Origin: Acidobacteria bacterium UBA823
GTDB taxonomy: Bacteria; Acidobacteriota; Vicinamibacteria; Vicinamibacterales; UBA823
Assembly: GCA_002296225.1 (NCBI GenBank)
Contig: DBHR01000116.1
Location: 25,981-89,980, forward strand
Reading direction: 5' to 3'
Length of the DNA stretch: 64,000 bases
Program-made: the position numbers and the translations under genes
Shown: in pieces, positions 1-64,000 of the stretch
How the letters are laid out: each line of letters begins with the position of its first letter
How positions within the stretch are numbered: the first letter of the stretch is position 1
The notes under the pieces: model-generated
Told to the model about the DNA's origin: nothing
The model's input: only the letters and a program-made list of their open reading frames with translations
Database searches by the model: none

Positions 1-928
1 GACAGCCTGGCACGTTCTGATGGAGCATCTCGTACCCCGAAGCCTCGGTGTCGAATTCGCACATCCGCGGGAAGTGTTTCCGGCCTTTGCTCAGGTGCGG
101 GGACACAACATGGCCAAGGCTGCTCTAGAAATGGCTGCCTGGGACCTCTATGCGCGCCAGTCGGGCGTGCCGTTGAGCCAGGTGCTCGGTGGCTGCCGGA
201 CGACCATTGCTTCGGGAGTTTCGGTGGGGATACAAGATTCGCTCGAACAACTCGGCGACAAGATCGCAGCCGAACTAGCGGCTGGATACCAGCGTATCAA
301 GGTGAAAATTAAGCCGGGCTGGGACATTGAGGTTGTCCAATCGGTCCGGAAGCGGTTCGGCGACATCCCGCTGATGGTCGATGCAAACGGGGCCTACACA
401 CTGGTGGATGCCGAGCACTTGGCCCAGTTAGACCAGTTCAATCTGATGATGATTGAGCAGCCGTTGGACTACGACGATGTGCACGACCATGCCAAATTGC
501 AGCAACGTCTTCGCACCCCGATCTGCCTCGATGAATCGATTCACACGCTGCACAGGGCCGCCGAAGCACTCGCTGTAACTGCGTGCCGCATCATCAACAT
601 CAAGCCTGGTCGCATTGGGGGACACGCGCAGTCGATCCACCTTCACAACATGTGTGCCGAGCGTAAGATCCCCGTATGGCATGGTGGGATGCTCGAGAGC
701 GGCATCGGCCGGACGCACAATATCCATCTCTCGACGCTGCCGAATTTCACGCTGCCAGGCGACGTGGCGGCTAGCCGACGTTATTTCGAGCCCGATCTCA
801 TCGATCCCCCTGTTGAATTACAGGCCGACGGGACCATCGCCGTGCCCGCGTTGCCAGGCTTGGGAGTGTCGGTGGCCGAGGACCGTGTCGAACGTGCGAC
901 TCAGCGCGCGGTAACGCTGGTTGCTTGA
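1..928 (+). CDS. Enolase-superfamily enzyme of the o-succinylbenzoate synthase / N-acylamino-acid racemase (MenC/MLE) group. It is 5'-truncated by the window edge.
   Basis: Catalytic signature is visible in order: KVKIKPG (KxK), MVDANGAY (Asp), IEQPL (Glu), LDES (Asp), INIKPGR (Lys). The N-terminal capping domain is missing, so the gene starts upstream of position 1. Confidence 0.8.
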   Translation, partial: TAWHVLMEHLVPRSLGVEFAHPREVFPAFAQVRGHNMAKAALEMAAWDLYARQSGVPLSQVLGGCRTTIASGVSVGIQDSLEQLGDKIAAELAAGYQRIKVKIKPGWDIEVVQSVRKRFGDIPLMVDANGAYTLVDAEHLAQLDQFNLMMIEQPLDYDDVHDHAKLQQRLRTPICLDESIHTLHRAAEALAVTACRIINIKPGRIGGHAQSIHLHNMCAERKIPVWHGGMLESGIGRTHNIHLSTLPNFTLPGDVAASRRYFEPDLIDPPVELQADGTIAVPALPGLGVSVAEDRVERATQRAVTLVA

Positions 929-930
929 GC

Positions 931-3087
931 ATGAGCCTGACCTGGGACGAAACGCGCGGGTTGCTCGCAACGCGCGCAGCTCGACAGAGACTTCGCTTGA
1001 CCGGCACAGTCGCAGCGCTGGTATTGCTGGCGGCTGGTTGCGCGACAGTGCCGCCCGACGTAGCACCGGCACTGACGGTTCGACAGAAGCTCGCTGTCAT
1101 TATTCAACTGGAACATCAGCGAGCGATCGCGCCGCTTGACGCTGCGGTCGTACCGCTACCCACTTTGATTCCCGGCAGGCCGCTTCCACCGACGCCTAGT
1201 TTGCTCGAGTTCCTGCACGATCCCGTGGCCAGAGTCCGGCGGCGATCGGCAATTGCTCTCGGGCGCGTCGGATTACCAGACGCGATAGCGCCGCTCACTG
1301 TGTCCCTCGTCGATTCTAATCCCGCCGTGCGCCAGATGGCCGCGTTTGCTTTGGGTTTGATTGGGGAGCCGAAGACCGGTGATGCGCTCGTCACCGCGCT
1401 AGGTGATCCAGATCCACTGGTGCGCGGCCGTGCAGCGGAAGCGTTGAGTCGACTCGGGGCGCGCGACTCGGCGTCAGCCGTGGGACAGATGGTTGCAGAA
1501 CTAGTTCCCATCGCTGCTCAAGTCGCGCCCGACGACATGACGTATCCCCAGTCGGCGTCTGTCGAAGCCTTCCGGCTTGGTGTTGTTGCGTTGGCCCGGC
1601 TCGGGGCGTATGAGCCGTTCGCTGCTGCGGTGCTCAACGCCGACAATCTTCCAACAGTTCGATGGTGGCCGGTTCCGTGGGCACTTCAGGAACTCGCTGA
1701 CCCGCGAGGGGCCGCGGCGTTAGCGGACTTAATTAAAGGCTCGGGCAGCTACAGGATTGCCTTCGCTGCACGAGGCTTGGGCCTTCTCGGCGAGCCCGCA
1801 GCAGTCGAATTACTGGTCCCACTCCTCAATCCTAGCCGGTACGACTCCCAGGTGATCGTGTCGGCGATTCGGTCATTGGCTGACCTGGCTAGTCAAAGCG
1901 CTCTTACGGCGTTGAACCAGTTACTACGGACCCCCAACCTCGATCCCACTGTTCTTCTTGAGGTCGTGAGAGCCCTCGGCAGAATCGGTGGCGACGAGTC
2001 GACGGACCTGTTCTTGGATTTGCTGTCACACCCGTGGCCGACGTTCAGAGTAGAGGCGCTTCGGGGGCTGGCTGGCCTCGGTGCACAGACGTTTTTCCTG
2101 GCGCTGTCGGGATTGGACGGAGACCCGCACTGGAGCGTCCGCGCGACGGTCGCGGAACTCCTTGGGTCGATGAACCCCGATCTAGCCGCTCCGCGTCTTG
2201 AGGCGATGCTAGACGATCCCGATAGGCGCGTGCTGCCGGTCGTGCTCGGTGCTCTGCGGGCGCCGGGAGGCGCCGAGGTCGCACTCCAGTATCTGGAAAG
2301 TGGTGACTTTGTGACGCGAATGGCGGCGGCTCGCCAGGTTGGGCTACTCAAACCGGCCCATGGTGCCGCAGCGCTGATGCGAGCCTACGAAAGAAGTCAA
2401 GGTGGGCAAGCGGTCGCGTTGCGACGCGCCGTTGTTGAGGCGATCGTTGGTTATGGAGGCGATGAAGCCGCAGAAGTGCTGCGAGAGGCCCTGACTGACC
2501 CGGATTGGGCCGTGCGTGCTCACGCGGCGCAATTGCTAGATGCTGATGAACCCGACGCGCGATACGCACACCGGATTCGTCCGCTACCGGGACCAGCGTT
2601 CGAGTATGCGTTGACGCTGGCCGACCCTAAGGTGTCTCCGCAGGTCTATCTTGATACAGATGCCGGGACGATTCAGATCGAGTTGTCGGTGCTCGATGCT
2701 CCACTATCGACCAGTCGCTTCGCGGAACTGGCGGCAAATGGGTATTTCCACGGCGTACCGTTTCATGAGGTTGTACCGAATGGCCTGGTACGAGGTGGAG
2801 ACCCACAGGGCAACGGTTTCGGAGGCTCCGGTAGCACGGTACTGGACGAGGTGAGCGAGCGGCCGATTCTTCGAGGTACCGTAGGGGTCACGCTGCAGGG
2901 GGACAAACCAGAAACCGGGGAGGGTCAGTTCTTCATCGCCCTCACACCCCAGCCTGACCTCGACGGGCTCTACACGGTTATTGGTCGTGTCGTGGACGGA
3001 ATGGCGGTCGTCGACGGCCTCAATCAGTGGGACGTGATTAGACGCACCCGCGTTTGGAATGGGATCTCAATGACCGGCCGAGAGTGA
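931..3087 (+). CDS. Lipoprotein with HEAT-like repeats fused to a C-terminal cyclophilin-type peptidyl-prolyl isomerase domain
   Basis: Lipobox LLAAGC follows a charged N-region. DPxxxVRxxAAxALG-type repeats recur through about 550 aa. The C-terminus (GYFHGVPFHEVV...GDPQGNGFGG...GQFFI) is cyclophilin-like. ATG at 931 is preferred over TTG at 925. Confidence 0.8.
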   Translation: MSLTWDETRGLLATRAARQRLRLTGTVAALVLLAAGCATVPPDVAPALTVRQKLAVIIQLEHQRAIAPLDAAVVPLPTLIPGRPLPPTPSLLEFLHDPVARVRRRSAIALGRVGLPDAIAPLTVSLVDSNPAVRQMAAFALGLIGEPKTGDALVTALGDPDPLVRGRAAEALSRLGARDSASAVGQMVAELVPIAAQVAPDDMTYPQSASVEAFRLGVVALARLGAYEPFAAAVLNADNLPTVRWWPVPWALQELADPRGAAALADLIKGSGSYRIAFAARGLGLLGEPAAVELLVPLLNPSRYDSQVIVSAIRSLADLASQSALTALNQLLRTPNLDPTVLLEVVRALGRIGGDESTDLFLDLLSHPWPTFRVEALRGLAGLGAQTFFLALSGLDGDPHWSVRATVAELLGSMNPDLAAPRLEAMLDDPDRRVLPVVLGALRAPGGAEVALQYLESGDFVTRMAAARQVGLLKPAHGAAALMRAYERSQGGQAVALRRAVVEAIVGYGGDEAAEVLREALTDPDWAVRAHAAQLLDADEPDARYAHRIRPLPGPAFEYALTLADPKVSPQVYLDTDAGTIQIELSVLDAPLSTSRFAELAANGYFHGVPFHEVVPNGLVRGGDPQGNGFGGSGSTVLDEVSERPILRGTVGVTLQGDKPETGEGQFFIALTPQPDLDGLYTVIGRVVDGMAVVDGLNQWDVIRRTRVWNGISMTGRE

Positions 3088-3110
3088 CTACGAGATTGCC
3101 AGGGTACGTG

Positions 3111-3139
3111 AAAAAGGGGGCGACGGTCGCCCCCTTTTT
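3111..3139. terminator. Bidirectional rho-independent terminator shared by the PPIase-fusion gene (+) and mini-gene 1 (-)
   Basis: AAAAA-GGGGGCGAC-G-GTCGCCCCC-TTTTT: a GC stem flanked by an A-run and a T-run. Confidence 0.8.
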
Positions 3140-3156
3140 CGTGACGGGCGAAGGCC

Positions 3157-3219
3157 TTAGCGCTTCTTGCCGCCCTTCTTCGCTGCCTTCTTCTTCTTCT
3201 TGACTTTTCTCTTCGCCAT
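3157..3219 (-). CDS. 20-aa polycationic mini-protein MAKRKVKKKKKAAKKGGKKR (copy 1)
   Basis: ATG start, TAA stop, and a GGGGGGA SD-like run 9 nt upstream. The terminator at 3111-3139 lies downstream. It is an in-frame paralog of the ORF at 3411-3476. Confidence 0.6.
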   Translation of the reverse strand: MAKRKVKKKKKAAKKGGKKR

Positions 3220-3355
3220 TTGCGCGTATCCCCCCCTTCATCCGGAGATTTCGACGTGTGAGAACGCCCACTGCACGATTGGAAACCGGCGTACACACGA
3301 TAGCGCCCAACGTTCTATTTTCTGACCACCGGCAACCATCGCCGCTGGCCGCACA

Positions 3356-3391
3356 CAAAAATTTGGGGGTGTCGATGTTACTGACACCCCC
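3356..3391 (-). terminator. Hairpin terminator downstream of mini-gene 2
   Basis: On the minus strand: GGGGGTGTC-(9 nt loop)-GACACCCCC followed by AAATTTTTG. Confidence 0.6.
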
Positions 3392-3410
3392 GTACTAATT
3401 GGCGACGGCC

Positions 3411-3476
3411 TTAGCGCTTCTTGCCGCCCTTTTTCTTTGCGGCCTTCTTCTTCTTCTTGGCTTTTCTCTTCGCCAT
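3411..3476 (-). CDS. 21-aa polycationic mini-protein MAKRKAKKKKKAAKKKGGKKR (copy 2)
   Basis: ATG start, TAA stop, AAGGAG 8 nt upstream, a consensus-like promoter upstream and a hairpin terminator downstream. Confidence 0.65.
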   Translation of the reverse strand: MAKRKAKKKKKAAKKKGGKKR

Positions 3477-3573
3477 TCAGTCTGCTCCTTAGAGTTTGGT
3501 TGCTCAGCTAGGTAACCGACACTGAGGTGTCACAACAGGTAGACTGAGCACCCCCACGTCATACAACATGTAG

Positions 3574-3601
3574 ATTATGGATTAGAAAAACTGAGTGTCA
3601 A
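3574..3601 (-). promoter_or_regulatory. Sigma70-like promoter for mini-gene 2
   Basis: On the minus strand: TTGACA (3601-3596), 16-nt spacer, CATAAT (3579-3574). A second TTGACA and an A/T-rich tract lie just upstream. Confidence 0.55.
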
Positions 3602-3756
3602 GCACAAAGTGCACAGAATGTCAAAAAAATCGAATTGAGTGACGACGCTCCCATGATGATGTTTCGGTCGGTTTCTTACACGACTGTAGAGCGGTGGCGA
3701 TGCCGACGCCGACTCGGTTCACTCACAGTTGCATGCTCGCGTCACGTGACGAACCA

Positions 3757-4872
3757 TTACGGAACACTCGTGCGAAATCGTTTCTTGTCGGCATGCCGAT
3801 CTAAAGCGAACTGTATGAGTTCATCCAATAGGTCGGTATACGCCAAACCGCTTGCCTCCCACAGTTTGGCATACATACTGATCGTTGTGAATCCCGGGAT
3901 CGTGTTCACTTCGCTAACGAACAACCTCTTTGTTTCGGGATTCAAGAGAAAGTCGACCCTGGCCATCCCGCAGCCGTCGATCGCCCTAAACGCAGCTTCG
4001 GCAAGCGAGCGTACCTCCTTGGCTTGCTCGGCATCGATTGGGGCTGGAATGCGTATTACCGAGCCTGCGTTGAGATACTTCGCACTGTAATCGTAGAACT
4101 CTCGCGACGGTACCACCTCGCCTGGCACCGAAGTCTTGAGTTGGTTGTTGCCGAGGACAGCGCACTCGATTTCCCGGGCGTTCGGAACGGCCGCCTCCAC
4201 GACGACCTTTCGATCGAACTCTGCGGCATAGGTGATGGCTGCATCCAAGTCGTCTACGGCCTTGACCTTTGAGATACCAACGCTCGACCCGAGATTTGCT
4301 GGCTTGACGAACACCGGAAACCCCAACTTTAAGGCGATCCTTTGACGGATCACGTCGGGCTCATTTTCCCAGGCGGTTCGCCGCACGACCAGGTAGTCGA
4401 CCTGTGGTAGCTCGTTCGCCGCGAACAGTAGTTTCATTACGGCTTTGTCCATACCGACCGCAGAAGCTAGGACCCCCGCTCCGACGTAGGGTAAGTCGGC
4501 CAATTCAAGGAGACCCTGCACCGTGCCGTCCTCACCATACGGACCGTGCAGCAACGGGAAGACCACGTCGAGTTCGAGACCTTGCACCATCGCGCTCGGT
4601 TCGTCCAGCCTCCGTGGGGTGGTCGTTTCAGCCGAGCAGTTCGATGCAGGCTTGGCCGCCTCGAGGCGAGCGTGTTGGATGACATCTGAGGCTTCAACGA
4701 TCGTCGGCGGACGAGCGGGGAGACTCCAGCGTCCGTCCTTGCCGACGAAAATGGGAACCGGGTCGTAGCGGCTCGAATTCAGATGGTGGATGACGGAGGC
4801 CGCTGATGCCAGCGAAACTTCGTGTTCGCCAGAGCACCCACCGTACAGTACGCCGATCCGCAACCGTGCCAC
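3757..4872 (-). CDS. ddl: D-alanine--D-alanine ligase
   Basis: N-terminus RIGVLYGGCSGEHEVSLASA. ATP-grasp segment FPVFVKPANLGSSVGISKV. Length is typical at 371 aa. Confidence 0.93.
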   Translation of the reverse strand: MARLRIGVLYGGCSGEHEVSLASAASVIHHLNSSRYDPVPIFVGKDGRWSLPARPPTIVEASDVIQHARLEAAKPASNCSAETTTPRRLDEPSAMVQGLELDVVFPLLHGPYGEDGTVQGLLELADLPYVGAGVLASAVGMDKAVMKLLFAANELPQVDYLVVRRTAWENEPDVIRQRIALKLGFPVFVKPANLGSSVGISKVKAVDDLDAAITYAAEFDRKVVVEAAVPNAREIECAVLGNNQLKTSVPGEVVPSREFYDYSAKYLNAGSVIRIPAPIDAEQAKEVRSLAEAAFRAIDGCGMARVDFLLNPETKRLFVSEVNTIPGFTTISMYAKLWEASGLAYTDLLDELIQFALDRHADKKRFRTSVP

Positions 4873-4942
4873 CGGTTTATAGCCTCTTGATAAACGGACA
4901 GAGTCGCCTGCTGTGTCAAAAAACTCGCATAGTATACGCCTA

Positions 4943-6112
4943 ATGGCGGGCGTCTTCGACTTTCAGGTTATCGCGCGTGAAGGCAATGCGCGCTGCGGCA
5001 CGCTATCGACACCACACGGCACCGTACAAACGCCGGCGTTCATGCCGGTAGGCACCCGTGGTGCGGTCAAGGCGATAATGCATCGGGATCTGATCGACTT
5101 GGGTGCGCAGATCATCTTGGCCAACACCTATCACCTGCACCTTCGACCTGGCACCGAGCTTATCGAACGGCTCGGCGGCCTGCACCGCTTCATCAGCTGG
5201 GATCGACCGATCCTAACCGATAGCGGTGGCTATCAGGTCTTCAGCCTCGCTACGCGGCGAACTGTTGAGGAGCAGGGCGTGCGTTTCAGGTCACATCTGG
5301 ACGGCGAGGAGCACCTACTCACGCCAGAGGGGGCGACCGAGATCCAGTGGTCCCTCGGGTCGGACGTCGCGATGGTCTTTGACGAGTGTGTCCCCTATCC
5401 CTGCGACGCGTCGGACGTGCGTCGTGCGATGGAACGGACGCTCCGGTGGGCGGAGCGCGCCCGGTTGCGATTCAAGGCCTTGCGTGAGACCGGAGTCGGC
5501 ACTAATCCCGGTCAGGTGCAGTTCGGAATTGTGCAAGGTGGTGTTCATCGAAACCTTCGAGCCATCAGTGAACGCCAAACGGTCGCGCTTGGCTTCGACG
5601 CTTATGCTATCGGTGGGCTCAGTGTCGGTGAGCCTGTGCCGGTCATGTACGACGTTGTGGCCGAGACGGCGCCGCGCCTTCCCGCCGAGTGTCCACGATA
5701 TCTGATGGGGGCCGGGACCCCAGTCGATCTTGTCGAGGCCGTGTTGCGCGGCATCGATTTATTCGATTGTGTACTGCCGACACGCAACGGTAGAAACGGA
5801 CAGCTATTCACGTCCGAAGGGCGTCTGAATATCAAACAAGCTAGGTTTGCGGACGACTCGAGGCCGCTCGACGAGCGATGCGAATGTTACACGTGCCAAC
5901 GCCACTCCAGGGCCTATCTGAGACATCTCTACCTTACAGACAAAATGTCCGCGGCAACCCTTAACACGTTGCATAACCTCAACTTTTACCTTGACACGAT
6001 GCGACGGATTAGGGAGTGTATTAAATTCGGCACGTTGGAAGCACTCAGACAGGAATTCCACCTGCTCGACTCTCGCCCACACCAGGCTCGCGCCAGTTCG
6101 GACGCAGAGTGA
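4943..6112 (+). CDS. tgt: Queuine tRNA-ribosyltransferase (tRNA-guanine transglycosylase)
   Basis: TPAFMPVGT, LTDSGGYQVFSL, and the zinc motif CECYTCQRHSRAYLRHL. ATG at 4943 fits the family N-terminus better than GTG at 4913. Confidence 0.93.
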   Translation: MAGVFDFQVIAREGNARCGTLSTPHGTVQTPAFMPVGTRGAVKAIMHRDLIDLGAQIILANTYHLHLRPGTELIERLGGLHRFISWDRPILTDSGGYQVFSLATRRTVEEQGVRFRSHLDGEEHLLTPEGATEIQWSLGSDVAMVFDECVPYPCDASDVRRAMERTLRWAERARLRFKALRETGVGTNPGQVQFGIVQGGVHRNLRAISERQTVALGFDAYAIGGLSVGEPVPVMYDVVAETAPRLPAECPRYLMGAGTPVDLVEAVLRGIDLFDCVLPTRNGRNGQLFTSEGRLNIKQARFADDSRPLDERCECYTCQRHSRAYLRHLYLTDKMSAATLNTLHNLNFYLDTMRRIRECIKFGTLEALRQEFHLLDSRPHQARASSDAE

Positions 6113-6172
6113 AAGGCTCGTGCCGGCCAGGCAGATGAAGGCGACGATTCCGATTGCTACGGGTGACTCACG

Positions 6173-6532
6173 ATGATGTTTTCGATGTTCACGAGTATTC
6201 CATTACTCATGGCGATGGCTACACCGACCGATGCAGGTGGCAGCGTGTGGGTGCAGTTCGTGCCGTTCGCCATGATCTTGGCGATCTTTTATTTTGTGAT
6301 CTTGTTGCCGATGAAGCGGCGGCAAAAGAAGGTGAAGGATTTTCAGGCGGCGCTCAAGGTGGACGATCGCGTCATCATGACTAGCGGGTTGTACGGCGTT
6401 ATTACGAAGCTGAATGATGAGCGCTCGGTGCAGCTTCAGATCGCTGAGAAAGTCAGGGTTGACGTCGCCCGCGCGTCTATCGGCGGTTATCAGGGGCAGG
6501 ACCCGGTGGTCACGGATTCGGCTCAGAGCTGA
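6173..6532 (+). CDS. yajC: Preprotein translocase subunit YajC
   Basis: A single TM segment followed by LLPMKRRQKK and DRVIMTSGLYGVITKL. It lies directly upstream of secD-secF. Confidence 0.88.
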   Translation: MMFSMFTSIPLLMAMATPTDAGGSVWVQFVPFAMILAIFYFVILLPMKRRQKKVKDFQAALKVDDRVIMTSGLYGVITKLNDERSVQLQIAEKVRVDVARASIGGYQGQDPVVTDSAQS

Positions 6533-6573
6533 GTCGTGGTGGTTCGCGCTGTGGGGCGGTTCTAGACAGTGCC

Positions 6574-8142
6574 ATGAAGATTAAACTTCGTTGGAAGCTG
6601 CTTTTGATACTCGGCATCGTCGGGCTGGCTGGGTGGTCCGTCTACCCTCCGAGCGAGAAGGTGCGCCTCGGGCTCGACTTGAAGGGCGGCGTTCACATGG
6701 TGCTCCGCGTGCAGACCGACGACGCGCTGCGGATCGAGACCGAGACGAGCATGGAGCGGGTGCGCGAGGTTCTGGAGGTAAGAAACATCACGGTTGGCAC
6801 GATCGCGGTTGACACACCTACGCGCTTTCGAATCGAGGGCGTCCTGCCAACGGAAGATGCCGAGTTTCGGGCGATCACTGACGAGCAGCTGGAGGTCGTC
6901 TTTCGTCGGGAGTCGGGCGCTGGTGGCCGATACGCGTTCGAGATGAGGCCCAACATGGCTGTGTCGTTGCGCGACGAGTCGGTTCGGCAGGCGCTGCAGA
7001 CCATAGAGCGACGCGTGAACGAACTTGGGGTGGCCGAACCCATCGTTGCGCCGCATGGTGTTGGCGGTGACCAGATTCTAGTCCAACTGCCCGGTGTGAC
7101 GGACGTAGCGCGAGCCAAGGAGATCATCCGTTCCACGGCTCTTCTTGAGCTGAAGCTTGTCGAGCAGGGCCCAGCGATATCGCAAGAACTATTATTGCAG
7201 GCCAACGGCGGGCGGGTACCGGACGGGATGGAGGTTGTGTCGGGCACTGACGACACGCTGAGCCCGGGTGCGGCGCCCCAGCCGGTCTTTTATCTCGTGC
7301 GCCGCGTAGCAGCGATCACTGGGAGGGATTTGCGAACCGCACGTCAGACGCTCGACGAGTACAACCAGCCAGCGGTAAGCTTTTTGCTGAACGGCGAGGG
7401 CGCCCGAAAGTTCGGCGACATCACCGGTCAGAACGTTGGCCGTCAGCTCGCGATCATTCTTGACGGCCGGGTTTATTCCGCGCCGCGTATTGAGTCTCGG
7501 ATCACGGACGAGGGGCGCATCACCGGCTCCTTCGATCAGCAGGAGGCTGGGGACTTGGGGCTCGTGCTCCGTTCGGGCGCGCTACCGGCGTCCTTGACGT
7601 ATTTAGAAGAACGCACGGTTGGCCCGACACTTGGTGCGGACTCCGTGCGGGCCGGCGTTCTCGCGGCGCTGACGGGACTCGTGCTTGTGGCGTTCTTTAT
7701 GCTCATCTACTACAAGCTTGCGGGCATCAACGCAATCTTATCGGTGGCGCTCAACCTGTTGATTTTGCTAGGTGTTATGGCATATCTCGGCGCGACGATG
7801 ACCCTGCCCGGTATCGCTGGGTTCATCTTGACGATCGGCATGGGTATCGATTCAAACGTACTCATCTTCGAACGGATCAAGGAGGAACTGGCGACGGCGA
7901 AGAGCGTTAGGCTGGCGGTGGCCGCCGGATTCGACCGAGTGTTCCTGACGATTCTCGACACGCACGTGGCATCGCTCATCGCTGCGGCGTTCTTGTTCCA
8001 ATTCGGCACCGGCCCGATCCGCGGGTTTGCCACCACGCTCTTCTTCGGGCTGCTTTCCAACGTCTTCACGGCGGTGTTCGTTTCGCGGACGCTGTTCGAG
8101 ACGATTCTTGGTCGGCGCCAGGTGGCCAGACTCAGTATCTGA
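6574..8142 (+). CDS. secD: Protein translocase subunit SecD
   Basis: GLDLKGG motif, a periplasmic domain, then a 6-TM C-terminal half. It is followed by secF. Confidence 0.93.
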   Translation: MKIKLRWKLLLILGIVGLAGWSVYPPSEKVRLGLDLKGGVHMVLRVQTDDALRIETETSMERVREVLEVRNITVGTIAVDTPTRFRIEGVLPTEDAEFRAITDEQLEVVFRRESGAGGRYAFEMRPNMAVSLRDESVRQALQTIERRVNELGVAEPIVAPHGVGGDQILVQLPGVTDVARAKEIIRSTALLELKLVEQGPAISQELLLQANGGRVPDGMEVVSGTDDTLSPGAAPQPVFYLVRRVAAITGRDLRTARQTLDEYNQPAVSFLLNGEGARKFGDITGQNVGRQLAIILDGRVYSAPRIESRITDEGRITGSFDQQEAGDLGLVLRSGALPASLTYLEERTVGPTLGADSVRAGVLAALTGLVLVAFFMLIYYKLAGINAILSVALNLLILLGVMAYLGATMTLPGIAGFILTIGMGIDSNVLIFERIKEELATAKSVRLAVAAGFDRVFLTILDTHVASLIAAAFLFQFGTGPIRGFATTLFFGLLSNVFTAVFVSRTLFETILGRRQVARLSI

Positions 8143-8145
8143 CGC

Positions 8146-9132
8146 ATGCAGATTTTCAAGACACCGAACATCAATTTTTTCCGTTGGCGCGGGCCGGCGC
8201 TCGGGGTGTCGACCCTTGTCATCCTCGTCGGGGTGTACACGGTGTGGTCGGGCGGCGGCTTGCCGCTCGGCATCGATTTCTCGGGTGGAACAGCTGTCGT
8301 TGTGCGCTTCGCGGAGCCGACACCTGAGGAGGCCGTCCGAACCGCGCTCGTCGATGTCCCAGGCGAGAAGGTTGTGCAGCAGTACGGCGACCCAACTGCG
8401 AACGAAGTGCTCATCCGGCTCCCACAGATCGCCGAAGAAACAGGGGCCAGTCTAGAGCAGGGGTCCAACGCGGTCGTCGAGGCGATTTCGGCAGCCGGGT
8501 TGGGCGAGTTCGAGGTGCAGAGCACCGACATTGTGGGCCCTGTGATCGGTCGAGAACTTCAGCAGAAGGGTATCTACGCCACGCTGGCTGCGTTGACCGG
8601 GATCCTGATCTACATCGGTGTGCGGTTTCGATTCAGCTTCGCCGTTGGCGCGATCGCCGCCGTGTTTCACGACATCCTCGTGACGCTGACCTTTCTGATC
8701 TTTTTCGGCTATGAGCTCTCACTGAACATCGTGGCGGCTATCTTGACGATCACCGGCTACTCGGTCAACGACACGATCGTCATCTTCGACCGGGTGCGTG
8801 AAAACCTACGAAAAATGCGCCGCGACGAGCTCGAACTCGTCGTCAACACAAGCGTGAACCAAACGCTGGCCAGGACGATCATCACCTCGGGCACGACATC
8901 GCTGGCCGTCCTAGCGCTGTTTATCTATGGTGGGGAAGTGCTGCACGGGTTTGCTTTCACAATGCTGGTCGGCATTCTCAGCGGCACATATTCCACGGTG
9001 TTCATCGCGGCAGCCGCTGCCGTGTTCATAAGCGAACGCCGCGCTGCCAGGCGGGCTTCTGGCGTGCCGAGCGTTCCAGTCGGGCGGGGCAAGCAATCCC
9101 GGCGGCGGAAGGTGAAAGCTCGGGCCTCGTGA
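8146..9132 (+). CDS. secF: Protein translocase subunit SecF
   Basis: GIDFSGGT motif and a SecD/F-type TM bundle. It starts 3 nt after the secD stop. Confidence 0.93.
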   Translation: MQIFKTPNINFFRWRGPALGVSTLVILVGVYTVWSGGGLPLGIDFSGGTAVVVRFAEPTPEEAVRTALVDVPGEKVVQQYGDPTANEVLIRLPQIAEETGASLEQGSNAVVEAISAAGLGEFEVQSTDIVGPVIGRELQQKGIYATLAALTGILIYIGVRFRFSFAVGAIAAVFHDILVTLTFLIFFGYELSLNIVAAILTITGYSVNDTIVIFDRVRENLRKMRRDELELVVNTSVNQTLARTIITSGTTSLAVLALFIYGGEVLHGFAFTMLVGILSGTYSTVFIAAAAAVFISERRAARRASGVPSVPVGRGKQSRRRKVKARAS

Positions 9133-9149
9133 TCCGTTGAGTCGATCAC

Positions 9150-9959
9150 GTGAGCGTGCTCATCGCTGCCTTCCTCGGGGCTATTCAGGGACTTACGGAG
9201 TTCCTGCCCGTTTCCAGTTCAGCCCACCTGTTGTTAGCCCGAGATTTTCTCGGATGGGACATCGGGCCATTCGGACTAGCGTTCGATGTTGCTTGCCACC
9301 TCGGAACGCTCTTGGCTATCGTCGTGTTCTTCCGGAGCGACCTGATGGCCATTGCTGGATCGCTGCCGTCTGTCCTGTCGACCTCGCCCAATGAGGCGGG
9401 TCGGCAAGCGCAGTTGATCGCTCTTGGGACTCTTCCCATCGCCGTTGTCGGCCTGGCATTCGAAGAGGTAATCGAGCGGTCGCTTCGCTCTCCGGGTGTA
9501 ACCGTCATTACGTTGTCGCTTGGAGCCGTCGCGTTTCTTGTTGTGGAACGGATGGCGCGCGGCACCGGTGACGCACGCGCTTTAACGTGGCCCGCGGCAC
9601 TCGTGATCGGCATGGCCCAAGCGATGGCGTTAGTTCCTGGCGTTTCACGGTCCGGTGCCACGATTGTGGTCGGCATGTCGTTAGGGCTTTCTCGGGCCGC
9701 GGCTGCCCGATTCGGCTTTCTGTTGGGCGCGCCCGCGATCTTGGCGGCGGCCGGCCGCACCGCGATGACGCTTGAATCTGGCGACCTGACGGGAGCAATA
9801 GCTACCTGGTGTCTGGTGGGGTTGCTAACATCGGCCGTCGTGGGCTATGCGGTGATTGCCTGGTTCCTTCGGTACCTTGCCAAACACCCCCTTGATGTGT
9901 TCGCGTACTATCGTTTGGCGTTGGCCGGCGTCGTGCTTGTCTGGCTGCTTGGTACGTGA
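9150..9959 (+). CDS. uppP: Undecaprenyl-diphosphate phosphatase
   Basis: GLTEFLPVSSSAHL and PGVSRSGATI motifs in a polytopic membrane protein of 269 aa. Confidence 0.9.
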   Translation: MSVLIAAFLGAIQGLTEFLPVSSSAHLLLARDFLGWDIGPFGLAFDVACHLGTLLAIVVFFRSDLMAIAGSLPSVLSTSPNEAGRQAQLIALGTLPIAVVGLAFEEVIERSLRSPGVTVITLSLGAVAFLVVERMARGTGDARALTWPAALVIGMAQAMALVPGVSRSGATIVVGMSLGLSRAAAARFGFLLGAPAILAAAGRTAMTLESGDLTGAIATWCLVGLLTSAVVGYAVIAWFLRYLAKHPLDVFAYYRLALAGVVLVWLLGT

Positions 9960-10018
9960 ACTCGTACACCGTGCGCCGGGAAGGAGTTCGGCGTCATTAA
10001 CGGGCCCTGGTTGAGTTG

Positions 10019-10645
10019 ATGCAGTGGTTTCGTCGAAGTTTACTCACCGGTTTTGTCGTGACTGTGCCACTCGTTGTGAGCGTTGTGGCGCTGATCTGGT
10101 TGTTCCAGTTAATCGATGGTTTCATGGGCCCTTTCTTGGTCCGCTGGCTGGGGCGGGAAGTACCAGGGCTCGGTTTACTGGCGACGATCACCGGCATGTT
10201 CGTCGTTGGCGCGGTCGCGACCAACGTCCTCGGCCGACGGCTGGTGGACCGTGTGGAGAGGTATCTGATGCGGGTGCCCGTTTTCAAGACGATTTACACA
10301 CCTGTGAAACAGCTTATCCTCGCGTTTTCTCCGGACAACGAGTATGGGTTCAAACGGGTGGTCATCGTCGAGGACCTGGAGCGGGGGTTCGTCCTCGGCT
10401 TTTTAACCAAGGAGTTTGCCCTTGACCGGGGTCGAGGTACCGAACACCTGATGGCCATCTACGTTCCCACCAACCACCTGTATCTCGGGGATATTCGCAT
10501 CTACCCCAGTCGGCTTGCTAGCTTTCCAGATATTTCGGTTCAGGAAGGTGTTCGGATTTTTCTTACCGGGGGCATGGCCGTCGCCGACCTCGTGCGAGCC
10601 AGGTCCCAGCCCGCTTCCGACGGCAGGTTGCCAGAGCCCCGGTGA
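10019..10645 (+). CDS. DUF502-family membrane protein
   Basis: Two N-terminal TM helices and overall resemblance to DUF502 proteins. ATG at 10019 is preferred over TTG at 10016. Confidence 0.6.
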   Translation: MQWFRRSLLTGFVVTVPLVVSVVALIWLFQLIDGFMGPFLVRWLGREVPGLGLLATITGMFVVGAVATNVLGRRLVDRVERYLMRVPVFKTIYTPVKQLILAFSPDNEYGFKRVVIVEDLERGFVLGFLTKEFALDRGRGTEHLMAIYVPTNHLYLGDIRIYPSRLASFPDISVQEGVRIFLTGGMAVADLVRARSQPASDGRLPEPR

Positions 10646-10845
10646 CCGTCCCTCGCCCATCTGGCGTGACAGGGTGCTGGGCAGGGCCCACCTGGAATAG
10701 GGAGGTTCGAGGGAGTGCCCGAGGCGTGTTTTTGGCTCGCGCTGGATTGACAGGACTGAGGCCGGATTGTTAGGTTGATGAGTTTTTGACGTGGGCGAGG
10801 GGCCGGTAGGGTACCGGCAGTTCGCGGGACTAAGAGGACGGAACG

Positions 10846-12954
10846 ATGACACAAAAGCTTTTTTTGGTGTTTGGTATTGTCGCACCGATATGCGCGGCGA
10901 TCTTCGCATTGGTTCTCATTCAGGTGATAAACAGGCGCGATCCTGGTAATAGGCGAATGCAAAGTATCGCGGCCCTTATTCGCAGTGGAGCCATGGCCTT
11001 CCTGCGTGTCGAGTACAGCGTACTGGCCGTGTTTGTCGGGGTGATGTTCATCGTCTTGGCGGTCTTCTTGCCGCGGAATGGCCTGACGACGGCAGTAAGT
11101 TTCCTTGTTGGCGCCGTGCTCTCGGCTAGTGCCGGCTGGGTGGGAATGCGCACCGCAACCGGGGCGGCGGTGCGCACGACCCAGGCCGCGAAGACCAGTC
11201 TCGCGAGCGCGCTTCGCGTGGCATTCTTGAGTGGGTCTGTGATGGGGCTGACCGTCGTGGCACTCGGCACGCTCGGGATTGCCATCCTGTACTCGGCATT
11301 CGGTGGGTTGGAAGGGGCCGGAGCCGAGGCCGTTGAGTCGCTGTTTGGACTGTCGCTCGGTGCCTCGTCGATCGCCCTGTTCGCCCGCGTTGGTGGCGGT
11401 ATCTACACTAAGGCGGCCGACGTCGGCGCTGACCTCTCCGGTAAAGTGGAAGCGGGCATTCCCGAGGACGACCCTCGGAACCCGGCGACTATCGCCGACG
11501 CGGTGGGCGACAACGTCGGCGACGTGGCGGGCATGGGTGCCGATCTGTTCGAGTCCTACGTGGGCAGCATCATTGCCTCGGTCGCGCTAGCGTGGGCGAT
11601 GACGGCGCCGTCGGCCCAGGAATTGTGGGGTGTCCCGGTCGGTGCCTTCGCTGCGGTGCAAGGTGACTTGGTGTTGTTTCCGATCGTACTCGCGGGCGTT
11701 GGCGTGTTGTGTTCGATGATTGCTACGTTCACCGTGCGGACCAATAACGAGAAGGCCATTCAGGGGGCGTTGAATCGCGGGTTGTTCACGGCGTCGATTC
11801 TCGTCGTTTTTGCCACCGTGGGACTGGTCTCCGTGATGGGACTGCCGGGTGCGGTACTCTGGTGCGTCGTGGTGGGGCTGGTCTCAGGCGTTGCGATCGG
11901 CAAATTCACGGAGTACTACACCGCAAAAGATCTCGCGCCCGTGCAGCGGATTGCTCAACAGTCGGAAACGGGTCCGGCCACGAATATCATCGCTGGTTTG
12001 GGCATTGGCATGATGTCTTGCGGGGGACCGATTCTGGTGATCTGCTTGGCGATTTTTCTGAGCTTTGGCTGGGCCGGCCTCTACGGTATCGCGATCGCGG
12101 CGGTTGGGATGCTGTCGACTCTCGGTATCAGTTTGGGTGTCGATGCTTACGGTCCGGTCGCGGACAACGCTGGAGGGATCGCTGAACTCAGTGGATGCGA
12201 ACCGTTCGTCCGGCAGCGGACCGACGCCCTCGACGCGGTCGGCAATACGACGGCCGCCATCGGCAAGGGCTTCGCGATTGGATCGGCGGCGTTGACGGCG
12301 CTGGCGCTGTTCAGCACGTATCGCGCGACGACGGATGCCGCGGTTGAGGCTGCCGGCGGCGTCGCCGCGTTCGAGGAGCGGCTGCTCAGTCTCAACCTCG
12401 ACAATCCGAATGTGCTGCTCGGGATGTTTATCGGGGGCATGCTACCGTTCATCTTTTCGGCGTTGACCATGAACGCCGTCGGACGCTCGGCCAACAAGAT
12501 GATTGAAGAGGTCCGGCGACAGTTTAAATCGATTCCTGGCCTACTGGAAGGTAACGCCGAGCCCGACTCGGCGCAGTGTGTTGCTATTTCGACTAAGGCT
12601 GCGATTCGAGAGATGCTGGCGCCGGGGTTACTCGCCGTCATCGCGCCCGTTGTTACGGGGTTCCTCCTCGGCGTCGCCGGACTGGGTGGTCTGCTCGCCG
12701 GCTCGCTCGTGACCGGAGTGCTGATGGCGTTGATGATGGCCAACGCCGGCGGAGCTTGGGACAACGCGAAAAAATACATTGAGGAGGGCAACCTAGGTGG
12801 CAAGGGGTCCGAGCCACACAAAGCCGCCGTAATTGGCGACACAGTTGGTGATCCCTTCAAGGACACGGCAGGGCCCAGCCTGAACATACTGATCAAGCTG
12901 ATGAGCATCGTCTCCGTTATCTTTGCGCCGCTCGTGGTTGGTTGGATGCAGTGA
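10846..12954 (+). CDS. hppA: Membrane-bound proton/sodium-translocating pyrophosphatase
   Basis: [36 protein letters not shown] and [17 protein letters not shown] motifs. About 16 TM segments over 702 aa. Confidence 0.93.
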
Positions 12955-13057
12955 GGTGGCGTGGAGCACCTGGCGAATCCGGATGTCAGGATATCTGCGC
13001 CATTTTCCGGTCGACAGTGTCTACACTATGTCCTGGGATCTTGGCAGCGAGTTGGGG

Positions 13058-13082
13058 GAAAAAGGCCGACGGCCTGTTTTCT
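13058..13082 (+). terminator. Weak hairpin terminator after hppA
   Basis: GAAAAA-AGGCC-GAC-GGCCT-GTTTTCT. Confidence 0.45.
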
Positions 13083-13096
13083 GCCTAAAAGGTTAG

Positions 13097-13126
13097 TTGA
13101 CATGGGTTTTCGGCTTTGCCTAGAAT
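13097..13126 (+). promoter_or_regulatory. Sigma70-like promoter for tonB-exbB-exbD-exbD
   Basis: TTGACA (13097-13102), 18-nt spacer, TAGAAT (13121-13126). Confidence 0.55.
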
Positions 13127-13177
13127 TAGCGGTCTTGTCTCGACGCCAAATGAGCTTCGGTGTGCAGGAGGTCGATC

Positions 13178-13891
13178 GTGCCTGAGATGTTCGGCGAATT
13201 CGTGAACCCGACCACCAGGGTAGGATCGCAAAAGTGGTACACGGTGCCGATATCCATTGTGGCGCACGTCGTGCTGGTCGGCGCCGTCATTATTGTGCCG
13301 CTGATGGCGGCTGACATCTTGCCGACGCCGCCGTCGATGATGGCCTTCGTAGCGGCACCACCGCCGCCGCCGCCGCCGCCGCCACCGCCACCACCACCCG
13401 TCTCCGCGGACAGGCCTCCGCCGCCCGAGATTATTCCAAACGCCGCGCCGGTCGAAGCTCCTGACATAATCACGCCGGAGACTGGTATCACCGTTGACGA
13501 AGGGATCGTTGGGGGTGTTGAGGGCGGTATTTCGGGCGGCCTAGTCGGGGGGATCGTTGGCGGCTTGTCCCTAGCACCACCACCACCACCACCACCACCG
13601 GCCGCGCCGATCCGTGTGGGTGGCAATATTAGGCCGCCGGAGAAGGTCCGCGATGTGTCTCCGATCTATCCGCCGATTGCGCAGTCAGCGCGGGTGCAGG
13701 GCATCGTCATCGTCGAAGCGATTATCGGGCCGGACGGCCGAGTGACCGATGTTCGGGTGTTGCGCGGGATTGCGTTGCTTAATTCGGCTGCGATGGACGC
13801 GGTGCGGCAGTGGGAGTTCACGCCGACGCTGCTGAATGGTATCCCCGTGCCGGTCATTATGACGGTCACGGTCAATTTCACGTTGCAGTAG
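13178..13891 (+). CDS. tonB: TonB-family energy transducer with homopolymeric proline runs and a Gly-rich module
   Basis: N-terminal TM anchor, Pro-rich spacer, and C-terminal TonB domain (VRVLRGIALLNSAAMDAVRQWEFTP). The GTG start at 13178 lies 6 nt after AGGAGG. Confidence 0.85.
   Translation: MPEMFGEFVNPTTRVGSQKWYTVPISIVAHVVLVGAVIIVPLMAADILPTPPSMMAFVAAPPPPPPPPPPPPPPVSADRPPPPEIIPNAAPVEAPDIITPETGITVDEGIVGGVEGGISGGLVGGIVGGLSLAPPPPPPPPAAPIRVGGNIRPPEKVRDVSPIYPPIAQSARVQGIVIVEAIIGPDGRVTDVRVLRGIALLNSAAMDAVRQWEFTPTLLNGIPVPVIMTVTVNFTLQ
13358..13399 (+). repeat. Run of 14 consecutive proline codons (CCG/CCA) inside tonB
   Basis: Counted directly from the nucleotides: cca (ccg)x7 cca ccg (cca)x3 ccc. 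Confidence 0.95.
13577..13600 (+). repeat. (CCA)7-CCG trinucleotide repeat encoding 8 prolines inside tonB
   Basis: Counted directly from the nucleotides. Confidence 0.95.
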
Positions 13892-14019
13892 CGGATGAGG
13901 TAGGCGACTTTCGAGAGATGAAAAAATTCGTGATGAGGCGGCAGTGGGACCGTGGAAACGCCTACTTGCCAAAAACCGAGTCAATACAGCCATAAGCAGC
14001 ATAAACGGGAGGATGCGCG

Positions 14020-14706
14020 ATGGAAAGTAGTGGAATGAACCTGCTAGAGATGTGGGGTCAGATGGGCTATACCGCGAAAGGAATCGCGGTAGTCCTCTTC
14101 TTCATGTCGTTCTGGTCGGTCGGCGTGGCCGTTGAGCGGATCTTCACCTTTATGCAGGCTAAGAAACAGTCGAAATTGTATGCACCTCAGGTGGCCAAGC
14201 ACCTCAAGGACGGCCGCTTGAAGGAGGCGATCGCGGTTGCAAAGAAGGAGGACTACAAATACAGCCACCTTGCCAAGGTCGTCACGGCCGGATTGCAGGA
14301 ATATCAGTTCCAGCAGGAAAGCGGTTCTAGCCTGGCGCGTGGTGACCTTCTGGATACAGTGCGACGCGCGATTCAGCGGGCGTCGGCGATGACAGCCAAT
14401 GACCTGAAGAAGGGCGTTCCGTCGTTGGCGACCATCGGTTCGACGGCACCCTTCGTTGGGCTGCTGGGCACCGTTGTCGGCATCATCAACGCGTTTGTCG
14501 GTATCGCCTCGACCGGCTCTGGCGGTATCGGCGCGGTGTCTGCGGGTATCGCGGAAGCGCTTGTCGAAACTGCACTCGGGCTCGTCGTGGCCATTCCGGC
14601 GGTCTGGTTCTATAACTATCTGACCGGTGTGGTCGAATACTTCAACGTTGAGATGGATAACTCATCGTCGGAGCTCATGGACTACTTCATCAAGAAGACG
14701 GCGTAA
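14020..14706 (+). CDS. exbB: MotA/TolQ/ExbB proton-channel protein
   Basis: IGSTAPFVGLLGTVVGIINAF motif and 3 TM segments. SD GGGAGG lies upstream. Confidence 0.9.
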   Translation: MESSGMNLLEMWGQMGYTAKGIAVVLFFMSFWSVGVAVERIFTFMQAKKQSKLYAPQVAKHLKDGRLKEAIAVAKKEDYKYSHLAKVVTAGLQEYQFQQESGSSLARGDLLDTVRRAIQRASAMTANDLKKGVPSLATIGSTAPFVGLLGTVVGIINAFVGIASTGSGGIGAVSAGIAEALVETALGLVVAIPAVWFYNYLTGVVEYFNVEMDNSSSELMDYFIKKTA

Positions 14707-14797
14707 CAGGTTATCCATCCGCGCATGTCGTGGCGCCCAATGGGTGTCGCGACGTGACGCGGATGGCGTGTTTACACAACAGGCGAGGAGACTTCTC

Positions 14798-15238
14798 ATG
14801 TCTATGGACCTGGGCGGCGCCAAAGGCGGCGTTAAGTCCGACATCAACGTCACGCCGCTCGTTGACGTGATGCTGGTACTCCTGATCATCATGATGCTTG
14901 TCGCCCCGATGTTGCAGAAGGGCGTTGATGTCCGCCTGCCGCAGGCAGCGAACACCGTGGACAAGCCGGAAACGCAGGACCAGACGATACTGTCGATCAC
15001 CGCCGACAGACGTTTTTATGTCAATTCTGTGCAGGTGGCTGATACCGAGCTGTTGAATCGCGTTCAGTCGGCGGTCGATCAGGCGGGCGGCGACCGGATC
15101 GTATTGATCAAAGGCGACGAGGATGCGCCCTACAGTTCGATCATGCAGGTGATGGACGAATTGCGGCGGGTTGGCATCGAGGATGTGGGCCTCGTCGTCG
15201 ACCGTCGGTTGCGAGCAGGTCTTGGAGGTGCTCGGTAA
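14798..15238 (+). CDS. exbD: ExbD/TolR biopolymer transport protein (copy 1)
   Basis: DINVTPLVDVMLVLLIIMM followed by a periplasmic domain. ATG at 14798 is preceded by GAGGAG. The upstream part of the track ORF overlaps exbB. Confidence 0.88.
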   Translation: MSMDLGGAKGGVKSDINVTPLVDVMLVLLIIMMLVAPMLQKGVDVRLPQAANTVDKPETQDQTILSITADRRFYVNSVQVADTELLNRVQSAVDQAGGDRIVLIKGDEDAPYSSIMQVMDELRRVGIEDVGLVVDRRLRAGLGGAR

Positions 15239-15714
15239 TGTCGGAACAACAATCACTCGGCGGCACTGACGACGGCATTAGGGTCGAACACCTGGAGCCA
15301 AGTTGCGACATGAACGTCACGCCGATGATCGACGTGTTGCTCGTCCTGCTGATCATCTTTATGGCGGCGTTGCCGCTGACCCAAAAGGGGGTCGACATCA
15401 ATCTCCCGGCCGAAACGCGCGCGGCGAATCAGTCGCAGCCCGACACGAGCCAGATTGTGCTCGAGTACACTGCCGACCGACGCCTTTCGGTGAACAAGCA
15501 GGCCGTCACGCTTCGAGAGCTGACGTCGCGGCTGCGAACCATCTACGAAGCCCGCCAGGACAAGACCATGTTTATCGCGGCGGCGGGCAGCCTGCGCTAC
15601 GGCGAAATCATTGACGTTATCGACGCGGCGAAGGGCGTCGGTGTCGAGAAGGTTGGCATCGTCACTGAGGGCATGCGGCAGGCGGCCGGTGTGCAGGGTG
15701 GCGGCGGGAACTAG
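15238..15714 (+). CDS. exbD: ExbD/TolR biopolymer transport protein (copy 2)
   Basis: MNVTPMIDVLLVLLIIFM motif. TAATG stop-start overlap with copy 1. Confidence 0.85.
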   Translation: MSEQQSLGGTDDGIRVEHLEPSCDMNVTPMIDVLLVLLIIFMAALPLTQKGVDINLPAETRAANQSQPDTSQIVLEYTADRRLSVNKQAVTLRELTSRLRTIYEARQDKTMFIAAAGSLRYGEIIDVIDAAKGVGVEKVGIVTEGMRQAAGVQGGGGN

Positions 15715-15737
15715 TTCCGTCCTCCGAGAATTACGTG

Positions 15738-15778
15738 GACGGCGCACGCGCGAGGAAGCGCATGCGCCGTCTTTTTTT
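15738..15778 (+). terminator. Strong rho-independent terminator after the exbD pair
   Basis: GACGGCGCA...TGCGCCGTC 9-bp stem followed by T7. Confidence 0.8.
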
Positions 15779-15935
15779 GTACCTAGTCCGCGTCTCTGAA
15801 ATTTTCAACTGACACCTGCCACTGTTTTTTTGACTGGCCCAGCGGGGTTCCTGGACTGTTACAACGAGTCAAATCTCAAATCTCGGAGACGGTACGAAAA
15901 CAGGAGCCTATCCTTGGGGTCGTGAGTAGTGGCCT

Positions 15936-15977
15936 ACAAGAGCAAACGGCCGACTTCTCCAAAGAGAAGTCGGCCGT
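15936..15977 (-). terminator. Hairpin terminator after the TPR gene
   Basis: Perfect 14-bp stem ACGGCCGACTTCTC / GAGAAGTCGGCCGT with a 4-nt loop. On the minus strand it is followed by TTGCTCTTGT. Confidence 0.65.
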
Positions 15978-16002
15978 GTCGTGAACGTGTGGGAAGCAGT
16001 GA

Positions 16003-16977
16003 CTACCCGCCAGCGACCGGTGCTGCCGCTTGAGCTCTTCGAAGCCTTTCGGCCCGCTCGCGAAGATCATCTGCTTCGGCAATCAGTCTATTCTGTTCTG
16101 CCTTGTTGCTCGTGGCGTTGGCCTGCAGCCTAAGAAGGATGTTCTTGTAGGTCATCGCTTCATGGTAGTCGTCCTTCAACTCAAGTGCCTGATCCGAGGC
16201 AGCAAGGCCTTCCGCGATGTACTGCGCCTTTTCTTCGTCGTTCAATCGGAAGTCGCGGAACGCCTTTTCCCAGAAATACGTGGCGATTGTGTAATACGCC
16301 TCCGGGTTGTTCGGCTCGATCCTGGCCCGCTCTTTGAGCGCGGCCATCGTCTGCTCAAAGTCCTCTACGCGGTTGTAGTGTGCCGCCATTTGCAGGTAAA
16401 CCGACGGATTTTCAGGCTGTTCGTCGCGGGCATCGTGGAGGATCTGCTCGGCCATCTCGTACTGCCCCGAGTCCTCGTAAAGCCGAGAAAGTGCGAAGTA
16501 GTTGTCCATGTCGCCAGGATACAAGTCGATCATCTCGCGGATAATCGGCTCAGCTTGACCGGGGTCATTCAACTTGTCCGGGCCATAAGTGGCTACGAGG
16601 TATTGCATCGAGAGCCGCTGCATGTCTGGGTTGTCGACGATTAGCTCAGAGGCCAGCCGATAGTTTTCAACTGCTTTCTCCAATAACGCGTCGTTCTCTG
16701 GCTCGCCCCGACGACCCGGGCGGTACTGAAGATCGTAGCTATTCCCCAGGTAAAAATAAGCGACCGTCAGCTCGGGTAAGACATCGAGCGCGGAGGTGTC
16801 CGCCAGCGTTTCTTCGTAGGCTTCCGCGGCGGCTGCGTAATCTTGGATTTGATACAAGCGGTGAGCATCCTTGATGGCCACTTTAGCCCTGAGCATGGCG
16901 ATCTGGCCGCAGCCGGTCAGTGATACGCTCAGCCCGGCCACGATGGCCAACTGCACCGCGATCCGTCGCGTATTCAT
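16003..16977 (-). CDS. TPR-repeat lipoprotein
   Basis: Signal peptide plus lipobox (LSVSLTGC) from the ATG at 16977. Repeated TPR-like helices (AxxYxxxG/Y patterns). The upstream 47 codons of the track ORF look spurious. Confidence 0.75.
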   Translation of the reverse strand: MNTRRIAVQLAIVAGLSVSLTGCGQIAMLRAKVAIKDAHRLYQIQDYAAAAEAYEETLADTSALDVLPELTVAYFYLGNSYDLQYRPGRRGEPENDALLEKAVENYRLASELIVDNPDMQRLSMQYLVATYGPDKLNDPGQAEPIIREMIDLYPGDMDNYFALSRLYEDSGQYEMAEQILHDARDEQPENPSVYLQMAAHYNRVEDFEQTMAALKERARIEPNNPEAYYTIATYFWEKAFRDFRLNDEEKAQYIAEGLAASDQALELKDDYHEAMTYKNILLRLQANATSNKAEQNRLIAEADDLRERAERLRRAQAAAPVAGG

Positions 16978-17068
16978 AATCTTCCCTTTCGACAGCATCT
17001 CGACTACCTCTCCCCTACTAGCGCGGAGGCCCGCCGCGCAGAACCGGTCGGCGGGGCATGACGTCCCC

Positions 17069-17077
17069 GGGGGGGGG
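17069..17077. repeat. G9 homopolymer in the divergent TPR / rel intergenic region
   Basis: ccccGGGGGGGGGtcc, read directly. Confidence 0.95.
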
Positions 17078-17236
17078 TCCTGCGGGAACGCCTCAAGCCG
17101 GGCCAGTATAGTGAACAAAAAAACGGTCCGTCAAGCACCGCCGGTGCGTCCATTCGGCCCGTCCGCGTCTCTCCGGCGGCCACAGGCTGCATCGATGTGG
17201 CTCCACCCGTCTTGACCGCTGCCGAGGGCCGTCCCT

Positions 17237-19498
17237 ATGATGATTCAGCAGGGGGCTAAAAAGCACATCGCGCGATGGACACCGCTCGCTATGATTCGGT
17301 TCGAAGACCTGATCGAGAAAGTTCGGCGAAATAGGCCGGACGCCGACCTTGAACTCATTCGGCGTGCCTACGCGTTTTCAGCCTCCGAGCATAAGGGCCA
17401 GGTCCGCCACTCCGGCGAACCCTATCTCGGCCATCCCCTGGAGGTGGCTAACCTCTTGGCCGACATGCATCTCGATGCGGTAGTCATCGCGGCGGGGCTC
17501 CTCCACGACGTTGTCGAGGATACCTTGACTACCATCGAACGAATTGAGGAGGAGTTCGGCTCCGAAGTGGCTCATGTGGTGGCTGGGGTGACGAAGTTGA
17601 GCACGATACCGTTTTCGTCGACGACGGAGCGTCAGGCCGAAAGCTTCCGGAAAATGCTCTTGGCGATGGTCGACGACATCCGGGTCATTCTGGTGAAGCT
17701 CGTGGATCGCCTACACAACATGCGCACGCTGGGCCATCTTTCCGAGGACCGTCAGCTGCGCATTGCGCAGGAAACGAAGGATATCTACGCACCGATCGCC
17801 AACCGGCTCGGGATGAGTAAGGTCAAAAATGAACTCGAGGAGCTAGCATTTCGCCATTTGGAGCCGAAGGCCTATGAGGCGCTTCGCGTGAAGGTCGGAG
17901 AGCGTAGCCGTGCCAACGAAAGGCTCATCGAAGACTTCAGGCAAACGATCTTGCCCAAACTCGCCGACGCGGAGATTCCTGTCGTGAAGCTTGATGGACG
18001 GGTCAAACGCCTCTTCAGCATCCATCAGAAGCTGAAGCGCCAGCGGGTCAACCTGGACCAGGTGTATGACCTTGTGGCGCTGCGCCTGGTCACTCCCGCA
18101 GTGAAGGACTGTTATGCGGCGCTCGGCATCATCCACCAAACCTGGTCGCCCGTGCCAGGCAGGATTAAGGATTTCATTGCGATGCCTAGGCCTAACGGCT
18201 ATCAGTCGCTCCATACGTCGGTTGTGAGTGGGCGGGGATTCGCATTTGAGGTGCAAATCCGAACGGCGGAAATGCACCGGATGGCCGAGGATGGAATTGC
18301 GGCGCATCGGAAGTATAAGGAAGGGGGCGGTGGCGCCCTCCGTGACGAGCAGTCTTTTCTCTGGCTCCGCCAGATGCTTGAGTGGCATCAAGAGGTTGGT
18401 GACCCTCATGAGTTCATGCAGAGCCTGAAAGTCGATCTCTATCCAGAAGAGGTGTACTCCTTCACGCCCACCGGCGAGGTCAAGGCGTTACCCCGCGGTG
18501 CGACGATCGTCGATTTCGCCTATACCGTCCATACCGACATTGGGCACCAGTGCGTCGGGGGTCGGTTGAACGGAAAAATGGTGCCTTTGAGCACGCAGTT
18601 GAAGAATGGCGACATCGTCAAAATTCTGACCAGCCAGGGCCATCAACCGAGTCGAGATTGGCTGAACTTTGTGGTGACGTCCCGCGCGCGGAACAGGATT
18701 CGGCACTTCATCAACGCCGAAGAGAAGAGCGACGCCATGGAACTCGGTCGGAAGCTGCTTCAACAGGAAGCACTAAGTCACAATATTGAAATTCTGGCGA
18801 AATTAACGGCTGAGGCGGTCGCTCACTTGGAGGAGGACTACGGCTCTCAGAAGATCGAGGATGTGTACGCCATGATTGGCTACGGGAAAATTTCGGCCCA
18901 GCACGTGCTTGGAAAACTAGTGCCCCAGTCTGATTTGCTGGAACGGCAGGTCGGGAACGCAGGCTCGCCTCCGGTGACTCAAGATGTCCAGTCTAGCGAT
19001 GAGCGCATCACGGTGGGTGGTTTCGACGAACTCATGGTGTCGCGCGCACGTTGCTGCAACCCGATTCGTGGCGAAAAAATCATCGGCTTCATGACGCGCG
19101 GCAAGGGTGTCTCGGTGCACTCAGTAGGTTGCCCGAACGTGCTCAATCGGCTCTACGATCCTGGACGGCGCATCGCCGTCGCATGGGACAGCCGAGTTGA
19201 TCCAGCGCCTTATATTGTACGGTTGGCGATCCAGGTGGAGGATCGGCAGGGTATTCTGGCGGATATAAGTGCACGGATCACGGGTATCAACACCAACATC
19301 AGGAACGTAGAGGCAACGACCAATGAGGATCAATACGGTCGGATCAACGTGACCGTTGAAATTCGTGACGTCGAGCACCTTGAGCGTGTGCTCAAGTCGC
19401 TTCGTGGCGTGAGTGGTGTGCTGGATGTCGAGCGAGCGTCGCACGAAGACTCAGAGCAGGGCGATCGCGTCGATCTCGACACGAGCATCTTTCGGTAG
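17237..19498 (+). CDS. rel: Bifunctional (p)ppGpp synthetase/hydrolase (long RelA/SpoT homolog)
   Basis: HD hydrolase motifs (RHSGEPYLGHPLEVA, LLHDVVEDT), synthetase region (RPNGYQSLHTSV), and TGS and ACT-like C-terminal parts. The start could instead be the ATG at 17291. Confidence 0.92.
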   Translation: MMIQQGAKKHIARWTPLAMIRFEDLIEKVRRNRPDADLELIRRAYAFSASEHKGQVRHSGEPYLGHPLEVANLLADMHLDAVVIAAGLLHDVVEDTLTTIERIEEEFGSEVAHVVAGVTKLSTIPFSSTTERQAESFRKMLLAMVDDIRVILVKLVDRLHNMRTLGHLSEDRQLRIAQETKDIYAPIANRLGMSKVKNELEELAFRHLEPKAYEALRVKVGERSRANERLIEDFRQTILPKLADAEIPVVKLDGRVKRLFSIHQKLKRQRVNLDQVYDLVALRLVTPAVKDCYAALGIIHQTWSPVPGRIKDFIAMPRPNGYQSLHTSVVSGRGFAFEVQIRTAEMHRMAEDGIAAHRKYKEGGGGALRDEQSFLWLRQMLEWHQEVGDPHEFMQSLKVDLYPEEVYSFTPTGEVKALPRGATIVDFAYTVHTDIGHQCVGGRLNGKMVPLSTQLKNGDIVKILTSQGHQPSRDWLNFVVTSRARNRIRHFINAEEKSDAMELGRKLLQQEALSHNIEILAKLTAEAVAHLEEDYGSQKIEDVYAMIGYGKISAQHVLGKLVPQSDLLERQVGNAGSPPVTQDVQSSDERITVGGFDELMVSRARCCNPIRGEKIIGFMTRGKGVSVHSVGCPNVLNRLYDPGRRIAVAWDSRVDPAPYIVRLAIQVEDRQGILADISARITGINTNIRNVEATTNEDQYGRINVTVEIRDVEHLERVLKSLRGVSGVLDVERASHEDSEQGDRVDLDTSIFR

Positions 19499-19828
19499 GC
19501 GTGCCACTTGGAACGTTGCTCGGGCGGGAGCTGGTGCCTCGAAGTAACTACCGTAGACGTCGTTGATCGTGGCGAAGTCGCCAAGATCAGCGACGAAGAT
19601 CGTCGTTCTGACGACGCGGTCGAACGACACGCCAGCGGCGGTCAGGATGCCGCCGATGTTCTGCATAACCCGTTCGGTCTGCGCCCTGATGTCTCCCTCG
19701 ACGATCTCTCCTGTAGACGGGTCCAATGGTATTTGGCCAGATACGAACAGCAGCCCACCGGCCCGTACGGCCTGCGAGTACGGCCCGATCGCCTGTGGCG
19801 CGTCCTGCGTGTTGATTGTCTCCCGCAT
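19451..19828 (-). CDS. ridA: RidA/YjgF-family reactive-intermediate deaminase
   Basis: 125 aa, with APQAIGPYSQAV and a C-terminal ARVEIDAIA signature. Confidence 0.88.
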   Translation of the reverse strand: MRETINTQDAPQAIGPYSQAVRAGGLLFVSGQIPLDPSTGEIVEGDIRAQTERVMQNIGGILTAAGVSFDRVVRTTIFVADLGDFATINDVYGSYFEAPAPARATFQVARLPKDARVEIDAIALL

Positions 19829-19844
19829 CTTGTCGAGTGTCGTC

Positions 19845-20036
19845 TCAGGCCGCTTTGGTAACCTTGCCGGACCGCAGGCAACGGGTGCACACGCGGATCC
19901 GTTTGACGCCGCCGTTGATAGTCGCCCGGACCTTCTGGATATTAGCCTCGAAGCGCCTCGGAGTCACATTGTGGGCGTGGCTGACATTTCGGCCGACCCT
20001 CGGCCCCTTGCCACATATTTCACACCGTCGTGCCAT
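19845..20036 (-). CDS. rpmB: 50S ribosomal protein L28
   Basis: [23 protein letters not shown]...; 63 aa. Confidence 0.93.
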
Positions 20037-20121
20037 TTCATTCTCTCCTTGGGGTCGCGACTACTCGGCGCGCTAGGGGTCACCTGCACAACACCGTCTT
20101 ATCATCGCGGACGAATCTAGA

Positions 20122-20130
20122 ATTATACCA
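20122..20130 (-). promoter_or_regulatory. Extended -10 element (TGGTATAAT) upstream of rpmB
   Basis: The minus strand reads TGGTATAAT about 85 nt upstream of the rpmB ATG. Confidence 0.5.
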
Positions 20131-20153
20131 TGCAGGCCAAGGCGTCTTTGTCT

Positions 20154-20870
20154 CTACGGCACGATGATGTTTTTGCCGGAATTTGAGGGGGCGTTGATTT
20201 TCTCTGAAGTCGGGGCTTCGAGAGCCGCTCTTGAGGTAGACCTCGCCGGCGGATCGGCCACACCCGTCTGCCGTGCGTTTTCGTGCAGGGTGCGCTCGAC
20301 GAGATTGAGGTAGGTGTCATCTCCTCCGTCCAAAACCCGAGACGCGTCCCGAGATGCACGCTCGGTACGGCGCAATGCCGTCACAAGGTCGCGAATCAGC
20401 GAGGGTCTGCCATTCTTGCGGTGGCTCTCGACGGCGACAATCAAATCTTGTTCTAGGCGCTGGGCGGGCAACGACGACGCGTGGTGTTCGTAGATGATGC
20501 CACGTCGTTCTGTTTCCAGCGTGGCCGCTAGCGCGGAGGCGGCATCTGCGACGTCAAGGTCGGTCAGCGGTGGAAGCGTTGCCGGTCGGTGACGCGCAAT
20601 GGCGCTCTGGATGAGCAGAAATAGTTGCTGCTGCCGGTCTGACAGGTCGTGGATTAGCGGTACGAGGAAGCGTGCCTCACGCTCGTGCCGGCGCTGGACC
20701 ACGGCCGGTGGGTGGTGTTGCGCGGTTGCTAGGTACGCACAATCCGCCGGGCACGTAATTTCAATCAAGCGCTTTGTGCCACAGCAGGTCGGACAGATTA
20801 ATCCGGCCAACGCTGGGCATGCCCGACGCCCTTTCCGCCGTTCGCACGCAACGCACCGCGTGTTCGACAT
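20154..20870 (-). CDS. Hypothetical protein with an N-terminal 8-cysteine cluster
   Basis: From MSNTRC...: C-x2-C-x8-C-x7-C-x2-CC-x9-C-x3-C, then a helical Arg/Leu-rich body. The track ORF extends to 20912, so the start is uncertain. Confidence 0.6.
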   Translation of the reverse strand: MSNTRCVACERRKGRRACPALAGLICPTCCGTKRLIEITCPADCAYLATAQHHPPAVVQRRHEREARFLVPLIHDLSDRQQQLFLLIQSAIARHRPATLPPLTDLDVADAASALAATLETERRGIIYEHHASSLPAQRLEQDLIVAVESHRKNGRPSLIRDLVTALRRTERASRDASRVLDGGDDTYLNLVERTLHENARQTGVADPPARSTSRAALEAPTSEKINAPSNSGKNIIVP

Positions 20871-21404
20871 TGTCTTTACAGGAAGATCGCCCCAGCCTGG
20901 CACACCCGTCAAGGATGGGTCAAACCCTGGCTTTGGGGCAAAGGATGTTGAGAGGTCGGCCGATAAGCCCTTCTGTAAGGGGGCTCGCTCAAAAGGGAGA
21001 CAGGATTCTGTGGAAGATAGAGGGCAGCGGTCCCGTTATCTGAAGAAAAGCGAGAAACCGAACCACCCCTTTCGTCGTCTATACATGCGTAGCAAGGGCG
21101 CCAATAAGGGAAATTTGGTAATCAAAGGAGCCCTGTAAGCTTTTCTTGGTGAGTGAGATGGTTTACACACTTAGGAACTTTGAGGGTTATAGGGGCCAGA
21201 TAGGAGATGCTGCACACCCGGGGTGTGCCCTCGGCCCTTATTCCCTGCCGGCACGACTGGCAAGGACGCTGGTTGGTGAGACTTATGCGTTACTGATGCA
21301 CAGCTCTGCGGTGTTGGCAACCGGCTTGCGTCGGGAAATGCGGGAGTCTCTCGTAGCCTGCGTGCGGTGGCGATGGGTGGGTAATGGCTAGGAGAGAGAG
21401 TCCG

Positions 21405-21851
21405 ATGGCAGTGGCAACAACAGATTCTATGGGAGGTAAGCGCTACGCCAAACTGAAACTTATCCTCGAAGAACGCCGCCGGGATATGTTGGCCGAGGTG
21501 CACAATCGGATGCGTGACGTGCGGACCGAGGGTGGCGGTGTTACGATGCAAGGCGTTCTTGACTCGGCGGAGAGTTCCGAAGCCGACATCCAGGACGAGA
21601 TTGAGTTTGCCCTCATTCAGATGAAAACCGAGACGCTGAGCAAGATCGATGAAGCACTCCAGCGGCTTGAGACGGGTGCTTACGGCAATTGTTTTGAGTG
21701 TGGGAATGAGATTACTGAACGGCGGCTGCGGGCCCTGCCTTTTGCAGTGCGGTGCATGGCTTGCGAAGAAGCGCGTGAACAAGCAACGCGGGGGCGGATG
21801 ACGGAAGAGCGTCACGGTTCGGCTGGGCTGTTCTTGAATTCCTCGAGTTGA
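21405..21851 (+). CDS. dksA: DksA/TraR-family C4 zinc-finger protein
   Basis: Coiled-coil region with an acidic tip (SEADIQDEIEF) and CFECGNEI-x17-CMAC. ATG at 21405 follows GGAGAGAGAG. ATG at 21384 is also possible. Confidence 0.8.
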   Translation: MAVATTDSMGGKRYAKLKLILEERRRDMLAEVHNRMRDVRTEGGGVTMQGVLDSAESSEADIQDEIEFALIQMKTETLSKIDEALQRLETGAYGNCFECGNEITERRLRALPFAVRCMACEEAREQATRGRMTEERHGSAGLFLNSSS

Positions 21852-21932
21852 GCCGACGGCGTCGATTAATTGACGTTGCCGGTGCAAATCGAACCATGAC
21901 CCGCGTGCAGAGAGGAGCAGGTCAGATCGCGT

Positions 21933-24371
21933 ATGAGCGATCACGTCGAACGTCACGACTCCGAAAGTTTTTCGAGCGTTGGGCAGCCACCTTCGATCCC
22001 CTCAGAGATCCCGGTGCTGCCGATCCGGGACACCGTCCTGTTCCCGAATGCGTTCATTCCGCTGGCGGTGGCCCGCGAGAGTTCGGTGCGTCTGATCGAG
22101 GACGTAGCTGCTTCGGGCACGCTGATCGGTGTCTTTACGCAACGCGAGGCTTCGACCGAGGAGCCGACGCAAGACGACCTCTATCCGGTCGGGACGGCGA
22201 CCCATATTCATAAGACGTTCAAGCTGCCAGACGGCAGCTTGCGCCTCATCGTACAGGGGCTTGAGCGTCTGCGCCTCCTCCGCTTTAATACGGCGCACCC
22301 GTACCTGCACGCATCGGTGGAACGGGCTATCGAGGTGACGGCCGAAGAAGATCGTCTTGAAATCGATGCGTTTCAGCGCAACATCAAGACTAACTTTCAG
22401 CAGGTCGTGTCGCTGTCTCCATTGCTGTCGGAAGACCTACAGGTACTCGCATCTAATATCGAGGAGTCGGGGAAGCTAGCCGATTTCATCGCCTCAAGCC
22501 TCACAACGATCAGCACGTCGGTGAAACAAGAGGTATTGGAAACGCTCAACATTCGCGCGCGGATGGACACGCTCAATCGCGTTCTGATCAAAGAACTTGA
22601 AGTGCTCGAGCTCGGATCGAAGATTCAATCTCAAGTGCAATCCGAGGTCGGCAAGAATCAGCGCGACTACTTCCTGCGCGAGCAGATGAAGGCAATCCAG
22701 AAGGAGCTTGGCGAAGGCGACGAGCAGGCCAAGGAGATCGAGGAGCTTAGAGGCAAACTTGAGAGAGCTCGGTTACCGGAGGTTGTACTGAAGGAGGCGC
22801 TTCGGGAGTTGGACCGCCTATCAAAGATGCCCGTGGCGGCGGCCGAGTACACCGTCTCGCGCACCTATCTGGATTGGATGGTGGCGCTACCGTGGGCAGT
22901 CCGGACAGAAGAGGTCATCGATCTAGCCCGGACGAAATCGATGCTGGATGAGGATCACTCCGACCTCGAGAAAGCGAAAGACCGGATTCTCGAATACCTG
23001 GCGGTTCGCAAACTGAATCCTAAAATCAAGAGTCCGATTCTGTGTTTCGTTGGTCCCCCGGGAGTTGGCAAGACGTCACTAGCCAAGTCGATTGCGGCTT
23101 CGCTCGGTCGAAAGCTCGTTCGTATATCGCTCGGGGGCATGCGCGACGAAGCGGAGATCCGAGGACATCGTCGAACGTACATTGGTGCTTTGCCTGGACA
23201 GATCATTCAGGGACTTCGGCGGGTCGAATCAAAGAATCCGGTCTTCGTACTCGATGAGATCGACAAGCTCGGAGCGGATTTCAGGGGCGACCCGGCGTCA
23301 GCGCTTCTTGAGGTGCTTGATCCTGAACAGAACAATACGTTCCGCGATTACTACCTCGATGTGCCGTTCGATTTATCCGAGATTCTGTTTATTACGACAG
23401 CGAACTTCCTTGATCCGGTTCCGCACGCCCTGCGCGACCGGATGGAGGTACTCGAACTATCGGGCTATACCGATGAGGAGAAATTGACGATCGCGCGTGA
23501 GCACCTTGTGGAACAGCAGATAGAAAACCACGGCTTGGGCCAAGAACACGTTAGCTTCGAGGATGCTGCGCTCCAGGCCGTGATTCGCGGTTACACACGC
23601 GAGGCCGGCGTGAGAAACCTTGAGCGTGAAATCGGTGCGCTGTGTAGGAAGGTGGCGCGGAGAAGAGCTGAAGGCTCTGATGTGCCGGTCGTCGTGACGC
23701 CTGACGAGGTGGTGAAGATGCTTGGGGCGCCCAAGTTTTATGACGAAGAAGTGGCCGATCGAACGAAGGAACCAGGCGTGGCGGTCGGACTCGCGTGGAC
23801 GCCGGCTGGTGGTGAGGTGTTATTTGTCGAAGCGACGTTGATGTCCGGTGGTCGCACTCTGACGCTTACAGGGCAGCTCGGCGACGTGATGAAAGAATCG
23901 GCCCAGACTGCGCTCTCGTGGTTCAGGGCGCATGCTGAGGAGTACGGCGTTGACGAGGATTTTTATCAGCAGGCCGAGATTCACGTCCACGTGCCCTCGG
24001 GTGCGATACCCAAGGATGGGCCGTCTGCCGGTGTAACGATGGCAACCGCACTTGCGTCACGGCTGACGAAGCGGCCCGTGCGCCAGGACTTGGCGATGAC
24101 GGGGGAGGTTACTCTATCGGGGCGCGTGTTACCGGTTGGCGGGATCAAGGAAAAGGTGCTCGCCGCGCGGCGGCTTGGAATTGCGCATGTCGTCGTGCCA
24201 CACCTCAACCGAAAAAATATCGACGAAGATTTGAGCGATCAGCTTCGTCAGGAAATGACCATTCACTACGTGTCGTCGGTTGAGGAAGTGCTTAAACTAG
24301 CATTGGAGCCCGCTAAGGTCTTCGACAATAGTCAGTCCACGGAGACACCGATCCCGCACATGGCCACCTAA
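21933..24371 (+). CDS. lon: ATP-dependent Lon protease
   Basis: LON N-domain, Walker [10 protein letters not shown], catalytic DGPSAGV serine, and [10 protein letters not shown] lysine. Confidence 0.95.
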
Positions 24372-24389
24372 CCCCCGTGCCTGCCGGCC

Positions 24390-25283
24390 ATGCGAGTCGT
24401 TCATTCCCCTCGCTACGAGATCGACGTTGGCGCACACGTTTACCCGACCGCGAAGTACGGTGCCGTCTGCGCTCGGGTCATCCGGGCGGGGATTCTGAAG
24501 CGATCGGCGATCGTGCAACCTCAGTCAGCCACGTGGGCCGAACTTGGCCTTGTGCACACACCGGGGTATCTCGATAAGGTGCGGCGCGGCACACTGACGG
24601 CACTAGAGATTGCCGACCTTGAAATCCCGTGGTCAGCATCGATCGTTGACGGCTTCCGCTTGGTCTCTGGCGGCACCATCGTCGCTTCTAGAATGGCTCT
24701 GCGCGGTGGCGTGGTTGTACATCTAGGTGGGGGATTCCACCATGCCTTCGCGGGCCACGGTGAGGGCTTCTGTCTGTTTAACGACGTGGCCGTGGCCCTG
24801 CGAGTGCTCCGGCGAGAAGGCGAGGTCGAGATCGCGGCCGTGCTCGATTGCGACGTACATCAAGGGAACGGCACGGCTCGTATATTCGAAGAGGATCCCG
24901 CTGTATTCACGTGTTCGATGCACCAACAGAACAACTACCCGCTCAACAAACCTCCGAGCTCGTTGGACATCGCCCTAGCCGACGGGGTTGGTGACAGCGA
25001 GTACCTCGCACACCTGCAGGTCGCCCTGGCCGCGGTATCGGCAGCGGATCCCGATCTTCTTGTGTACCTCGCTGGAGCCGACCCGTACGAAGACGACCAA
25101 CTGGGAGGCCTCGCGCTGACGCAGAGTGGCCTTCGGGAACGGGACCGCCAGGTGTTTCAATTCGCCAATTCGCTGGGCGTGCCGGTCGTAGTGGTGCTGG
25201 CCGGCGGCTACGCAAGGCGGTTCAACGACACAGTCTCGATTCACACGGCTACGGTCGAGGAAGCCGTGGCGACCGACGCCTGA
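24390..25283 (+). CDS. Histone deacetylase-family (acetylpolyamine/acetoin-utilisation type) deacetylase
   Basis: GGGFHHAF and DCDVHQGNG motifs; 297 aa. Confidence 0.85.
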   Translation: MRVVHSPRYEIDVGAHVYPTAKYGAVCARVIRAGILKRSAIVQPQSATWAELGLVHTPGYLDKVRRGTLTALEIADLEIPWSASIVDGFRLVSGGTIVASRMALRGGVVVHLGGGFHHAFAGHGEGFCLFNDVAVALRVLRREGEVEIAAVLDCDVHQGNGTARIFEEDPAVFTCSMHQQNNYPLNKPPSSLDIALADGVGDSEYLAHLQVALAAVSAADPDLLVYLAGADPYEDDQLGGLALTQSGLRERDRQVFQFANSLGVPVVVVLAGGYARRFNDTVSIHTATVEEAVATDA

Positions 25284-25370
25284 CCAAAGTCATCACCTGT
25301 GCGACCTCGACTGAAAATATGGGGCCGGCAAAGACCGTTCAAGTAGAGATTATTGAGCTGGTTGGCAAGG

Positions 25371-26339
25371 TCATGATGGATGCCTCAGGTTGCGCAGTAC
25401 GCGCTGGAGATCTTCCGGAAGTGGAGCACGGAATTCGACGCGACGTCCGTCTCGCGGATGTGCGAAGGCGAGTCTGCTGGCATGAAGAAATGGGCGTGAG
25501 AGTTGCGCGACGGCGCGATGCCGCGGCGCGAGTCGGCGGCGGATGCCGCCGTAGATGGCATCGCCGACGACAGGATGGCTGATGGCAGCCAGATGAACTC
25601 GAATCTGATGGGTGCGGCCGGTGGCGATGGCGACTCCAGCGAGAGTTAGCCCGTCGAGCAGTTCAGCCTTGACGATGTGAGTCACTGCAGCCTTGGCCCG
25701 GCGCGCGCGAGTGGACATCCGCTGTCGCGCAACCTGATTCCGACCGATGGGGAGATCGATACGGCGTCCAGCTTGAACGCGGCCCCAGACGAGTACCGTG
25801 TATTCCTTGTCAATTTCTCGGTCCCGAAATTGGCGGCCAAGTTCGCGATGAGCTTGGTCGTGCTTAGCCGCCACCAGCAGACCGGATGTGCCCTTGTCCA
25901 GCCGATGCACGATGCCTGGGCGCTGTTCTCCGCCGATGCCACTCAGGTCACGGACGTGGTGGAGCAGCGCGTTGACCAACGTGCCACGTGCATGTCCGGC
26001 CGCGGGATGTACAACCATGCCAGGGGATTTATTGACCACGACGATGTCGGCGTCTTGGTGAACAATGTCGAGCGGTAGGGCCTCGGGATCAGGTGTCGGC
26101 GAAGTCAGTGCGGGTACATCGACAACGATTCGGGTCTTGGCACGTGCGATGACGCTAGCTTTGACCGGTGCCCCATCGACACGCACCCGCCCTGCCTTGA
26201 TCAGTCGTTGGATAAACGATCGCGAGCGTTCTGGCAACAACGTCGCCAGAAGTTGGTCGATACGAGTTCCAGCGTGCTCTTCAGGGACGAGGATCTCAGT
26301 ATGGTCGCCAGTTTCGTCCCGCTCAGAGGTCTCGATCAT
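25371..26339 (-). CDS. rluD: RluA-family 23S rRNA pseudouridine synthase (RluD-like)
   Basis: N-terminal S4-like domain and the HRLDKGTSGLLV catalytic motif. Confidence 0.88.
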   Translation of the reverse strand: MIETSERDETGDHTEILVPEEHAGTRIDQLLATLLPERSRSFIQRLIKAGRVRVDGAPVKASVIARAKTRIVVDVPALTSPTPDPEALPLDIVHQDADIVVVNKSPGMVVHPAAGHARGTLVNALLHHVRDLSGIGGEQRPGIVHRLDKGTSGLLVAAKHDQAHRELGRQFRDREIDKEYTVLVWGRVQAGRRIDLPIGRNQVARQRMSTRARRAKAAVTHIVKAELLDGLTLAGVAIATGRTHQIRVHLAAISHPVVGDAIYGGIRRRLAPRHRAVAQLSRPFLHASRLAFAHPRDGRRVEFRAPLPEDLQRVLRNLRHPS

Positions 26340-26344
26340 CGGGA

Positions 26345-27130
26345 TTAGCGTTCGTCGGTGGCGGGGTGTCTAGCGAGTTGGATCAACATGCCAATACTCA
26401 AGGGTACGATCAGCACCGAAACGAACTGCGACGTCGACAGAGCGTCAAAGACCATCCCTCTAGGATCGCCGCGGTAGAACTCAGTAACGAAGCGCGAGAT
26501 GCCGTATAGCAGAATGTATAGCCAGAACGTCCGGCCCGGAAATCTCCGGCCGCGCTGCTCTGTGCCCAGCAGGATCAGCAAGATACTAAATTCGGCGAAC
26601 GACTCGTATAGCTGCGTCGGATGGAGGTGGACGCCGAGCGGTGTACCCACGTTGGTTGCGGCGAACGCGTTCGTGAAGACGATGCCCCACGGCGCATCGG
26701 TGGGGCGGCCGTAGCAGCAACCCGCCATCAAGCAGCCGAGTCGACCGATGGCATGCCCCAGCGCAATGCCAGGGGCGAAGGCATCACAGGCCGTCCAGGT
26801 GGACATCCGGTGGCGTCGCAAGTACCACCAGGAGACCGGTACGGCAAGGAGAAGCCCTCCGTAGAAGACTCCACCCGCTCGCACGAGCGATAACAGCCGA
26901 CCCGCGCTCTGGGAGTAGTAGTCAAATTCTACGACGAACAGCATCAGCTTGGCACCGAGCAGCGCCGAAATGATAATCAGGATTCCCAGGTCCATCACCC
27001 GGTTTGGGTCGAGCCCTCGCCTCGTAGAGCGCAATATAGCGAGCTTCAAGCCGACTAGGTAGGCGGTCGCGAGGAGGACGCCGTAGCTATAGATGGGGAT
27101 TGGACCAAGCTCAAGAAGCGTCGGGTACAT
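26345..27130 (-). CDS. lgt: Prolipoprotein diacylglyceryl transferase
   Basis: MYPTLLELGPIPIYSYG N-terminus and GRLGCLMAGCCYGRPT motif. The track ORF extension to 27277 runs into lspA and is discarded. Confidence 0.9.
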   Translation of the reverse strand: MYPTLLELGPIPIYSYGVLLATAYLVGLKLAILRSTRRGLDPNRVMDLGILIIISALLGAKLMLFVVEFDYYSQSAGRLLSLVRAGGVFYGGLLLAVPVSWWYLRRHRMSTWTACDAFAPGIALGHAIGRLGCLMAGCCYGRPTDAPWGIVFTNAFAATNVGTPLGVHLHPTQLYESFAEFSILLILLGTEQRGRRFPGRTFWLYILLYGISRFVTEFYRGDPRGMVFDALSTSQFVSVLIVPLSIGMLIQLARHPATDER

Positions 27131-27656
27131 CGTGGTGTCTCGTGTCGAGCGTATCGACGAGTAGGCAGCTCGCGCCGATCGTGATCGCCGAATCCGCGAT
27201 ATTGAATGCCCAGAAGTGACGCATACCCCAGTACACGTCGACAAAATCGGTGACGTGGCCGATGGCGATGCGATCAATTAGGTTGCCGAAAGCTCCACCG
27301 ACAATCAATGCCAAACCGACCTGCGCGGCAGTGCTGTGAGAGGTGGACCGTACGGCGTAGACCCCCAGGGTGACCAGCGCTAGCAGGGCCACTCCCGTCA
27401 TGACCACCGGCTTAAACGGAAAGTTTGCCGCGTTGAGGATACCGAATGCCGCGCCCGTGTTCTGGACGTGAGTAAGGTTTACGAAGCCCGGGATTAGGCT
27501 GATGCTGTCGTGAGGCGATACGAACTCTCGGACGAACGCCTTGCTGAGCTGGTCTGCGCCGACGATGCTGCCCACCACGATGAACGTTGAACGTCGTATG
27601 TGGCCGAGCCACGATGTGCCCACGGATGGTTCGATTGGGACAGGCGTCATCGTCAT
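27111..27656 (-). CDS. lspA: Lipoprotein signal peptidase II
   Basis: NTGAAFG and FNIADSAI motifs with 4 TM segments. It sits in the conserved position downstream of ileS. Confidence 0.9.
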   Translation of the reverse strand: MTMTPVPIEPSVGTSWLGHIRRSTFIVVGSIVGADQLSKAFVREFVSPHDSISLIPGFVNLTHVQNTGAAFGILNAANFPFKPVVMTGVALLALVTLGVYAVRSTSHSTAAQVGLALIVGGAFGNLIDRIAIGHVTDFVDVYWGMRHFWAFNIADSAITIGASCLLVDTLDTRHHDVPDAS

Positions 27657-27671
27657 GTCGTGGTCATGTCG

Positions 27672-30497
27672 TTAGGTGCAATGGCCGTTCGCCAGGCCCA
27701 CCATCTCGACGCAGCGACCGCAGATAGGGCCTTCGCGATTTGGCTGGTTGGCCACCGAAGGCACGTAGCGCCAGCAACGCTCGCATTTGATTCCGTCGGC
27801 ACGGTCGACCTCAATCGCGAGCATCTCACCCGCGACCGGCCCGTCAGCCGTAGGTGGCGCTTGCCCGGACTCGACTTGCGTCTGCGCGATGAACAGGGTC
27901 GGCAGCTCATCCCGATACCGTTCGAGCAGATTGAGCGTATCACCCCTTGCCTGAAGTCGAACGCACGCTTCAAGGGAGGTGCCGACCGTCTTTTTCTTGC
28001 GCAGAACTTCGATCCTGGCGTTTACCGCTTCGCGAATCTTGATCAGACGCTCCCAGCGTTGCACGAGCTCGGCGTCGATGAGCTCGTCGAGCCCGGACGG
28101 AAAGTCGGCAAGATGTACAGAGATGTCGCGGGAGCCGGGTAGCACCTTCCAGACTTCGTCGGCCGTGACGGGCAATATCGGGGCGATCAATCGCGCCAAG
28201 CCATCGGCCATCCGGAAGATTGCAGTTTGGGCGGACCGGCGGGCAGGGTGTGCCGCTGCGAACGTGTACAGACGGTCCTTCGCGACGTCGATATAAAGCG
28301 CGCTCAGGTCGACAGTCAGAAATCCGTTGAGTGTATGAAAGATCGTCTGAAAATCGTACCCGTTGTAGGCCGAAACGACCCGCTTGGCCATGTCGGCATA
28401 GCGCGCGAGCTCAAACCGGTCGAACTCTTCCAGTCGGTTGGTTGGCACAGTGTCCGACTCTGGATGGAAGTCATGCAGGTTAGCTACGAGAATCCGTAGC
28501 GTGTTGCGGATCTTGCGGTAAGCTTCGACGACTCGCGCGAGAATTTCCTTTCCAATTCTCACGTCTTCCCGATAGTCGACCATCGAGACCCACAGTCGTA
28601 GGATCTCCGCTCCGCTTTCTTCGATGATGGCCTGTGGAGCGATGTCGTTGCCCAGAGACTTCGACATTTTACGGCCTGCTTCATCGACGACGAATCCATG
28701 TGTAATCACCTGACGGTACGGTGCCTGGCCCCGCGTACCCAGTCCGACTAGGAGTGAACTGTGAAACCAGCCTCGGTACTGGTCGCTTCCCTCAAGGTAG
28801 ATCTCGGCCGGCCACCCGAGCTGCCGGTCGTCGAGGACGGCCTCATGACTCGAGCCAGAGTCAAACCAGACATCCAGAATGTCTCGCTCACGTTCGAAGT
28901 CCGCGCCGCCGCATTTGGCACATGTTTGCTCTGGCGGAACGAATTCTGACAAGTCGCGTTCATACCAGGCATCAGCACCATGGGTTTCGAATACTTTGGC
29001 GGCGCGATCGGTCAGCGCCTTTGTCAGTACGGCTTCACCGCACTTCGTACAATAGACGGCAGGAATCGGTACCCCCCAGGATCGCTGACGGGAGATGCAC
29101 CAGTCGGGGCGGTATGCCAGCATGTTGTGGATCCGCTCTTGACCCCAAGTAGGAAACCACTGGACCTCTTGGATAGCGTCCAGTGCGCGTTGTCGGAGTT
29201 CTACCGTCTCCATCCCGATGAACCACTGGGATGTTGCCAGGAAGATGACGGGGTGTCGGCAGCGCCAGCAATGAGGATAGCTGTGTTCCAGTTGAGATCG
29301 GTGCCATAACCTTCCGGAGTCGGCCAGAGCGTCTTCGATCTTCGGGTTTGCGTCGAAGACACGCATACCGGCGAACGTCTCAACCGTATCGTCGAATTGT
29401 CCACCGGAGTCGACCGGGGCGTACGTTTCGAGACCATACTTCACCCCGGTGGTGAAGTCGTCGGCGCCGTGACCCGGCGCCGTGTGTACGATTCCCGTTC
29501 CTTGCTCTAGCGTCACGTAATTCCCTAGAACCCCGACCGATGGTCGGTCATAGAGCGGATGCTGGAAACTGAGACCCTCGAGCTCACACCCTTTTACGAC
29601 GGCGAGACGGTCGGTCAGGTGTCGCCCGATGTCGGTCGCTATGCGATCCGATATCGCATCGGCGACGATGACCGTGTTACAGGTGCTGTTGGCATCAGTG
29701 GAGTAGAAGCCGTAGTCGAGGTCGGGATGAAATGCGACCGCCAGATTCGACGGGATGGTCCAGGGCGTTGTCGTCCAGATGAGGGCAGATACAGAGCGCC
29801 CTGCAAGGGCCGGCAGTTTGGCGGCGAGTTCCGCAGCGGCCTCCTGCGCCATCGGGAACTCCACGTAGATCGACGGCGAGGTATGCAGCTCATATTCGAC
29901 TTCGGCTTCTGCTAGTGCGGTCTGGCAGTGGGTACACCAGTGGACCGGCTTCTTGCCTCGGTAGACCATGTCCTGCTCAACGAATCTACCCAGCGCTCGG
30001 ACGATCGCGGCCTGGTAGCGAAAGGCCATCGTCAAGTAGGGTTTCGACCACGCTCCGAGGACGCCGAGGCGCCTAAAGTCCTCACGTTGCACGTCGACGT
30101 ACGTCTCAGCGTAAACGCGACACGCCCGTCGGAGCTCGGAGGTAGTCATGTCGTGTTTCTTGGGGCCTAGCTCTCGCTCCACCATGAGTTCAATCGGGAG
30201 TCCGTGACAATCCCAGCCGGGCACGTAGGGGCTGTCGAACCCGGCCATCGTTTTTGCCCGTACGACGAAGTCCTTTAGAATCTTGTTAAGGGCCGTGCCG
30301 ATGTGGATGCGGCCATTAGCGTACGGTGGGCCGTCATGTAGCACGCATTTCGGCGCGCCAGTGCGGCGTGCCCGGATTCGTTCATAGAGTCCTATTTCGT
30401 CCCAGCGTGAAATGGCTCCGGGCTCGGCCTTCTGCAGGCTCGCTTTCATCGGGAACTCGGTCCGCGGGAGGTTGAGAGTAGACTTCCAGTTGGCCAT
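27672..30497 (-). CDS. ileS: Isoleucine--tRNA ligase
   Basis: PPYANGRIHIGTAL (HIGH), KMSKS, and a C-terminal CxxC...CxxC zinc knuckle. The family N-terminus MANWKSTLNLPRTEFPM sets the start at 30497. The upstream 127 codons of the track ORF are spurious. Confidence 0.95.
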   Translation of the reverse strand: MANWKSTLNLPRTEFPMKASLQKAEPGAISRWDEIGLYERIRARRTGAPKCVLHDGPPYANGRIHIGTALNKILKDFVVRAKTMAGFDSPYVPGWDCHGLPIELMVERELGPKKHDMTTSELRRACRVYAETYVDVQREDFRRLGVLGAWSKPYLTMAFRYQAAIVRALGRFVEQDMVYRGKKPVHWCTHCQTALAEAEVEYELHTSPSIYVEFPMAQEAAAELAAKLPALAGRSVSALIWTTTPWTIPSNLAVAFHPDLDYGFYSTDANSTCNTVIVADAISDRIATDIGRHLTDRLAVVKGCELEGLSFQHPLYDRPSVGVLGNYVTLEQGTGIVHTAPGHGADDFTTGVKYGLETYAPVDSGGQFDDTVETFAGMRVFDANPKIEDALADSGRLWHRSQLEHSYPHCWRCRHPVIFLATSQWFIGMETVELRQRALDAIQEVQWFPTWGQERIHNMLAYRPDWCISRQRSWGVPIPAVYCTKCGEAVLTKALTDRAAKVFETHGADAWYERDLSEFVPPEQTCAKCGGADFERERDILDVWFDSGSSHEAVLDDRQLGWPAEIYLEGSDQYRGWFHSSLLVGLGTRGQAPYRQVITHGFVVDEAGRKMSKSLGNDIAPQAIIEESGAEILRLWVSMVDYREDVRIGKEILARVVEAYRKIRNTLRILVANLHDFHPESDTVPTNRLEEFDRFELARYADMAKRVVSAYNGYDFQTIFHTLNGFLTVDLSALYIDVAKDRLYTFAAAHPARRSAQTAIFRMADGLARLIAPILPVTADEVWKVLPGSRDISVHLADFPSGLDELIDAELVQRWERLIKIREAVNARIEVLRKKKTVGTSLEACVRLQARGDTLNLLERYRDELPTLFIAQTQVESGQAPPTADGPVAGEMLAIEVDRADGIKCERCWRYVPSVANQPNREGPICGRCVEMVGLANGHCT

Positions 30498-30642
30498 GAG
30501 GCGTTGTCTGCTACTTGGGTTCGGTTCGTGCTGCCGCAAGAAGTGGCTGGCGGATGCGCCGCACACTTGAGGATTGTAGTGCAATTCAACGACCCGACAC
30601 CGGACCGATGTCTGGTCAAGAGCGGATTTGTGTGATCGCTTC

Positions 30643-31998
30643 ATGATCTCTATGCGTGATAAGGCACCCGTGCCGACCGTCCGCTCAACGGTGCTCGATA
30701 ACGGACTGACCGTGCTGGTACAGGAGCAACATGCTGCGCCACTGGCCTCGGTCTGGTGCTGGTATCGCGTTGGTTCGAAGGACGAACTCCCCGGTTCGAC
30801 CGGCATCTCGCACTGGGTGGAGCATATGAATTTCAAGGGAACGACCAACATCCCTCGAGACCAGGTCAAAGGGATCATCGAGCGGCACGGTGGGTCTTGG
30901 AACGGCTACACGTGGATCGACCAAACCACCTACATGGAGACCGCAGCTAGTCATGCCCTAGACCGCATGCTCTTCATCGAATCGGAACGGATGTCGAACT
31001 GCCTGTACGAACCGGCTGAGTGTGAGTCGGAGCGTACCGTGATCATTTCTGAACTCCAGGGTGGTGAAAATGATCCCGAGCAATTGCTGGATGTTGAGGT
31101 CACGGCGACGGCGTTCAAGGCGCATCCGTATCGGCATCCGACTATCGGCTGGATCGGCGATCTGCAAAGGATGAGCCGGGACGATCTCTATACCTACTAC
31201 AAACGTTTCTATGTGCCGAACAACGCCACGCTCGTCATCGTGGGCGACATACTGGCGGACGACGCGTTCCGCCTGGCCGAGCAGCGATTTGGGGCGATTC
31301 CAAGCGTGTCACTTGGCGATCGGACGCGGACGCAAGAACCAGTCCAGACGGGTGAGCGCCGCCTGACGCTTACGCGAGAGGGCTCCATGGCGTATTGCAA
31401 GATGGCATATCACGCGCCGGCCGTCGATGATTCTGACTTCGCGCCGATGCTGTTGCTCGATGCCGTTCTAACGGGTGCGAAAGGTGTGAATCTCTGGTCG
31501 AGCTTTGAAGGACAAGCGCCGCAGCGCACCGCGCGCCTGTATCGTGCGTTGGTTGACGGCGGCCTGGCCTCGAGTGTCGAAGGGACGCTGCTGCCGACAC
31601 AAGATCCGTTCCTCTACACGGTGTCGGTGGAGGCCACGGCTGGTACGGCCCTCTCGTCAGTCGAGGCAGAGGCGCTTAGCGTGCTCGATCGCATACGAAC
31701 GGACGGAGTCACCGAAACCGAGTTGGAGCGGGCTAAACGGCAATTCCGGGCGCGGTTGGTTTTTGAGACCGACAGCGTCACCAATATCGCCCACCAACTT
31801 GGCTATTTCACCACGGTGGCCACCCTTGACCTCTATCACGACCTACCTCGACGGGTCGCAGTGGCGACGGTTGAGCAGGTAGGTGAAGTTGCACGCCGTT
31901 ATCTCGTGCCAAGCAACCGGACGATTGGGTGGTTCCAACCCTTGAATCATGAGGGCGAGCATTCGCCGCTCGTGGTTTCGGGGTTAAGGCGAAGATAA
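30643..31998 (+). CDS. M16-family zinc peptidase (active subunit)
   Basis: HxxEH motif (SHWVEHMNFKGT). The track start at 30628 is TTG. ATG at 30643 or 30652 is more likely. Confidence 0.85.
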   Translation: MISMRDKAPVPTVRSTVLDNGLTVLVQEQHAAPLASVWCWYRVGSKDELPGSTGISHWVEHMNFKGTTNIPRDQVKGIIERHGGSWNGYTWIDQTTYMETAASHALDRMLFIESERMSNCLYEPAECESERTVIISELQGGENDPEQLLDVEVTATAFKAHPYRHPTIGWIGDLQRMSRDDLYTYYKRFYVPNNATLVIVGDILADDAFRLAEQRFGAIPSVSLGDRTRTQEPVQTGERRLTLTREGSMAYCKMAYHAPAVDDSDFAPMLLLDAVLTGAKGVNLWSSFEGQAPQRTARLYRALVDGGLASSVEGTLLPTQDPFLYTVSVEATAGTALSSVEAEALSVLDRIRTDGVTETELERAKRQFRARLVFETDSVTNIAHQLGYFTTVATLDLYHDLPRRVAVATVEQVGEVARRYLVPSNRTIGWFQPLNHEGEHSPLVVSGLRRR

Positions 31999-32000
31999 CC

Positions 32001-33287
32001 ATGTCGAAAAACGGGCTAACACCGGTCCGTACGGCGCTGCCTAACGGCGTCGTTGTGCTGGTGCAGTCCACCAAGACCCAGCCGGCGGTAGCGATCAACT
32101 TTGCGATGGTGTCCGGTAGTGTCTGCGACTCGGCGGATCACATCGGGATAGCGAATTTCGTTGCGCACGTCATCGACCGAGGTACATCCTCCCGCTCTGC
32201 GGAGGCTCTGGCCGAGGCGTTCGACAACCGAGGTCTCTCGTTCGCCGTGCGGGCGTCGAGACACCGCATGATTCTGGCGTGCAACTGTCTCACCGATGAC
32301 TTTGAGATGGTCTTGGAACTGGTCGCCGATATCGCGCAACATCCGAGTTTTCCAGACCGAGAAGTTGGCAAGCGTCGAGTCGAGATCGAAACGGCCATCC
32401 GACGCGACGCGGACAGTTCAGCCGAGGCAGCCGACGATCTTGTTAGGGCGCTGATCTATGGGGAGTTGCATCCGTACGGGCGACGCGTCAGCGGCACGTT
32501 GGACTCGCTTGGTCGAATCGATCGAACAGCGCTCATCGACTTCCATCGAATCCGATGTGTGCCGAAGGGTGCGACGCTGACCATTGCCGGGGACGTCAAC
32601 CCTTCGGCTGTGACCGATACCGTGAGTCGCCTGTTTGGTGACTGGTCGGCGGATCCGCCAGTGCCTGTGTCGTTGCCGCCCGTGCCCGAGGCCAACGGCC
32701 GCCGACGTGCTGTCCGGCAGCTGCCCGGAAAGGTGCAGGCCGACATCGCCTACGGGTTTACTGGGGTTGCCAGATCCGACCCTCGGTACCATGGCTTCAG
32801 GATCATGAACAACGTGCTGGGGCAGTTTGGGCTTGGTGGTCGTTTGGGCAACACGATCCGCGAGCGTCAGGGGATGGCGTACTACGTCTTCAGCGGGCTT
32901 GAGGCGAACATCGGTCCAGGTCCGCTGATCGTCCGCGCAGGCGTCAGCCCCGCCAATGTAGACCGAGCGATCGCCTCGATTGACGACGAGGTCGGTAAGA
33001 TGGGTGCTGATGGAGTGACCGACCAAGAATTGACCGACGCCAAGCAGTTTTTGGTCGGCTCGATCCCGCGGATGCTCGAGACGAACGCGATGATCGCGAC
33101 ATTCCTACAGAACTCGGAACAGTTTGACCTGGGCATGGACTACGACGCGCGGCTCCCCGGATTGTTCGAGGCCGTCACGCTCGACGATGTTTGCGACGCT
33201 GCCGAAAGTCTCTTGGCGCCTGACCGTGCTTCAATTGCCATTGCCGGCCCAATCGACGAGGATGTTGAAGGCGCTGTCTCCCCATGA
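32001..33287 (+). CDS. M16-family peptidase-like protein (no HxxEH, probably the non-catalytic partner)
   Basis: Same fold pattern as the upstream gene, but the motif position reads NFVAHVIDRGT. It starts 2 nt after the upstream stop. Confidence 0.8.
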   Translation: MSKNGLTPVRTALPNGVVVLVQSTKTQPAVAINFAMVSGSVCDSADHIGIANFVAHVIDRGTSSRSAEALAEAFDNRGLSFAVRASRHRMILACNCLTDDFEMVLELVADIAQHPSFPDREVGKRRVEIETAIRRDADSSAEAADDLVRALIYGELHPYGRRVSGTLDSLGRIDRTALIDFHRIRCVPKGATLTIAGDVNPSAVTDTVSRLFGDWSADPPVPVSLPPVPEANGRRRAVRQLPGKVQADIAYGFTGVARSDPRYHGFRIMNNVLGQFGLGGRLGNTIRERQGMAYYVFSGLEANIGPGPLIVRAGVSPANVDRAIASIDDEVGKMGADGVTDQELTDAKQFLVGSIPRMLETNAMIATFLQNSEQFDLGMDYDARLPGLFEAVTLDDVCDAAESLLAPDRASIAIAGPIDEDVEGAVSP

Positions 33288-34114
33288 TGCTGAGCCGATC
33301 CCTCCGGTTTCGCGATCTCCAGACGTTGGACGAACTGCGGCGTGTGGTTGAGCTCGAGAAAATTGTCTGGGAGTACACCGATGGGGAAGACGTAGTGCCG
33401 GTGCCGATTCTGGCGATAACCGTCAAGCGTGGAGGGATTCTGATAGGCGCGTTCGATGGGTCTGACGCGATCGTGGGATTTGTCTATTCCTTGCCGGGAC
33501 TGAAGTCCGGCTGTTTGATTCAGTGGTCGCATATGCTCGGCGTGGTCGCCGCCTACCGCAACGCCGGCCTTGGCCGATCACTCAAGCTCGAGCAGCGGCA
33601 GCGCGCGCTCGCGATGGGCATCGAAGTCATCGAGTGGACGTTCGATCCAATGCAGGCGCTGAATGCGCACCTCAACCTGACGAAGCTGGGCGCTGTTGTA
33701 GTCGAGTACGAGAAAAATATTTACGGTGAATCCAGCAGCCCGCTCCACCGCGGCACCCCGACGGACCGTTTTGTAGCAGTGTGGAACTTGAAATCGTCAC
33801 GCGTAGCGGCGCGGCTCGCTGGGGGCCCCGGCGACGTGCCCCAGCTTGGTGAAATACCGTTGATAAACGAGACCCGTGTTGCTAACTCTTGGCTGACCTG
33901 CGGGGCATGGAACTCGAAGCTTGAGGATGCTCGCCTGCGGGTTGAAATTCCGTTCGATTTTGGGAAGATGCAGCGCTCATCACCTGATGTGGCGAGCGAC
34001 TGGCGGACGGCCAGCCGGGACATTTTTTTGACCTACATGGCCCGCGGCTATCGGGTGGTGGAGTTTGCCTTAGACCACACGGCCGGCCGTGGCTGGTATG
34101 TACTAGAGCGGTAA
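33284..34114 (+). CDS. GNAT-fold acetyltransferase-like protein (resembles COG3375-type predicted acetyltransferases)
   Basis: HMLGVVAAYRNAGLGRSLKLEQR resembles a GNAT acetyl-CoA binding segment. ATGA overlap with the upstream M16 gene. The family assignment is from memory and is not verified. Confidence 0.5.
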   Translation: MMLSRSLRFRDLQTLDELRRVVELEKIVWEYTDGEDVVPVPILAITVKRGGILIGAFDGSDAIVGFVYSLPGLKSGCLIQWSHMLGVVAAYRNAGLGRSLKLEQRQRALAMGIEVIEWTFDPMQALNAHLNLTKLGAVVVEYEKNIYGESSSPLHRGTPTDRFVAVWNLKSSRVAARLAGGPGDVPQLGEIPLINETRVANSWLTCGAWNSKLEDARLRVEIPFDFGKMQRSSPDVASDWRTASRDIFLTYMARGYRVVEFALDHTAGRGWYVLER

Positions 34115-34135
34115 CAGCCTAGGGAGTTTCGATGC

Positions 34136-34480
34136 CTATCCTGGCGGCCACGCGAGTGTGCGTCCGCCGAGCAGGTGCAGGTGGATGTGAAAAACGGTCT
34201 GGCCCGCTTCACGATTGCAATTGAAGACCGTACGATATCCAGCCTCGGCGATACCGCGCTCCTTGGCAAGTGCCGCGGCGCGCCAGACCATCTCGCCGAC
34301 GAGTCCGTGATCCTCAGGCGCGAGGTCGTTGAGGGTTGCCACGTGTCGGCGCGGCACGATCAGGATGTGCGTCGGCGCCCGTGGGCTGATGTCCTCGAAC
34401 GCCACGAGGCGATCATCCTCGTACAAGATTGTTGTTGGTAGTTTGCCTGCAACGATACGGCAGAACAGGCATTCGCTCAT
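34136..34480 (-). CDS. HIT-family (histidine triad) nucleotide hydrolase/transferase
   Basis: CLFCRIV N-terminus and the HIHLHLLGG triad motif. Confidence 0.88.
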   Translation of the reverse strand: MSECLFCRIVAGKLPTTILYEDDRLVAFEDISPRAPTHILIVPRRHVATLNDLAPEDHGLVGEMVWRAAALAKERGIAEAGYRTVFNCNREAGQTVFHIHLHLLGGRTLAWPPG

Positions 34481-35337
34481 CGGCTATCCCGGTATGCTGC
34501 CACTCCAATGCGAGGCAGCCCTTGTAAATCTCGGACGACTTTCGGGTCGGAGAGGCCGCTCATTGCAATGATCTGCCTAAATGCCGTTTCCTGATTGCAT
34601 CCGAACTCCACTACGAGTAGGCCATCGTCAACGAGTGCCACGCCAGCCTCCGCCACGAGCGCGCGTAGCGGCACCGCGCCGTCGCTGCCGCCATTCAGTG
34701 CGAGGTGCGGCTCGTGATCTCGGATCTCAGGCTCTAGGTGTTGAATCGCGAGGGCCGAGACGTAGGGCGGGTTTGACACGATGAGGTCAACGGGCCCGGA
34801 GAATCCAGCCAACAGGCTGCCGTGTCGCCAATCGATATGTTCGGCGACGCCGTGGCGGGTGGCGTTCGCCCGCGCCACCTCCAGCGCTGCTTGAGAGGTG
34901 TCCGTGGCGATGACCGTCATGGCTGGCAGTTCGATGGCCAGCGCGACGGCGATACAGCCTGACCCGGTACCCACGTCAACGAGGGTGCCGCTTTTCGACC
35001 GGTCGGGTCTGAGGGTAAGGACAGTTTCGATAAGAAACTCTGTTTCGGGTCTGGGAATTAGGACGTCCGGTGTTACGCGGAATTCCAGTCCCCAAAATTC
35101 GCGTTGGCCCGTCAAGTGGGCCAATGGTTCTCGCTGCGCGCGGCGCGCGACCAAAGCTTCGTATCGCGCGTCGAATCTCCGATCGACGTCGCGGTGGCGT
35201 TCGGTGAAATAGGTTGCGCGGTCCCAACCGAGAAGGTGGCGGGCGAGTACTTCCGCGTCGAGTCCAGCTTCCCCGGGACGGATGCCAGACTCAATCAGAC
35301 GTGCGCGTGCGGTGTACACCCTAGAGGAGATACTCAT
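34477..35337 (-). CDS. prmC: Release factor glutamine N5-methyltransferase
   Basis: [13 protein letters not shown] motif and NPPY. It is immediately downstream of prfA with a 4-nt overlap. Confidence 0.9.
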
Positions 35338-36434
35338 GGTTCTGAGGATATCTCCTGGGCGTGTTTGAGTTTCTCGGACTGGAAGTGGGTCACGACCTGC
35401 TCGATTAACTCCGTTAGATTTCCGTTCAACACATCGGCAAGCCGATGCGTCGTGAAATTAATCCGATGATCCGTGATCCGGTTTTGCGGGAAGTTGTATG
35501 TGCGGATCTTTTCTGAGCGTTCTCCAGTGCCAACCTGAGTGCGACGATCTTGGGCGATGGCCTCTTGTTGTTTTTGCAGCTCAAGTTCGTAGAGCCTGGA
35601 GCGAAGCACTTTCATCGCCTTCGCTTTATTCTTGATCTGTGACTTCTCGTCCTGCTGCGACACTACGATGCCAGTCGGCAGGTGTGTCACTCGCACGGCT
35701 GAGTAAGTTGTGTTGACACTTTGCCCGCCCGGGCCGCTCGAGCAGAACGTGTCGATACGCAGTTCCTTGGGATCGATTTGAATATCGACGTCCTCGGCTT
35801 CTGGAAGCACCGCGACGGTCGCTGTTGATGTGTGAATCCGGCCGCTAGTTTCGGTTGTGGGCACACGCTGCACGCGGTGCACGCCGCTTTCATACCTCAG
35901 CTGACTGTAGACGCGCTGTCCTTCAATGATCGCGATGACCTCCTTCAAGCCACCTACGCCAGTTTCGTTGATGGACATGACGTCGATGTGCCAGCCTTGG
36001 CTCTCGGCGAACCGGCTGTACATCCGGAAAAGATTAGCGCCGAAGATCCCGGCTTCGTCTCCGCCCGTTCCAGCTCGAATTTCCAAGATCACGTTTTTCT
36101 CATCGTTCGGGTCCTTGGGAACAAGGAGCGCTTTGATGTCGGCGAGCAAGGTTTCCTGACTTGAGCGCAGGAGGCGAAGCTCTTGCGCCGCCAGATCACG
36201 CATCTCGCCCTCGCCTGTGTCTACGAGTTCCTGTGCCTGACCGATTTCGGTCAACACACCCTTGTACTTACGAACTTTCTCGACAATCGGCTCAATGTCG
36301 GCGAGCGCCTTGGCGTGTTTGCGGTACTCCGCGGGATCAGATTCACCGCTTAAATCGCTGATGCGCCGCATCAGTTCGTCGTACCGATCTTCGACCGCAT
36401 TCAACTTGTCAAACATAGCCGGGTCCAGTGTCAC
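35334..36434 (-). CDS. prfA: Peptide chain release factor 1
   Basis: GGQSVN (GGQ), a P-x-T type recognition loop ([14 protein letters not shown]), and a GTG start inside the GTGA overlap with moaD. Confidence 0.94.
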
Positions 36435-36688
36435 AAAAGAAGTTGTCCGCCCGACACTGGGGGCAGGAAGGCGACCTCATCGCCGTCGTGTAGCATGGTT
36501 TCCATTTTCGCGTATTCTGTGTTGACTGCCGCCGACAGCGAGCCCGCGTAGGCGCTGGCATCGGGAAACTCCACCACTAGTTCGTCCCACAGTTGTCGTA
36601 CAGTGGCGCCAGTCGGTATGTCACGATCCAGTTCGGCTGCGCCGACAATGTCTCGCAGGCGGGCGAATACGCGGATGTTCACACGCAT
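36431..36688 (-). CDS. moaD: MoaD/ThiS-family sulfur-carrier protein with a 4-residue extension after the Gly-Gly
   Basis: [14 protein letters not shown] matches the MoaD C-terminus but is followed by QLLL before the stop. Confidence 0.8.
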
Positions 36689-37176
36689 GTTCGTCGGTAT
36701 GCATCCTCGCGCGCTGTCGCGTCATCCGGGTCGGCCGTGGCGCCCTCGATCCAGACGTCGCCGCCCTCGAAGAACTCTCGTTTCCAGATCGGTGCGATCT
36801 GCTTCACTCGTTCGATGGCGTATCGACAGGCCGCGAATGCATCCGCACGGTGTGGCGACGCCGTGACGATTGCCACGCTGGCCTCACCGATGGCCAGGAC
36901 GCCGATGCGATGGTGCAGTGCGAGCTGGGTTGCCGGCCATCGCTCGACAACTTCGCTGGTAATTCGTTCGAAGGCGTGCATTGCTAGTGGTTCGTAAGCC
37001 TCATATTCCAGTTTCATCACTCGGTGACCGAGGTTGCGCTCACGCACTAGGCCTAGAAACGAGGCGACCGCACCGATGCCCTCGGATTCGCCATTCTTGG
37101 TGGCTTCGGAGAGGCAGTGGATCAGCGCATCGAGCTCGAGCCGCTTTGTCGTAACGGCAAGTCGCTGGAAGCTCAT
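36679..37176 (-). CDS. moaE: Molybdopterin synthase catalytic subunit
   Basis: FLGLVRERNLGHRVMKLEYEAYEPLA, HRIGVLAIGEASVAIVTASPHR and APIWKREFF. Start trimmed to the ATG at 37176. Confidence 0.85.
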   Translation of the reverse strand: MSFQRLAVTTKRLELDALIHCLSEATKNGESEGIGAVASFLGLVRERNLGHRVMKLEYEAYEPLAMHAFERITSEVVERWPATQLALHHRIGVLAIGEASVAIVTASPHRADAFAACRYAIERVKQIAPIWKREFFEGGDVWIEGATADPDDATAREDAYRRTCV

Positions 37177-37265
37177 CAGCCAAAGTATAGCAGTCGAGAA
37201 ACTCAGATCGTTCGTCAGAGATTCGTTCGGCTCAGCTGCTGGTACGAGATCGTATAGTCGAAACG

Positions 37266-38048
37266 TTACTGCTGCCAGAAATGATCGAGTGGGCCGTGCC
37301 CGCGTCCCAACGGCAGGCCGTGGCGGATGGCTTCGGCGACGTAGTGTTTGGCGGCTGCGATGGCGTCCGGCGTGGGATGCCCTCGCGCCAGATTGGCTGC
37401 CACGGCTGCGGCAAATGTGCATCCTGTGCCGTGAGTTTGCCGGGACGGGAGGCGTGGGCCACGTAGCTCTACATAGTTGTCACCGTCGTACACCAGGTCG
37501 ACCGCGTCAGCCGTCGGGAGATGTCCACCTTTAATCACGACTGTTCCGGGCCCGAGATCGTGGATTCGCCGAGCCGCTTCTCGGGCCGCATCAAGCGAGT
37601 CGATCGAAACCTTGGCCAACACCTCCGCTTCCATGGCGTTCGGCGTTACGACGGTAGCGCGAGGGAGAAGCGTTCGACGCACGGTGTCGACGGCCTCTTT
37701 GGCCAGCAATCGGGAACCGCTCTTTGCGACCATTACGGGGTCTACCACAACGTAAGGCGTGGGCAACGACGGCAGCAGTGCCGCGACCGCTTCTACGATG
37801 GCAGACGTTGCCAGCATGCCAGTCTTGACGGCATCCACGCCAATGTCATCAGCGATGGCCGTAACCTGCGCAACGATCAGATCCACGGAGAGGTTCTCTG
37901 ACGCCTCGACACCGAGAGTATTCTGAGCAGTGACGGCCGTGATTGCGCACGTGCCGTAGACACCGTGGGCGGCAAAGGTCTTCAGGTCAGCTTGGATACC
38001 GGCGCCGCCACACGAATCACTGCCCGCAATTGTCAGAGCTGTCTTCAT
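37266..38048 (-). CDS. thiD: Hydroxymethylpyrimidine/phosphomethylpyrimidine kinase
   Basis: [22 protein letters not shown]-terminus; [11 protein letters not shown]. Confidence 0.9.
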
Positions 38049-38064
38049 CGGCTAAGATCTCCCC

Positions 38065-38697
38065 ATGTTGATTACAGAGAGCCTGCGCGCGACCGGTGTC
38101 TCGGCCGTATGCCCACCTCTCGTTACGACTTGGACCAGGTCTGGCGAGTACGGCCGCCTGATCAGGATGGCCGCGATGCTATTTTGTGCCGGGCTGATCG
38201 CCGCGACGGCTCAGATAAGCATCCCGCTGCCATTAACGCCAGTGCCCCTGACCCTTCAACCCACGATTGTACTGCTCACCGCGGCCGTATTGGGAGCTCG
38301 TTTGGGCGCCACATGCCTCCTGCTGTACCTGGCAGCCGGCGTGGCGGGACTTCCGGTCTTTGCTTGGTCGCCGTGGCTGGCACCCGGTATGGGCCGGCTC
38401 CTGGGGCCAACCGGTGGATATCTGCTGGCCTATCCGGTCGCGGCGTACCTGGTTGGCTGGCTTGCCCAGCGCGGGCTGGACCGGCGATATATCACCGCCG
38501 TTGGCGCGATGCTGGCAGGGCTCGCGGTCATCTATCTCGGGGGTGTCGCCTGGCTGTTGTTGCTTGGCGCGCCGTCCGGAACCCCGCAGGCGGCGGCCGA
38601 ACTTGGTGTTTACCCCTTCCTGCTCGCCGACGTCGTCAAGCTCGCTCTTGTCGCGGCTTTTCTACCCAGCCTCAGGCGGTTCACGACGAGTAGCTAA
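38065..38697 (+). CDS. bioY: BioY-family biotin transporter S component
   Basis: ISIPLPLTPVPLTLQ and GPTGGYLLAYP motifs with about 6 TM segments. Confidence 0.82.
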   Translation: MLITESLRATGVSAVCPPLVTTWTRSGEYGRLIRMAAMLFCAGLIAATAQISIPLPLTPVPLTLQPTIVLLTAAVLGARLGATCLLLYLAAGVAGLPVFAWSPWLAPGMGRLLGPTGGYLLAYPVAAYLVGWLAQRGLDRRYITAVGAMLAGLAVIYLGGVAWLLLLGAPSGTPQAAAELGVYPFLLADVVKLALVAAFLPSLRRFTTSS

Positions 38698-38807
38698 ACG
38701 CCCCGGCTCGCGTTTCTAGCTTCTCGCACGCACTGTCAAACTTGCTTGTCTCCTGGCCAGGAACCAGGGCCAGAACACTTCGCCAGTATGTCCTATTATA
38801 GAAGGGT

Positions 38808-40331
38808 ATGTTGTCCCAGTTGTCCGAGAGCGTCTTCGACTTAATCGTGCAGACGTCGACTAACCTTCCTCCTGACGTTCGCGCCGCCATGTCGCATGCC
38901 GTGGGCGCTGAAGCGGTGGGCAACCGGTCTTCCCAGGCACTCGACATTATTGCGCTGAACATCGACCAAGCCTCGGACTGCGAGGGGGCTATCTGCCAAG
39001 ATACTGGGATGCCGACGTTCGAGATCCAAACGCCCGTCGGCATCAATCAGATCGCGATACGTGAGGAGATCGGGCGGGCCATCGTAGAGGCGACCCGTCA
39101 GGGCAAGCTGAGGCCGAATTCGGTCGACTCGATTACGGGTGAGAATTCCGGTGACAATCTCGGGCCGGGCACGCCGATCATTCACTTCAACCAGTGGGAA
39201 CGCGACGAGATTGAGATCCGTCTGCTACTGAAGGGCGGCGGGTGTGAAAATACGAACGCCCAGTACGCGCTGCCGACAGAGCTAGCCCACCTCGGCCGAG
39301 CCGACCGGACACTCGACGGCGTGCGAAAGTGCATTCTGCATGCTGTATGGCAGGCTCAGGGCAAGGGCTGCAGCCCTGGGGCGGTGGGCGTGTGCGTTGG
39401 CGGTGACCGAACGTCAGGGTACTCGCACGCTAAGGCACAGTTGTTCAGGCTGCTGACCGACGTTAATCCCGCCCCGCGGCTGGCAGACCTCGAGCGGTCC
39501 GTAATGGCCATAGTCAATGACATCGGCATCGGTGCTATGGGTTTTGGGGGAGACGTGTCGCTCATTGGGTGCAAGATCGCCGCGCTTAATCGGCTGCCCG
39601 CGAGCTTTTTCGTCTCTATTGCATACGACTGCTGGGCCTTCCGGCGCCTTGGGGTCGTGCTCGACCCGGAATCCGGCGCAATCTGCCGCTGGCTCTATCG
39701 TGATCCCGAAGCGCCGGTGACGCGGATGACGGCGGCCGGCAAAGGCGGGTTCACGAAAACTGGACGCGAGATGGTGCTAACGGCGCCGATTGACGAAGCC
39801 ATGATCCGAAAGCTCCACGTGGGCGACATTGTGTTGGTTTCTGGCCGCGTGTACACGGGGCGCGATGCTGTCCACACTCACCTGATGGAGCACGAGTCAC
39901 CGGTCAATCTCCGAGACGGTGTCCTGTATCACTGCGGTCCCGTCGTCGTGCGCGAAGGTGAGAGGTGGCGCGTCACAGCCGCTGGGCCGACGACCAGTAT
40001 CCGCGAGGAGCCATATCAGGCAGAAATTCTCAGGCGCCATGGGATTCGCGTGGTGATTGGGAAAGGCGGCATGGGCGCCAAGACACTCGTGGCGCTCAAG
40101 GAGACCGGTGCGGTCTACCTGAACGCGATCGGTGGCGCCGCCCAGTTTTACGCACGCACGATTGAGCGCGTCGATGGCGTGTCCCTCCTTGAGCTCGGCA
40201 CACCGGAAGCAATGTGGCATTTGCAAGTGCGCGACTTTCCCGCCATCGTAACGATGGACGCTCATGGCGCCAGTCTCCATCGTGACGTCGAAACGGCCTC
40301 CGCCGAGCAGCTGGCGGCCATGCGAGCGTGA
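38808..40331 (+). CDS. Class I (Fe-S) fumarate hydratase / tartrate dehydratase-type hydro-lyase, with alpha and beta parts fused
   Basis: CQDTGMP motif in the N-terminal part. The C-terminal part (GRVYTGRDAVH...GKGGM) resembles the beta subunit. Confidence 0.82.
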   Translation: MLSQLSESVFDLIVQTSTNLPPDVRAAMSHAVGAEAVGNRSSQALDIIALNIDQASDCEGAICQDTGMPTFEIQTPVGINQIAIREEIGRAIVEATRQGKLRPNSVDSITGENSGDNLGPGTPIIHFNQWERDEIEIRLLLKGGGCENTNAQYALPTELAHLGRADRTLDGVRKCILHAVWQAQGKGCSPGAVGVCVGGDRTSGYSHAKAQLFRLLTDVNPAPRLADLERSVMAIVNDIGIGAMGFGGDVSLIGCKIAALNRLPASFFVSIAYDCWAFRRLGVVLDPESGAICRWLYRDPEAPVTRMTAAGKGGFTKTGREMVLTAPIDEAMIRKLHVGDIVLVSGRVYTGRDAVHTHLMEHESPVNLRDGVLYHCGPVVVREGERWRVTAAGPTTSIREEPYQAEILRRHGIRVVIGKGGMGAKTLVALKETGAVYLNAIGGAAQFYARTIERVDGVSLLELGTPEAMWHLQVRDFPAIVTMDAHGASLHRDVETASAEQLAAMRA

Positions 40332-40339
40332 CCCGTCCG

Positions 40340-41290
40340 TCAGTCGGCCGTAGAAGTGTCTTGACACTCATCGTCAGGTGGCTTGGCTGCCATCTCAGGT
40401 AGGGGTGGGCGCACGAGGTTACGTGCCATGGCGTCGACGTCGAGGGCCGTCGTTGCGAGATCCTCAATCGGTAACAGGACGAACGGAATCGGTTCGGTCA
40501 CTCCGACAACCTTGAGATAGCCGCAGCACGCCTCGCAGGACAGCAACTGTCGTTCCGGCTGATCCGACGATGCCGGATTGTGTAGTACGCCTGGCGAGAG
40601 GCAGTAGGGGCAGCACGCTGGCGTCGGGAGATTCCACCCGCCGCCGCAGAACGAGCATCGGAGGGTGACGTCGCCGTGTAGGGACTCTCCGAGCGCCGGC
40701 CACGAACCGCAGGCGGGACACGTTCCCAGGCCCCATGCATCGAGCGTCTCGCGGACCGCTGAGTCGACGTCGCCGGTCAACGTCGAGCGCTGGAAGTCTT
40801 GAGCGATGGGTCCGACAGTCAGTTCGGCTACGAGCCACAAGAGGTCAGGCGCCAAGTCAAGGTGGACGGCGCCTGCCCGGATGTTGCTTTGGCGGCGGGC
40901 CAGCGATGCGTTTAGAAGTGAAGTCGCGTCGAGCCGCTGCTCCCGGACGACATCATGGATATGACGGGCCGCGTCACCGGCGCCGCTGTCCGCTAGGATG
41001 GCGCATAGGTCGTGGAAGGCGGGTTCGAGGAGCGACATCGGGAGAGCGACTGGGTGTTCGTGCAGGAGTGCGTGCGAGCCTCGGAGCGTCTTTACGATCG
41101 TTGTGGGCTCAAGGTTAGGCGGAGCCCAATCAGAGTCCTCGATTGCAGCGGTCAGACCGGCGATCCGTTGAACCAGGGCTCGTTGCAGTGTGACCGCGTC
41201 CGTTAAATCTGGACGGTCGGCTTCGATCTGACGCCACCGTGCGTCGGCGCGCCGGAGTAATACATTTAAGCTGAAAGCTGGCTGATTCAT
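40340..41290 (-). CDS. fdhE: FdhE-like cysteine-rich protein
   Basis: CPACGSWP...RCSFCGGGW...CCPYC...CEACCGYLK mirrors the four CxxC pairs and the YLK motif of FdhE. Start trimmed to the ATG at 41290. Confidence 0.65.
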   Translation of the reverse strand: MNQPAFSLNVLLRRADARWRQIEADRPDLTDAVTLQRALVQRIAGLTAAIEDSDWAPPNLEPTTIVKTLRGSHALLHEHPVALPMSLLEPAFHDLCAILADSGAGDAARHIHDVVREQRLDATSLLNASLARRQSNIRAGAVHLDLAPDLLWLVAELTVGPIAQDFQRSTLTGDVDSAVRETLDAWGLGTCPACGSWPALGESLHGDVTLRCSFCGGGWNLPTPACCPYCLSPGVLHNPASSDQPERQLLSCEACCGYLKVVGVTEPIPFVLLPIEDLATTALDVDAMARNLVRPPLPEMAAKPPDDECQDTSTAD

Positions 41291-41481
41291 CTGACGTGGT
41301 TCGCCACGATCGCATACTGGGAGAAGGCTGATTCCGTCGGAGGCTCGAAGTATGACGCGTCGGTCCAATGACTGACAAGTGTCCCCGGGTCGAGTTCTAC
41401 TGGTCCTGTGACTCCCGGTGGGCTTGCCGGGCTTCTCGCGGGACGGCTATAATGATCTCCAGTGAGGGGGACTGTGCGCAT

Positions 41482-41820
41482 ATGAGTAGCGTCATCAACG
41501 TCACACACACTGCAGCAACGAAGATCAATGCGCTCCTTAGCGAGGAGAATAAGCAGCAGGCGGGGCTTCGTGTTTTCGTGCAAGGCGGCGGATGCTCGGG
41601 TTTTCAGTACGGGCTTATGATCGAAGAGGGCGAGGGCGACGGGGATTCTGATCGTGTGTTCGAATCGAACGGGATCAAGCTTTTCGTCGATCCGATCAGT
41701 ATCCGCTACCTCACGGGTGCCGAAGTCGATTTCGTCGACAATCTGCAGGGTGGCGGGTTCACCATCCAGAACCCCAATGCTAAGTCCACCTGCGGCTGCG
41801 GTTCGTCGTTCGCCGTTTAA
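41482..41820 (+). CDS. A-type iron-sulfur cluster carrier (IscA/ErpA/HesB family)
   Basis: GGGCSGFQY and C-terminal STCGCGSSF. ATG at 41482 is preceded by GAGGGGGA. Confidence 0.88.
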   Translation: MSSVINVTHTAATKINALLSEENKQQAGLRVFVQGGGCSGFQYGLMIEEGEGDGDSDRVFESNGIKLFVDPISIRYLTGAEVDFVDNLQGGGFTIQNPNAKSTCGCGSSFAV

Positions 41821-41902
41821 GTGTCGACTGCCGAGCAGTCTTGAACCATGCGTCGATCGGGCGACTCCGGCGGTGCCGTAATGACCGCCGCTTCGTCGTG
41901 TC

Positions 41903-42877
41903 ATGGAACAAACAGGCCCCTATCTGGAGTGCCATCGCCCGGTGGGCGGAAATCGGTCGACTAAGCGCGACTTGGTCGTCGACGTATTTCTCCGCCAGGA
42001 GGGACACCTCAGCGCGGACGACCTCGTCGAGCTAATCAAGAAGGAAGACCAACGAATCAGCCGGGCTACCGTCTACCGCACACTGCAGTGGATGGTAGAT
42101 GCTGAAATCGCGCGTAAAGTGGATTTTGGCGAAGGCCGGTTCCGCTTTGAACACTCGTATCGTCATCCGCGGCATTTTCACCTGATCTGCAAGTCCTGCA
42201 ACCAGTTGTTTGAGTTCCTTAGCTCAGACATCGAGGTGCTGATCGAGGAAGTCACAGCAGCACAGCGGTTCGCTACGAGTCAGAGTGTGTTGCAGATCTA
42301 CGGCACGTGCGAGGCGTGCAGGACGGGGTGCCAACCGATTGCCGGTACGGTGACGACAGAGCTCGTGTTTGCGCGTGACGCGCTCCGCATTGCGATCGCC
42401 ACCGAGCGTAGCGGGTTGGCATTCTATTCGAGGGCCGCGAGCATTACCCGTGATAAACGTGGGCGACAGGTGTTTCGACGCTTGGCCGATGAAGAACGGG
42501 AGCATTTGTCACGTCTTGAGAAACGCTACAAGGAGGTTTTGGCCCAGGACCCGCAGCTAGAAGATCGGCCACCATTCCTGTTCTTCAAGGGGGCGGCGGA
42601 CGGTCTGTTCGCGGTCGGTGCTGAAGAGCTGTCACAGGGTGTCGACGCCAAACAGGCGTTCATGATCGGGATTAAGTGCGAGCGTGGCTCGCACCGCTTC
42701 TTTAAGCGGTATGGTGAGCGGTTTGAAGACTCGGAAGGTAAGCAGATTTTCTTGGAGTTTGCCGAGGATGAGCGTGAGCATCTTGAGTTACTGATTCGCG
42801 AGTACCGCGCATTAACTAGGCGATCGCCGAGTAAACGCGCGTCCGCTCGGCGGTCCCCTCGTCGTGCAAACGCTTGA
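41903..42877 (+). CDS. Fur-family transcriptional regulator fused to a rubrerythrin/ferritin-like diiron domain
   Basis: The N-terminal ~150 aa are Fur-like: ISRATVYRTL, HPRHFHLICKSCNQLFEF and TCEAC. The C-terminal ~170 aa carry E / EEREH / E / DEREH on four predicted helices. Confidence 0.8.
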   Translation: MEQTGPYLECHRPVGGNRSTKRDLVVDVFLRQEGHLSADDLVELIKKEDQRISRATVYRTLQWMVDAEIARKVDFGEGRFRFEHSYRHPRHFHLICKSCNQLFEFLSSDIEVLIEEVTAAQRFATSQSVLQIYGTCEACRTGCQPIAGTVTTELVFARDALRIAIATERSGLAFYSRAASITRDKRGRQVFRRLADEEREHLSRLEKRYKEVLAQDPQLEDRPPFLFFKGAADGLFAVGAEELSQGVDAKQAFMIGIKCERGSHRFFKRYGERFEDSEGKQIFLEFAEDEREHLELLIREYRALTRRSPSKRASARRSPRRANA

Positions 42878-42928
42878 CGCAAGTGCTGTCGGTGCGCGAA
42901 CCCTTCTTGGAATCTTGACCTAGTAGTC

Positions 42929-43780
42929 GTGATCGACCTTCATTTACATACGACGGCGTCTGACGGCGCGTACTCACCCGCAGAGCTGATGTCACGTGCA
43001 TCGGCCGTCGGAGTGCGGACGCTCAGCATCACGGATCACGATACGATGGCCGCTGTCCCGGAAGCGATGGTACTCGCGGACTCCTTAGGCGTGAAACTAC
43101 TTGCGGGCATCGAAATCACGGCGGTCCGCGACGGACGTGACGTTCACATCCTCGGGTATTTCCTCACAGTTCACCCGCCAGGGCTCGACACGTTTCTTGT
43201 CGCCCAGCGTCGCCACCGCAGTGACCGTGTGCGTGCCATGGCCAAGCGACTCGCGGCGCTCGGCATCGCCGTCGAGGTCGATGGACTGCTCGCCGAGCGC
43301 GCCGCCGCCGCGCGGTCGCCGGGGCGTCCCCATCTGGCCGCAGCGTTGGTGGCTGCCAAACACGCCACGTCGGTTCGGGATGCTTTCGATCGGTGGCTTG
43401 GTGATGGACGCGCTGCTTGGGTGCCACGGCGCGGGTTGTCACCTGAGCAGGTGATCGAAGTGATATCGAGCGCCGGGGGTGTCGCCTCCTTGGCGCATCC
43501 TGGCTTGACTGGTGACCGGCGACTCCTCGGCCGACTGGCCGAGGCAGGGCTAGAAGCGGTGGAGGTGTACCATAGCCAGCATGACCAGGCAACCCAGGGT
43601 AGACTCCTTAAGCAGGCACGTAGATTGGATTTGGCGGTCACCGGGGGGTCTGACTTTCATGGTGATGCTGATCACCGCGCTGGCCAGTTAGGACGGGTCG
43701 GTCTTCCACCAGCCGAATTTCAGGAACTGCACGATCGGATAGCGCGAGCGGCGCGGCGTGTTGAGACTATGCGGCACTGA
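42929..43780 (+). CDS. PHP-domain phosphoesterase (TrpH/YciV-like)
   Basis: MIDLHLHTTASDG, SITDHD and AHP motifs. Confidence 0.85.
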   Translation: MIDLHLHTTASDGAYSPAELMSRASAVGVRTLSITDHDTMAAVPEAMVLADSLGVKLLAGIEITAVRDGRDVHILGYFLTVHPPGLDTFLVAQRRHRSDRVRAMAKRLAALGIAVEVDGLLAERAAAARSPGRPHLAAALVAAKHATSVRDAFDRWLGDGRAAWVPRRGLSPEQVIEVISSAGGVASLAHPGLTGDRRLLGRLAEAGLEAVEVYHSQHDQATQGRLLKQARRLDLAVTGGSDFHGDADHRAGQLGRVGLPPAEFQELHDRIARAARRVETMRH

Positions 43781-43806
43781 GCGGTGAGGACGAGAAGGAT
43801 GAACGG

Positions 43807-44280
43807 ATGGCGGCAGCGCTTCTAACAGCGACCACGCTTTCTATCGTTGGCTTGGCCGTGAGTGTGGTTTTTGGTCACCTGGCGCATGCGCCAGGTGAAG
43901 TGCTGCGCCATGTCTCGCTGGCCGTGTTCGTGACGATGATGACACTCCTCTCTCACTCGATGCTGATGTTCTATCTGATCGGCAAGGGCAAGGCGGTTCG
44001 CGAAGCCGCCACGGCGGGGGAGTTATCGGGGGATTTCGCCGCCGACATCTCAAACGCGCGAAAACCAGTTTTCTCGCTTGCTATGGTCGCGATTACTCTG
44101 ACGATCATGGCCGCGGTGATCGGGGCCGGTGTCGATACTGGAGCCCTACCGACTGGATTTCACACACTGCTCGCATATTTCGCCGTGCTGTGTAATGTTG
44201 CGACACTCCGCGCCGAGTATGTCGCGTTGGTCACGTGCGCACGGGTTGTCGACAAGGTGAATCGTCTGTTAGGCGTGTGA
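43807..44280 (+). CDS. Hypothetical membrane protein (about 4 TM)
   Basis: Four hydrophobic segments. GAAGGA lies upstream of the ATG. No recognisable family. Confidence 0.6.
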   Translation: MAAALLTATTLSIVGLAVSVVFGHLAHAPGEVLRHVSLAVFVTMMTLLSHSMLMFYLIGKGKAVREAATAGELSGDFAADISNARKPVFSLAMVAITLTIMAAVIGAGVDTGALPTGFHTLLAYFAVLCNVATLRAEYVALVTCARVVDKVNRLLGV

Positions 44281-44352
44281 CGCTCTATGAACAGCCAGCT
44301 TGACGCTCGCTCGGATCGGACGGAGTAAGTCATTGGATCGAGGAGGACGTTG

Positions 44353-44448
44353 ATGACGCGAGAGCAGTTAGACACGCTGCCGGCATTTCTCAAACCGCCA
44401 TCGTCAGAGACCACTCATCACCACCTGCGTCCGGTCCTACCGCAGTAG
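44353..44448 (+). CDS. Candidate 31-aa ORF MTREQLDTLPAFLKPPSSETTHHHLRPVLPQ
   Basis: GAGGAGGA lies 5 nt upstream of the ATG, TTGACG about 50 nt upstream, and a GC hairpin plus TTTG downstream. There is no family evidence. Confidence 0.3.
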   Translation: MTREQLDTLPAFLKPPSSETTHHHLRPVLPQ

Positions 44449-44494
44449 CTCGGCCGAGCCCGGGCGCGCCCGGCTTTGTGCATCCTTCTGGAAC

Positions 44495-44998
44495 CTACTC
44501 GACTGTGAAGGAGACCATCGCATTCAAGCCTTCGATGGTTCGATGCTCACCGTCACCAATCTGCAGGCAGACGCGATGCTGGCCGGGTTCGAGCTGCATG
44601 TCGATCACCGCCGATGCGTCACCAAAGTGCACCCACGGGGCCGCTTGCGGTATAACCTCGCCCGCTGGGAGACAGTCGGTGTCGATCCCAATGTGATGGT
44701 GACCGGCCCCTTGGTTAATTACGGGTGGGTCAGCTACCGGTTCGATTGCGAAGTTTTCTGCCCCGAACATGAAATGTACCGGACTGCTGACTGTGGCGCC
44801 TTCTTCCGGTTCGATGAAGGATACGCGAGGCGAGGTGTCCATCGACTCCTCGGCCACTGGTTCTTCAGCTACCGGTTCCGGGTCCGCCTCTTCAGCGCTG
44901 CTGCACGCCGTTGCGGTAATTAGCCCGCTCAGTATCAAGGTGGCCGCGACGACGCGGGTCACCTTAAACAACATTTCTTCAAGCTTATTACGATGCAT
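44495..44998 (-). CDS. DUF4399-like secreted/lipoprotein
   Basis: Signal peptide with TAC lipobox-like cysteine, an acidic linker, and a GAGHHHIGIDTDC motif. AAGGAGAAGGG SD. Confidence 0.7.
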   Translation of the reverse strand: MHRNKLEEMLFKVTRVVAATLILSGLITATACSSAEEADPEPVAEEPVAEESMDTSPRVSFIEPEEGATVSSPVHFMFGAENFAIEPVADPPVINQGAGHHHIGIDTDCLPAGEVIPQAAPWVHFGDASAVIDMQLEPGQHRVCLQIGDGEHRTIEGLNAMVSFTVE

Positions 44999-45170
44999 TA
45001 CCCTTCTCCTTGGTGCCCTGATCGACTAGGGACGGCTGAGTTCGTCGCCGCCCGTACGCGCAGTGCCTACTCGCTTGACACCGCTCAAATCACGAGAAAA
45101 GCGCCCTAAGTCAAGCACGCCAGGCCGCTACTATACAACAAACCCGTGCCGAACCAACCGACGTGAGAGA

Positions 45171-45266
45171 TGGCGGAAGCGCCTGGGAGTCGAACCCAGC
45201 CCCCCCGCAGAACGGGGAGCGACCGATTTTGAAGACCGGGAGGGCCACCGGGCCCCGTTCGCTTCC
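45171..45266 (-). tRNA. selC: tRNA-Sec (anticodon UCA), 96 nt including CCA
   Basis: The minus strand runs from GGAAGCGA to GCGCTTCC-G-CCA. Features: 6-bp D-stem with 4-nt loop (GGGGCC CGGT GGCCCT), anticodon loop CU-UCA-AA, ~7-bp long variable arm (CTCCCCG TTCTG CGGGGGG), and 5-bp T-stem (CTGGG TTCGACT CCCAG). Confidence 0.88.
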
Positions 45267-45377
45267 ACGGACGCCCCGGTGAATTGCGTCCGGTGCACTC
45301 GGGTATGAACCACACTCGAAACGCTCGGGGCGGGGGAGAGCGAAGCGTGTTGGCTTATGCGGGGATTTGACGGCCGT

Positions 45378-45584
45378 CTAGCTGTCGATGAGTTGCACCT
45401 CGCCAGCACGAGGGCCCTTGGCAGACTCTTCCACAGTGAACTCTACACGCTGACCCTCACGGAGCAGCTCGAAGACGGCACTTCGCACCGAACTGCGGTG
45501 GAAGAAGTGCTCGATTCCTCCTTCATCGCGAATAAAACCAAAGCCCTTATCGATGAGGAGCCGTGCAATGGTACCGCTTGGCAT
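45378..45584 (-). CDS. Cold-shock protein (CspA family)
   Basis: KGFGFI (RNP1) and HFFH (RNP2-like); 68 aa; GGAGGA SD. Confidence 0.9.
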   Translation of the reverse strand: MPSGTIARLLIDKGFGFIRDEGGIEHFFHRSSVRSAVFELLREGQRVEFTVEESAKGPRAGEVQLIDS

Positions 45585-45872
45585 ACCCTTAGTCCTCCGA
45601 TCGACGAAGCCCCAGGACCCATACCCAGGGATGATGAGACCGTCTGTCGTGGGAGCCAGGGGGCAGGGATGAACGCGGGCCCCCCAATGAGGCTGGAACG
45701 CGCGACACCGACAACCTAACCGGGTCCTTCCCTCGGCCGAATCACGGCCTCACTTCCGGCTTCCCCAAAAACCTTGGCAGCCGGATTACGCTTCCACTTG
45801 AGCCAAATTTAACCGGGTCCTAGCGCAGCGTAAAGAGCGCCAAGTGTAGGTGGATCTCTCGCAGGAAGTCAA
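45585..45872 (-). promoter_or_regulatory. csp promoter and a roughly 250-nt 5' leader
   Basis: On the minus strand: TTGACT (45872-45867), 18-nt spacer, TACACT (45848-45843). The leader contains an exact 11-nt direct repeat (plus-strand TAACCGGGTCC at 45717 and 45810). Confidence 0.45.
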
Positions 45873-45978
45873 GCTAACGGCAGACTTTACCGGCAGTCTG
45901 GGTTTCTCAGCCGTAAAATGTTAATGGTGCCTTATGCCTCGGCTGGAGCCAAAACTATTCCAACCCCGCAAACATTGC

Positions 45979-46167
45979 TCAACTGGAAGCTGGATCAGTT
46001 TTCTGAGCAGCCGGCTTCGGTGGCGGGTAGGTCGTCCAGAAGTGCCGCCCGCATCTTGTGCAAACCCAAAACTGTTGTGGTTTCCACTCCCCGTCGGGGG
46101 AGGGTTCGGTCATGTCCATCTGTGCGCCACACCGCTGGCATCTGATCTGGATGGCCACATCAGGCAT
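45979..46167 (-). CDS. Hypothetical small zinc-ribbon protein
   Basis: CQRC...CTRC pairs; 62 aa. No clear SD. Confidence 0.45.
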   Translation of the reverse strand: MPDVAIQIRCQRCGAQMDMTEPSPDGEWKPQQFWVCTRCGRHFWTTYPPPKPAAQKTDPASS

Positions 46168-46266
46168 GGCTGGAGTCTAGCACGACTGCTCACACACATG
46201 CCGGGTGTAGCCAAGGACTGCTAGACTGAGAGCGATGGCTGGTTCGAGTTTGCAGGGGCCGGGGCG

Positions 46267-46887
46267 ATGATCCCTGGCGTGATCTTAGCGGCCGGCACAT
46301 CTTCACGCATGGGTCGCGCCAAGACGCTTCTCCCGACTGGTGTTGATGGTCAAACCTTTCTTTCCCGGCTCGTGGCAACGCTCTGGGCGGGCGGCGTGGA
46401 CGACGTCGTGGTTGTGACCTCGTCACTGTCTGGGGAGGTTGAGTGTGTTCTTGAGGGGATGTCGCTGAGTTCGCGGCTCGTCAAGAATCCTCATCCTGAA
46501 CGCGGTCAGTTGTCGTCGTTAATCTCGGCGCTGACTGCCATCGATCGGCCCGGTGTAACGGGCATGCTGGTCGCTCTCGTTGACATTCCATTGGTGAGCC
46601 CGGGGACGGTCAGGCGCGTCCTTGAGGTGTTTCGCGCTCGAGGTGGGCCGATCGTACGACCCACCTCCGGTGCCAAGCACGGGCATCCCGTCGTGTTCGG
46701 CAGGGCGGTGTTCGACGATTTGCGAAACGCCGATGAAGCGGCCGGAGCAAAGTCGGTCATCCGTGCCAATGAAGCGGTGGTCGTCAACGTTCCCATCGAC
46801 GATCCCGGTGCATTCACCGACATCGACACCCCCGAAGACTACGCGCGGTTCATCGGTCCGTGGCTATTTGGGGAGCCGACCCGTTGA
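46267..46887 (+). CDS. MobA/MocA-like nucleotidyltransferase (molybdenum cofactor nucleotidylyltransferase family)
   Basis: GVILAAGTSSRMG N-terminal motif, VDIPLVS, and C-terminal DIDTPEDY. Confidence 0.8.
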   Translation: MIPGVILAAGTSSRMGRAKTLLPTGVDGQTFLSRLVATLWAGGVDDVVVVTSSLSGEVECVLEGMSLSSRLVKNPHPERGQLSSLISALTAIDRPGVTGMLVALVDIPLVSPGTVRRVLEVFRARGGPIVRPTSGAKHGHPVVFGRAVFDDLRNADEAAGAKSVIRANEAVVVNVPIDDPGAFTDIDTPEDYARFIGPWLFGEPTR

Positions 46888-46937
46888 TTGAGCTTGTCTC
46901 GGTCGGATAAGATGTAGCTCTTCCTCGCGGGAAATCA

Positions 46938-47013
46938 TGGGCCAGTGGCGCAGTTGGGAGCGCGCGTGAATGGCATTCACGAGGTCACGGGTTCGACCCC
47001 CGTCTGGTCCACC
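46938..47013 (+). tRNA. tRNA-Ala (anticodon GGC), 76 nt with encoded CCA
   Basis: Full cloverleaf parses: acceptor GGGCCAG/CTGGTCC with the G3:U70 alanine identity pair, anticodon loop AT-GGC-AT, T-arm ACGGG TTCGACC CCCGT. A T5 run follows. Confidence 0.92.
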
Positions 47014-47114
47014 ACTTTTTCCACGCCGTCGACGATCGACTTCAACAGGCAAGCCCTGGGTTAAGGCTTGTCGCCGCCGGGCCTTCAGTTAGCGGATACC
47101 ATTTCGCAACTGGC

Positions 47115-48191
47115 TTAGTATTCCGCAAACATCCGTCTGATTTCCGAGACATCGTTGGTCTTCGTCAAAGCCAGCATGAGCAGAATACGGGCCTTGAGCG
47201 GTGCTATATCTTGTGCGGCGATCCGATACGCGGCGCTCAGTTGCTGATTCTCCGACATCTCCTGATCCGTCGTCGGTGCTCGGCGCGGCATGACGCGCCC
47301 GCTGCCCGTACGCGTACTGATCACCGTGAAAATGCCTCGTTCGTGTGCGTAAGCCATTGCCAAGCGTTGTGTTCCGCTCGTCGCACCGGCACCGGCCGCG
47401 GCGAGTACAATGCCGTGGCTCCCGGCGTCAACGACGGATTCGATTAAGTCACCGGATGCGCCTTGGTACACCATGATTACGTCGACGCGAGGCAGTTTTG
47501 ACACGCCCGTCAGATCGAATTCGCTCCGGTAGGTATGACGGCGCAAAATATTGCGATAGTAGACGACACCGTCACGGTCAACGGAACCCAAGACGCCGTA
47601 GCTCCGTGTTGCGAACGTATGTAAGCGTAGGGAGTCGGTCTTAGTTGCTTCACGGGCCGAATTAATCTCGTCATTAAGCACGACGAGGGTGCCTTTGCCG
47701 CGTGACTGCGGTGCAGCCGCCACCCGAAACGCCTGCTGCAGATTCGCTGCGCCCTCATAACCGAGCGTGCTCGGATTCCGCATGGCGCCAACTACGACGA
47801 CGGGGCGTTCGCTTCGGACCGTCAAGTGGAGAAAATAGGCCGTTTCCTCAAGTGTATCGGTGCCGCTCGTGACAACAACGCCGGCCAATCCTGAATCCTG
47901 GGCGAAGACCTCATTTAGCCGCCGGGAGAGCTCCAGCCATTGGTCTAGTGTCAGCTGAGAGCTTGCGACATTGGCGAACTGCTCCGCTTCGACGCGCGCG
48001 TATCGTGCTAAATCTGGGATGAGTTCGATAAGTTCATCCGCCGTGAGGCGTCCACCTTCACGATTTGAAATAGTTCCACCGGTGGCGATTAGCCGCACGC
48101 GGGGCGGGTCCGCCTCCTGGGCTACTAGGCGTGCGCAGACCGGCGACGCGGCGATTAACGTCAGGATGCAGGCCAAAGCAAGACGCCCCAT
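47115..48191 (-). CDS. ansB: Periplasmic type II L-asparaginase
   Basis: Signal peptide, IATGGTIS and TSGTDTLEETAYFL motifs. Confidence 0.88.
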   Translation of the reverse strand: MGRLALACILTLIAASPVCARLVAQEADPPRVRLIATGGTISNREGGRLTADELIELIPDLARYARVEAEQFANVASSQLTLDQWLELSRRLNEVFAQDSGLAGVVVTSGTDTLEETAYFLHLTVRSERPVVVVGAMRNPSTLGYEGAANLQQAFRVAAAPQSRGKGTLVVLNDEINSAREATKTDSLRLHTFATRSYGVLGSVDRDGVVYYRNILRRHTYRSEFDLTGVSKLPRVDVIMVYQGASGDLIESVVDAGSHGIVLAAAGAGATSGTQRLAMAYAHERGIFTVISTRTGSGRVMPRRAPTTDQEMSENQQLSAAYRIAAQDIAPLKARILLMLALTKTNDVSEIRRMFAEY

Positions 48192-48244
48192 GGGCTCTCC
48201 TTATTGGGGTCCGGTCAGGCAGGCGAGGCTGTTGGACCGCGCCC

Positions 48245-48487
48245 CTATACTGCCTTCACCGAGCTGCGATGAGCAAGTGCTAACCAGTTGGTTAGCCGTC
48301 GCGCCGCATCATCTGGCGTGCCGCCGTAGAAGGGCATCAGGGCTGACGCACCGCCTGGCACGCAAGCCAGTTGGGCGCGCCACGTGGCCGCATCGACCGC
48401 GGAGACTTCGATCTTGTACTCACGGCCGTTGATGACTTCTTCGAAGATGTGAACGATCACGGCGATGTCAGAACGTCGATGCTTCAA
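48245..48487 (-). CDS. Hypothetical small protein (80 aa from a TTG start; start uncertain)
   Basis: ORF only. It shares a W-x-A ... G-x-T-x-[DE][DE]-A-x2-R-x3-W pattern with the ORF at 54711-54902. Confidence 0.35.
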   Translation of the reverse strand: MKHRRSDIAVIVHIFEEVINGREYKIEVSAVDAATWRAQLACVPGGASALMPFYGGTPDDAARRLTNWLALAHRSSVKAV

Positions 48488-48794
48488 TTAAAGAAATGCG
48501 ATGAAGCGATTTTATTGATTTGCCGATCCTCGTCAAGAGGAAGAAACGTCGAAAGAGTTGCGTCAAGCCGGAACCGAAGTACATTGTCGAACAACACCTG
48601 CCGTCGAGAAAGATAATCAGCAGACCGTTCACAGGACATGCACGTTTCTTCGACAAGTTTTCAACAGCTCTGACGGCGTGAGCGGACAAGCATAAGGTCG
48701 TTGACGCTGCGTGCGACTCAGGACACATACCTGTTGCCGACTGGACCGAGTCGGGAGACCGTCACAAAACTGTGACCTACCGTGTCATCCGGTG

Positions 48795-51700
48795 ATGGCA
48801 TTCTTAGCTTGGATGCAGTTTTCAGGTGAACGCCTAGTGAAGAGCAATCGTTTGCGGCCTAGAGTGGCAACACAGGACGCCGGAATTAGAGCGATCACAC
48901 CTCGCCGCACCCGTCTTCTTAGAGCTCGGGATCTCCAGTCTTTTCAACGCGCCATCGTTGACGCGGTCACGGCCCAAGGCCACGCGAGACCCGACGAGAG
49001 GGTCGTGCTTGTGCCCTCACGAGCCGCTGCGGTGCAGCTCCATCAGACGATGGAGGAACTGATCAATGGCGCCACGCAGTTCCCGGCGCTGCTCACACGC
49101 TTCGAGTGGTATGCGTGGCTGCATCGGCGTCTCCCGGCGCTTCCGCCCGCGCTCTCGGACGTTGAGCGAGAGGTAATGCTGAGTGAAGCAGCACGAGACA
49201 CTGCTGCCGCCGGTGTTTCGCCACCGTTCGTCGTAAGGCCAGGTCTGATTGCTGAGATGCTTGTGTTCTACGATGCACTTCGCCGTCAGCAGCGGACGCT
49301 CGTCGATTTCGAGCGCTTAACGGTCGGTGAACTCCAAGTTAGTGCGCCGTTCGATCACGGTGCGGCAAGGGTGCTGGACCAGACGCGCTTCCTGGTCGAG
49401 GCCTTCGTTCGGTTTGAGGCGCGCGTGGAGGCTGCAAATCGACTGGACGAGCATCGGCTGCGAGCGCGGCTTCTGGTTGATGTCTGCCGACCGCCATTTC
49501 GGCACGTCGTAGTCACCGTAGCCGACCAGATTGTCTCGACCGATGGGCTATGGGTCGCCGACTTCGATCTCCTGACTCGGCTACCGTATCTCGAACAGGT
49601 CGACATTGTGACGACCGAGGGATTGCTCGCATGCGGTTTCCTCGAACGGCTACACGAGTTCTTGCCAGGTATTGAGGAGGAGCGGGTAGACGCTTCGCTG
49701 AGTCGTCGGCCGAGCCTAGAGGTGCCGGTTGACCAGAAGACACCCTATTTCGTCAACCGCGACCGCGAGGAGGAATTGTGGGCGGTCGCGCGGCGCATGA
49801 AGACGGGCCGAGGCGCGGGGGCTTCTCGGGACGCTTTAGCGGACGGTGCTGTCGGGGTGGTATTTCAGCGTCCGCTGCCGTATGTGTACCTCGCCGAGCA
49901 GGTCTTCGGCGGCTCGAAGATCTCATTTGAGACGCTTCACGGACTCCCGCTTGCGGCTGAACCTTACGCGGCGTTCGTCGACTTTGTGCTCGACGCGGTG
50001 ATCTCGGGCTTCGCTAGGAGTGACCTGGTTGCGTTGCTAAGGTCGCCGCACCTGAGCTTCGATGATAGTGATGATAGTGAGGATGAAAATGGGGACGGCG
50101 CACTTCCAGTGCGGGCCGTGAGCGTGTTTAACCGCGTTCTGGAGCAGGTTGGGTACATCGGCGGGCGAGATAGCTTAATGCAAATTGCCGACACCTACAC
50201 CTGGCGTAACCGATCCGATGCCGGTGACTTCCTCCGCTCACTGAATGCGGCCTTGGCAATTATCGGCGCCTTAGCTGCCATCGAGACTGTTTCTACGGTG
50301 TCGGAGCAGTGGCAGATTCTCCTCGCCTTTCTCAAGCGGTATAAAGCTTCGGGTGATGGCCAGGCGGTGGAAAGTCATCGACAGGCCAGAGTCCGGGAGG
50401 CCGTCTGCCGTGCCATCGTCCAGTTGGAACGAGCGGCCGCGGTGTTTCCCAGCCCTCGGGTACCCTCGATCAATCTAAAAGCCAGCTTCCGTCGCCGGAT
50501 CGGAACGGAGGTATTCATTCGCGATTCTCGTCAAGGTGGCGTACGCCTCGTCGATACCGCGGCGGCTAGGTATGGGCGGTTTCGAGAGCTACACGTGGTC
50601 GGCTTGGTTGATGGCGAGTGGCCTTGTTTACCCCCGCGAAATATTTTTTATCCCAAGACGCTGCTTCGTCAGCTGGGCTGGCCGGTCGATGTCGACTGGA
50701 TGCGAATCGCCCGAGCGGAGTTCGCCGACTTACTTCGTCTACCGACTGGGCTCGTCAGGCTGTCGACCTTCCAGTTGGAGCACGATGCGGTCACTGCTCC
50801 GACGACCCTTCTAGAGGACGTTCCCGAGATCGGGTTGGCGTCGAGTCAGGAGCCTAGACGTCGCGTCCAACGGGCCAGTGTTGCCGAAATGTTGTCCGAT
50901 GGCCCGATCGTGCTGTCTGCCGTCACGGGCGAGGTAGCACGCTGGCTGGTCACGCGCCACTCCGCATTTGCTGTACCCAGAGCGCCGGGTATCGTTGGCA
51001 CTCTCGACCCTCGGCCCTATGCCGTGAGCCGTGTGGAGCGATATCTTGATTGTCCGTTCAAGTATTTCTGTGCGTCGGTGCTACGGCTTGGCGAAGAGGA
51101 CAAGATCGAGCCAACGCTCACGCGGCGCGCACAGGGAGTGCTCCTCCATCAAGTTCTGAGGAAATTCTTTGAGGCCTGGCAGGGTTTAGGCCATCGTGGC
51201 TTTGCTCAGGAGGATATCGACACCGCGCTGGGGCTCGCTCGGCAGGTCGTTGATGAGAAATTGGCGGTGTTGCCCCCGCTGGATCGCCAACGCATGCGCA
51301 ATCGTCTGTTGGGTTCGGCTGCTAGTTCAGGACTGATCGAGCAGTTGGTCCGGATCGAGGTTGAGCGATCGGGGGAAGTCGTTGAGTCGCTGGTCGAGCG
51401 GTCACTCGATGGGGAGTTTGAGTTCCGCGATCGAACCAATACCGCGCGCCACGTGAGCTTGCGTGGAGTTGCCGACCGCGTCGACTTGCTCGCTGATGGC
51501 TCGCTTCGCCTCATTGACTACAAGCTCGGCAGAGCGCCGAGGGGCCGGCGAGCGATTCAACTTCCAATTTATGCCACGTGTGCCGCCAAGGCTCTCGCAG
51601 GCCATCAAGGTCGATCGTGGGTGCCTGGTGAAGCGGCTTATATTGCCTTCGGAGCCTCGAGGCCGTCAGTACCGATTTTCGGACCCGACAACGATCCGAC

Positions 51701-51845
51701 GCCGGTGCTGGCCGAGAGCCAGGCACGATTTCTTGATGCTATCGATGGCATTGAGCGAGGTGAGATGCCGCCTCGCCCGGCCGAGGATCGTCTCTGTGCT
51801 TCGTGCGACTTCGCTGCTGTCTGTCGGAAGGGGGCCCTGGCATGA
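48795..51845 (+). CDS. addB: AddB-like helicase-nuclease subunit (PD-(D/E)XK nuclease with an Fe-S cysteine set, degenerate helicase part)
   Basis: C-terminal CPFKYF ... DRVDLLADGSLRLIDYKLG ... CASCDFAAVC. No Walker A seen in the N-terminal half. The start is uncertain (48795-48864). Confidence 0.8.
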   Translation: MAFLAWMQFSGERLVKSNRLRPRVATQDAGIRAITPRRTRLLRARDLQSFQRAIVDAVTAQGHARPDERVVLVPSRAAAVQLHQTMEELINGATQFPALLTRFEWYAWLHRRLPALPPALSDVEREVMLSEAARDTAAAGVSPPFVVRPGLIAEMLVFYDALRRQQRTLVDFERLTVGELQVSAPFDHGAARVLDQTRFLVEAFVRFEARVEAANRLDEHRLRARLLVDVCRPPFRHVVVTVADQIVSTDGLWVADFDLLTRLPYLEQVDIVTTEGLLACGFLERLHEFLPGIEEERVDASLSRRPSLEVPVDQKTPYFVNRDREEELWAVARRMKTGRGAGASRDALADGAVGVVFQRPLPYVYLAEQVFGGSKISFETLHGLPLAAEPYAAFVDFVLDAVISGFARSDLVALLRSPHLSFDDSDDSEDENGDGALPVRAVSVFNRVLEQVGYIGGRDSLMQIADTYTWRNRSDAGDFLRSLNAALAIIGALAAIETVSTVSEQWQILLAFLKRYKASGDGQAVESHRQARVREAVCRAIVQLERAAAVFPSPRVPSINLKASFRRRIGTEVFIRDSRQGGVRLVDTAAARYGRFRELHVVGLVDGEWPCLPPRNIFYPKTLLRQLGWPVDVDWMRIARAEFADLLRLPTGLVRLSTFQLEHDAVTAPTTLLEDVPEIGLASSQEPRRRVQRASVAEMLSDGPIVLSAVTGEVARWLVTRHSAFAVPRAPGIVGTLDPRPYAVSRVERYLDCPFKYFCASVLRLGEEDKIEPTLTRRAQGVLLHQVLRKFFEAWQGLGHRGFAQEDIDTALGLARQVVDEKLAVLPPLDRQRMRNRLLGSAASSGLIEQLVRIEVERSGEVVESLVERSLDGEFEFRDRTNTARHVSLRGVADRVDLLADGSLRLIDYKLGRAPRGRRAIQLPIYATCAAKALAGHQGRSWVPGEAAYIAFGASRPSVPIFGPDNDPTPVLAESQARFLDAIDGIERGEMPPRPAEDRLCASCDFAAVCRKGALA

Positions 51846-54667
51846 CGTCCAAGCCACGCGACCTGCAGCGAGCGGTTTCATCTGGCGGCGAGTCGCCGGA
51901 TGCGAGGCGGCTGGCGGTAGATCCGACCCACAACCTCGTGCTCGAAGCGTCGGCAGGTACCGGAAAAACGACGGTGCTGGTTGAACGCTATCTCAACCTG
52001 CTCCGCGCTGGTGTAGACCCGTCCAACGTGTTGGCCATTACGTTCACCCGGAAGGCCGCGGTGGAGATGCGCGCGCGGATCTTCGATGAACTCCGCGATG
52101 CAGCAAAGCGGTCGGAGGAGGCGTTCCGCCATTGGCGTAGGTTGCGTGATCGACCAGGTGACGTTGCTATCACGACGATCGATGCGTTTTGTCTGTCGTT
52201 ATTGCGTGAGTTTCCACTCGAAGCCGACCTTGATCCAGGCTTTGGGGTGGCGGACGAGACTGAAGTTCCCCGTCTGATGGCTCAGGCATTGGACCGGGTT
52301 CAGCGTGTCATCGGTGGCCTTGCCCTGCGCGATGAGGGTGTGTCGTTGCTGCTCACGCTGTTGGACACTACGGATCTTCGCCGAGGGCTAGAGCGGCTAT
52401 TGCGACATCGCCTCGTTGCCTCTGGGGCGCTGCGACGATTTCTGTCGAAGGGACCTCGAAGCTTGACGTTGGCACAGGCCACGGGGCGTGTCTTGAAACG
52501 GTTGCGCGATCTCTTCCAGGGTGAGTCTAACGAGTTCGACGACTTCCTCGCGAGTGGTCCTACTGGCCATCCACGGTTCAAGATGCTGGCAGCGGATCTC
52601 CGGCGGCTGCCGTTCCTTGATGAGACGGAACAGTCGGCTGTACGCAGCCTCCTCGACCGTCTCGCCGAGCATTTGCTGACACGCGGCGGCAGGCCTCGCC
52701 GCCGGGTCCCTTACACCTCTTCGGAGTATCCATCCGTCGCAGCCCGCGGACGCCATCTGAGGGCCATTCGGCATTTTGGTTCCGCCTTTGCTGATGTTAC
52801 GGCCGGGTATCGGCGCGACGTGGGTGTGATTATCGCGCGCGGCGTTAGGCGTATATACCGGGTTGCCGAGCGGGAATACCGCCGTACACTGCGGGCACAC
52901 GCGGTGCTGGATTTCACCGATATTCAGGTACGCGCGCTTCATTTACTTCGGCAGATGGACGAGTTTTCCCAGAGCCGCTATCGCCTCGAGTCGAGATATC
53001 ACCATATTCTCGTAGACGAGTTCCAGGACACCAGCCGCACACAGTGGGAGCTGGTGTCGTTGCTTGTCCAGTCGTGGGGAGAGGGCCTTGGTATTGTGCA
53101 AGATGCGCCCCTACCGCCGTCGATATTTGTGGTGGGGGACCGGAAGCAGTCGATCTACCGATTTCGTGATGCCGACGTTTCGCTCTTCCAAGAAGCTGGA
53201 AACTACATTGCGCAGCTGAGGCCTGCCATACCGGTTCGTGCGGCGATCAGCCGGAGTTTCCGAGCTCTTCCGGAGCTGCTGCGCTTCGTCAATGATCTCT
53301 GCGGGTTGATCGACAAGCGGCCCGAGCGATCCGATGCGTTTCGATATGAGATGCAAGACCGCTTTCCCCTTGCCGCCGGCAGCGCCGATCCAGATGGCGA
53401 TGACGCAGTTGTGAGCGAAGATTCCATACGGCTCGGACTGGCACTAGGTGAAACAGAAGCCTCCTGTGCGGGGGCAATTGCGGCCGAGATCGATCGGCTG
53501 ATGACCGATGCGACCGTGCGAGACCCTCGCACCGGAGCGCGGCGAGCCATTCGGCCTGACGATATTGCGATCTTATTCCGTTCACGGATCAGTCACCGCG
53601 AATACGAGCGAGCGCTGTCGGCGCGTGGTCTCCTGGTCTACGTCGACAAAGGCCTCGGGTTTTTCGACGCGGAGGAAATTCAAGATCTCCGGGCACTCAT
53701 AAGGTTTTTGGCTGACCCTTCATCGGATCTCTGGGCGGCTGCGTTCTTGCGATCGGGTATTGCGGGGCTATCCGACGAAGCAGTGCGGGCGATGGCACCC
53801 AACTTAGCGAGTGTGCTTACCAGCATCAACGAACCCGTTAACGCTGATCTAATTTCGACAGAAGAACGCGAGCGTTTCGAGTTAGTTCGTATCGGGATAT
53901 CCCGATGGCTCAAACTCGTCGATTGGATTCCACCAGCCGAACTCATTGACCGCGTGCTCAATGAGTCTGCCTACCTATTTGAAACGCGCGGTGCTAGGGC
54001 AAGCCAGGCTAGGGAAAACGTCAAGAAGATGCGCGGACTGCTCCGGCGGATCCAAAACCGCGGATACGTTACGCTGTCGCGAATTGCTGATCACATTGAC
54101 CAACTCTCAGTTGGCGGCGAATCCAACGCGGTCATTGACGCTGCGGGTGCGGTACACCTGATGACGATTCATGCCGCGAAGGGTCTCGAGTTCCCAATCG
54201 TTTTTGTCGTTGGGCTATCCCGTGGAGTGGGCGGCACGCCACCCCCCATCCAGGTCATACCCGATCGTGGAGATGGAATGCCGCTCGTCACCATCTGGGG
54301 CGCTCGCCTAGAAGTTGAAAACGATGAGCGGGCGCGTGACGTAGAGGAGACCAAACGTCTCCTCTACGTCGCGATCACAAGAGCGCGCGACGCACTGTAT
54401 CTCGGTTTTGTGCGGCGGGATGGCCGGGTGTTACCTGGTCGCAACAGTCTAGCGAAAATCCTGCCTAAATCGCTTATCGGGCGCGTCGAGGCGATTTCTG
54501 GAACGCCTCGTTGGGTCGATTGGTCACCAGACGGACGGACGGGGGCACCGCATCGCTTCCGGATCTGCGAGCGCGTTGAGTCGTTACGGTCGGTTCCGGT
54601 TGGTCGTGTGACCCCGCCGATCGGGCCGCCAACGCCTGACGACGATTTCTCGCCGTGGCCTAACTAA
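51842..54667 (+). CDS. addA: UvrD/Rep-type helicase (AddA-like) without a C-terminal nuclease domain
   Basis: EASAGTGKTTVL Walker A, ILVDEFQDTS, VGDRKQSIYRFR, and LLYVAITRARDALY (motif VI) about 100 aa from the end. ATGA overlap with addB. Confidence 0.82.
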   Translation: MTSKPRDLQRAVSSGGESPDARRLAVDPTHNLVLEASAGTGKTTVLVERYLNLLRAGVDPSNVLAITFTRKAAVEMRARIFDELRDAAKRSEEAFRHWRRLRDRPGDVAITTIDAFCLSLLREFPLEADLDPGFGVADETEVPRLMAQALDRVQRVIGGLALRDEGVSLLLTLLDTTDLRRGLERLLRHRLVASGALRRFLSKGPRSLTLAQATGRVLKRLRDLFQGESNEFDDFLASGPTGHPRFKMLAADLRRLPFLDETEQSAVRSLLDRLAEHLLTRGGRPRRRVPYTSSEYPSVAARGRHLRAIRHFGSAFADVTAGYRRDVGVIIARGVRRIYRVAEREYRRTLRAHAVLDFTDIQVRALHLLRQMDEFSQSRYRLESRYHHILVDEFQDTSRTQWELVSLLVQSWGEGLGIVQDAPLPPSIFVVGDRKQSIYRFRDADVSLFQEAGNYIAQLRPAIPVRAAISRSFRALPELLRFVNDLCGLIDKRPERSDAFRYEMQDRFPLAAGSADPDGDDAVVSEDSIRLGLALGETEASCAGAIAAEIDRLMTDATVRDPRTGARRAIRPDDIAILFRSRISHREYERALSARGLLVYVDKGLGFFDAEEIQDLRALIRFLADPSSDLWAAAFLRSGIAGLSDEAVRAMAPNLASVLTSINEPVNADLISTEERERFELVRIGISRWLKLVDWIPPAELIDRVLNESAYLFETRGARASQARENVKKMRGLLRRIQNRGYVTLSRIADHIDQLSVGGESNAVIDAAGAVHLMTIHAAKGLEFPIVFVVGLSRGVGGTPPPIQVIPDRGDGMPLVTIWGARLEVENDERARDVEETKRLLYVAITRARDALYLGFVRRDGRVLPGRNSLAKILPKSLIGRVEAISGTPRWVDWSPDGRTGAPHRFRICERVESLRSVPVGRVTPPIGPPTPDDDFSPWPN

Positions 54668-54710
54668 CCCCTTATGGCCGTTATTGCGGACGCTTCATTG
54701 GTATGTCTGA

Positions 54711-54902
54711 TCAACGGGCGCGGGAGCGCAGACGTTGTTCCGCCCACTGGCGCGCCCGCGCCTCGGCCTCTTCCTGTGTTTGGCCGACCAACACCACTGA
54801 ATCTTCTGGCGCATCCTGACCGTGAAGGACCACCCAGGCGATCCAGTGTGCGCCCTTCACTTCGCTGCGCACGTCGAAATCCTCGGACATTGAATCGGGC
54901 AT
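54711..54902 (-). CDS. Hypothetical small protein (63 aa from the ATG at 54902)
   Basis: GAGGGGA lies upstream of the ATG at 54902. GQTQEEAEARARQW resembles the G-x-T-x-EEA segment of UPF0150/HicB-like folds (by eye only). Confidence 0.45.
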   Translation of the reverse strand: MPDSMSEDFDVRSEVKGAHWIAWVVLHGQDAPEDSVVLVGQTQEEAEARARQWAEQRLRSRAR

Positions 54903-55062
54903 AGGCGTCGCTTCCCCTCGGGTGGCTTTCAAGTCTAACCGATCACGGTTCATGGTCCCATTCAGGACGCGGGCGGAAAAGATTGCCGTTGCGTCTCAAT
55001 AAGGCATTCCCTAGACTTGAAAGGGTTTAGGGATTGTGATGTTGTGTGCTAAGGAGATGTGA

Positions 55063-55284
55063 ATGACGTTGAGTTGTTCCAATTGTGGGAATGAGAAGAG
55101 CTTTTTGGTGAAAACCTTTCGTATGCACGTGGTGCATCTTGAGGATTCGCGCCTCGAGGTATCAGAAGAGAGTCAGCCGGCTGTGCTTGAGGTGCTCTGC
55201 GACGAATGCGAAACCGAACTGAACATGGCCGATTTTGAAGAACCGCTTCGACGCGAGGTGCTGTTGACCGTTGGCTCTCGGTAG
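55063..55284 (+). CDS. Hypothetical small zinc-ribbon protein
   Basis: CSNC...CDEC pairs. AAGGAG lies 7 nt upstream of the ATG. Confidence 0.55.
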   Translation: MTLSCSNCGNEKSFLVKTFRMHVVHLEDSRLEVSEESQPAVLEVLCDECETELNMADFEEPLRREVLLTVGSR

Positions 55285-55538
55285 CCGAAATTTTGACGGC
55301 TGGAACACCGCTCACCGAGTCTTAGCCTTCTGCTGTGTTGTTCATTTCTAAAAAATAGTCGAACTGGGGGCGGGTCTGCTCACGTGATCGTTGTTGAAAA
55401 ATTCGTTCCGTGCTGGAAGTGTGGTTGATTTGTTTGCGTTCGATGAGTTGCAGTATTTTTATGCATTGCACATTGGCTGGACGCGGTGGCCTCGTTCTTG
55501 GCATGGTCAATTCATGACCCTGTCGTCGTGTCGTTGCC

Positions 55539-55567
55539 TTGACAAGGACGAAGGGCACTTCTATCGT
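55539..55567 (+). promoter_or_regulatory. Sigma70-like promoter placed to give a leaderless or near-leaderless transcript of the DnaJ-CTD-like gene
   Basis: TTGACA (55539-55544), 17-nt spacer, TATCGT (55562-55567). The ATG at 55576 lies 8 nt downstream. Confidence 0.45.
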
Positions 55568-55575
55568 TAGCACAC

Positions 55576-56169
55576 ATGCGGGAGTACTCATGGGTCGTTG
55601 GCGTTTTGCGTGGTGCTCAGGCAAACGACTTGCGCCGGGTGCATCAAGAGATCGCGTGCCGGGGTCGTACGGTCGTGACCCGGCGTGACCGCATGGCCGA
55701 TCGTGTTTGCGAAGTATTGCGCGCGTATGAAGTAAACGATGGGATGCCAGCCGCTTGTTTCCAGGCGAGCAATATTGCGGGAATGCCGGCACGGTTCAGC
55801 CCGCAGCAGAATGACGTGGCAATTGACTTCCCGTCGGTGTCCGAACTGGTCGAGCGGGGCGGTGTGGGGTTGATGGAGGACGAGGCCCCGTGTGTCATGG
55901 AGGTGGGACTGTGTTGGCGTGAGGCGTTCCGGGGCGCTAACGTGGCTCTGGAAGTCCCGGTGCACTGTACGTGCCTGGCCTGCGGCGGGCGAGGGGAGAT
56001 GTGGAACGACACTTGTTCAATGTGTCGCGGTGTGGGTACGGAGCCACAGCAGCATCTCGTACGATTGTCGATTCCCCCAGGGGTTCGACCCAACGCGCGC
56101 TTCAGGTTCGTTGTTAATCCTCCTTATGCGCCTGAGACCTCCGTCGAAGTTCGCATCACGATCCAGTAG
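55576..56169 (+). CDS. J-domain-less DnaJ-like protein (half zinc-finger plus DnaJ C-terminal-domain-like segment)
   Basis: EAFRGANVALEVPVHCTCLACGGRG...CSMCRGVG...LVRLSIPPGVRPNARFRF mirrors DnaJ CTD-I with two CxxCxGxG motifs. No HPD/J domain. The start is uncertain. Confidence 0.65.
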   Translation: MREYSWVVGVLRGAQANDLRRVHQEIACRGRTVVTRRDRMADRVCEVLRAYEVNDGMPAACFQASNIAGMPARFSPQQNDVAIDFPSVSELVERGGVGLMEDEAPCVMEVGLCWREAFRGANVALEVPVHCTCLACGGRGEMWNDTCSMCRGVGTEPQQHLVRLSIPPGVRPNARFRFVVNPPYAPETSVEVRITIQ

Positions 56170-56186
56170 CCAGCCATCCCGACATC

Positions 56187-56216
56187 ACACGCGGTGTGCT
56201 GCCGCGTGTTGTCTGT
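56187..56216 (+). terminator. Hairpin terminator after the DnaJ-like gene
   Basis: ACACGCGG-(7 nt loop)-CCGCGTGT followed by TGTCTGTTG. Confidence 0.5.
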
Positions 56217-56326
56217 TGAAGGACGGACTCAATAGGCTACGAACCGGCGCGCGGATTGTGTGCAAGTGATCCGAGTGAAGTGAGACCGCGCATTCTGGCG
56301 GCGATGTTGTGAGTAGGGTGCAAAGG

Positions 56327-57427
56327 ATGACAATTTCTCAAGGCGGAATTAACGAGTCGGCAGTGCTTGATGCCCTCAAGGTTATTCAGGATCCCGACTT
56401 GCATCGAGATATCGTAAGTCTCGGATTCGTCAAACAGGTCAGCATCGATGGAGAGATGGTCTCTGTTGTGATCGAACTCACCACACCAGCCTGCCCCGTC
56501 AAGGATCAGATGCGTGAACAGGCCGAAACGGTGCTGCGCCAACTACCCGGTGTCGAGAAGGTGTACGTCGAGATGACGGCCAATGTGCGGTCCGCATCGT
56601 CGCCTGATGAAGGACGAGCGGCGATTCCTGGCGTCAAGAACATCATTGCGGTCGGTGCGGGTAAGGGCGGAGTTGGCAAAACCACCGTATCTGTCAATTT
56701 GGCGTGTGCTCTGGCCCAACATGGGAGCCGAGTCGGACTGCTCGATGGGGACATTTATGGTCCGAACATACCGATTATGCTCGGCGTGCAGACGCAGTTG
56801 GAAACGGATGGCAAGAAAATCGTGCCGGCTGAGCGTTATGGCATTCGCGTCGTTTCGATTGGCTTTCTGACGCAGGACGAGGCGCCGGTCATCTGGCGTG
56901 GGCCGATGCTGCACGGTGTGATCCAGCAGTTCTTTCGCGAGGTCAACTGGGGCGACCTCGACTATCTCATCATCGACATGCCTCCCGGGACTGGCGATGT
57001 GGCGCTGAGCCTGAGCCAAACCGTGCCGGTATCGGGGGCGGTCGCAGTTACCACGCCGCAAACGGTCTCGCTGGCCGACACGCGGCGCGCTATTCGCATG
57101 TACCAGAAACTCAACATTCCGGTGCTTGGCCTCTTGGAGAACATGAGCCATTTCGTCTGTCCAGACTGCAATCACGAGAGTGACATATTTGGTAAAGGTG
57201 GCGGCGAGTTGCTAGCCGAGCAGATGAAGGTGCCTTACCTGGGACAGATTCCGCTATACGAGCCGATCCGTGTTGGTGGTGACCAGGGCACTCCGATCGT
57301 CATGACTGAGCCAGAATCCCCGGCGGGGCAGGCTTTGATCGATTCGGCCGCGCGGCTGGCCGCGCAGGTCTCGATCGCCAGTTACGAGACAACGGTTGGA
57401 GCACCTGAGGAAGTTGCCTTACCGTGA
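56327..57427 (+). CDS. apbC: Mrp/ApbC/NBP35-family Fe-S cluster carrier ATPase with an N-terminal DUF59-like domain
   Basis: VIQDPDLHRDIVSLGFV (DUF59), deviant Walker A GKGGVGKTT, and the CPDC cluster-ligand motif. Confidence 0.9.
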   Translation: MTISQGGINESAVLDALKVIQDPDLHRDIVSLGFVKQVSIDGEMVSVVIELTTPACPVKDQMREQAETVLRQLPGVEKVYVEMTANVRSASSPDEGRAAIPGVKNIIAVGAGKGGVGKTTVSVNLACALAQHGSRVGLLDGDIYGPNIPIMLGVQTQLETDGKKIVPAERYGIRVVSIGFLTQDEAPVIWRGPMLHGVIQQFFREVNWGDLDYLIIDMPPGTGDVALSLSQTVPVSGAVAVTTPQTVSLADTRRAIRMYQKLNIPVLGLLENMSHFVCPDCNHESDIFGKGGGELLAEQMKVPYLGQIPLYEPIRVGGDQGTPIVMTEPESPAGQALIDSAARLAAQVSIASYETTVGAPEEVALP

Positions 57428-57525
57428 TGTACTGGTGAACCAGGGTGATGTCTCGTTCGTCGCTTTTCCAGCGATTTATTTCGAGAGGCGCGTCAAGCGC
57501 CATCTGTTCAAACAGCTGAAGGGTA

Positions 57526-58881
57526 CTACACGGGTCGAATGGTTGTTTCGACGCGTCGCGCGACTGTGAGTAGCTCGATAGTCTGGTTTATGTGACCGAC
57601 GAGCTGAAGACCGCACGGAAGATCGTCTGGGGTGTTTCCGCATGGAACCGAGATCGCCGGATGGCCGGTGAGGTTGAACGCTTGGGTGAGACGTAAGGTC
57701 ACACTGCGGACCGAGTCGTTCAGTCCGCCGACGGCAATCGACTCAATACCAAATGGCGGCGGTGGAATGGCGAGGGTGGGAAGGACGAGAGCGGCGCAAT
57801 TAGTCATCGCCGCCGTTATCTCACGCCGTAGAACTTCGCGGCCGCGCTGAGCTCGCAGGTAGTCTTCGGCAAGCACGTATCGTCCCATTTCCAGGCGTAA
57901 ACGGACCCCGGGCGTATATTCCTCAGGTCGAGAATCTAGCGTTCGGGAGTGATACGTCATTGCTTCCGGCAGGACGATGTGCAGATAGACGGATGCGATT
58001 TCGCTTGCATGGGGCACGTCGACGTCGGTGGTTGTCACGCCGGCATCACTCAGCAGACCGAGCGCATCGTTAAATCGACCGCGAACGTTCGGGTCGATGT
58101 GATCTAGGAAGTACCTCCGCGGCACACCGAGGCGGAGCGCTCCGCGGGGATTGGTCTCAGGTGGAATTCTCGGCTCTTGACCTCCCATCGCCTGGTAGAG
58201 GAGCCAGGCGTCTACCACGCTTCGCGCCAAAGGTCCGACGTGGTCGAGCGAACGGCTTAGCGGGATGACGCCGTCGCACGGTAGTTCACCGAACCCGGGT
58301 TTGAGGCCGACGGTTCCGCATGCGGCCGAGGGGATGCGTATCGATCCTCCGGTGTCTGTTCCGACCGACCCATAGGACATGCCAGTTGCGACGGCTACCG
58401 CCGAGCCACCGCTGGAGCCGCCTGGTGACCGTGAGGTGTCATGCGGATTGCGCGTGGGTCCGAAGGCCGAATCCTCTCCCGTTGTGCCGAACGCGAACTC
58501 GTGTAAATTACATTTACCGAGCACGATCGCGCCTGCAGCCCTGAGGTTGGCCACGATGGGCGCATCCCTGGCAGCTGGTGTCTTTGGCCGGATTTTCGAT
58601 GCTGCTGTCGTCGGTAATCCCTTGACGTCGATCAGGTCTTTAACCGATATCGGGATCCCGTGCAGCGGGCCGCGGTACCGGCCGGCTGCAATTTCGTCGT
58701 CAGTGCGGCTTGCGACGGCCCTCGCGCCGTCCTCGTCCACAGCGATGAAGGCGTTGAGGTCAGGGTTGCGTCGAGCGATTCGTTCAAGGCACGCGTCGGT
58801 CAGCTCTCGTGCCGAGATTTCCCCAGACTCGAGTTGGGGCGCCAGGTCGGTGATCATGCGGAGGCAAAGAGCGGGCGTCAC
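57526..58881 (-). CDS. Amidase-signature family amidase (GatA-like)
   Basis: GGSSGGSAVAVA and the Ser-cisSer-Lys context. The start may instead be the ATG at 58857. Confidence 0.88.
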   Translation of the reverse strand: MTPALCLRMITDLAPQLESGEISARELTDACLERIARRNPDLNAFIAVDEDGARAVASRTDDEIAAGRYRGPLHGIPISVKDLIDVKGLPTTAASKIRPKTPAARDAPIVANLRAAGAIVLGKCNLHEFAFGTTGEDSAFGPTRNPHDTSRSPGGSSGGSAVAVATGMSYGSVGTDTGGSIRIPSAACGTVGLKPGFGELPCDGVIPLSRSLDHVGPLARSVVDAWLLYQAMGGQEPRIPPETNPRGALRLGVPRRYFLDHIDPNVRGRFNDALGLLSDAGVTTTDVDVPHASEIASVYLHIVLPEAMTYHSRTLDSRPEEYTPGVRLRLEMGRYVLAEDYLRAQRGREVLRREITAAMTNCAALVLPTLAIPPPPFGIESIAVGGLNDSVRSVTLRLTQAFNLTGHPAISVPCGNTPDDLPCGLQLVGHINQTIELLTVARRVETTIRPV

Positions 58882-59108
58882 TTCGGATCCTTCGCCGCAG
58901 TAGCGTCCTGCCTGTCTGTTCTCTCCGCCGACTCGTTCCAGTCGGCCTGCCGGAGCGTCTGTGTCGCTCGTACGAGTCCGCCTAGCAACGGAGCCAGCTC
59001 TGATAAACCTCTAAGCTGCGCGTCCTTTATCACCGCTTGGGCCCACGCGTCGATGTGCATCTGCCTGCCTTTGCAGTCTGGGTCAATTGCGCCGAGTATA
59101 CATTCCAC
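58878..59108 (-). CDS. Small protein translationally coupled to the amidase (possible GatC/AtzG-like partner)
   Basis: 60-76 aa depending on start (GTG 59108 or ATG 59060). The stop overlaps the amidase GTG. The GatC/AtzG analogy rests on size, position and helical character only. Confidence 0.4.
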   Translation of the reverse strand: MECILGAIDPDCKGRQMHIDAWAQAVIKDAQLRGLSELAPLLGGLVRATQTLRQADWNESAERTDRQDATAAKDPK

Positions 59109-59109
59109 G

Positions 59110-60288
59110 TTAGAGCATCGCGTCGTCCCAGAACAGTCGGTTGTTGTCGAACCGGGTGATACTCAGCGGCGTTAGATCGAAAGTCTCGCACCGATTCAAT
59201 CGGATGAACTCGGAGAGGGCCTTTCCGGTGGCCGGCGCCATCATGAGCCCATGGCCGCTGAAGCCGTTGGCCAGCAGGAATCCAGGACAGCTGGGCACTG
59301 GGCCGAGCACTGGGTTGTGGTCTGGGGTCATCTCATACAGACCACTCCACCCCTCCACGTGGGTATAGGCACTATGTTGGGGGAGGCGACGGCGGACCGG
59401 CGGGAAAAACTCTTGCTCCCAGCGTGACATGTCGCACGCGAAATTTTCACCGGGGGGCTCGTCGAGCTTTGTGCAGGCGACGATGATTCGACCTTGTTCG
59501 TTAGTGTCTTCGGTATTCTCTTGCCGCCAGTGTACGCCAGACGGATCGACGATCATCGGATGCTGTTTTGGAGCGGGGGTTCGCAGGAATGCACGGAAGA
59601 GTTGCTGTCGGACCGGTTGCACCGGAATCAGGACGCCTGCGAGTTTGGCGATCCGAGCGGCGTACGGCCCTCCAGCGTTGACGACAACGGCTGCATTGAC
59701 CCGGTCCATTCCGTCGACCTCGACTCCGGTGATGCGGTTGCCGTTGCGGTGGATCGCCGTGACTGCTCCCGTCACGAATTCAGCGCCGGCGGCCTCGGCG
59801 CCCCGACGAAACCCAGCAAGTAGAGCTTTTGGGTTCGCATACCCATCGTTTGGACCCAGCACCCCGAATTCGAGGTCATCGACGACCAGGCCCGGCACTA
59901 CACGTTCTAAGTCAGCGACCGAGAGTCGCGAGACGCTCACACCCAGTGTGCGTTGCTTCGTTATGCGGGTTTCGAAGCGTTCGCGATTACCCGAGTCAAC
60001 CAAGAAGAGGTAGCCTCGCCGGCGAAACGCTGCTGCAGCCGAACCCTTTAGGCCGAATCGATGATCGAAATCGGAGTAAAAAGCGATGCTGAATTGTGCG
60101 AGCCGTACGTTGAGCGCAGAGGAAAATTGCTGCCGGATGCCGCCCATCGCCAAGCTCGACGATGCCCGGGCGTAGGTTGGGTCACGCTCAATGACGACGA
60201 CGCGGCCAGAAAAGCCGTCTTCCAGAAGATGGTAGGCGATACTGGATCCGACGACGCCGCCACCGATGATGATGACGTCCGCGACCAT
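59110..60288 (-). CDS. FAD-dependent oxidoreductase (DAO / sarcosine-oxidase-beta-like)
   Basis: N-terminal VIIIGGGVVGSSIAYHL dinucleotide-binding motif; 392 aa. Confidence 0.85.
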   Translation of the reverse strand: MVADVIIIGGGVVGSSIAYHLLEDGFSGRVVVIERDPTYARASSSLAMGGIRQQFSSALNVRLAQFSIAFYSDFDHRFGLKGSAAAAFRRRGYLFLVDSGNRERFETRITKQRTLGVSVSRLSVADLERVVPGLVVDDLEFGVLGPNDGYANPKALLAGFRRGAEAAGAEFVTGAVTAIHRNGNRITGVEVDGMDRVNAAVVVNAGGPYAARIAKLAGVLIPVQPVRQQLFRAFLRTPAPKQHPMIVDPSGVHWRQENTEDTNEQGRIIVACTKLDEPPGENFACDMSRWEQEFFPPVRRRLPQHSAYTHVEGWSGLYEMTPDHNPVLGPVPSCPGFLLANGFSGHGLMMAPATGKALSEFIRLNRCETFDLTPLSITRFDNNRLFWDDAML

Positions 60289-60309
60289 CGTTAGGTTTGA
60301 TTCGCGTCG

Positions 60310-60891
60310 CTAGGACCGTCGGCGGGTGCGATTCACGGCCCGGGACGGCGTTATGAGCTCTCGGATACGGGCCATCGGCTTCTTGTCGGTTGCACGGGGC
60401 GCAGGTGCGACGGTGATTTTCTGGCCCGCCTCAATGTATGCCTTTAGCGACCGGAGCGACGTTACCCAGCCCGGTCCGATAACGTTGTAGTAGCGGTCCC
60501 AGCGTTCGCCCGCGCCACGGCCGCTCTGGTAAACCCGCACTCTCGTAGCGGGTCCCTCAATCTTAGAGGTAACTTGGAGCGCCATCGGCCCAAGGGGCGG
60601 GCCCTCGGGGGGCAGCCAGAACGCATTCGCGACGAAGAACTCTCGAGCAGGCCGATGCTCCATCACTGTGCCGTGGAAAGTGCCTCCCAAGGGACCGAGG
60701 ATTTCGTCACGAAATGGTGTCGGCGCCCACTCCACCGCGTAGACACCGAGTGGTTGCGGCACGGTAACGGATCCGGTTGCGAGCCACCAAGCTGACAGCG
60801 CGACCGGGTCGAAGAAGGCGGCCAGAACATGTTCTGGGGCCGCCGTAATCAGTTCTTCGTGCGCCGTCGAAAAATCGTCAGGAGTCGGCAT
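60310..60891 (-). CDS. SRPBCC/AHSA1-like domain protein
   Basis: ITAAPEHVLAAFFDPVALSAWW resembles the first strand-helix of AHSA1/START-like proteins. Weak, by eye. Confidence 0.5.
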   Translation of the reverse strand: MPTPDDFSTAHEELITAAPEHVLAAFFDPVALSAWWLATGSVTVPQPLGVYAVEWAPTPFRDEILGPLGGTFHGTVMEHRPAREFFVANAFWLPPEGPPLGPMALQVTSKIEGPATRVRVYQSGRGAGERWDRYYNVIGPGWVTSLRSLKAYIEAGQKITVAPAPRATDKKPMARIRELITPSRAVNRTRRRS

Positions 60892-60919
60892 CGGCTGCTA
60901 CGGCGTCCTTTTCGAGTCC

Positions 60920-62521
60920 CTACGGGTGTCCGGCTGTGACTTCACGCCGCTTGGTGTTTCGCGCGTCGTCGACCATCTGTCGTACTTCGTCCATCAAGGT
61001 CGGCACGTGGTAAGGCACGCCGTCCTTGATCGTCCATTCGATCCCACCGCCGTGGGTGTTGTGGCCGGCCACATTTACGCTCGTGCCGTACGGATTCAAT
61101 AGGCGGAGGTTCTGAAGAGGATTCCCGTTCACGACGAGCAGATCGGCGAGGTAGCCAACACGAACCCGTCCGAGTCTATCCGCCAGTCCAAGCATCTTCG
61201 CGCCGTTGACCGTCGCATGCTTCAGTACCTCCAGCGGGTGAAAACCGGCCTCCTCGTGTAGTTCCAACTCTCGGATCAGCCCGAAGCCGTAGAGCGAATA
61301 GATGTAGCCGGCGTCGTCTCCCGTCGTGATTAGGCCTCCGTGTCGCCCGAAATGCTTGAGGACTTCCATCCAGATCCGGTAGTTGCGTCGCCACGCGGCT
61401 TCGTTGGACGAAGTCCAACCCGAGAAGTAGGAGCCATGGTGATCGGGGTTCGGCTTCCAGAACTCCTCCATGGACGGATGCAGATAGTCGCGATACCAGG
61501 GAAGATTCTGAGCGCGCACCACGTCACGGTTCGCTTCGTAGATCGAAAGCGTCGGACTCCAGCCAACGTTGTGCGCAATCATTGACTTCATGACCGCACG
61601 CAGCGCATCCGGATCGGCCTGTGCGAACAACTCGCCCGCGTGAGCGAACCGATGCGTCTCATCGCTATAGTTCATGTCGGCCGGGAAATTCTGCCCGGCG
61701 TCGATCGCAACGTCTCCGATGCCGTAGAAATGCTCGATCGAATCGACGCCCAACTCAACGTAATCGGCGGCAGTCGTCTCCTCCACGCCGATATGCGCGG
61801 CTGTCCGCAGGCCCTGTATCTGTGCTTCGTCGAGGAGCGCCTCCAACTGATCGCGATCAAGCCCCCCGATTTTTAAACCGTCGGCACCATCCAATTTGGC
61901 TTGGCGGACGCCAAGGCGTATCTCCTGGGGCGTTCGGTGCGGACCTAGGTTGGGACGGGGATAGACTAGGATTCGCGGTGACACGATCGCACGTGTTTCA
62001 CTTTCCGCTTGCCAGCGCTTCGACTTACGGAAGTTTCCGCCTACCTCACGGACAGTCGTCACGCCGGCCGCGAGGTACAAGTTGCGTTCATACTGAATCG
62101 GCTGGGCAATCGATGGCACGCGCCATTCGTGCCAATGCATATGAGTGTTGACGATCCCGGGCATGACGTACTTCCCGGTCGCGTCGATCACAGCGTCAGG
62201 GATACGGGCGCTGCCGGTCGTCCAGTCCCCAACGCGCGTGATGAGGCCATCCTCGACGACGATGTCTACCGGACCAAATGGTGGGCGCCCGTTGCCGTAA
62301 ATCACCATGGCGTTGGTGATCACCAGTTGTTCGGAAGCTTGGCCGTGGACGGGTTCGCCTACGGAGGTTTGTGGGGTCGTCGCCGCCACGCTCGTTCCGA
62401 CCACGGCCGCGGCGAACAGTTGTCCTACTGCCACGAGGCAGCGGACAGGACGGGATTGACACGAATCGGGAGTGCTCGCCATTATGCCTAAACTCGGTGG
62501 ACTTGCCCCGCTACGGAACAT
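60920..62521 (-). CDS. Metal-dependent amidohydrolase-family protein, probably secreted
   Basis: NTHMHWH (HxH) motif, hydrophobic N-terminal segment, and C-terminal LADLLVVNGNPL typical of the family. The start is 62521 or 62482. Confidence 0.8.
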   Translation of the reverse strand: MFRSGASPPSLGIMASTPDSCQSRPVRCLVAVGQLFAAAVVGTSVAATTPQTSVGEPVHGQASEQLVITNAMVIYGNGRPPFGPVDIVVEDGLITRVGDWTTGSARIPDAVIDATGKYVMPGIVNTHMHWHEWRVPSIAQPIQYERNLYLAAGVTTVREVGGNFRKSKRWQAESETRAIVSPRILVYPRPNLGPHRTPQEIRLGVRQAKLDGADGLKIGGLDRDQLEALLDEAQIQGLRTAAHIGVEETTAADYVELGVDSIEHFYGIGDVAIDAGQNFPADMNYSDETHRFAHAGELFAQADPDALRAVMKSMIAHNVGWSPTLSIYEANRDVVRAQNLPWYRDYLHPSMEEFWKPNPDHHGSYFSGWTSSNEAAWRRNYRIWMEVLKHFGRHGGLITTGDDAGYIYSLYGFGLIRELELHEEAGFHPLEVLKHATVNGAKMLGLADRLGRVRVGYLADLLVVNGNPLQNLRLLNPYGTSVNVAGHNTHGGGIEWTIKDGVPYHVPTLMDEVRQMVDDARNTKRREVTAGHP

Positions 62522-62672
62522 TGCCCGAAGCGCAAGGGTAGAATCGTACCGTCTGGGATGGCCTGAGTCAAAACCTCATAAACGGTGTAGTAAGCGGCTG
62601 CGTGCTGTGGTTTCAGAACTCGGTGTCCAGACCCTACAGGAAACCACAAATTGTCCCTGTTCCCTAGCGCGC

Positions 62673-63824
62673 TCAATACAGTAGATATCGTTCGCGGAGT
62701 TCGAGAAAATCGTCCAAATCCTTCGCGTGGGCGTCCGCCGCTGACCCGCCCGCGTCGAGGCTTGTTCGAAGCCGGTCCGAACCCCAGAGTAGGTCGATCG
62801 GCATCCGGTCGTGCTCGTATTCGTAAGGTGGTTGTTTCCACTCGAACCGACCGGGGTCCGCGTTCCGGCAGGCCTCTAGGATTGCCAGCGCGGTGCGGAC
62901 GGCACGGTATTGCTTTCGGTCAAGGACGTGGATCTCGCAGCCGCCACAGGCAGTACCGGAGTATTTCTGAAATGTCGGTTCGAAGCCTACCGGACGGAAC
63001 CGAACGCCGGGAAGCCCGATGTCGTTCAAGTGCGCGGCCAGGCGCTCTCCATCCAGCCACGGGGCACCGAACACTTCGAACGGACGGGTGGTGCCGCGTC
63101 CCTCGGAGAGATTGGTTCCCTCAAGCAGTACCATCCCGGGATAGACGATGAGACTTTCGAGTGACGGAAGGTTCGGCGAAGGCAATACCCAAGGTAGCTC
63201 AGTGTCGTCGAAATACATCACCCGACTCCACCCGGTCATCGGCACTATCTCCAGCTCGGCACCGATACCGAACTCTCGGTTAAAGAGCTTGGCAAGCTCG
63301 CCGATTGTCAGGCCGTGTCGGAGTGGAATCGGGAATTGTCCGACGAACGAGGTCCACGCGGGTTCGAGCACCGGGCCCTCAACCGCAACACCGCCTATCG
63401 GGTTCGGTCGATCCGTGACCATGACTGGAACCCCGTGTTCGCGGCACGCGCGGAGACAATTAGCCATTGTGTAAGCGTAGGTGTAAACCCGTGTGCCGAC
63501 GTCTGGGAGGTCGATGACTAGTCTATCGACTCCTTTGAGCATCTCAGCGGTTGGCGTCCGTGTCTCGCTATACAGGGAATAGACGGGCACCGCGTGGGCA
63601 AGGTCGTGCCCGTGGGGTGTTTCGACCATATTGTCCTGCCGGTCCGATCTGATCCCGTGTTGCGGGCCAAAGAGCGCGGTCAGTCGTGCGCCGGCATCAG
63701 TAAGAACTTCTGCTGCGTGTTGAAGATGCCGGTTGACGGAAGCTTGGTTACAGACGAGACCGATGCGCTGACCGGACAGCTGCCCAGAAGACCCGAGTGA
63801 ATCCAAGCCGAGCACGACAGGCAC
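62673..63824 (-). CDS. DUF1343 / NamZ-like exo-beta-N-acetylmuramidase family protein
   Basis: RIGLVCNQASV ... LTALFGPQHGIRSD matches the family N-terminal signature. GTG start. Confidence 0.8.
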   Translation of the reverse strand: MPVVLGLDSLGSSGQLSGQRIGLVCNQASVNRHLQHAAEVLTDAGARLTALFGPQHGIRSDRQDNMVETPHGHDLAHAVPVYSLYSETRTPTAEMLKGVDRLVIDLPDVGTRVYTYAYTMANCLRACREHGVPVMVTDRPNPIGGVAVEGPVLEPAWTSFVGQFPIPLRHGLTIGELAKLFNREFGIGAELEIVPMTGWSRVMYFDDTELPWVLPSPNLPSLESLIVYPGMVLLEGTNLSEGRGTTRPFEVFGAPWLDGERLAAHLNDIGLPGVRFRPVGFEPTFQKYSGTACGGCEIHVLDRKQYRAVRTALAILEACRNADPGRFEWKQPPYEYEHDRMPIDLLWGSDRLRTSLDAGGSAADAHAKDLDDFLELRERYLLY

Positions 63825-64000
63825 ACCTGCATTATACGGGTCGGTGCCAAGGGGCCAAACGATGGGATTAGACTAGAAATTCTTGCGTGGGTCACTTCCT
63901 GAGCACCGACAGGAGCCGTAAAGCGGACCACTGCACACCTTGCCAAAAACTGGAGTACGATCACGGGGTGAATCAGCCATGGGCGGAATTTCAGGACCAG

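Follow-up and report, generated by a model that had tools for sequence, protein, structure and literature searches.

Two Conserved Lysine-Rich Mini-Genes between ddl and a HEAT-Cyclophilin Gene Form a Putative Minus-Strand Transcription Unit

The minus strand of the window, i.e., the whole 64-kb stretch of DNA that was analysed, is proposed to carry one transcription unit (approximately 3630..3108) making two near-identical Lys/Ala/Gly polycation peptides that act in trans, and a probability of about 60% is assigned to this reading. The unit would comprise, in order, a strong promoter, a leader of about 90 nt, ORF A, a leaky hairpin (hairpin A), a spacer, ORF B, and a bidirectional terminator (terminator B), and its functional products would be two peptides of 20–21 residues, nearly all of them Lys, Ala, and Gly. 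The best reading of the sequence data is that both mini-genes are real, conserved, and translated protein-coding genes.

Results

Organization of the Mini-Gene Unit

The coordinates, strand, and translations of the two ORFs described in the initial annotation were re-derived exactly. ORF A (3411..3476, minus strand; "copy 2" of that annotation) encodes a product of 21 aa, MAKRKAKKKKKAAKKKGGKKR, and ORF B (3157..3219, minus strand; its "copy 1") encodes a product of 20 aa, MAKRKVKKKKKAAKKGGKKR. The unit is flanked by ddl (3757..4872, minus strand) and by a gene encoding a HEAT-repeat and cyclophilin fusion (925..3087, plus strand), which is convergent with the mini-genes. The Shine–Dalgarno (SD) sites proposed earlier were recovered as well: AAGGAG at 3490..3485, 8 nt upstream of the ATG of ORF A, and a G7A run at 3236..3229, 9 nt upstream of the ATG of ORF B. 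The similarity between the copies, described as limited to the coding part, extends from the ATG to about 10 nt beyond the stop codon (87%, 55 nt), and the sequences upstream are unrelated. Lysine and arginine together account for 65–67% of the two window peptides (20–21 aa). Among the six reading frames of the window (59.6% GC), runs of at least four Lys occur only in these two ORFs. In first-order Markov simulations of the window (n = 100), no ATG-initiated ORF of at least 15 aa with at least 40% Lys was obtained, and the maximum Lys content of the simulated ORFs was 27%, compared with 55–57% in the real ones.

Conservation in Related Lineages

Eight further lineages (L058, L059/L060, L061, L062, L063, L064, L065, and L069) carry the mini-gene unit in the same interval, flanked by ddl and the convergent HEAT-cyclophilin gene; their Ddl proteins are 73–59% identical to that of the window. 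Their nearest named relatives are MAGs of Acidobacteria/Vicinamibacterales, and the carrier clade is probably Acidobacteria. Conservation of the frame, ATG, and SD in relatives, a check proposed in the initial annotation, was observed in the eight further lineages for 16 of 17 ORFs. All 16 intact ORFs start with ATG, contain 16–22 codons, and stop at the same aligned place. Orthologues of ORF A (16–22 aa, with ATG and stop) are present in seven two-copy lineages. An intact ORF B (16–22 aa) occurs in each of the nine lineages, also in the single-ORF lineages L064 and L065, two soil lineages that lack ORF A and carry only the second ORF. In contig L057, ORF A is broken by two 1-nt insertions causing a frameshift. 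Since ORF A is broken in L057 and missing in L064 and L065, one copy is dispensable. The SD of ORF A across the lineages is GGGAGGA, AAGGAG, or GGAGGA, located 5–8 nt before the ATG, and that of ORF B is in every lineage GAAGGGGGGGA or GGGAGGG, located about 9–12 nt upstream.

The DNA identity among the lineages was 75% for block 1 (from the promoter to hairpin A) and 80% for block 2 (from the SD of ORF B to terminator B), compared with 69% for ddl and 66% for the PPIase gene; by this measure, the mini-gene unit is more conserved than the adjacent essential genes. When paralogues were compared with orthologues, the copies of the window and of L063 paired with their own paralogue, and elsewhere the orthologues were closest, which indicates that the duplication is old. 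Concerted evolution of the two copies was considered and found to be only partial. On this comparative evidence, ORF B is universal, and ORF A represents an old extra copy. The strain variants L001–L004 differ from the window by two SNPs, both outside the ORFs, and being essentially identical to it, they are uninformative on selection.

The view of the initial annotation that selection acts on a peptide, and not on a repeat or an RNA, is strongly supported by the conservation of the ORF, ATG, and SD in relatives. In addition, the stop codons TAA, TAG, and TGA alternate at one aligned position. In the gap-free codons, 0, 1, and 5 variable columns were counted at codon positions 1, 2, and 3, respectively (binomial p = 0.018); this test is weak alone and cannot separate the strands because one antisense frame shares the third positions.

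Peptide Composition and Codon Usage

The pooled peptides contain 158 Lys, 68 Ala, 34 Gly, and 23 Arg among 301 residues (K 52%, A 23%, and G 11%), with a periodicity of the KKAAKK/AKKA type (for example, MAKKAKKAAKKAAKKR) and without hydrophobic residues. Each ORF has 9–13 Lys codons out of 16–22, whereas Lys and Arg make up 1.4% and 8.5% of the codons in the flanking genes, and the ratio K/(K+R) is 0.87 in the peptides versus 0.14 in 12,670 flanking codons. The AAG:AAA ratio is 143:15 in the ORFs versus 136:40 in the flanking genes (Fisher p = 0.001), and consecutive AAA codons, which reduce protein yield and make ribosomes slide in bacteria (PMC9207662), do not occur in the ORFs. These codon counts indicate that lysine is specifically selected and that AAG, which is efficiently translated, is preferred over the slippery AAA.

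At the C-terminus, KKR never varies, and seven lineages share an unchanged KK(K)GGKKR; L069 is without GG. The N-terminal half contains K, A, R, and G in shuffled order with 3n indels, and it varies in length and order among lineages, so its conservation is compositional and not positional. In-frame indels would also be produced by slippage of an AAG trinucleotide repeat without selection.

Promoter, Leader, and Spacer Elements

A sigma-70-type promoter (3574..3601, minus strand) precedes ORF A and consists of a -35 box TTGACA (3601..3596), a 16-nt spacer, and a -10 box CATAAT (3579..3574). This promoter, already reported in the initial annotation, matches the consensus at 11 of 12 positions and is the sole promoter-like site within 2900–3900; both hexamers are invariant across 9/9 lineages. 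Transcription would start near 3567. A promoter-proximal conserved block (3602..3630, minus strand) comprises an A/T tract, a first TTGACA box (3624..3619), and TGTGCACTTTGTGC. It is near-invariant in six lineages, whose Ddl proteins are 64–73% identical to that of the window, and partly retained in L064, L065, and L069, with the DNA further upstream showing 31% identity. The block could function as an UP element or as an operator; its motif CTTTGTGCTTGACAC showed no above-chance recurrence elsewhere in the window.

The conserved 5' leader (3477..3567, minus strand; about 90 nt) contains the outer stem GCUCAGC/GCUGAGC and the SD of ORF A. The stem was predicted by RNAalifold, with invariant pairs and a compensatory change in just 2 of 22; the fold is plausible and unproven because invariant pairs offer too little variation for covariation. 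The leader sequence is highly conserved and surpasses part of the ORF in conservation, so the RNA itself could be functional. A 21-codon ORF within the leader (3569..3504) was rejected as a gene: it is not conserved, and relatives have ATG-TAG there.

The inter-copy spacer (3257..3356, minus strand) has a mean identity of 52% versus 75–80% in the two flanking blocks, and contains no discernible conserved promoter. The ORF B lead-in (3220..3256, minus strand; CGUCGAAAUCUCCGGAUGAAGGGGGGGAUACGCGCAA), with its G-rich SD at about 3238..3229, is near-invariant in 9/9 lineages, and its variant GGGAGGG in L059 and L063 contains the canonical GGAGG. One point of the initial annotation is revised: each copy has its own SD and hairpin, but the expression signals of the two copies are probably not independent, as a single conserved promoter was found. 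The single-ORF relatives keep the same promoter before a B-type ORF, which argues that this promoter drives the second-type ORF. The downstream copy is therefore probably reached via read-through of hairpin A.

Hairpins and Terminators

Hairpin A (3357..3391, minus strand) is formed by GGGGGUGUC and GACACCCCC, which give a 9-bp stem; AAA and a UUUUU run come after it. Terminator B (3110..3140, both strands) is a bidirectional intrinsic terminator, GAAAAAGGGGGCGAC-C-GUCGCCCCCUUUUUC, i.e., a perfect 15-nt inverted repeat with a 1-nt gap, and the mini-gene unit (minus strand) shares it with the convergent HEAT-cyclophilin gene (plus strand). The earlier description of a hairpin after each ORF agrees with the computed energies (-18.7 kcal/mol for A and -25.1 kcal/mol for B, with 0/200 shuffles equally stable); the fold of terminator B has z = -6.8 versus shuffles. 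Hairpin A is probably a leaky intrinsic terminator. A rule-based scan called no terminator at either hairpin, which is attributable to the rules of the scan, as B is a palindrome with a 1-nt gap and the U-run of A begins 3 nt past the stem.

In the marine lineages, hairpin A retains its stem and much of its loop; the stem of L063 is a compensated variant, and L069 has a different hairpin without the U-run. For terminator B, L059 and L060 differ by a compensatory double change, and in L069 its position is taken by a hairpin of another sequence. The distance from stop to stem was 17–23 nt in 14/14 cases and, for hairpin A, stayed at 18–21 nt; the hairpin dG values lay between -13 and -25 kcal/mol. 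With explicitly located arms, the penalty for blocking the terminator's 3' arm was 7.7–18.5 kcal/mol, and neither an antiterminator helix of comparable stability nor a conserved alternative pairing was found.

Database and Literature Searches

The initial annotation did not recognise the family, and the peptides indeed match no known one. Scans of the peptides against Pfam and NCBIfam (E ≤ 1 or E ≤ 10) and against PDB chains (E ≤ 10) gave no match, with low power for low-complexity queries of 20 residues. An exact-sequence lookup of ten peptides found none on record and no match among 15 billion predicted proteins, an absence explained by the length of the genes, only 16–22 codons. A search of 2800–4000 against Rfam 15 yielded sub-gathering noise and nothing at the gathering threshold, and Rfam on the window likewise gave no signal above noise. 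The literature search revealed no Acidobacteriota ribosome structure or small-proteome study.

Genomes and metagenomes were scanned with a degenerate DNA pattern for MAK[RS]KxKKKKK. This pattern was too narrow and missed every acidobacterial orthologue (these start with MAKKK, MAKKR, or MAKKA), and its matches were mostly due to chance (basic N-termini of large proteins, A-rich repeats, and phage-like contexts). The sole real yield was a family of poly-K mini-genes in Phycisphaerae/Planctomycetota MAGs (L007, L012, L054, and L066–L068). These genes always adjoin lysA (TIGR01048, 462–471 bits), and Rfam gave nothing above noise on the lysA-linked loci. They resemble the window mini-genes in the MAK(K/R)K start, 60–75% Lys, their own TTGACA promoter, a strong SD, a terminator, and absent or sparse annotation. 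They differ in a length of 19–37 aa, in T, V, or A spacers instead of G or A, and in the lack of the GGKKR end; moreover, they have a conserved structured 3'UTR, whereas the window family has a conserved 5' leader. Homology of the two families cannot be shown, and convergence is possible.

Discussion

Possible Functions of the Peptides

On the favoured reading, the unit would be highly expressed, and the tandem copy would raise the dosage. The peptide would act in trans as a small soluble polycation making electrostatic contacts with a cellular polyanion, which may induce a helix. By analogy with eL41, bS22, bL37, and Thx, already drawn in the initial annotation, the most likely target would be rRNA or the ribosome, with other RNA, the nucleoid, and polyphosphate (polyP) as close alternatives, and a ribosome or RNA target is plausible on these grounds. 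The conserved promoter-proximal block and leader would serve regulation, possibly autogenous. A buried, site-specific ribosomal protein fits poorly because the N-terminal half is variable and Lys is near-exclusive in genomes that prefer Arg. The more specific proposal, a new Acidobacteriota micro-protein bound to the ribosome or otherwise to RNA, placed in an rRNA pocket of the eL41/bS22 type and autoregulated via its leader, is tentative and rests on analogy.

Comparably tentative is the alternative that the same genes serve another target, the product being a Lys/Ala polycation similar to histone H1 tails which coats or condenses DNA or binds polyP granules instead of being a stoichiometric component of the ribosome. 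The residue composition and the KKAAKK/AKKA periodicity resemble H1-like tails; compositional conservation with variable length is expected of a non-specific polyanion binder, and the preference for Lys over Arg suits dynamic, reversible binding. However, known bacterial H1-like proteins exceed 100 aa, and we know of no such protein of 16–22 aa. Precedents exist in the H1-like AlgP, which associates with polyP granules, in the binding of polyanions such as DNA and polyP by H1-like proteins (PMC9239181), and in the strong binding of polyP by lysine-rich stretches (PMC12077175). Against this alternative, the gene neighbourhood of the mini-genes shows no link to nucleoid or polyP genes, and the invariant C-terminal KKR with the locally invariant KK(K)GGKKR hints at some site specificity.

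An unlikely explanation is a regulatory or dual-function RNA, in which the leader and hairpins act, the poly-Lys ORFs sense Lys-tRNA supply or ribosome activity and thereby tune termination or stability, and the peptide is secondary. The unit may sense the supply of lysine and act in trans through an RNA or a peptide. The promoter-proximal block and leader are conserved at least as well as the ORFs, the transcript folds better than shuffles (z = -3.3), and a run of codons for a single amino acid followed at a constant stop-to-stem spacing by a hairpin and U-run is built like a sensor. Trans-acting attenuator RNAs and leader peptides are exemplified by rnTrpL and peTrpL (PMC6614838, PMC7298713), and an analogous poly-K gene adjoins lysA in another phylum. 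On the other hand, the mini-gene region has no Rfam match, the leader covariation is weak, and the cost of blocking either terminator (about 8–18 kcal/mol) is not offset by any comparable alternative helix. Furthermore, the preference for AAG and avoidance of AAA-AAA favour smooth translation over stalling, and a sensor would need neither the conserved C-terminus, start, and stop nor a second copy.

A cis-acting lysine attenuator, in which the poly-Lys ORFs would be leader peptides for a downstream lysine-related gene, is very improbable. It was prompted by the lysA adjacency in the Phycisphaerae-type MAGs, where the poly-K ORF lies upstream of lysA, and the Lys-dominated ORFs followed 17–23 nt further by a hairpin and U-run accord with it, but the anatomy of the window contradicts it. 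In all nine lineages, the unit is followed by the convergent HEAT-cyclophilin gene, with which it shares the last hairpin as a bidirectional terminator; since no lineage has a co-oriented downstream gene, such an attenuator is excluded for the window. In addition, lysA was looked for and not found in the window, no iso-energetic antiterminator was detected, and the literature search yielded no example of a lysine leader peptide. The idea is weakened even for the lysA-linked lineage by a separate promoter, TTGCAAT-N16-TATACT, conserved between the poly-K terminator and lysA in 4/5 loci.

The probability is close to nil that the plus strand holds the real gene, encoding Phe/Leu-rich hydrophobic peptides (RFLPPFFFAAFFFF...) similar to type I toxins, with the poly-K frame as a mere mirror: an open antisense frame with a hydrophobic product and shared third codon positions does lie opposite every copy, but its sole start (TTG) is lost in L058, L061, and L062 via GGC>GGA, which is synonymous in the poly-K frame only, its length ranges from 12 to 68 aa without a conserved end, it has no SD and no plus-strand promoter, and the conserved promoter, SDs, ATGs, alternating stops, and U-run of hairpin A are all on the minus strand.

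Significance

Acidobacteriota rank among the most abundant bacterial phyla and also among the least studied. The gene pair was overlooked by annotation despite a near-consensus promoter and a conservation above that of essential neighbours, and the synteny-anchored inspection of "empty" spacers can recover genes beyond the reach of pattern and homology searches. If the peptides are ribosomal, they would add a part to the list of bacterial ribosome components, provide a possible lineage-specific handle on translation, and, with 16–22 residues, be the shortest known bacterial ribosomal protein. If they bind DNA or polyP, they would represent a protamine-like solution in bacteria. Either way, the strong lysine preference in lysine-poor genomes poses a clear biochemical question. 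If the Phycisphaerae genes are convergent or homologous, genome-encoded poly-lysine peptides would be a recurrent overlooked class.

Comparison with Known Systems

Proteins of the bS22/eL41/mS38 type (mycobacteria, Bacteroidota, and Borrelia; eukaryotic cytosol; mitochondria) are likewise very small, more than 60% basic, and encoded by stand-alone genes that were missed, and the strong expression signals of the mini-genes would suit an abundant product of this kind. The mini-gene peptides (16–22 aa) are shorter than bS22 and eL41 (about 25–33 aa), and eL41, bS22, and Thx are neither near-exclusively Lys nor devoid of hydrophobic residues. No Pfam/NCBIfam model or PDB chain links the peptides to bS22 or eL41. 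Tiny proteins with more than 60% K/R occupy rRNA pockets and routinely escape annotation, and bS22 is predicted in more phyla, the rRNA pocket being conserved (10.1101/2023.04.16.537070). The mini-gene peptides vary in N-terminal length and order, whereas bS22 is near-invariant across Borrelia groups (10.1101/2023.04.16.537070).

The bL37 (Actinobacteria) and bTHX (Thermus and chloroplasts) proteins are also lineage-specific basic peptides from isolated genes, with a length of about 24–26 aa. The start of bL37, MAKRGRKK, is similar to that of the mini-gene peptides. There is no detectable homology with either protein, and both mix Arg, Lys, His, and Gly at a fixed length, whereas the mini-gene peptides are Lys/Ala-only and of variable length.

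The leader peptides TrpL, HisL, PheL, ThrL, and LeuL (trpL, hisL, pheL, thrL, and leuL) likewise come from a tiny ORF dominated by one amino acid, with its own promoter and a close GC hairpin with a U-run. In contrast, the mini-genes have no co-oriented downstream gene in nine lineages and no competing antiterminator, their peptides retain a conserved C-terminus and a conserved length class, and the ORF has been duplicated. The H1-like proteins AlgP and chlamydial Hc1 share with the mini-gene peptides the Lys/Ala low complexity with AKKA/KKAA spacing, but they are longer than 100 aa and contain long repeat arrays, whereas the mini-gene products are complete at 16–22 aa.

Organization of the mini-gene pair

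The initial annotation had described two poly-K ORFs with SDs on the minus strand, a promoter, a hairpin after each ORF, and a likeness between the copies confined to their coding part, and all of these features were recovered. ORF A (3476..3411, -) encodes MAKRKAKKKKKAAKKKGGKKR with AAGGAG 8 nt upstream of its ATG, and ORF B (3219..3157, -) encodes MAKRKVKKKKKAAKKGGKKR with a G7A run 9 nt upstream. The promoter TTGACA-16-CATAAT (3601..3574, -; 11/12 matches) was the sole promoter-like site in the one kilobase scanned. Hairpin A (3391..3357, -), in which 3 nt separate the stem end from the U-run start in the window, and hairpin B (3110-3140), a perfect 15-nt palindrome with a gap of 1 nt, gave isolated folds of -18.7 and -25.1 kcal/mol, respectively, and equally stable shuffles were not obtained (0/200); a rule-based scan reported no terminators owing to its own rules. 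The two ORFs are alike from the ATG to ~10 nt beyond the stop and in no other part. When all frames of the 64-kb window were examined, runs of at least four Lys were confined to ORFs A and B, whose Lys content of 55-57% compares with a maximum of 27% for ATG-ORFs of at least 15 aa in 100 composition-matched simulations.

The pair is flanked by Ddl (3757..4872, -) and by a HEAT-repeat/cyclophilin fusion gene (925..3087, +) that is convergent with it; MenC, Tgt, YajC, and SecDF are located around these two genes. The fusion protein (~700-730 aa in the clade) combines multiple HEAT/PBS-lyase-type repeats with a C-terminal cyclophilin PPIase; the first 4 nt of its gene overlap the end of a MenC-like gene upstream (20-928), and it is conserved across the clade, with orthologues in all relatives. 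Elsewhere, the window carries a selenocysteine tRNA (45171-45266, -; Rfam 62 bits; ARAGORN anticodon TCA), which would imply that the organism uses selenoproteins, and a nearby tRNA-Ala(GGC) (46939-47014, +).

Conservation across lineages

Among named organisms, the Ddl homologues place "Acidobacteria bacterium" and Vicinamibacterales MAGs closest to the window, and not Planctomycetes. The ddl neighbourhoods were compared in lineages with 73, 72, 67, 66, 64, 64, 62, and 59% Ddl identity. The gene order SecF-SecD-YajC-Tgt (one strand), ddl, a spacer without a called gene, and the convergent HEAT-cyclophilin gene was kept; in L064, L065, and L069, additional genes follow ddl, but the spacer is again found immediately upstream of the convergent gene. 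The element was found on the ddl strand in every spacer. Seven lineages, window included, have two ORFs, with the peptide pairs exemplified by MAKKRKAAKKKKAAKKKGGKKR with MAKKRKAAKKKRKAAKKGGKKR, MAKKKAKKKAAKKKGGKKR with MAKKKKAAKKKAAKKGGKKR, MAKKAARGGKKKGGKKR with MAKKAAKGGKKKGGKKR, and MAKKAKKAAKKAAKKR with MAKKAKKAAKKTAKKR, while the high-GC lineages L064 and L065 possess the second ORF only (MAKKAKGGKKKAGKKR), preceded by the same promoter and followed by the same terminator. ORF B is universal among the lineages compared.

The mean pairwise DNA identity among six lineages was 0.75 for block 1 (promoter, leader, ORF A, and hairpin A) and 0.80 for block 2 (SD-B, ORF B, and terminator B), against 0.69 for ddl, 0.66 for the HEAT-cyclophilin gene, 0.52 for the inter-copy spacer, and 0.31 for the DNA upstream of the promoter, which points to strong constraint on the whole unit. 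Searches of Pfam, NCBIfam, Rfam, and PDB sequences gave no match for the peptides or the region, none of ten peptide variants occurred as an exact sequence in a collection of ~15 billion predicted proteins, and no public contig retrieved had a called gene in the spacer.

Evidence for a coding poly-K frame

Selection at the peptide level, proposed earlier from the two copies, is now well supported: frame, ATG, SD, and stop were kept in 16/16 intact ORFs, TAA, TAG, and TGA replace one another as the stop at one aligned position, and the variable columns in gap-free codons were 0/1/5 at codon positions 1/2/3 (p = 0.018). The antisense frame RFLPPFFF... was checked separately, since third positions are common to both frames. 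It lost its sole start codon in three lineages by GGC>GGA, a change synonymous in the poly-K frame only; its end varies (12 to 68 aa), and it has neither a promoter nor an SD. ORF lengths differ by multiples of three throughout, which carries little weight because AAG-repeat slippage also gives 3n indels. The exception to frame conservation was L057, a metagenome contig whose Ddl protein is identical to that of L058, in which two 1-nt insertions break ORF A and ORF B is intact (L057:5153-5810 versus L058:5153-5808); either the extra copy was lost at the strain level or the assembly is in error. Given these insertions and the single-ORF lineages, ORF A is dispensable.

The flanking genes of the lineages compared (12,670 codons) contain 1.4% Lys and 8.5% Arg, with K/(K+R) = 0.14, versus 0.87 in the peptides, where Lys makes up 52% of residues, which indicates selection for lysine itself. 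The 25 flanking genes (ddl, tgt, and HEAT-cyclophilin of the window and L058-L069) are unusually lysine-poor, and the poly-K genes stand out more. The AAG:AAA ratio was 143:15 in the ORFs versus 136:40 in flanking genes (p = 0.001), and no AAA codons are adjacent. In bacteria, consecutive AAA codons lead to less protein and to ribosome sliding, and AAG runs are without these effects (PMC9207662); such a codon usage thus speaks for efficient peptide production and against programmed stalling. From promoter to terminator, the locus forms a conserved and compact unit in which the features under constraint are those expected of translated genes, and ORFs A and B are very probably real, translated, conserved micro-protein genes (probability about 0.9).

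Promoter, leader, and copy history

The promoter hexamers and the promoter-proximal block TTGACATTTTGTGCACTTTGTGC are practically invariant across lineages. This block (3602-3630, -), just upstream of the -35 box, contains a second TTGACA and a GTGCAC palindrome, and is nearly unchanged at orthologous positions in L058-L069; it may be an operator, since its conservation exceeds the needs of an UP element, and the motif did not recur above chance elsewhere in the window. Terminator B is a true structural element: between the closely related contigs L059 and L060, its A/U stem extension has undergone a compensatory double substitution (GAAAAAGG...CCUUUUUC to GAACAAGG...CCUUGUUC), and the corresponding position in L069 is occupied by a hairpin with an unrelated sequence. 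The leader keeps a GCUCAGC/GCUGAGC stem, in which 2/22 pairs are compensatory, a variation too small for proof of covariation. ORF B is probably expressed by read-through, because no conserved promoter is visible before it, the upstream promoter serves the single-ORF lineages, and the hairpin A U-run is offset in the window and absent in L069. The duplication is old, as orthologues are usually closer than paralogues; signs of gene conversion were seen in the window and L063.

Proposed function and relation to known systems

The unit would be highly expressed, and its product would be soluble and polycationic, with a polyanion as its target in trans. The ribosome hypothesis of the initial annotation is a reasonable lead, and the ribosome/rRNA is the leading, although tentative, target candidate, because tiny proteins with >60% basic residues (bS22, eL41, mS38, bL37, and Thx) fill pockets in the rRNA and regularly escape annotation (10.1101/2023.04.16.537070). 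Unlike a specific rRNA-pocket binder, however, the peptides show conservation of composition and not of position, lack a hydrophobic anchor, and are Lys-only; H1-tail-like binding of DNA or polyphosphate would suit these features and fits equally well (PMC9239181; PMC12077175). In view of the strongly conserved leader, autogenous control or an RNA-level function is also conceivable.

A degenerate DNA pattern for MAK[RS]KxKKKKK was scanned against genome and metagenome collections. Most matches were fortuitous and came from A-rich repeats, phage-like contexts, or large proteins with a basic N-terminus. Free-standing poly-K ORFs of 35 and 28 aa with strong SDs were present in two MAGs (L007 and L012), labelled Pirellulales and Phycisphaerae. 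They lie upstream of lysA (TIGR01048, 462-471 bits), and hairpin-rich RNA (~165-190 nt) and a terminator intervene. Leader-peptide attenuators are built in this way, and a lysine attenuator was accordingly considered a serious rival reading; it would be without precedent in the literature searched. Three more Phycisphaerae-type LysA orthologues (81-85% identity) showed the same order of divergent nadD, poly-K gene, and lysA, with ORFs of 19, 36, and 37 aa, two of the three called by gene finders. A conserved TTGCAAT-N16-TATACT promoter lies between the mini-gene terminator and lysA in 4/5 loci; therefore, these ORFs also look like independent small genes. For the acidobacterial family, the cis-acting attenuator is excluded, since no lineage compared has a co-oriented gene downstream. 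When either terminator was blocked in silico, 8-18 kcal/mol was lost and no alternative helix of similar stability formed, which likewise argues against attenuation.

The lysA-linked genes (L007:6306-6413, L012:1798-1884, L066:1407-1466, L067:1488-1598, L068:1508-1621, and also L054) encode 19-37 aa in Phycisphaerae/Planctomycetota-type MAGs, always between divergent nadD and lysA, each with its own TTGACA promoter, AAGGAGGTGAT SD, conserved hairpin-rich 3'UTR, and terminator. The lysA adjacency is one clade-level event, and the low-complexity sequences are either homologous to the acidobacterial family or convergent. ORFs of 12-16 aa like MAKRKAKKKKKR (L030:66-104, L035:3300-3338, L040:1117-1158, L042:7933-7983, and L047:2962-3000), several with strong SDs, occur on AT-rich metagenome contigs in unrelated, partly phage-like contexts; they may represent additional poly-K micro-genes or have matched by chance. 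A 58-aa protein with an N-terminal MAKSKGKKKKK extension on high-GC metagenome contigs (L020:406-579, -; L050:140-316, +) resembles, as judged by eye, ribosomal protein bL33.

Of the small ribosomal proteins, bS22 was found in Borrelia by translated search and is predicted for further phyla (10.1101/2023.04.16.537070), and bL38 is another recent lineage-specific ribosomal addition (PMC11851116). New with respect to the literature searched are the acidobacterial family itself, its composition of almost nothing but Lys and Ala although the genomes are poor in lysine, the tandem copies placed after a single hyper-conserved promoter and leader, and the complete absence from protein databases; the tiny lineage-specific polycationic protein is, as a kind, already known.
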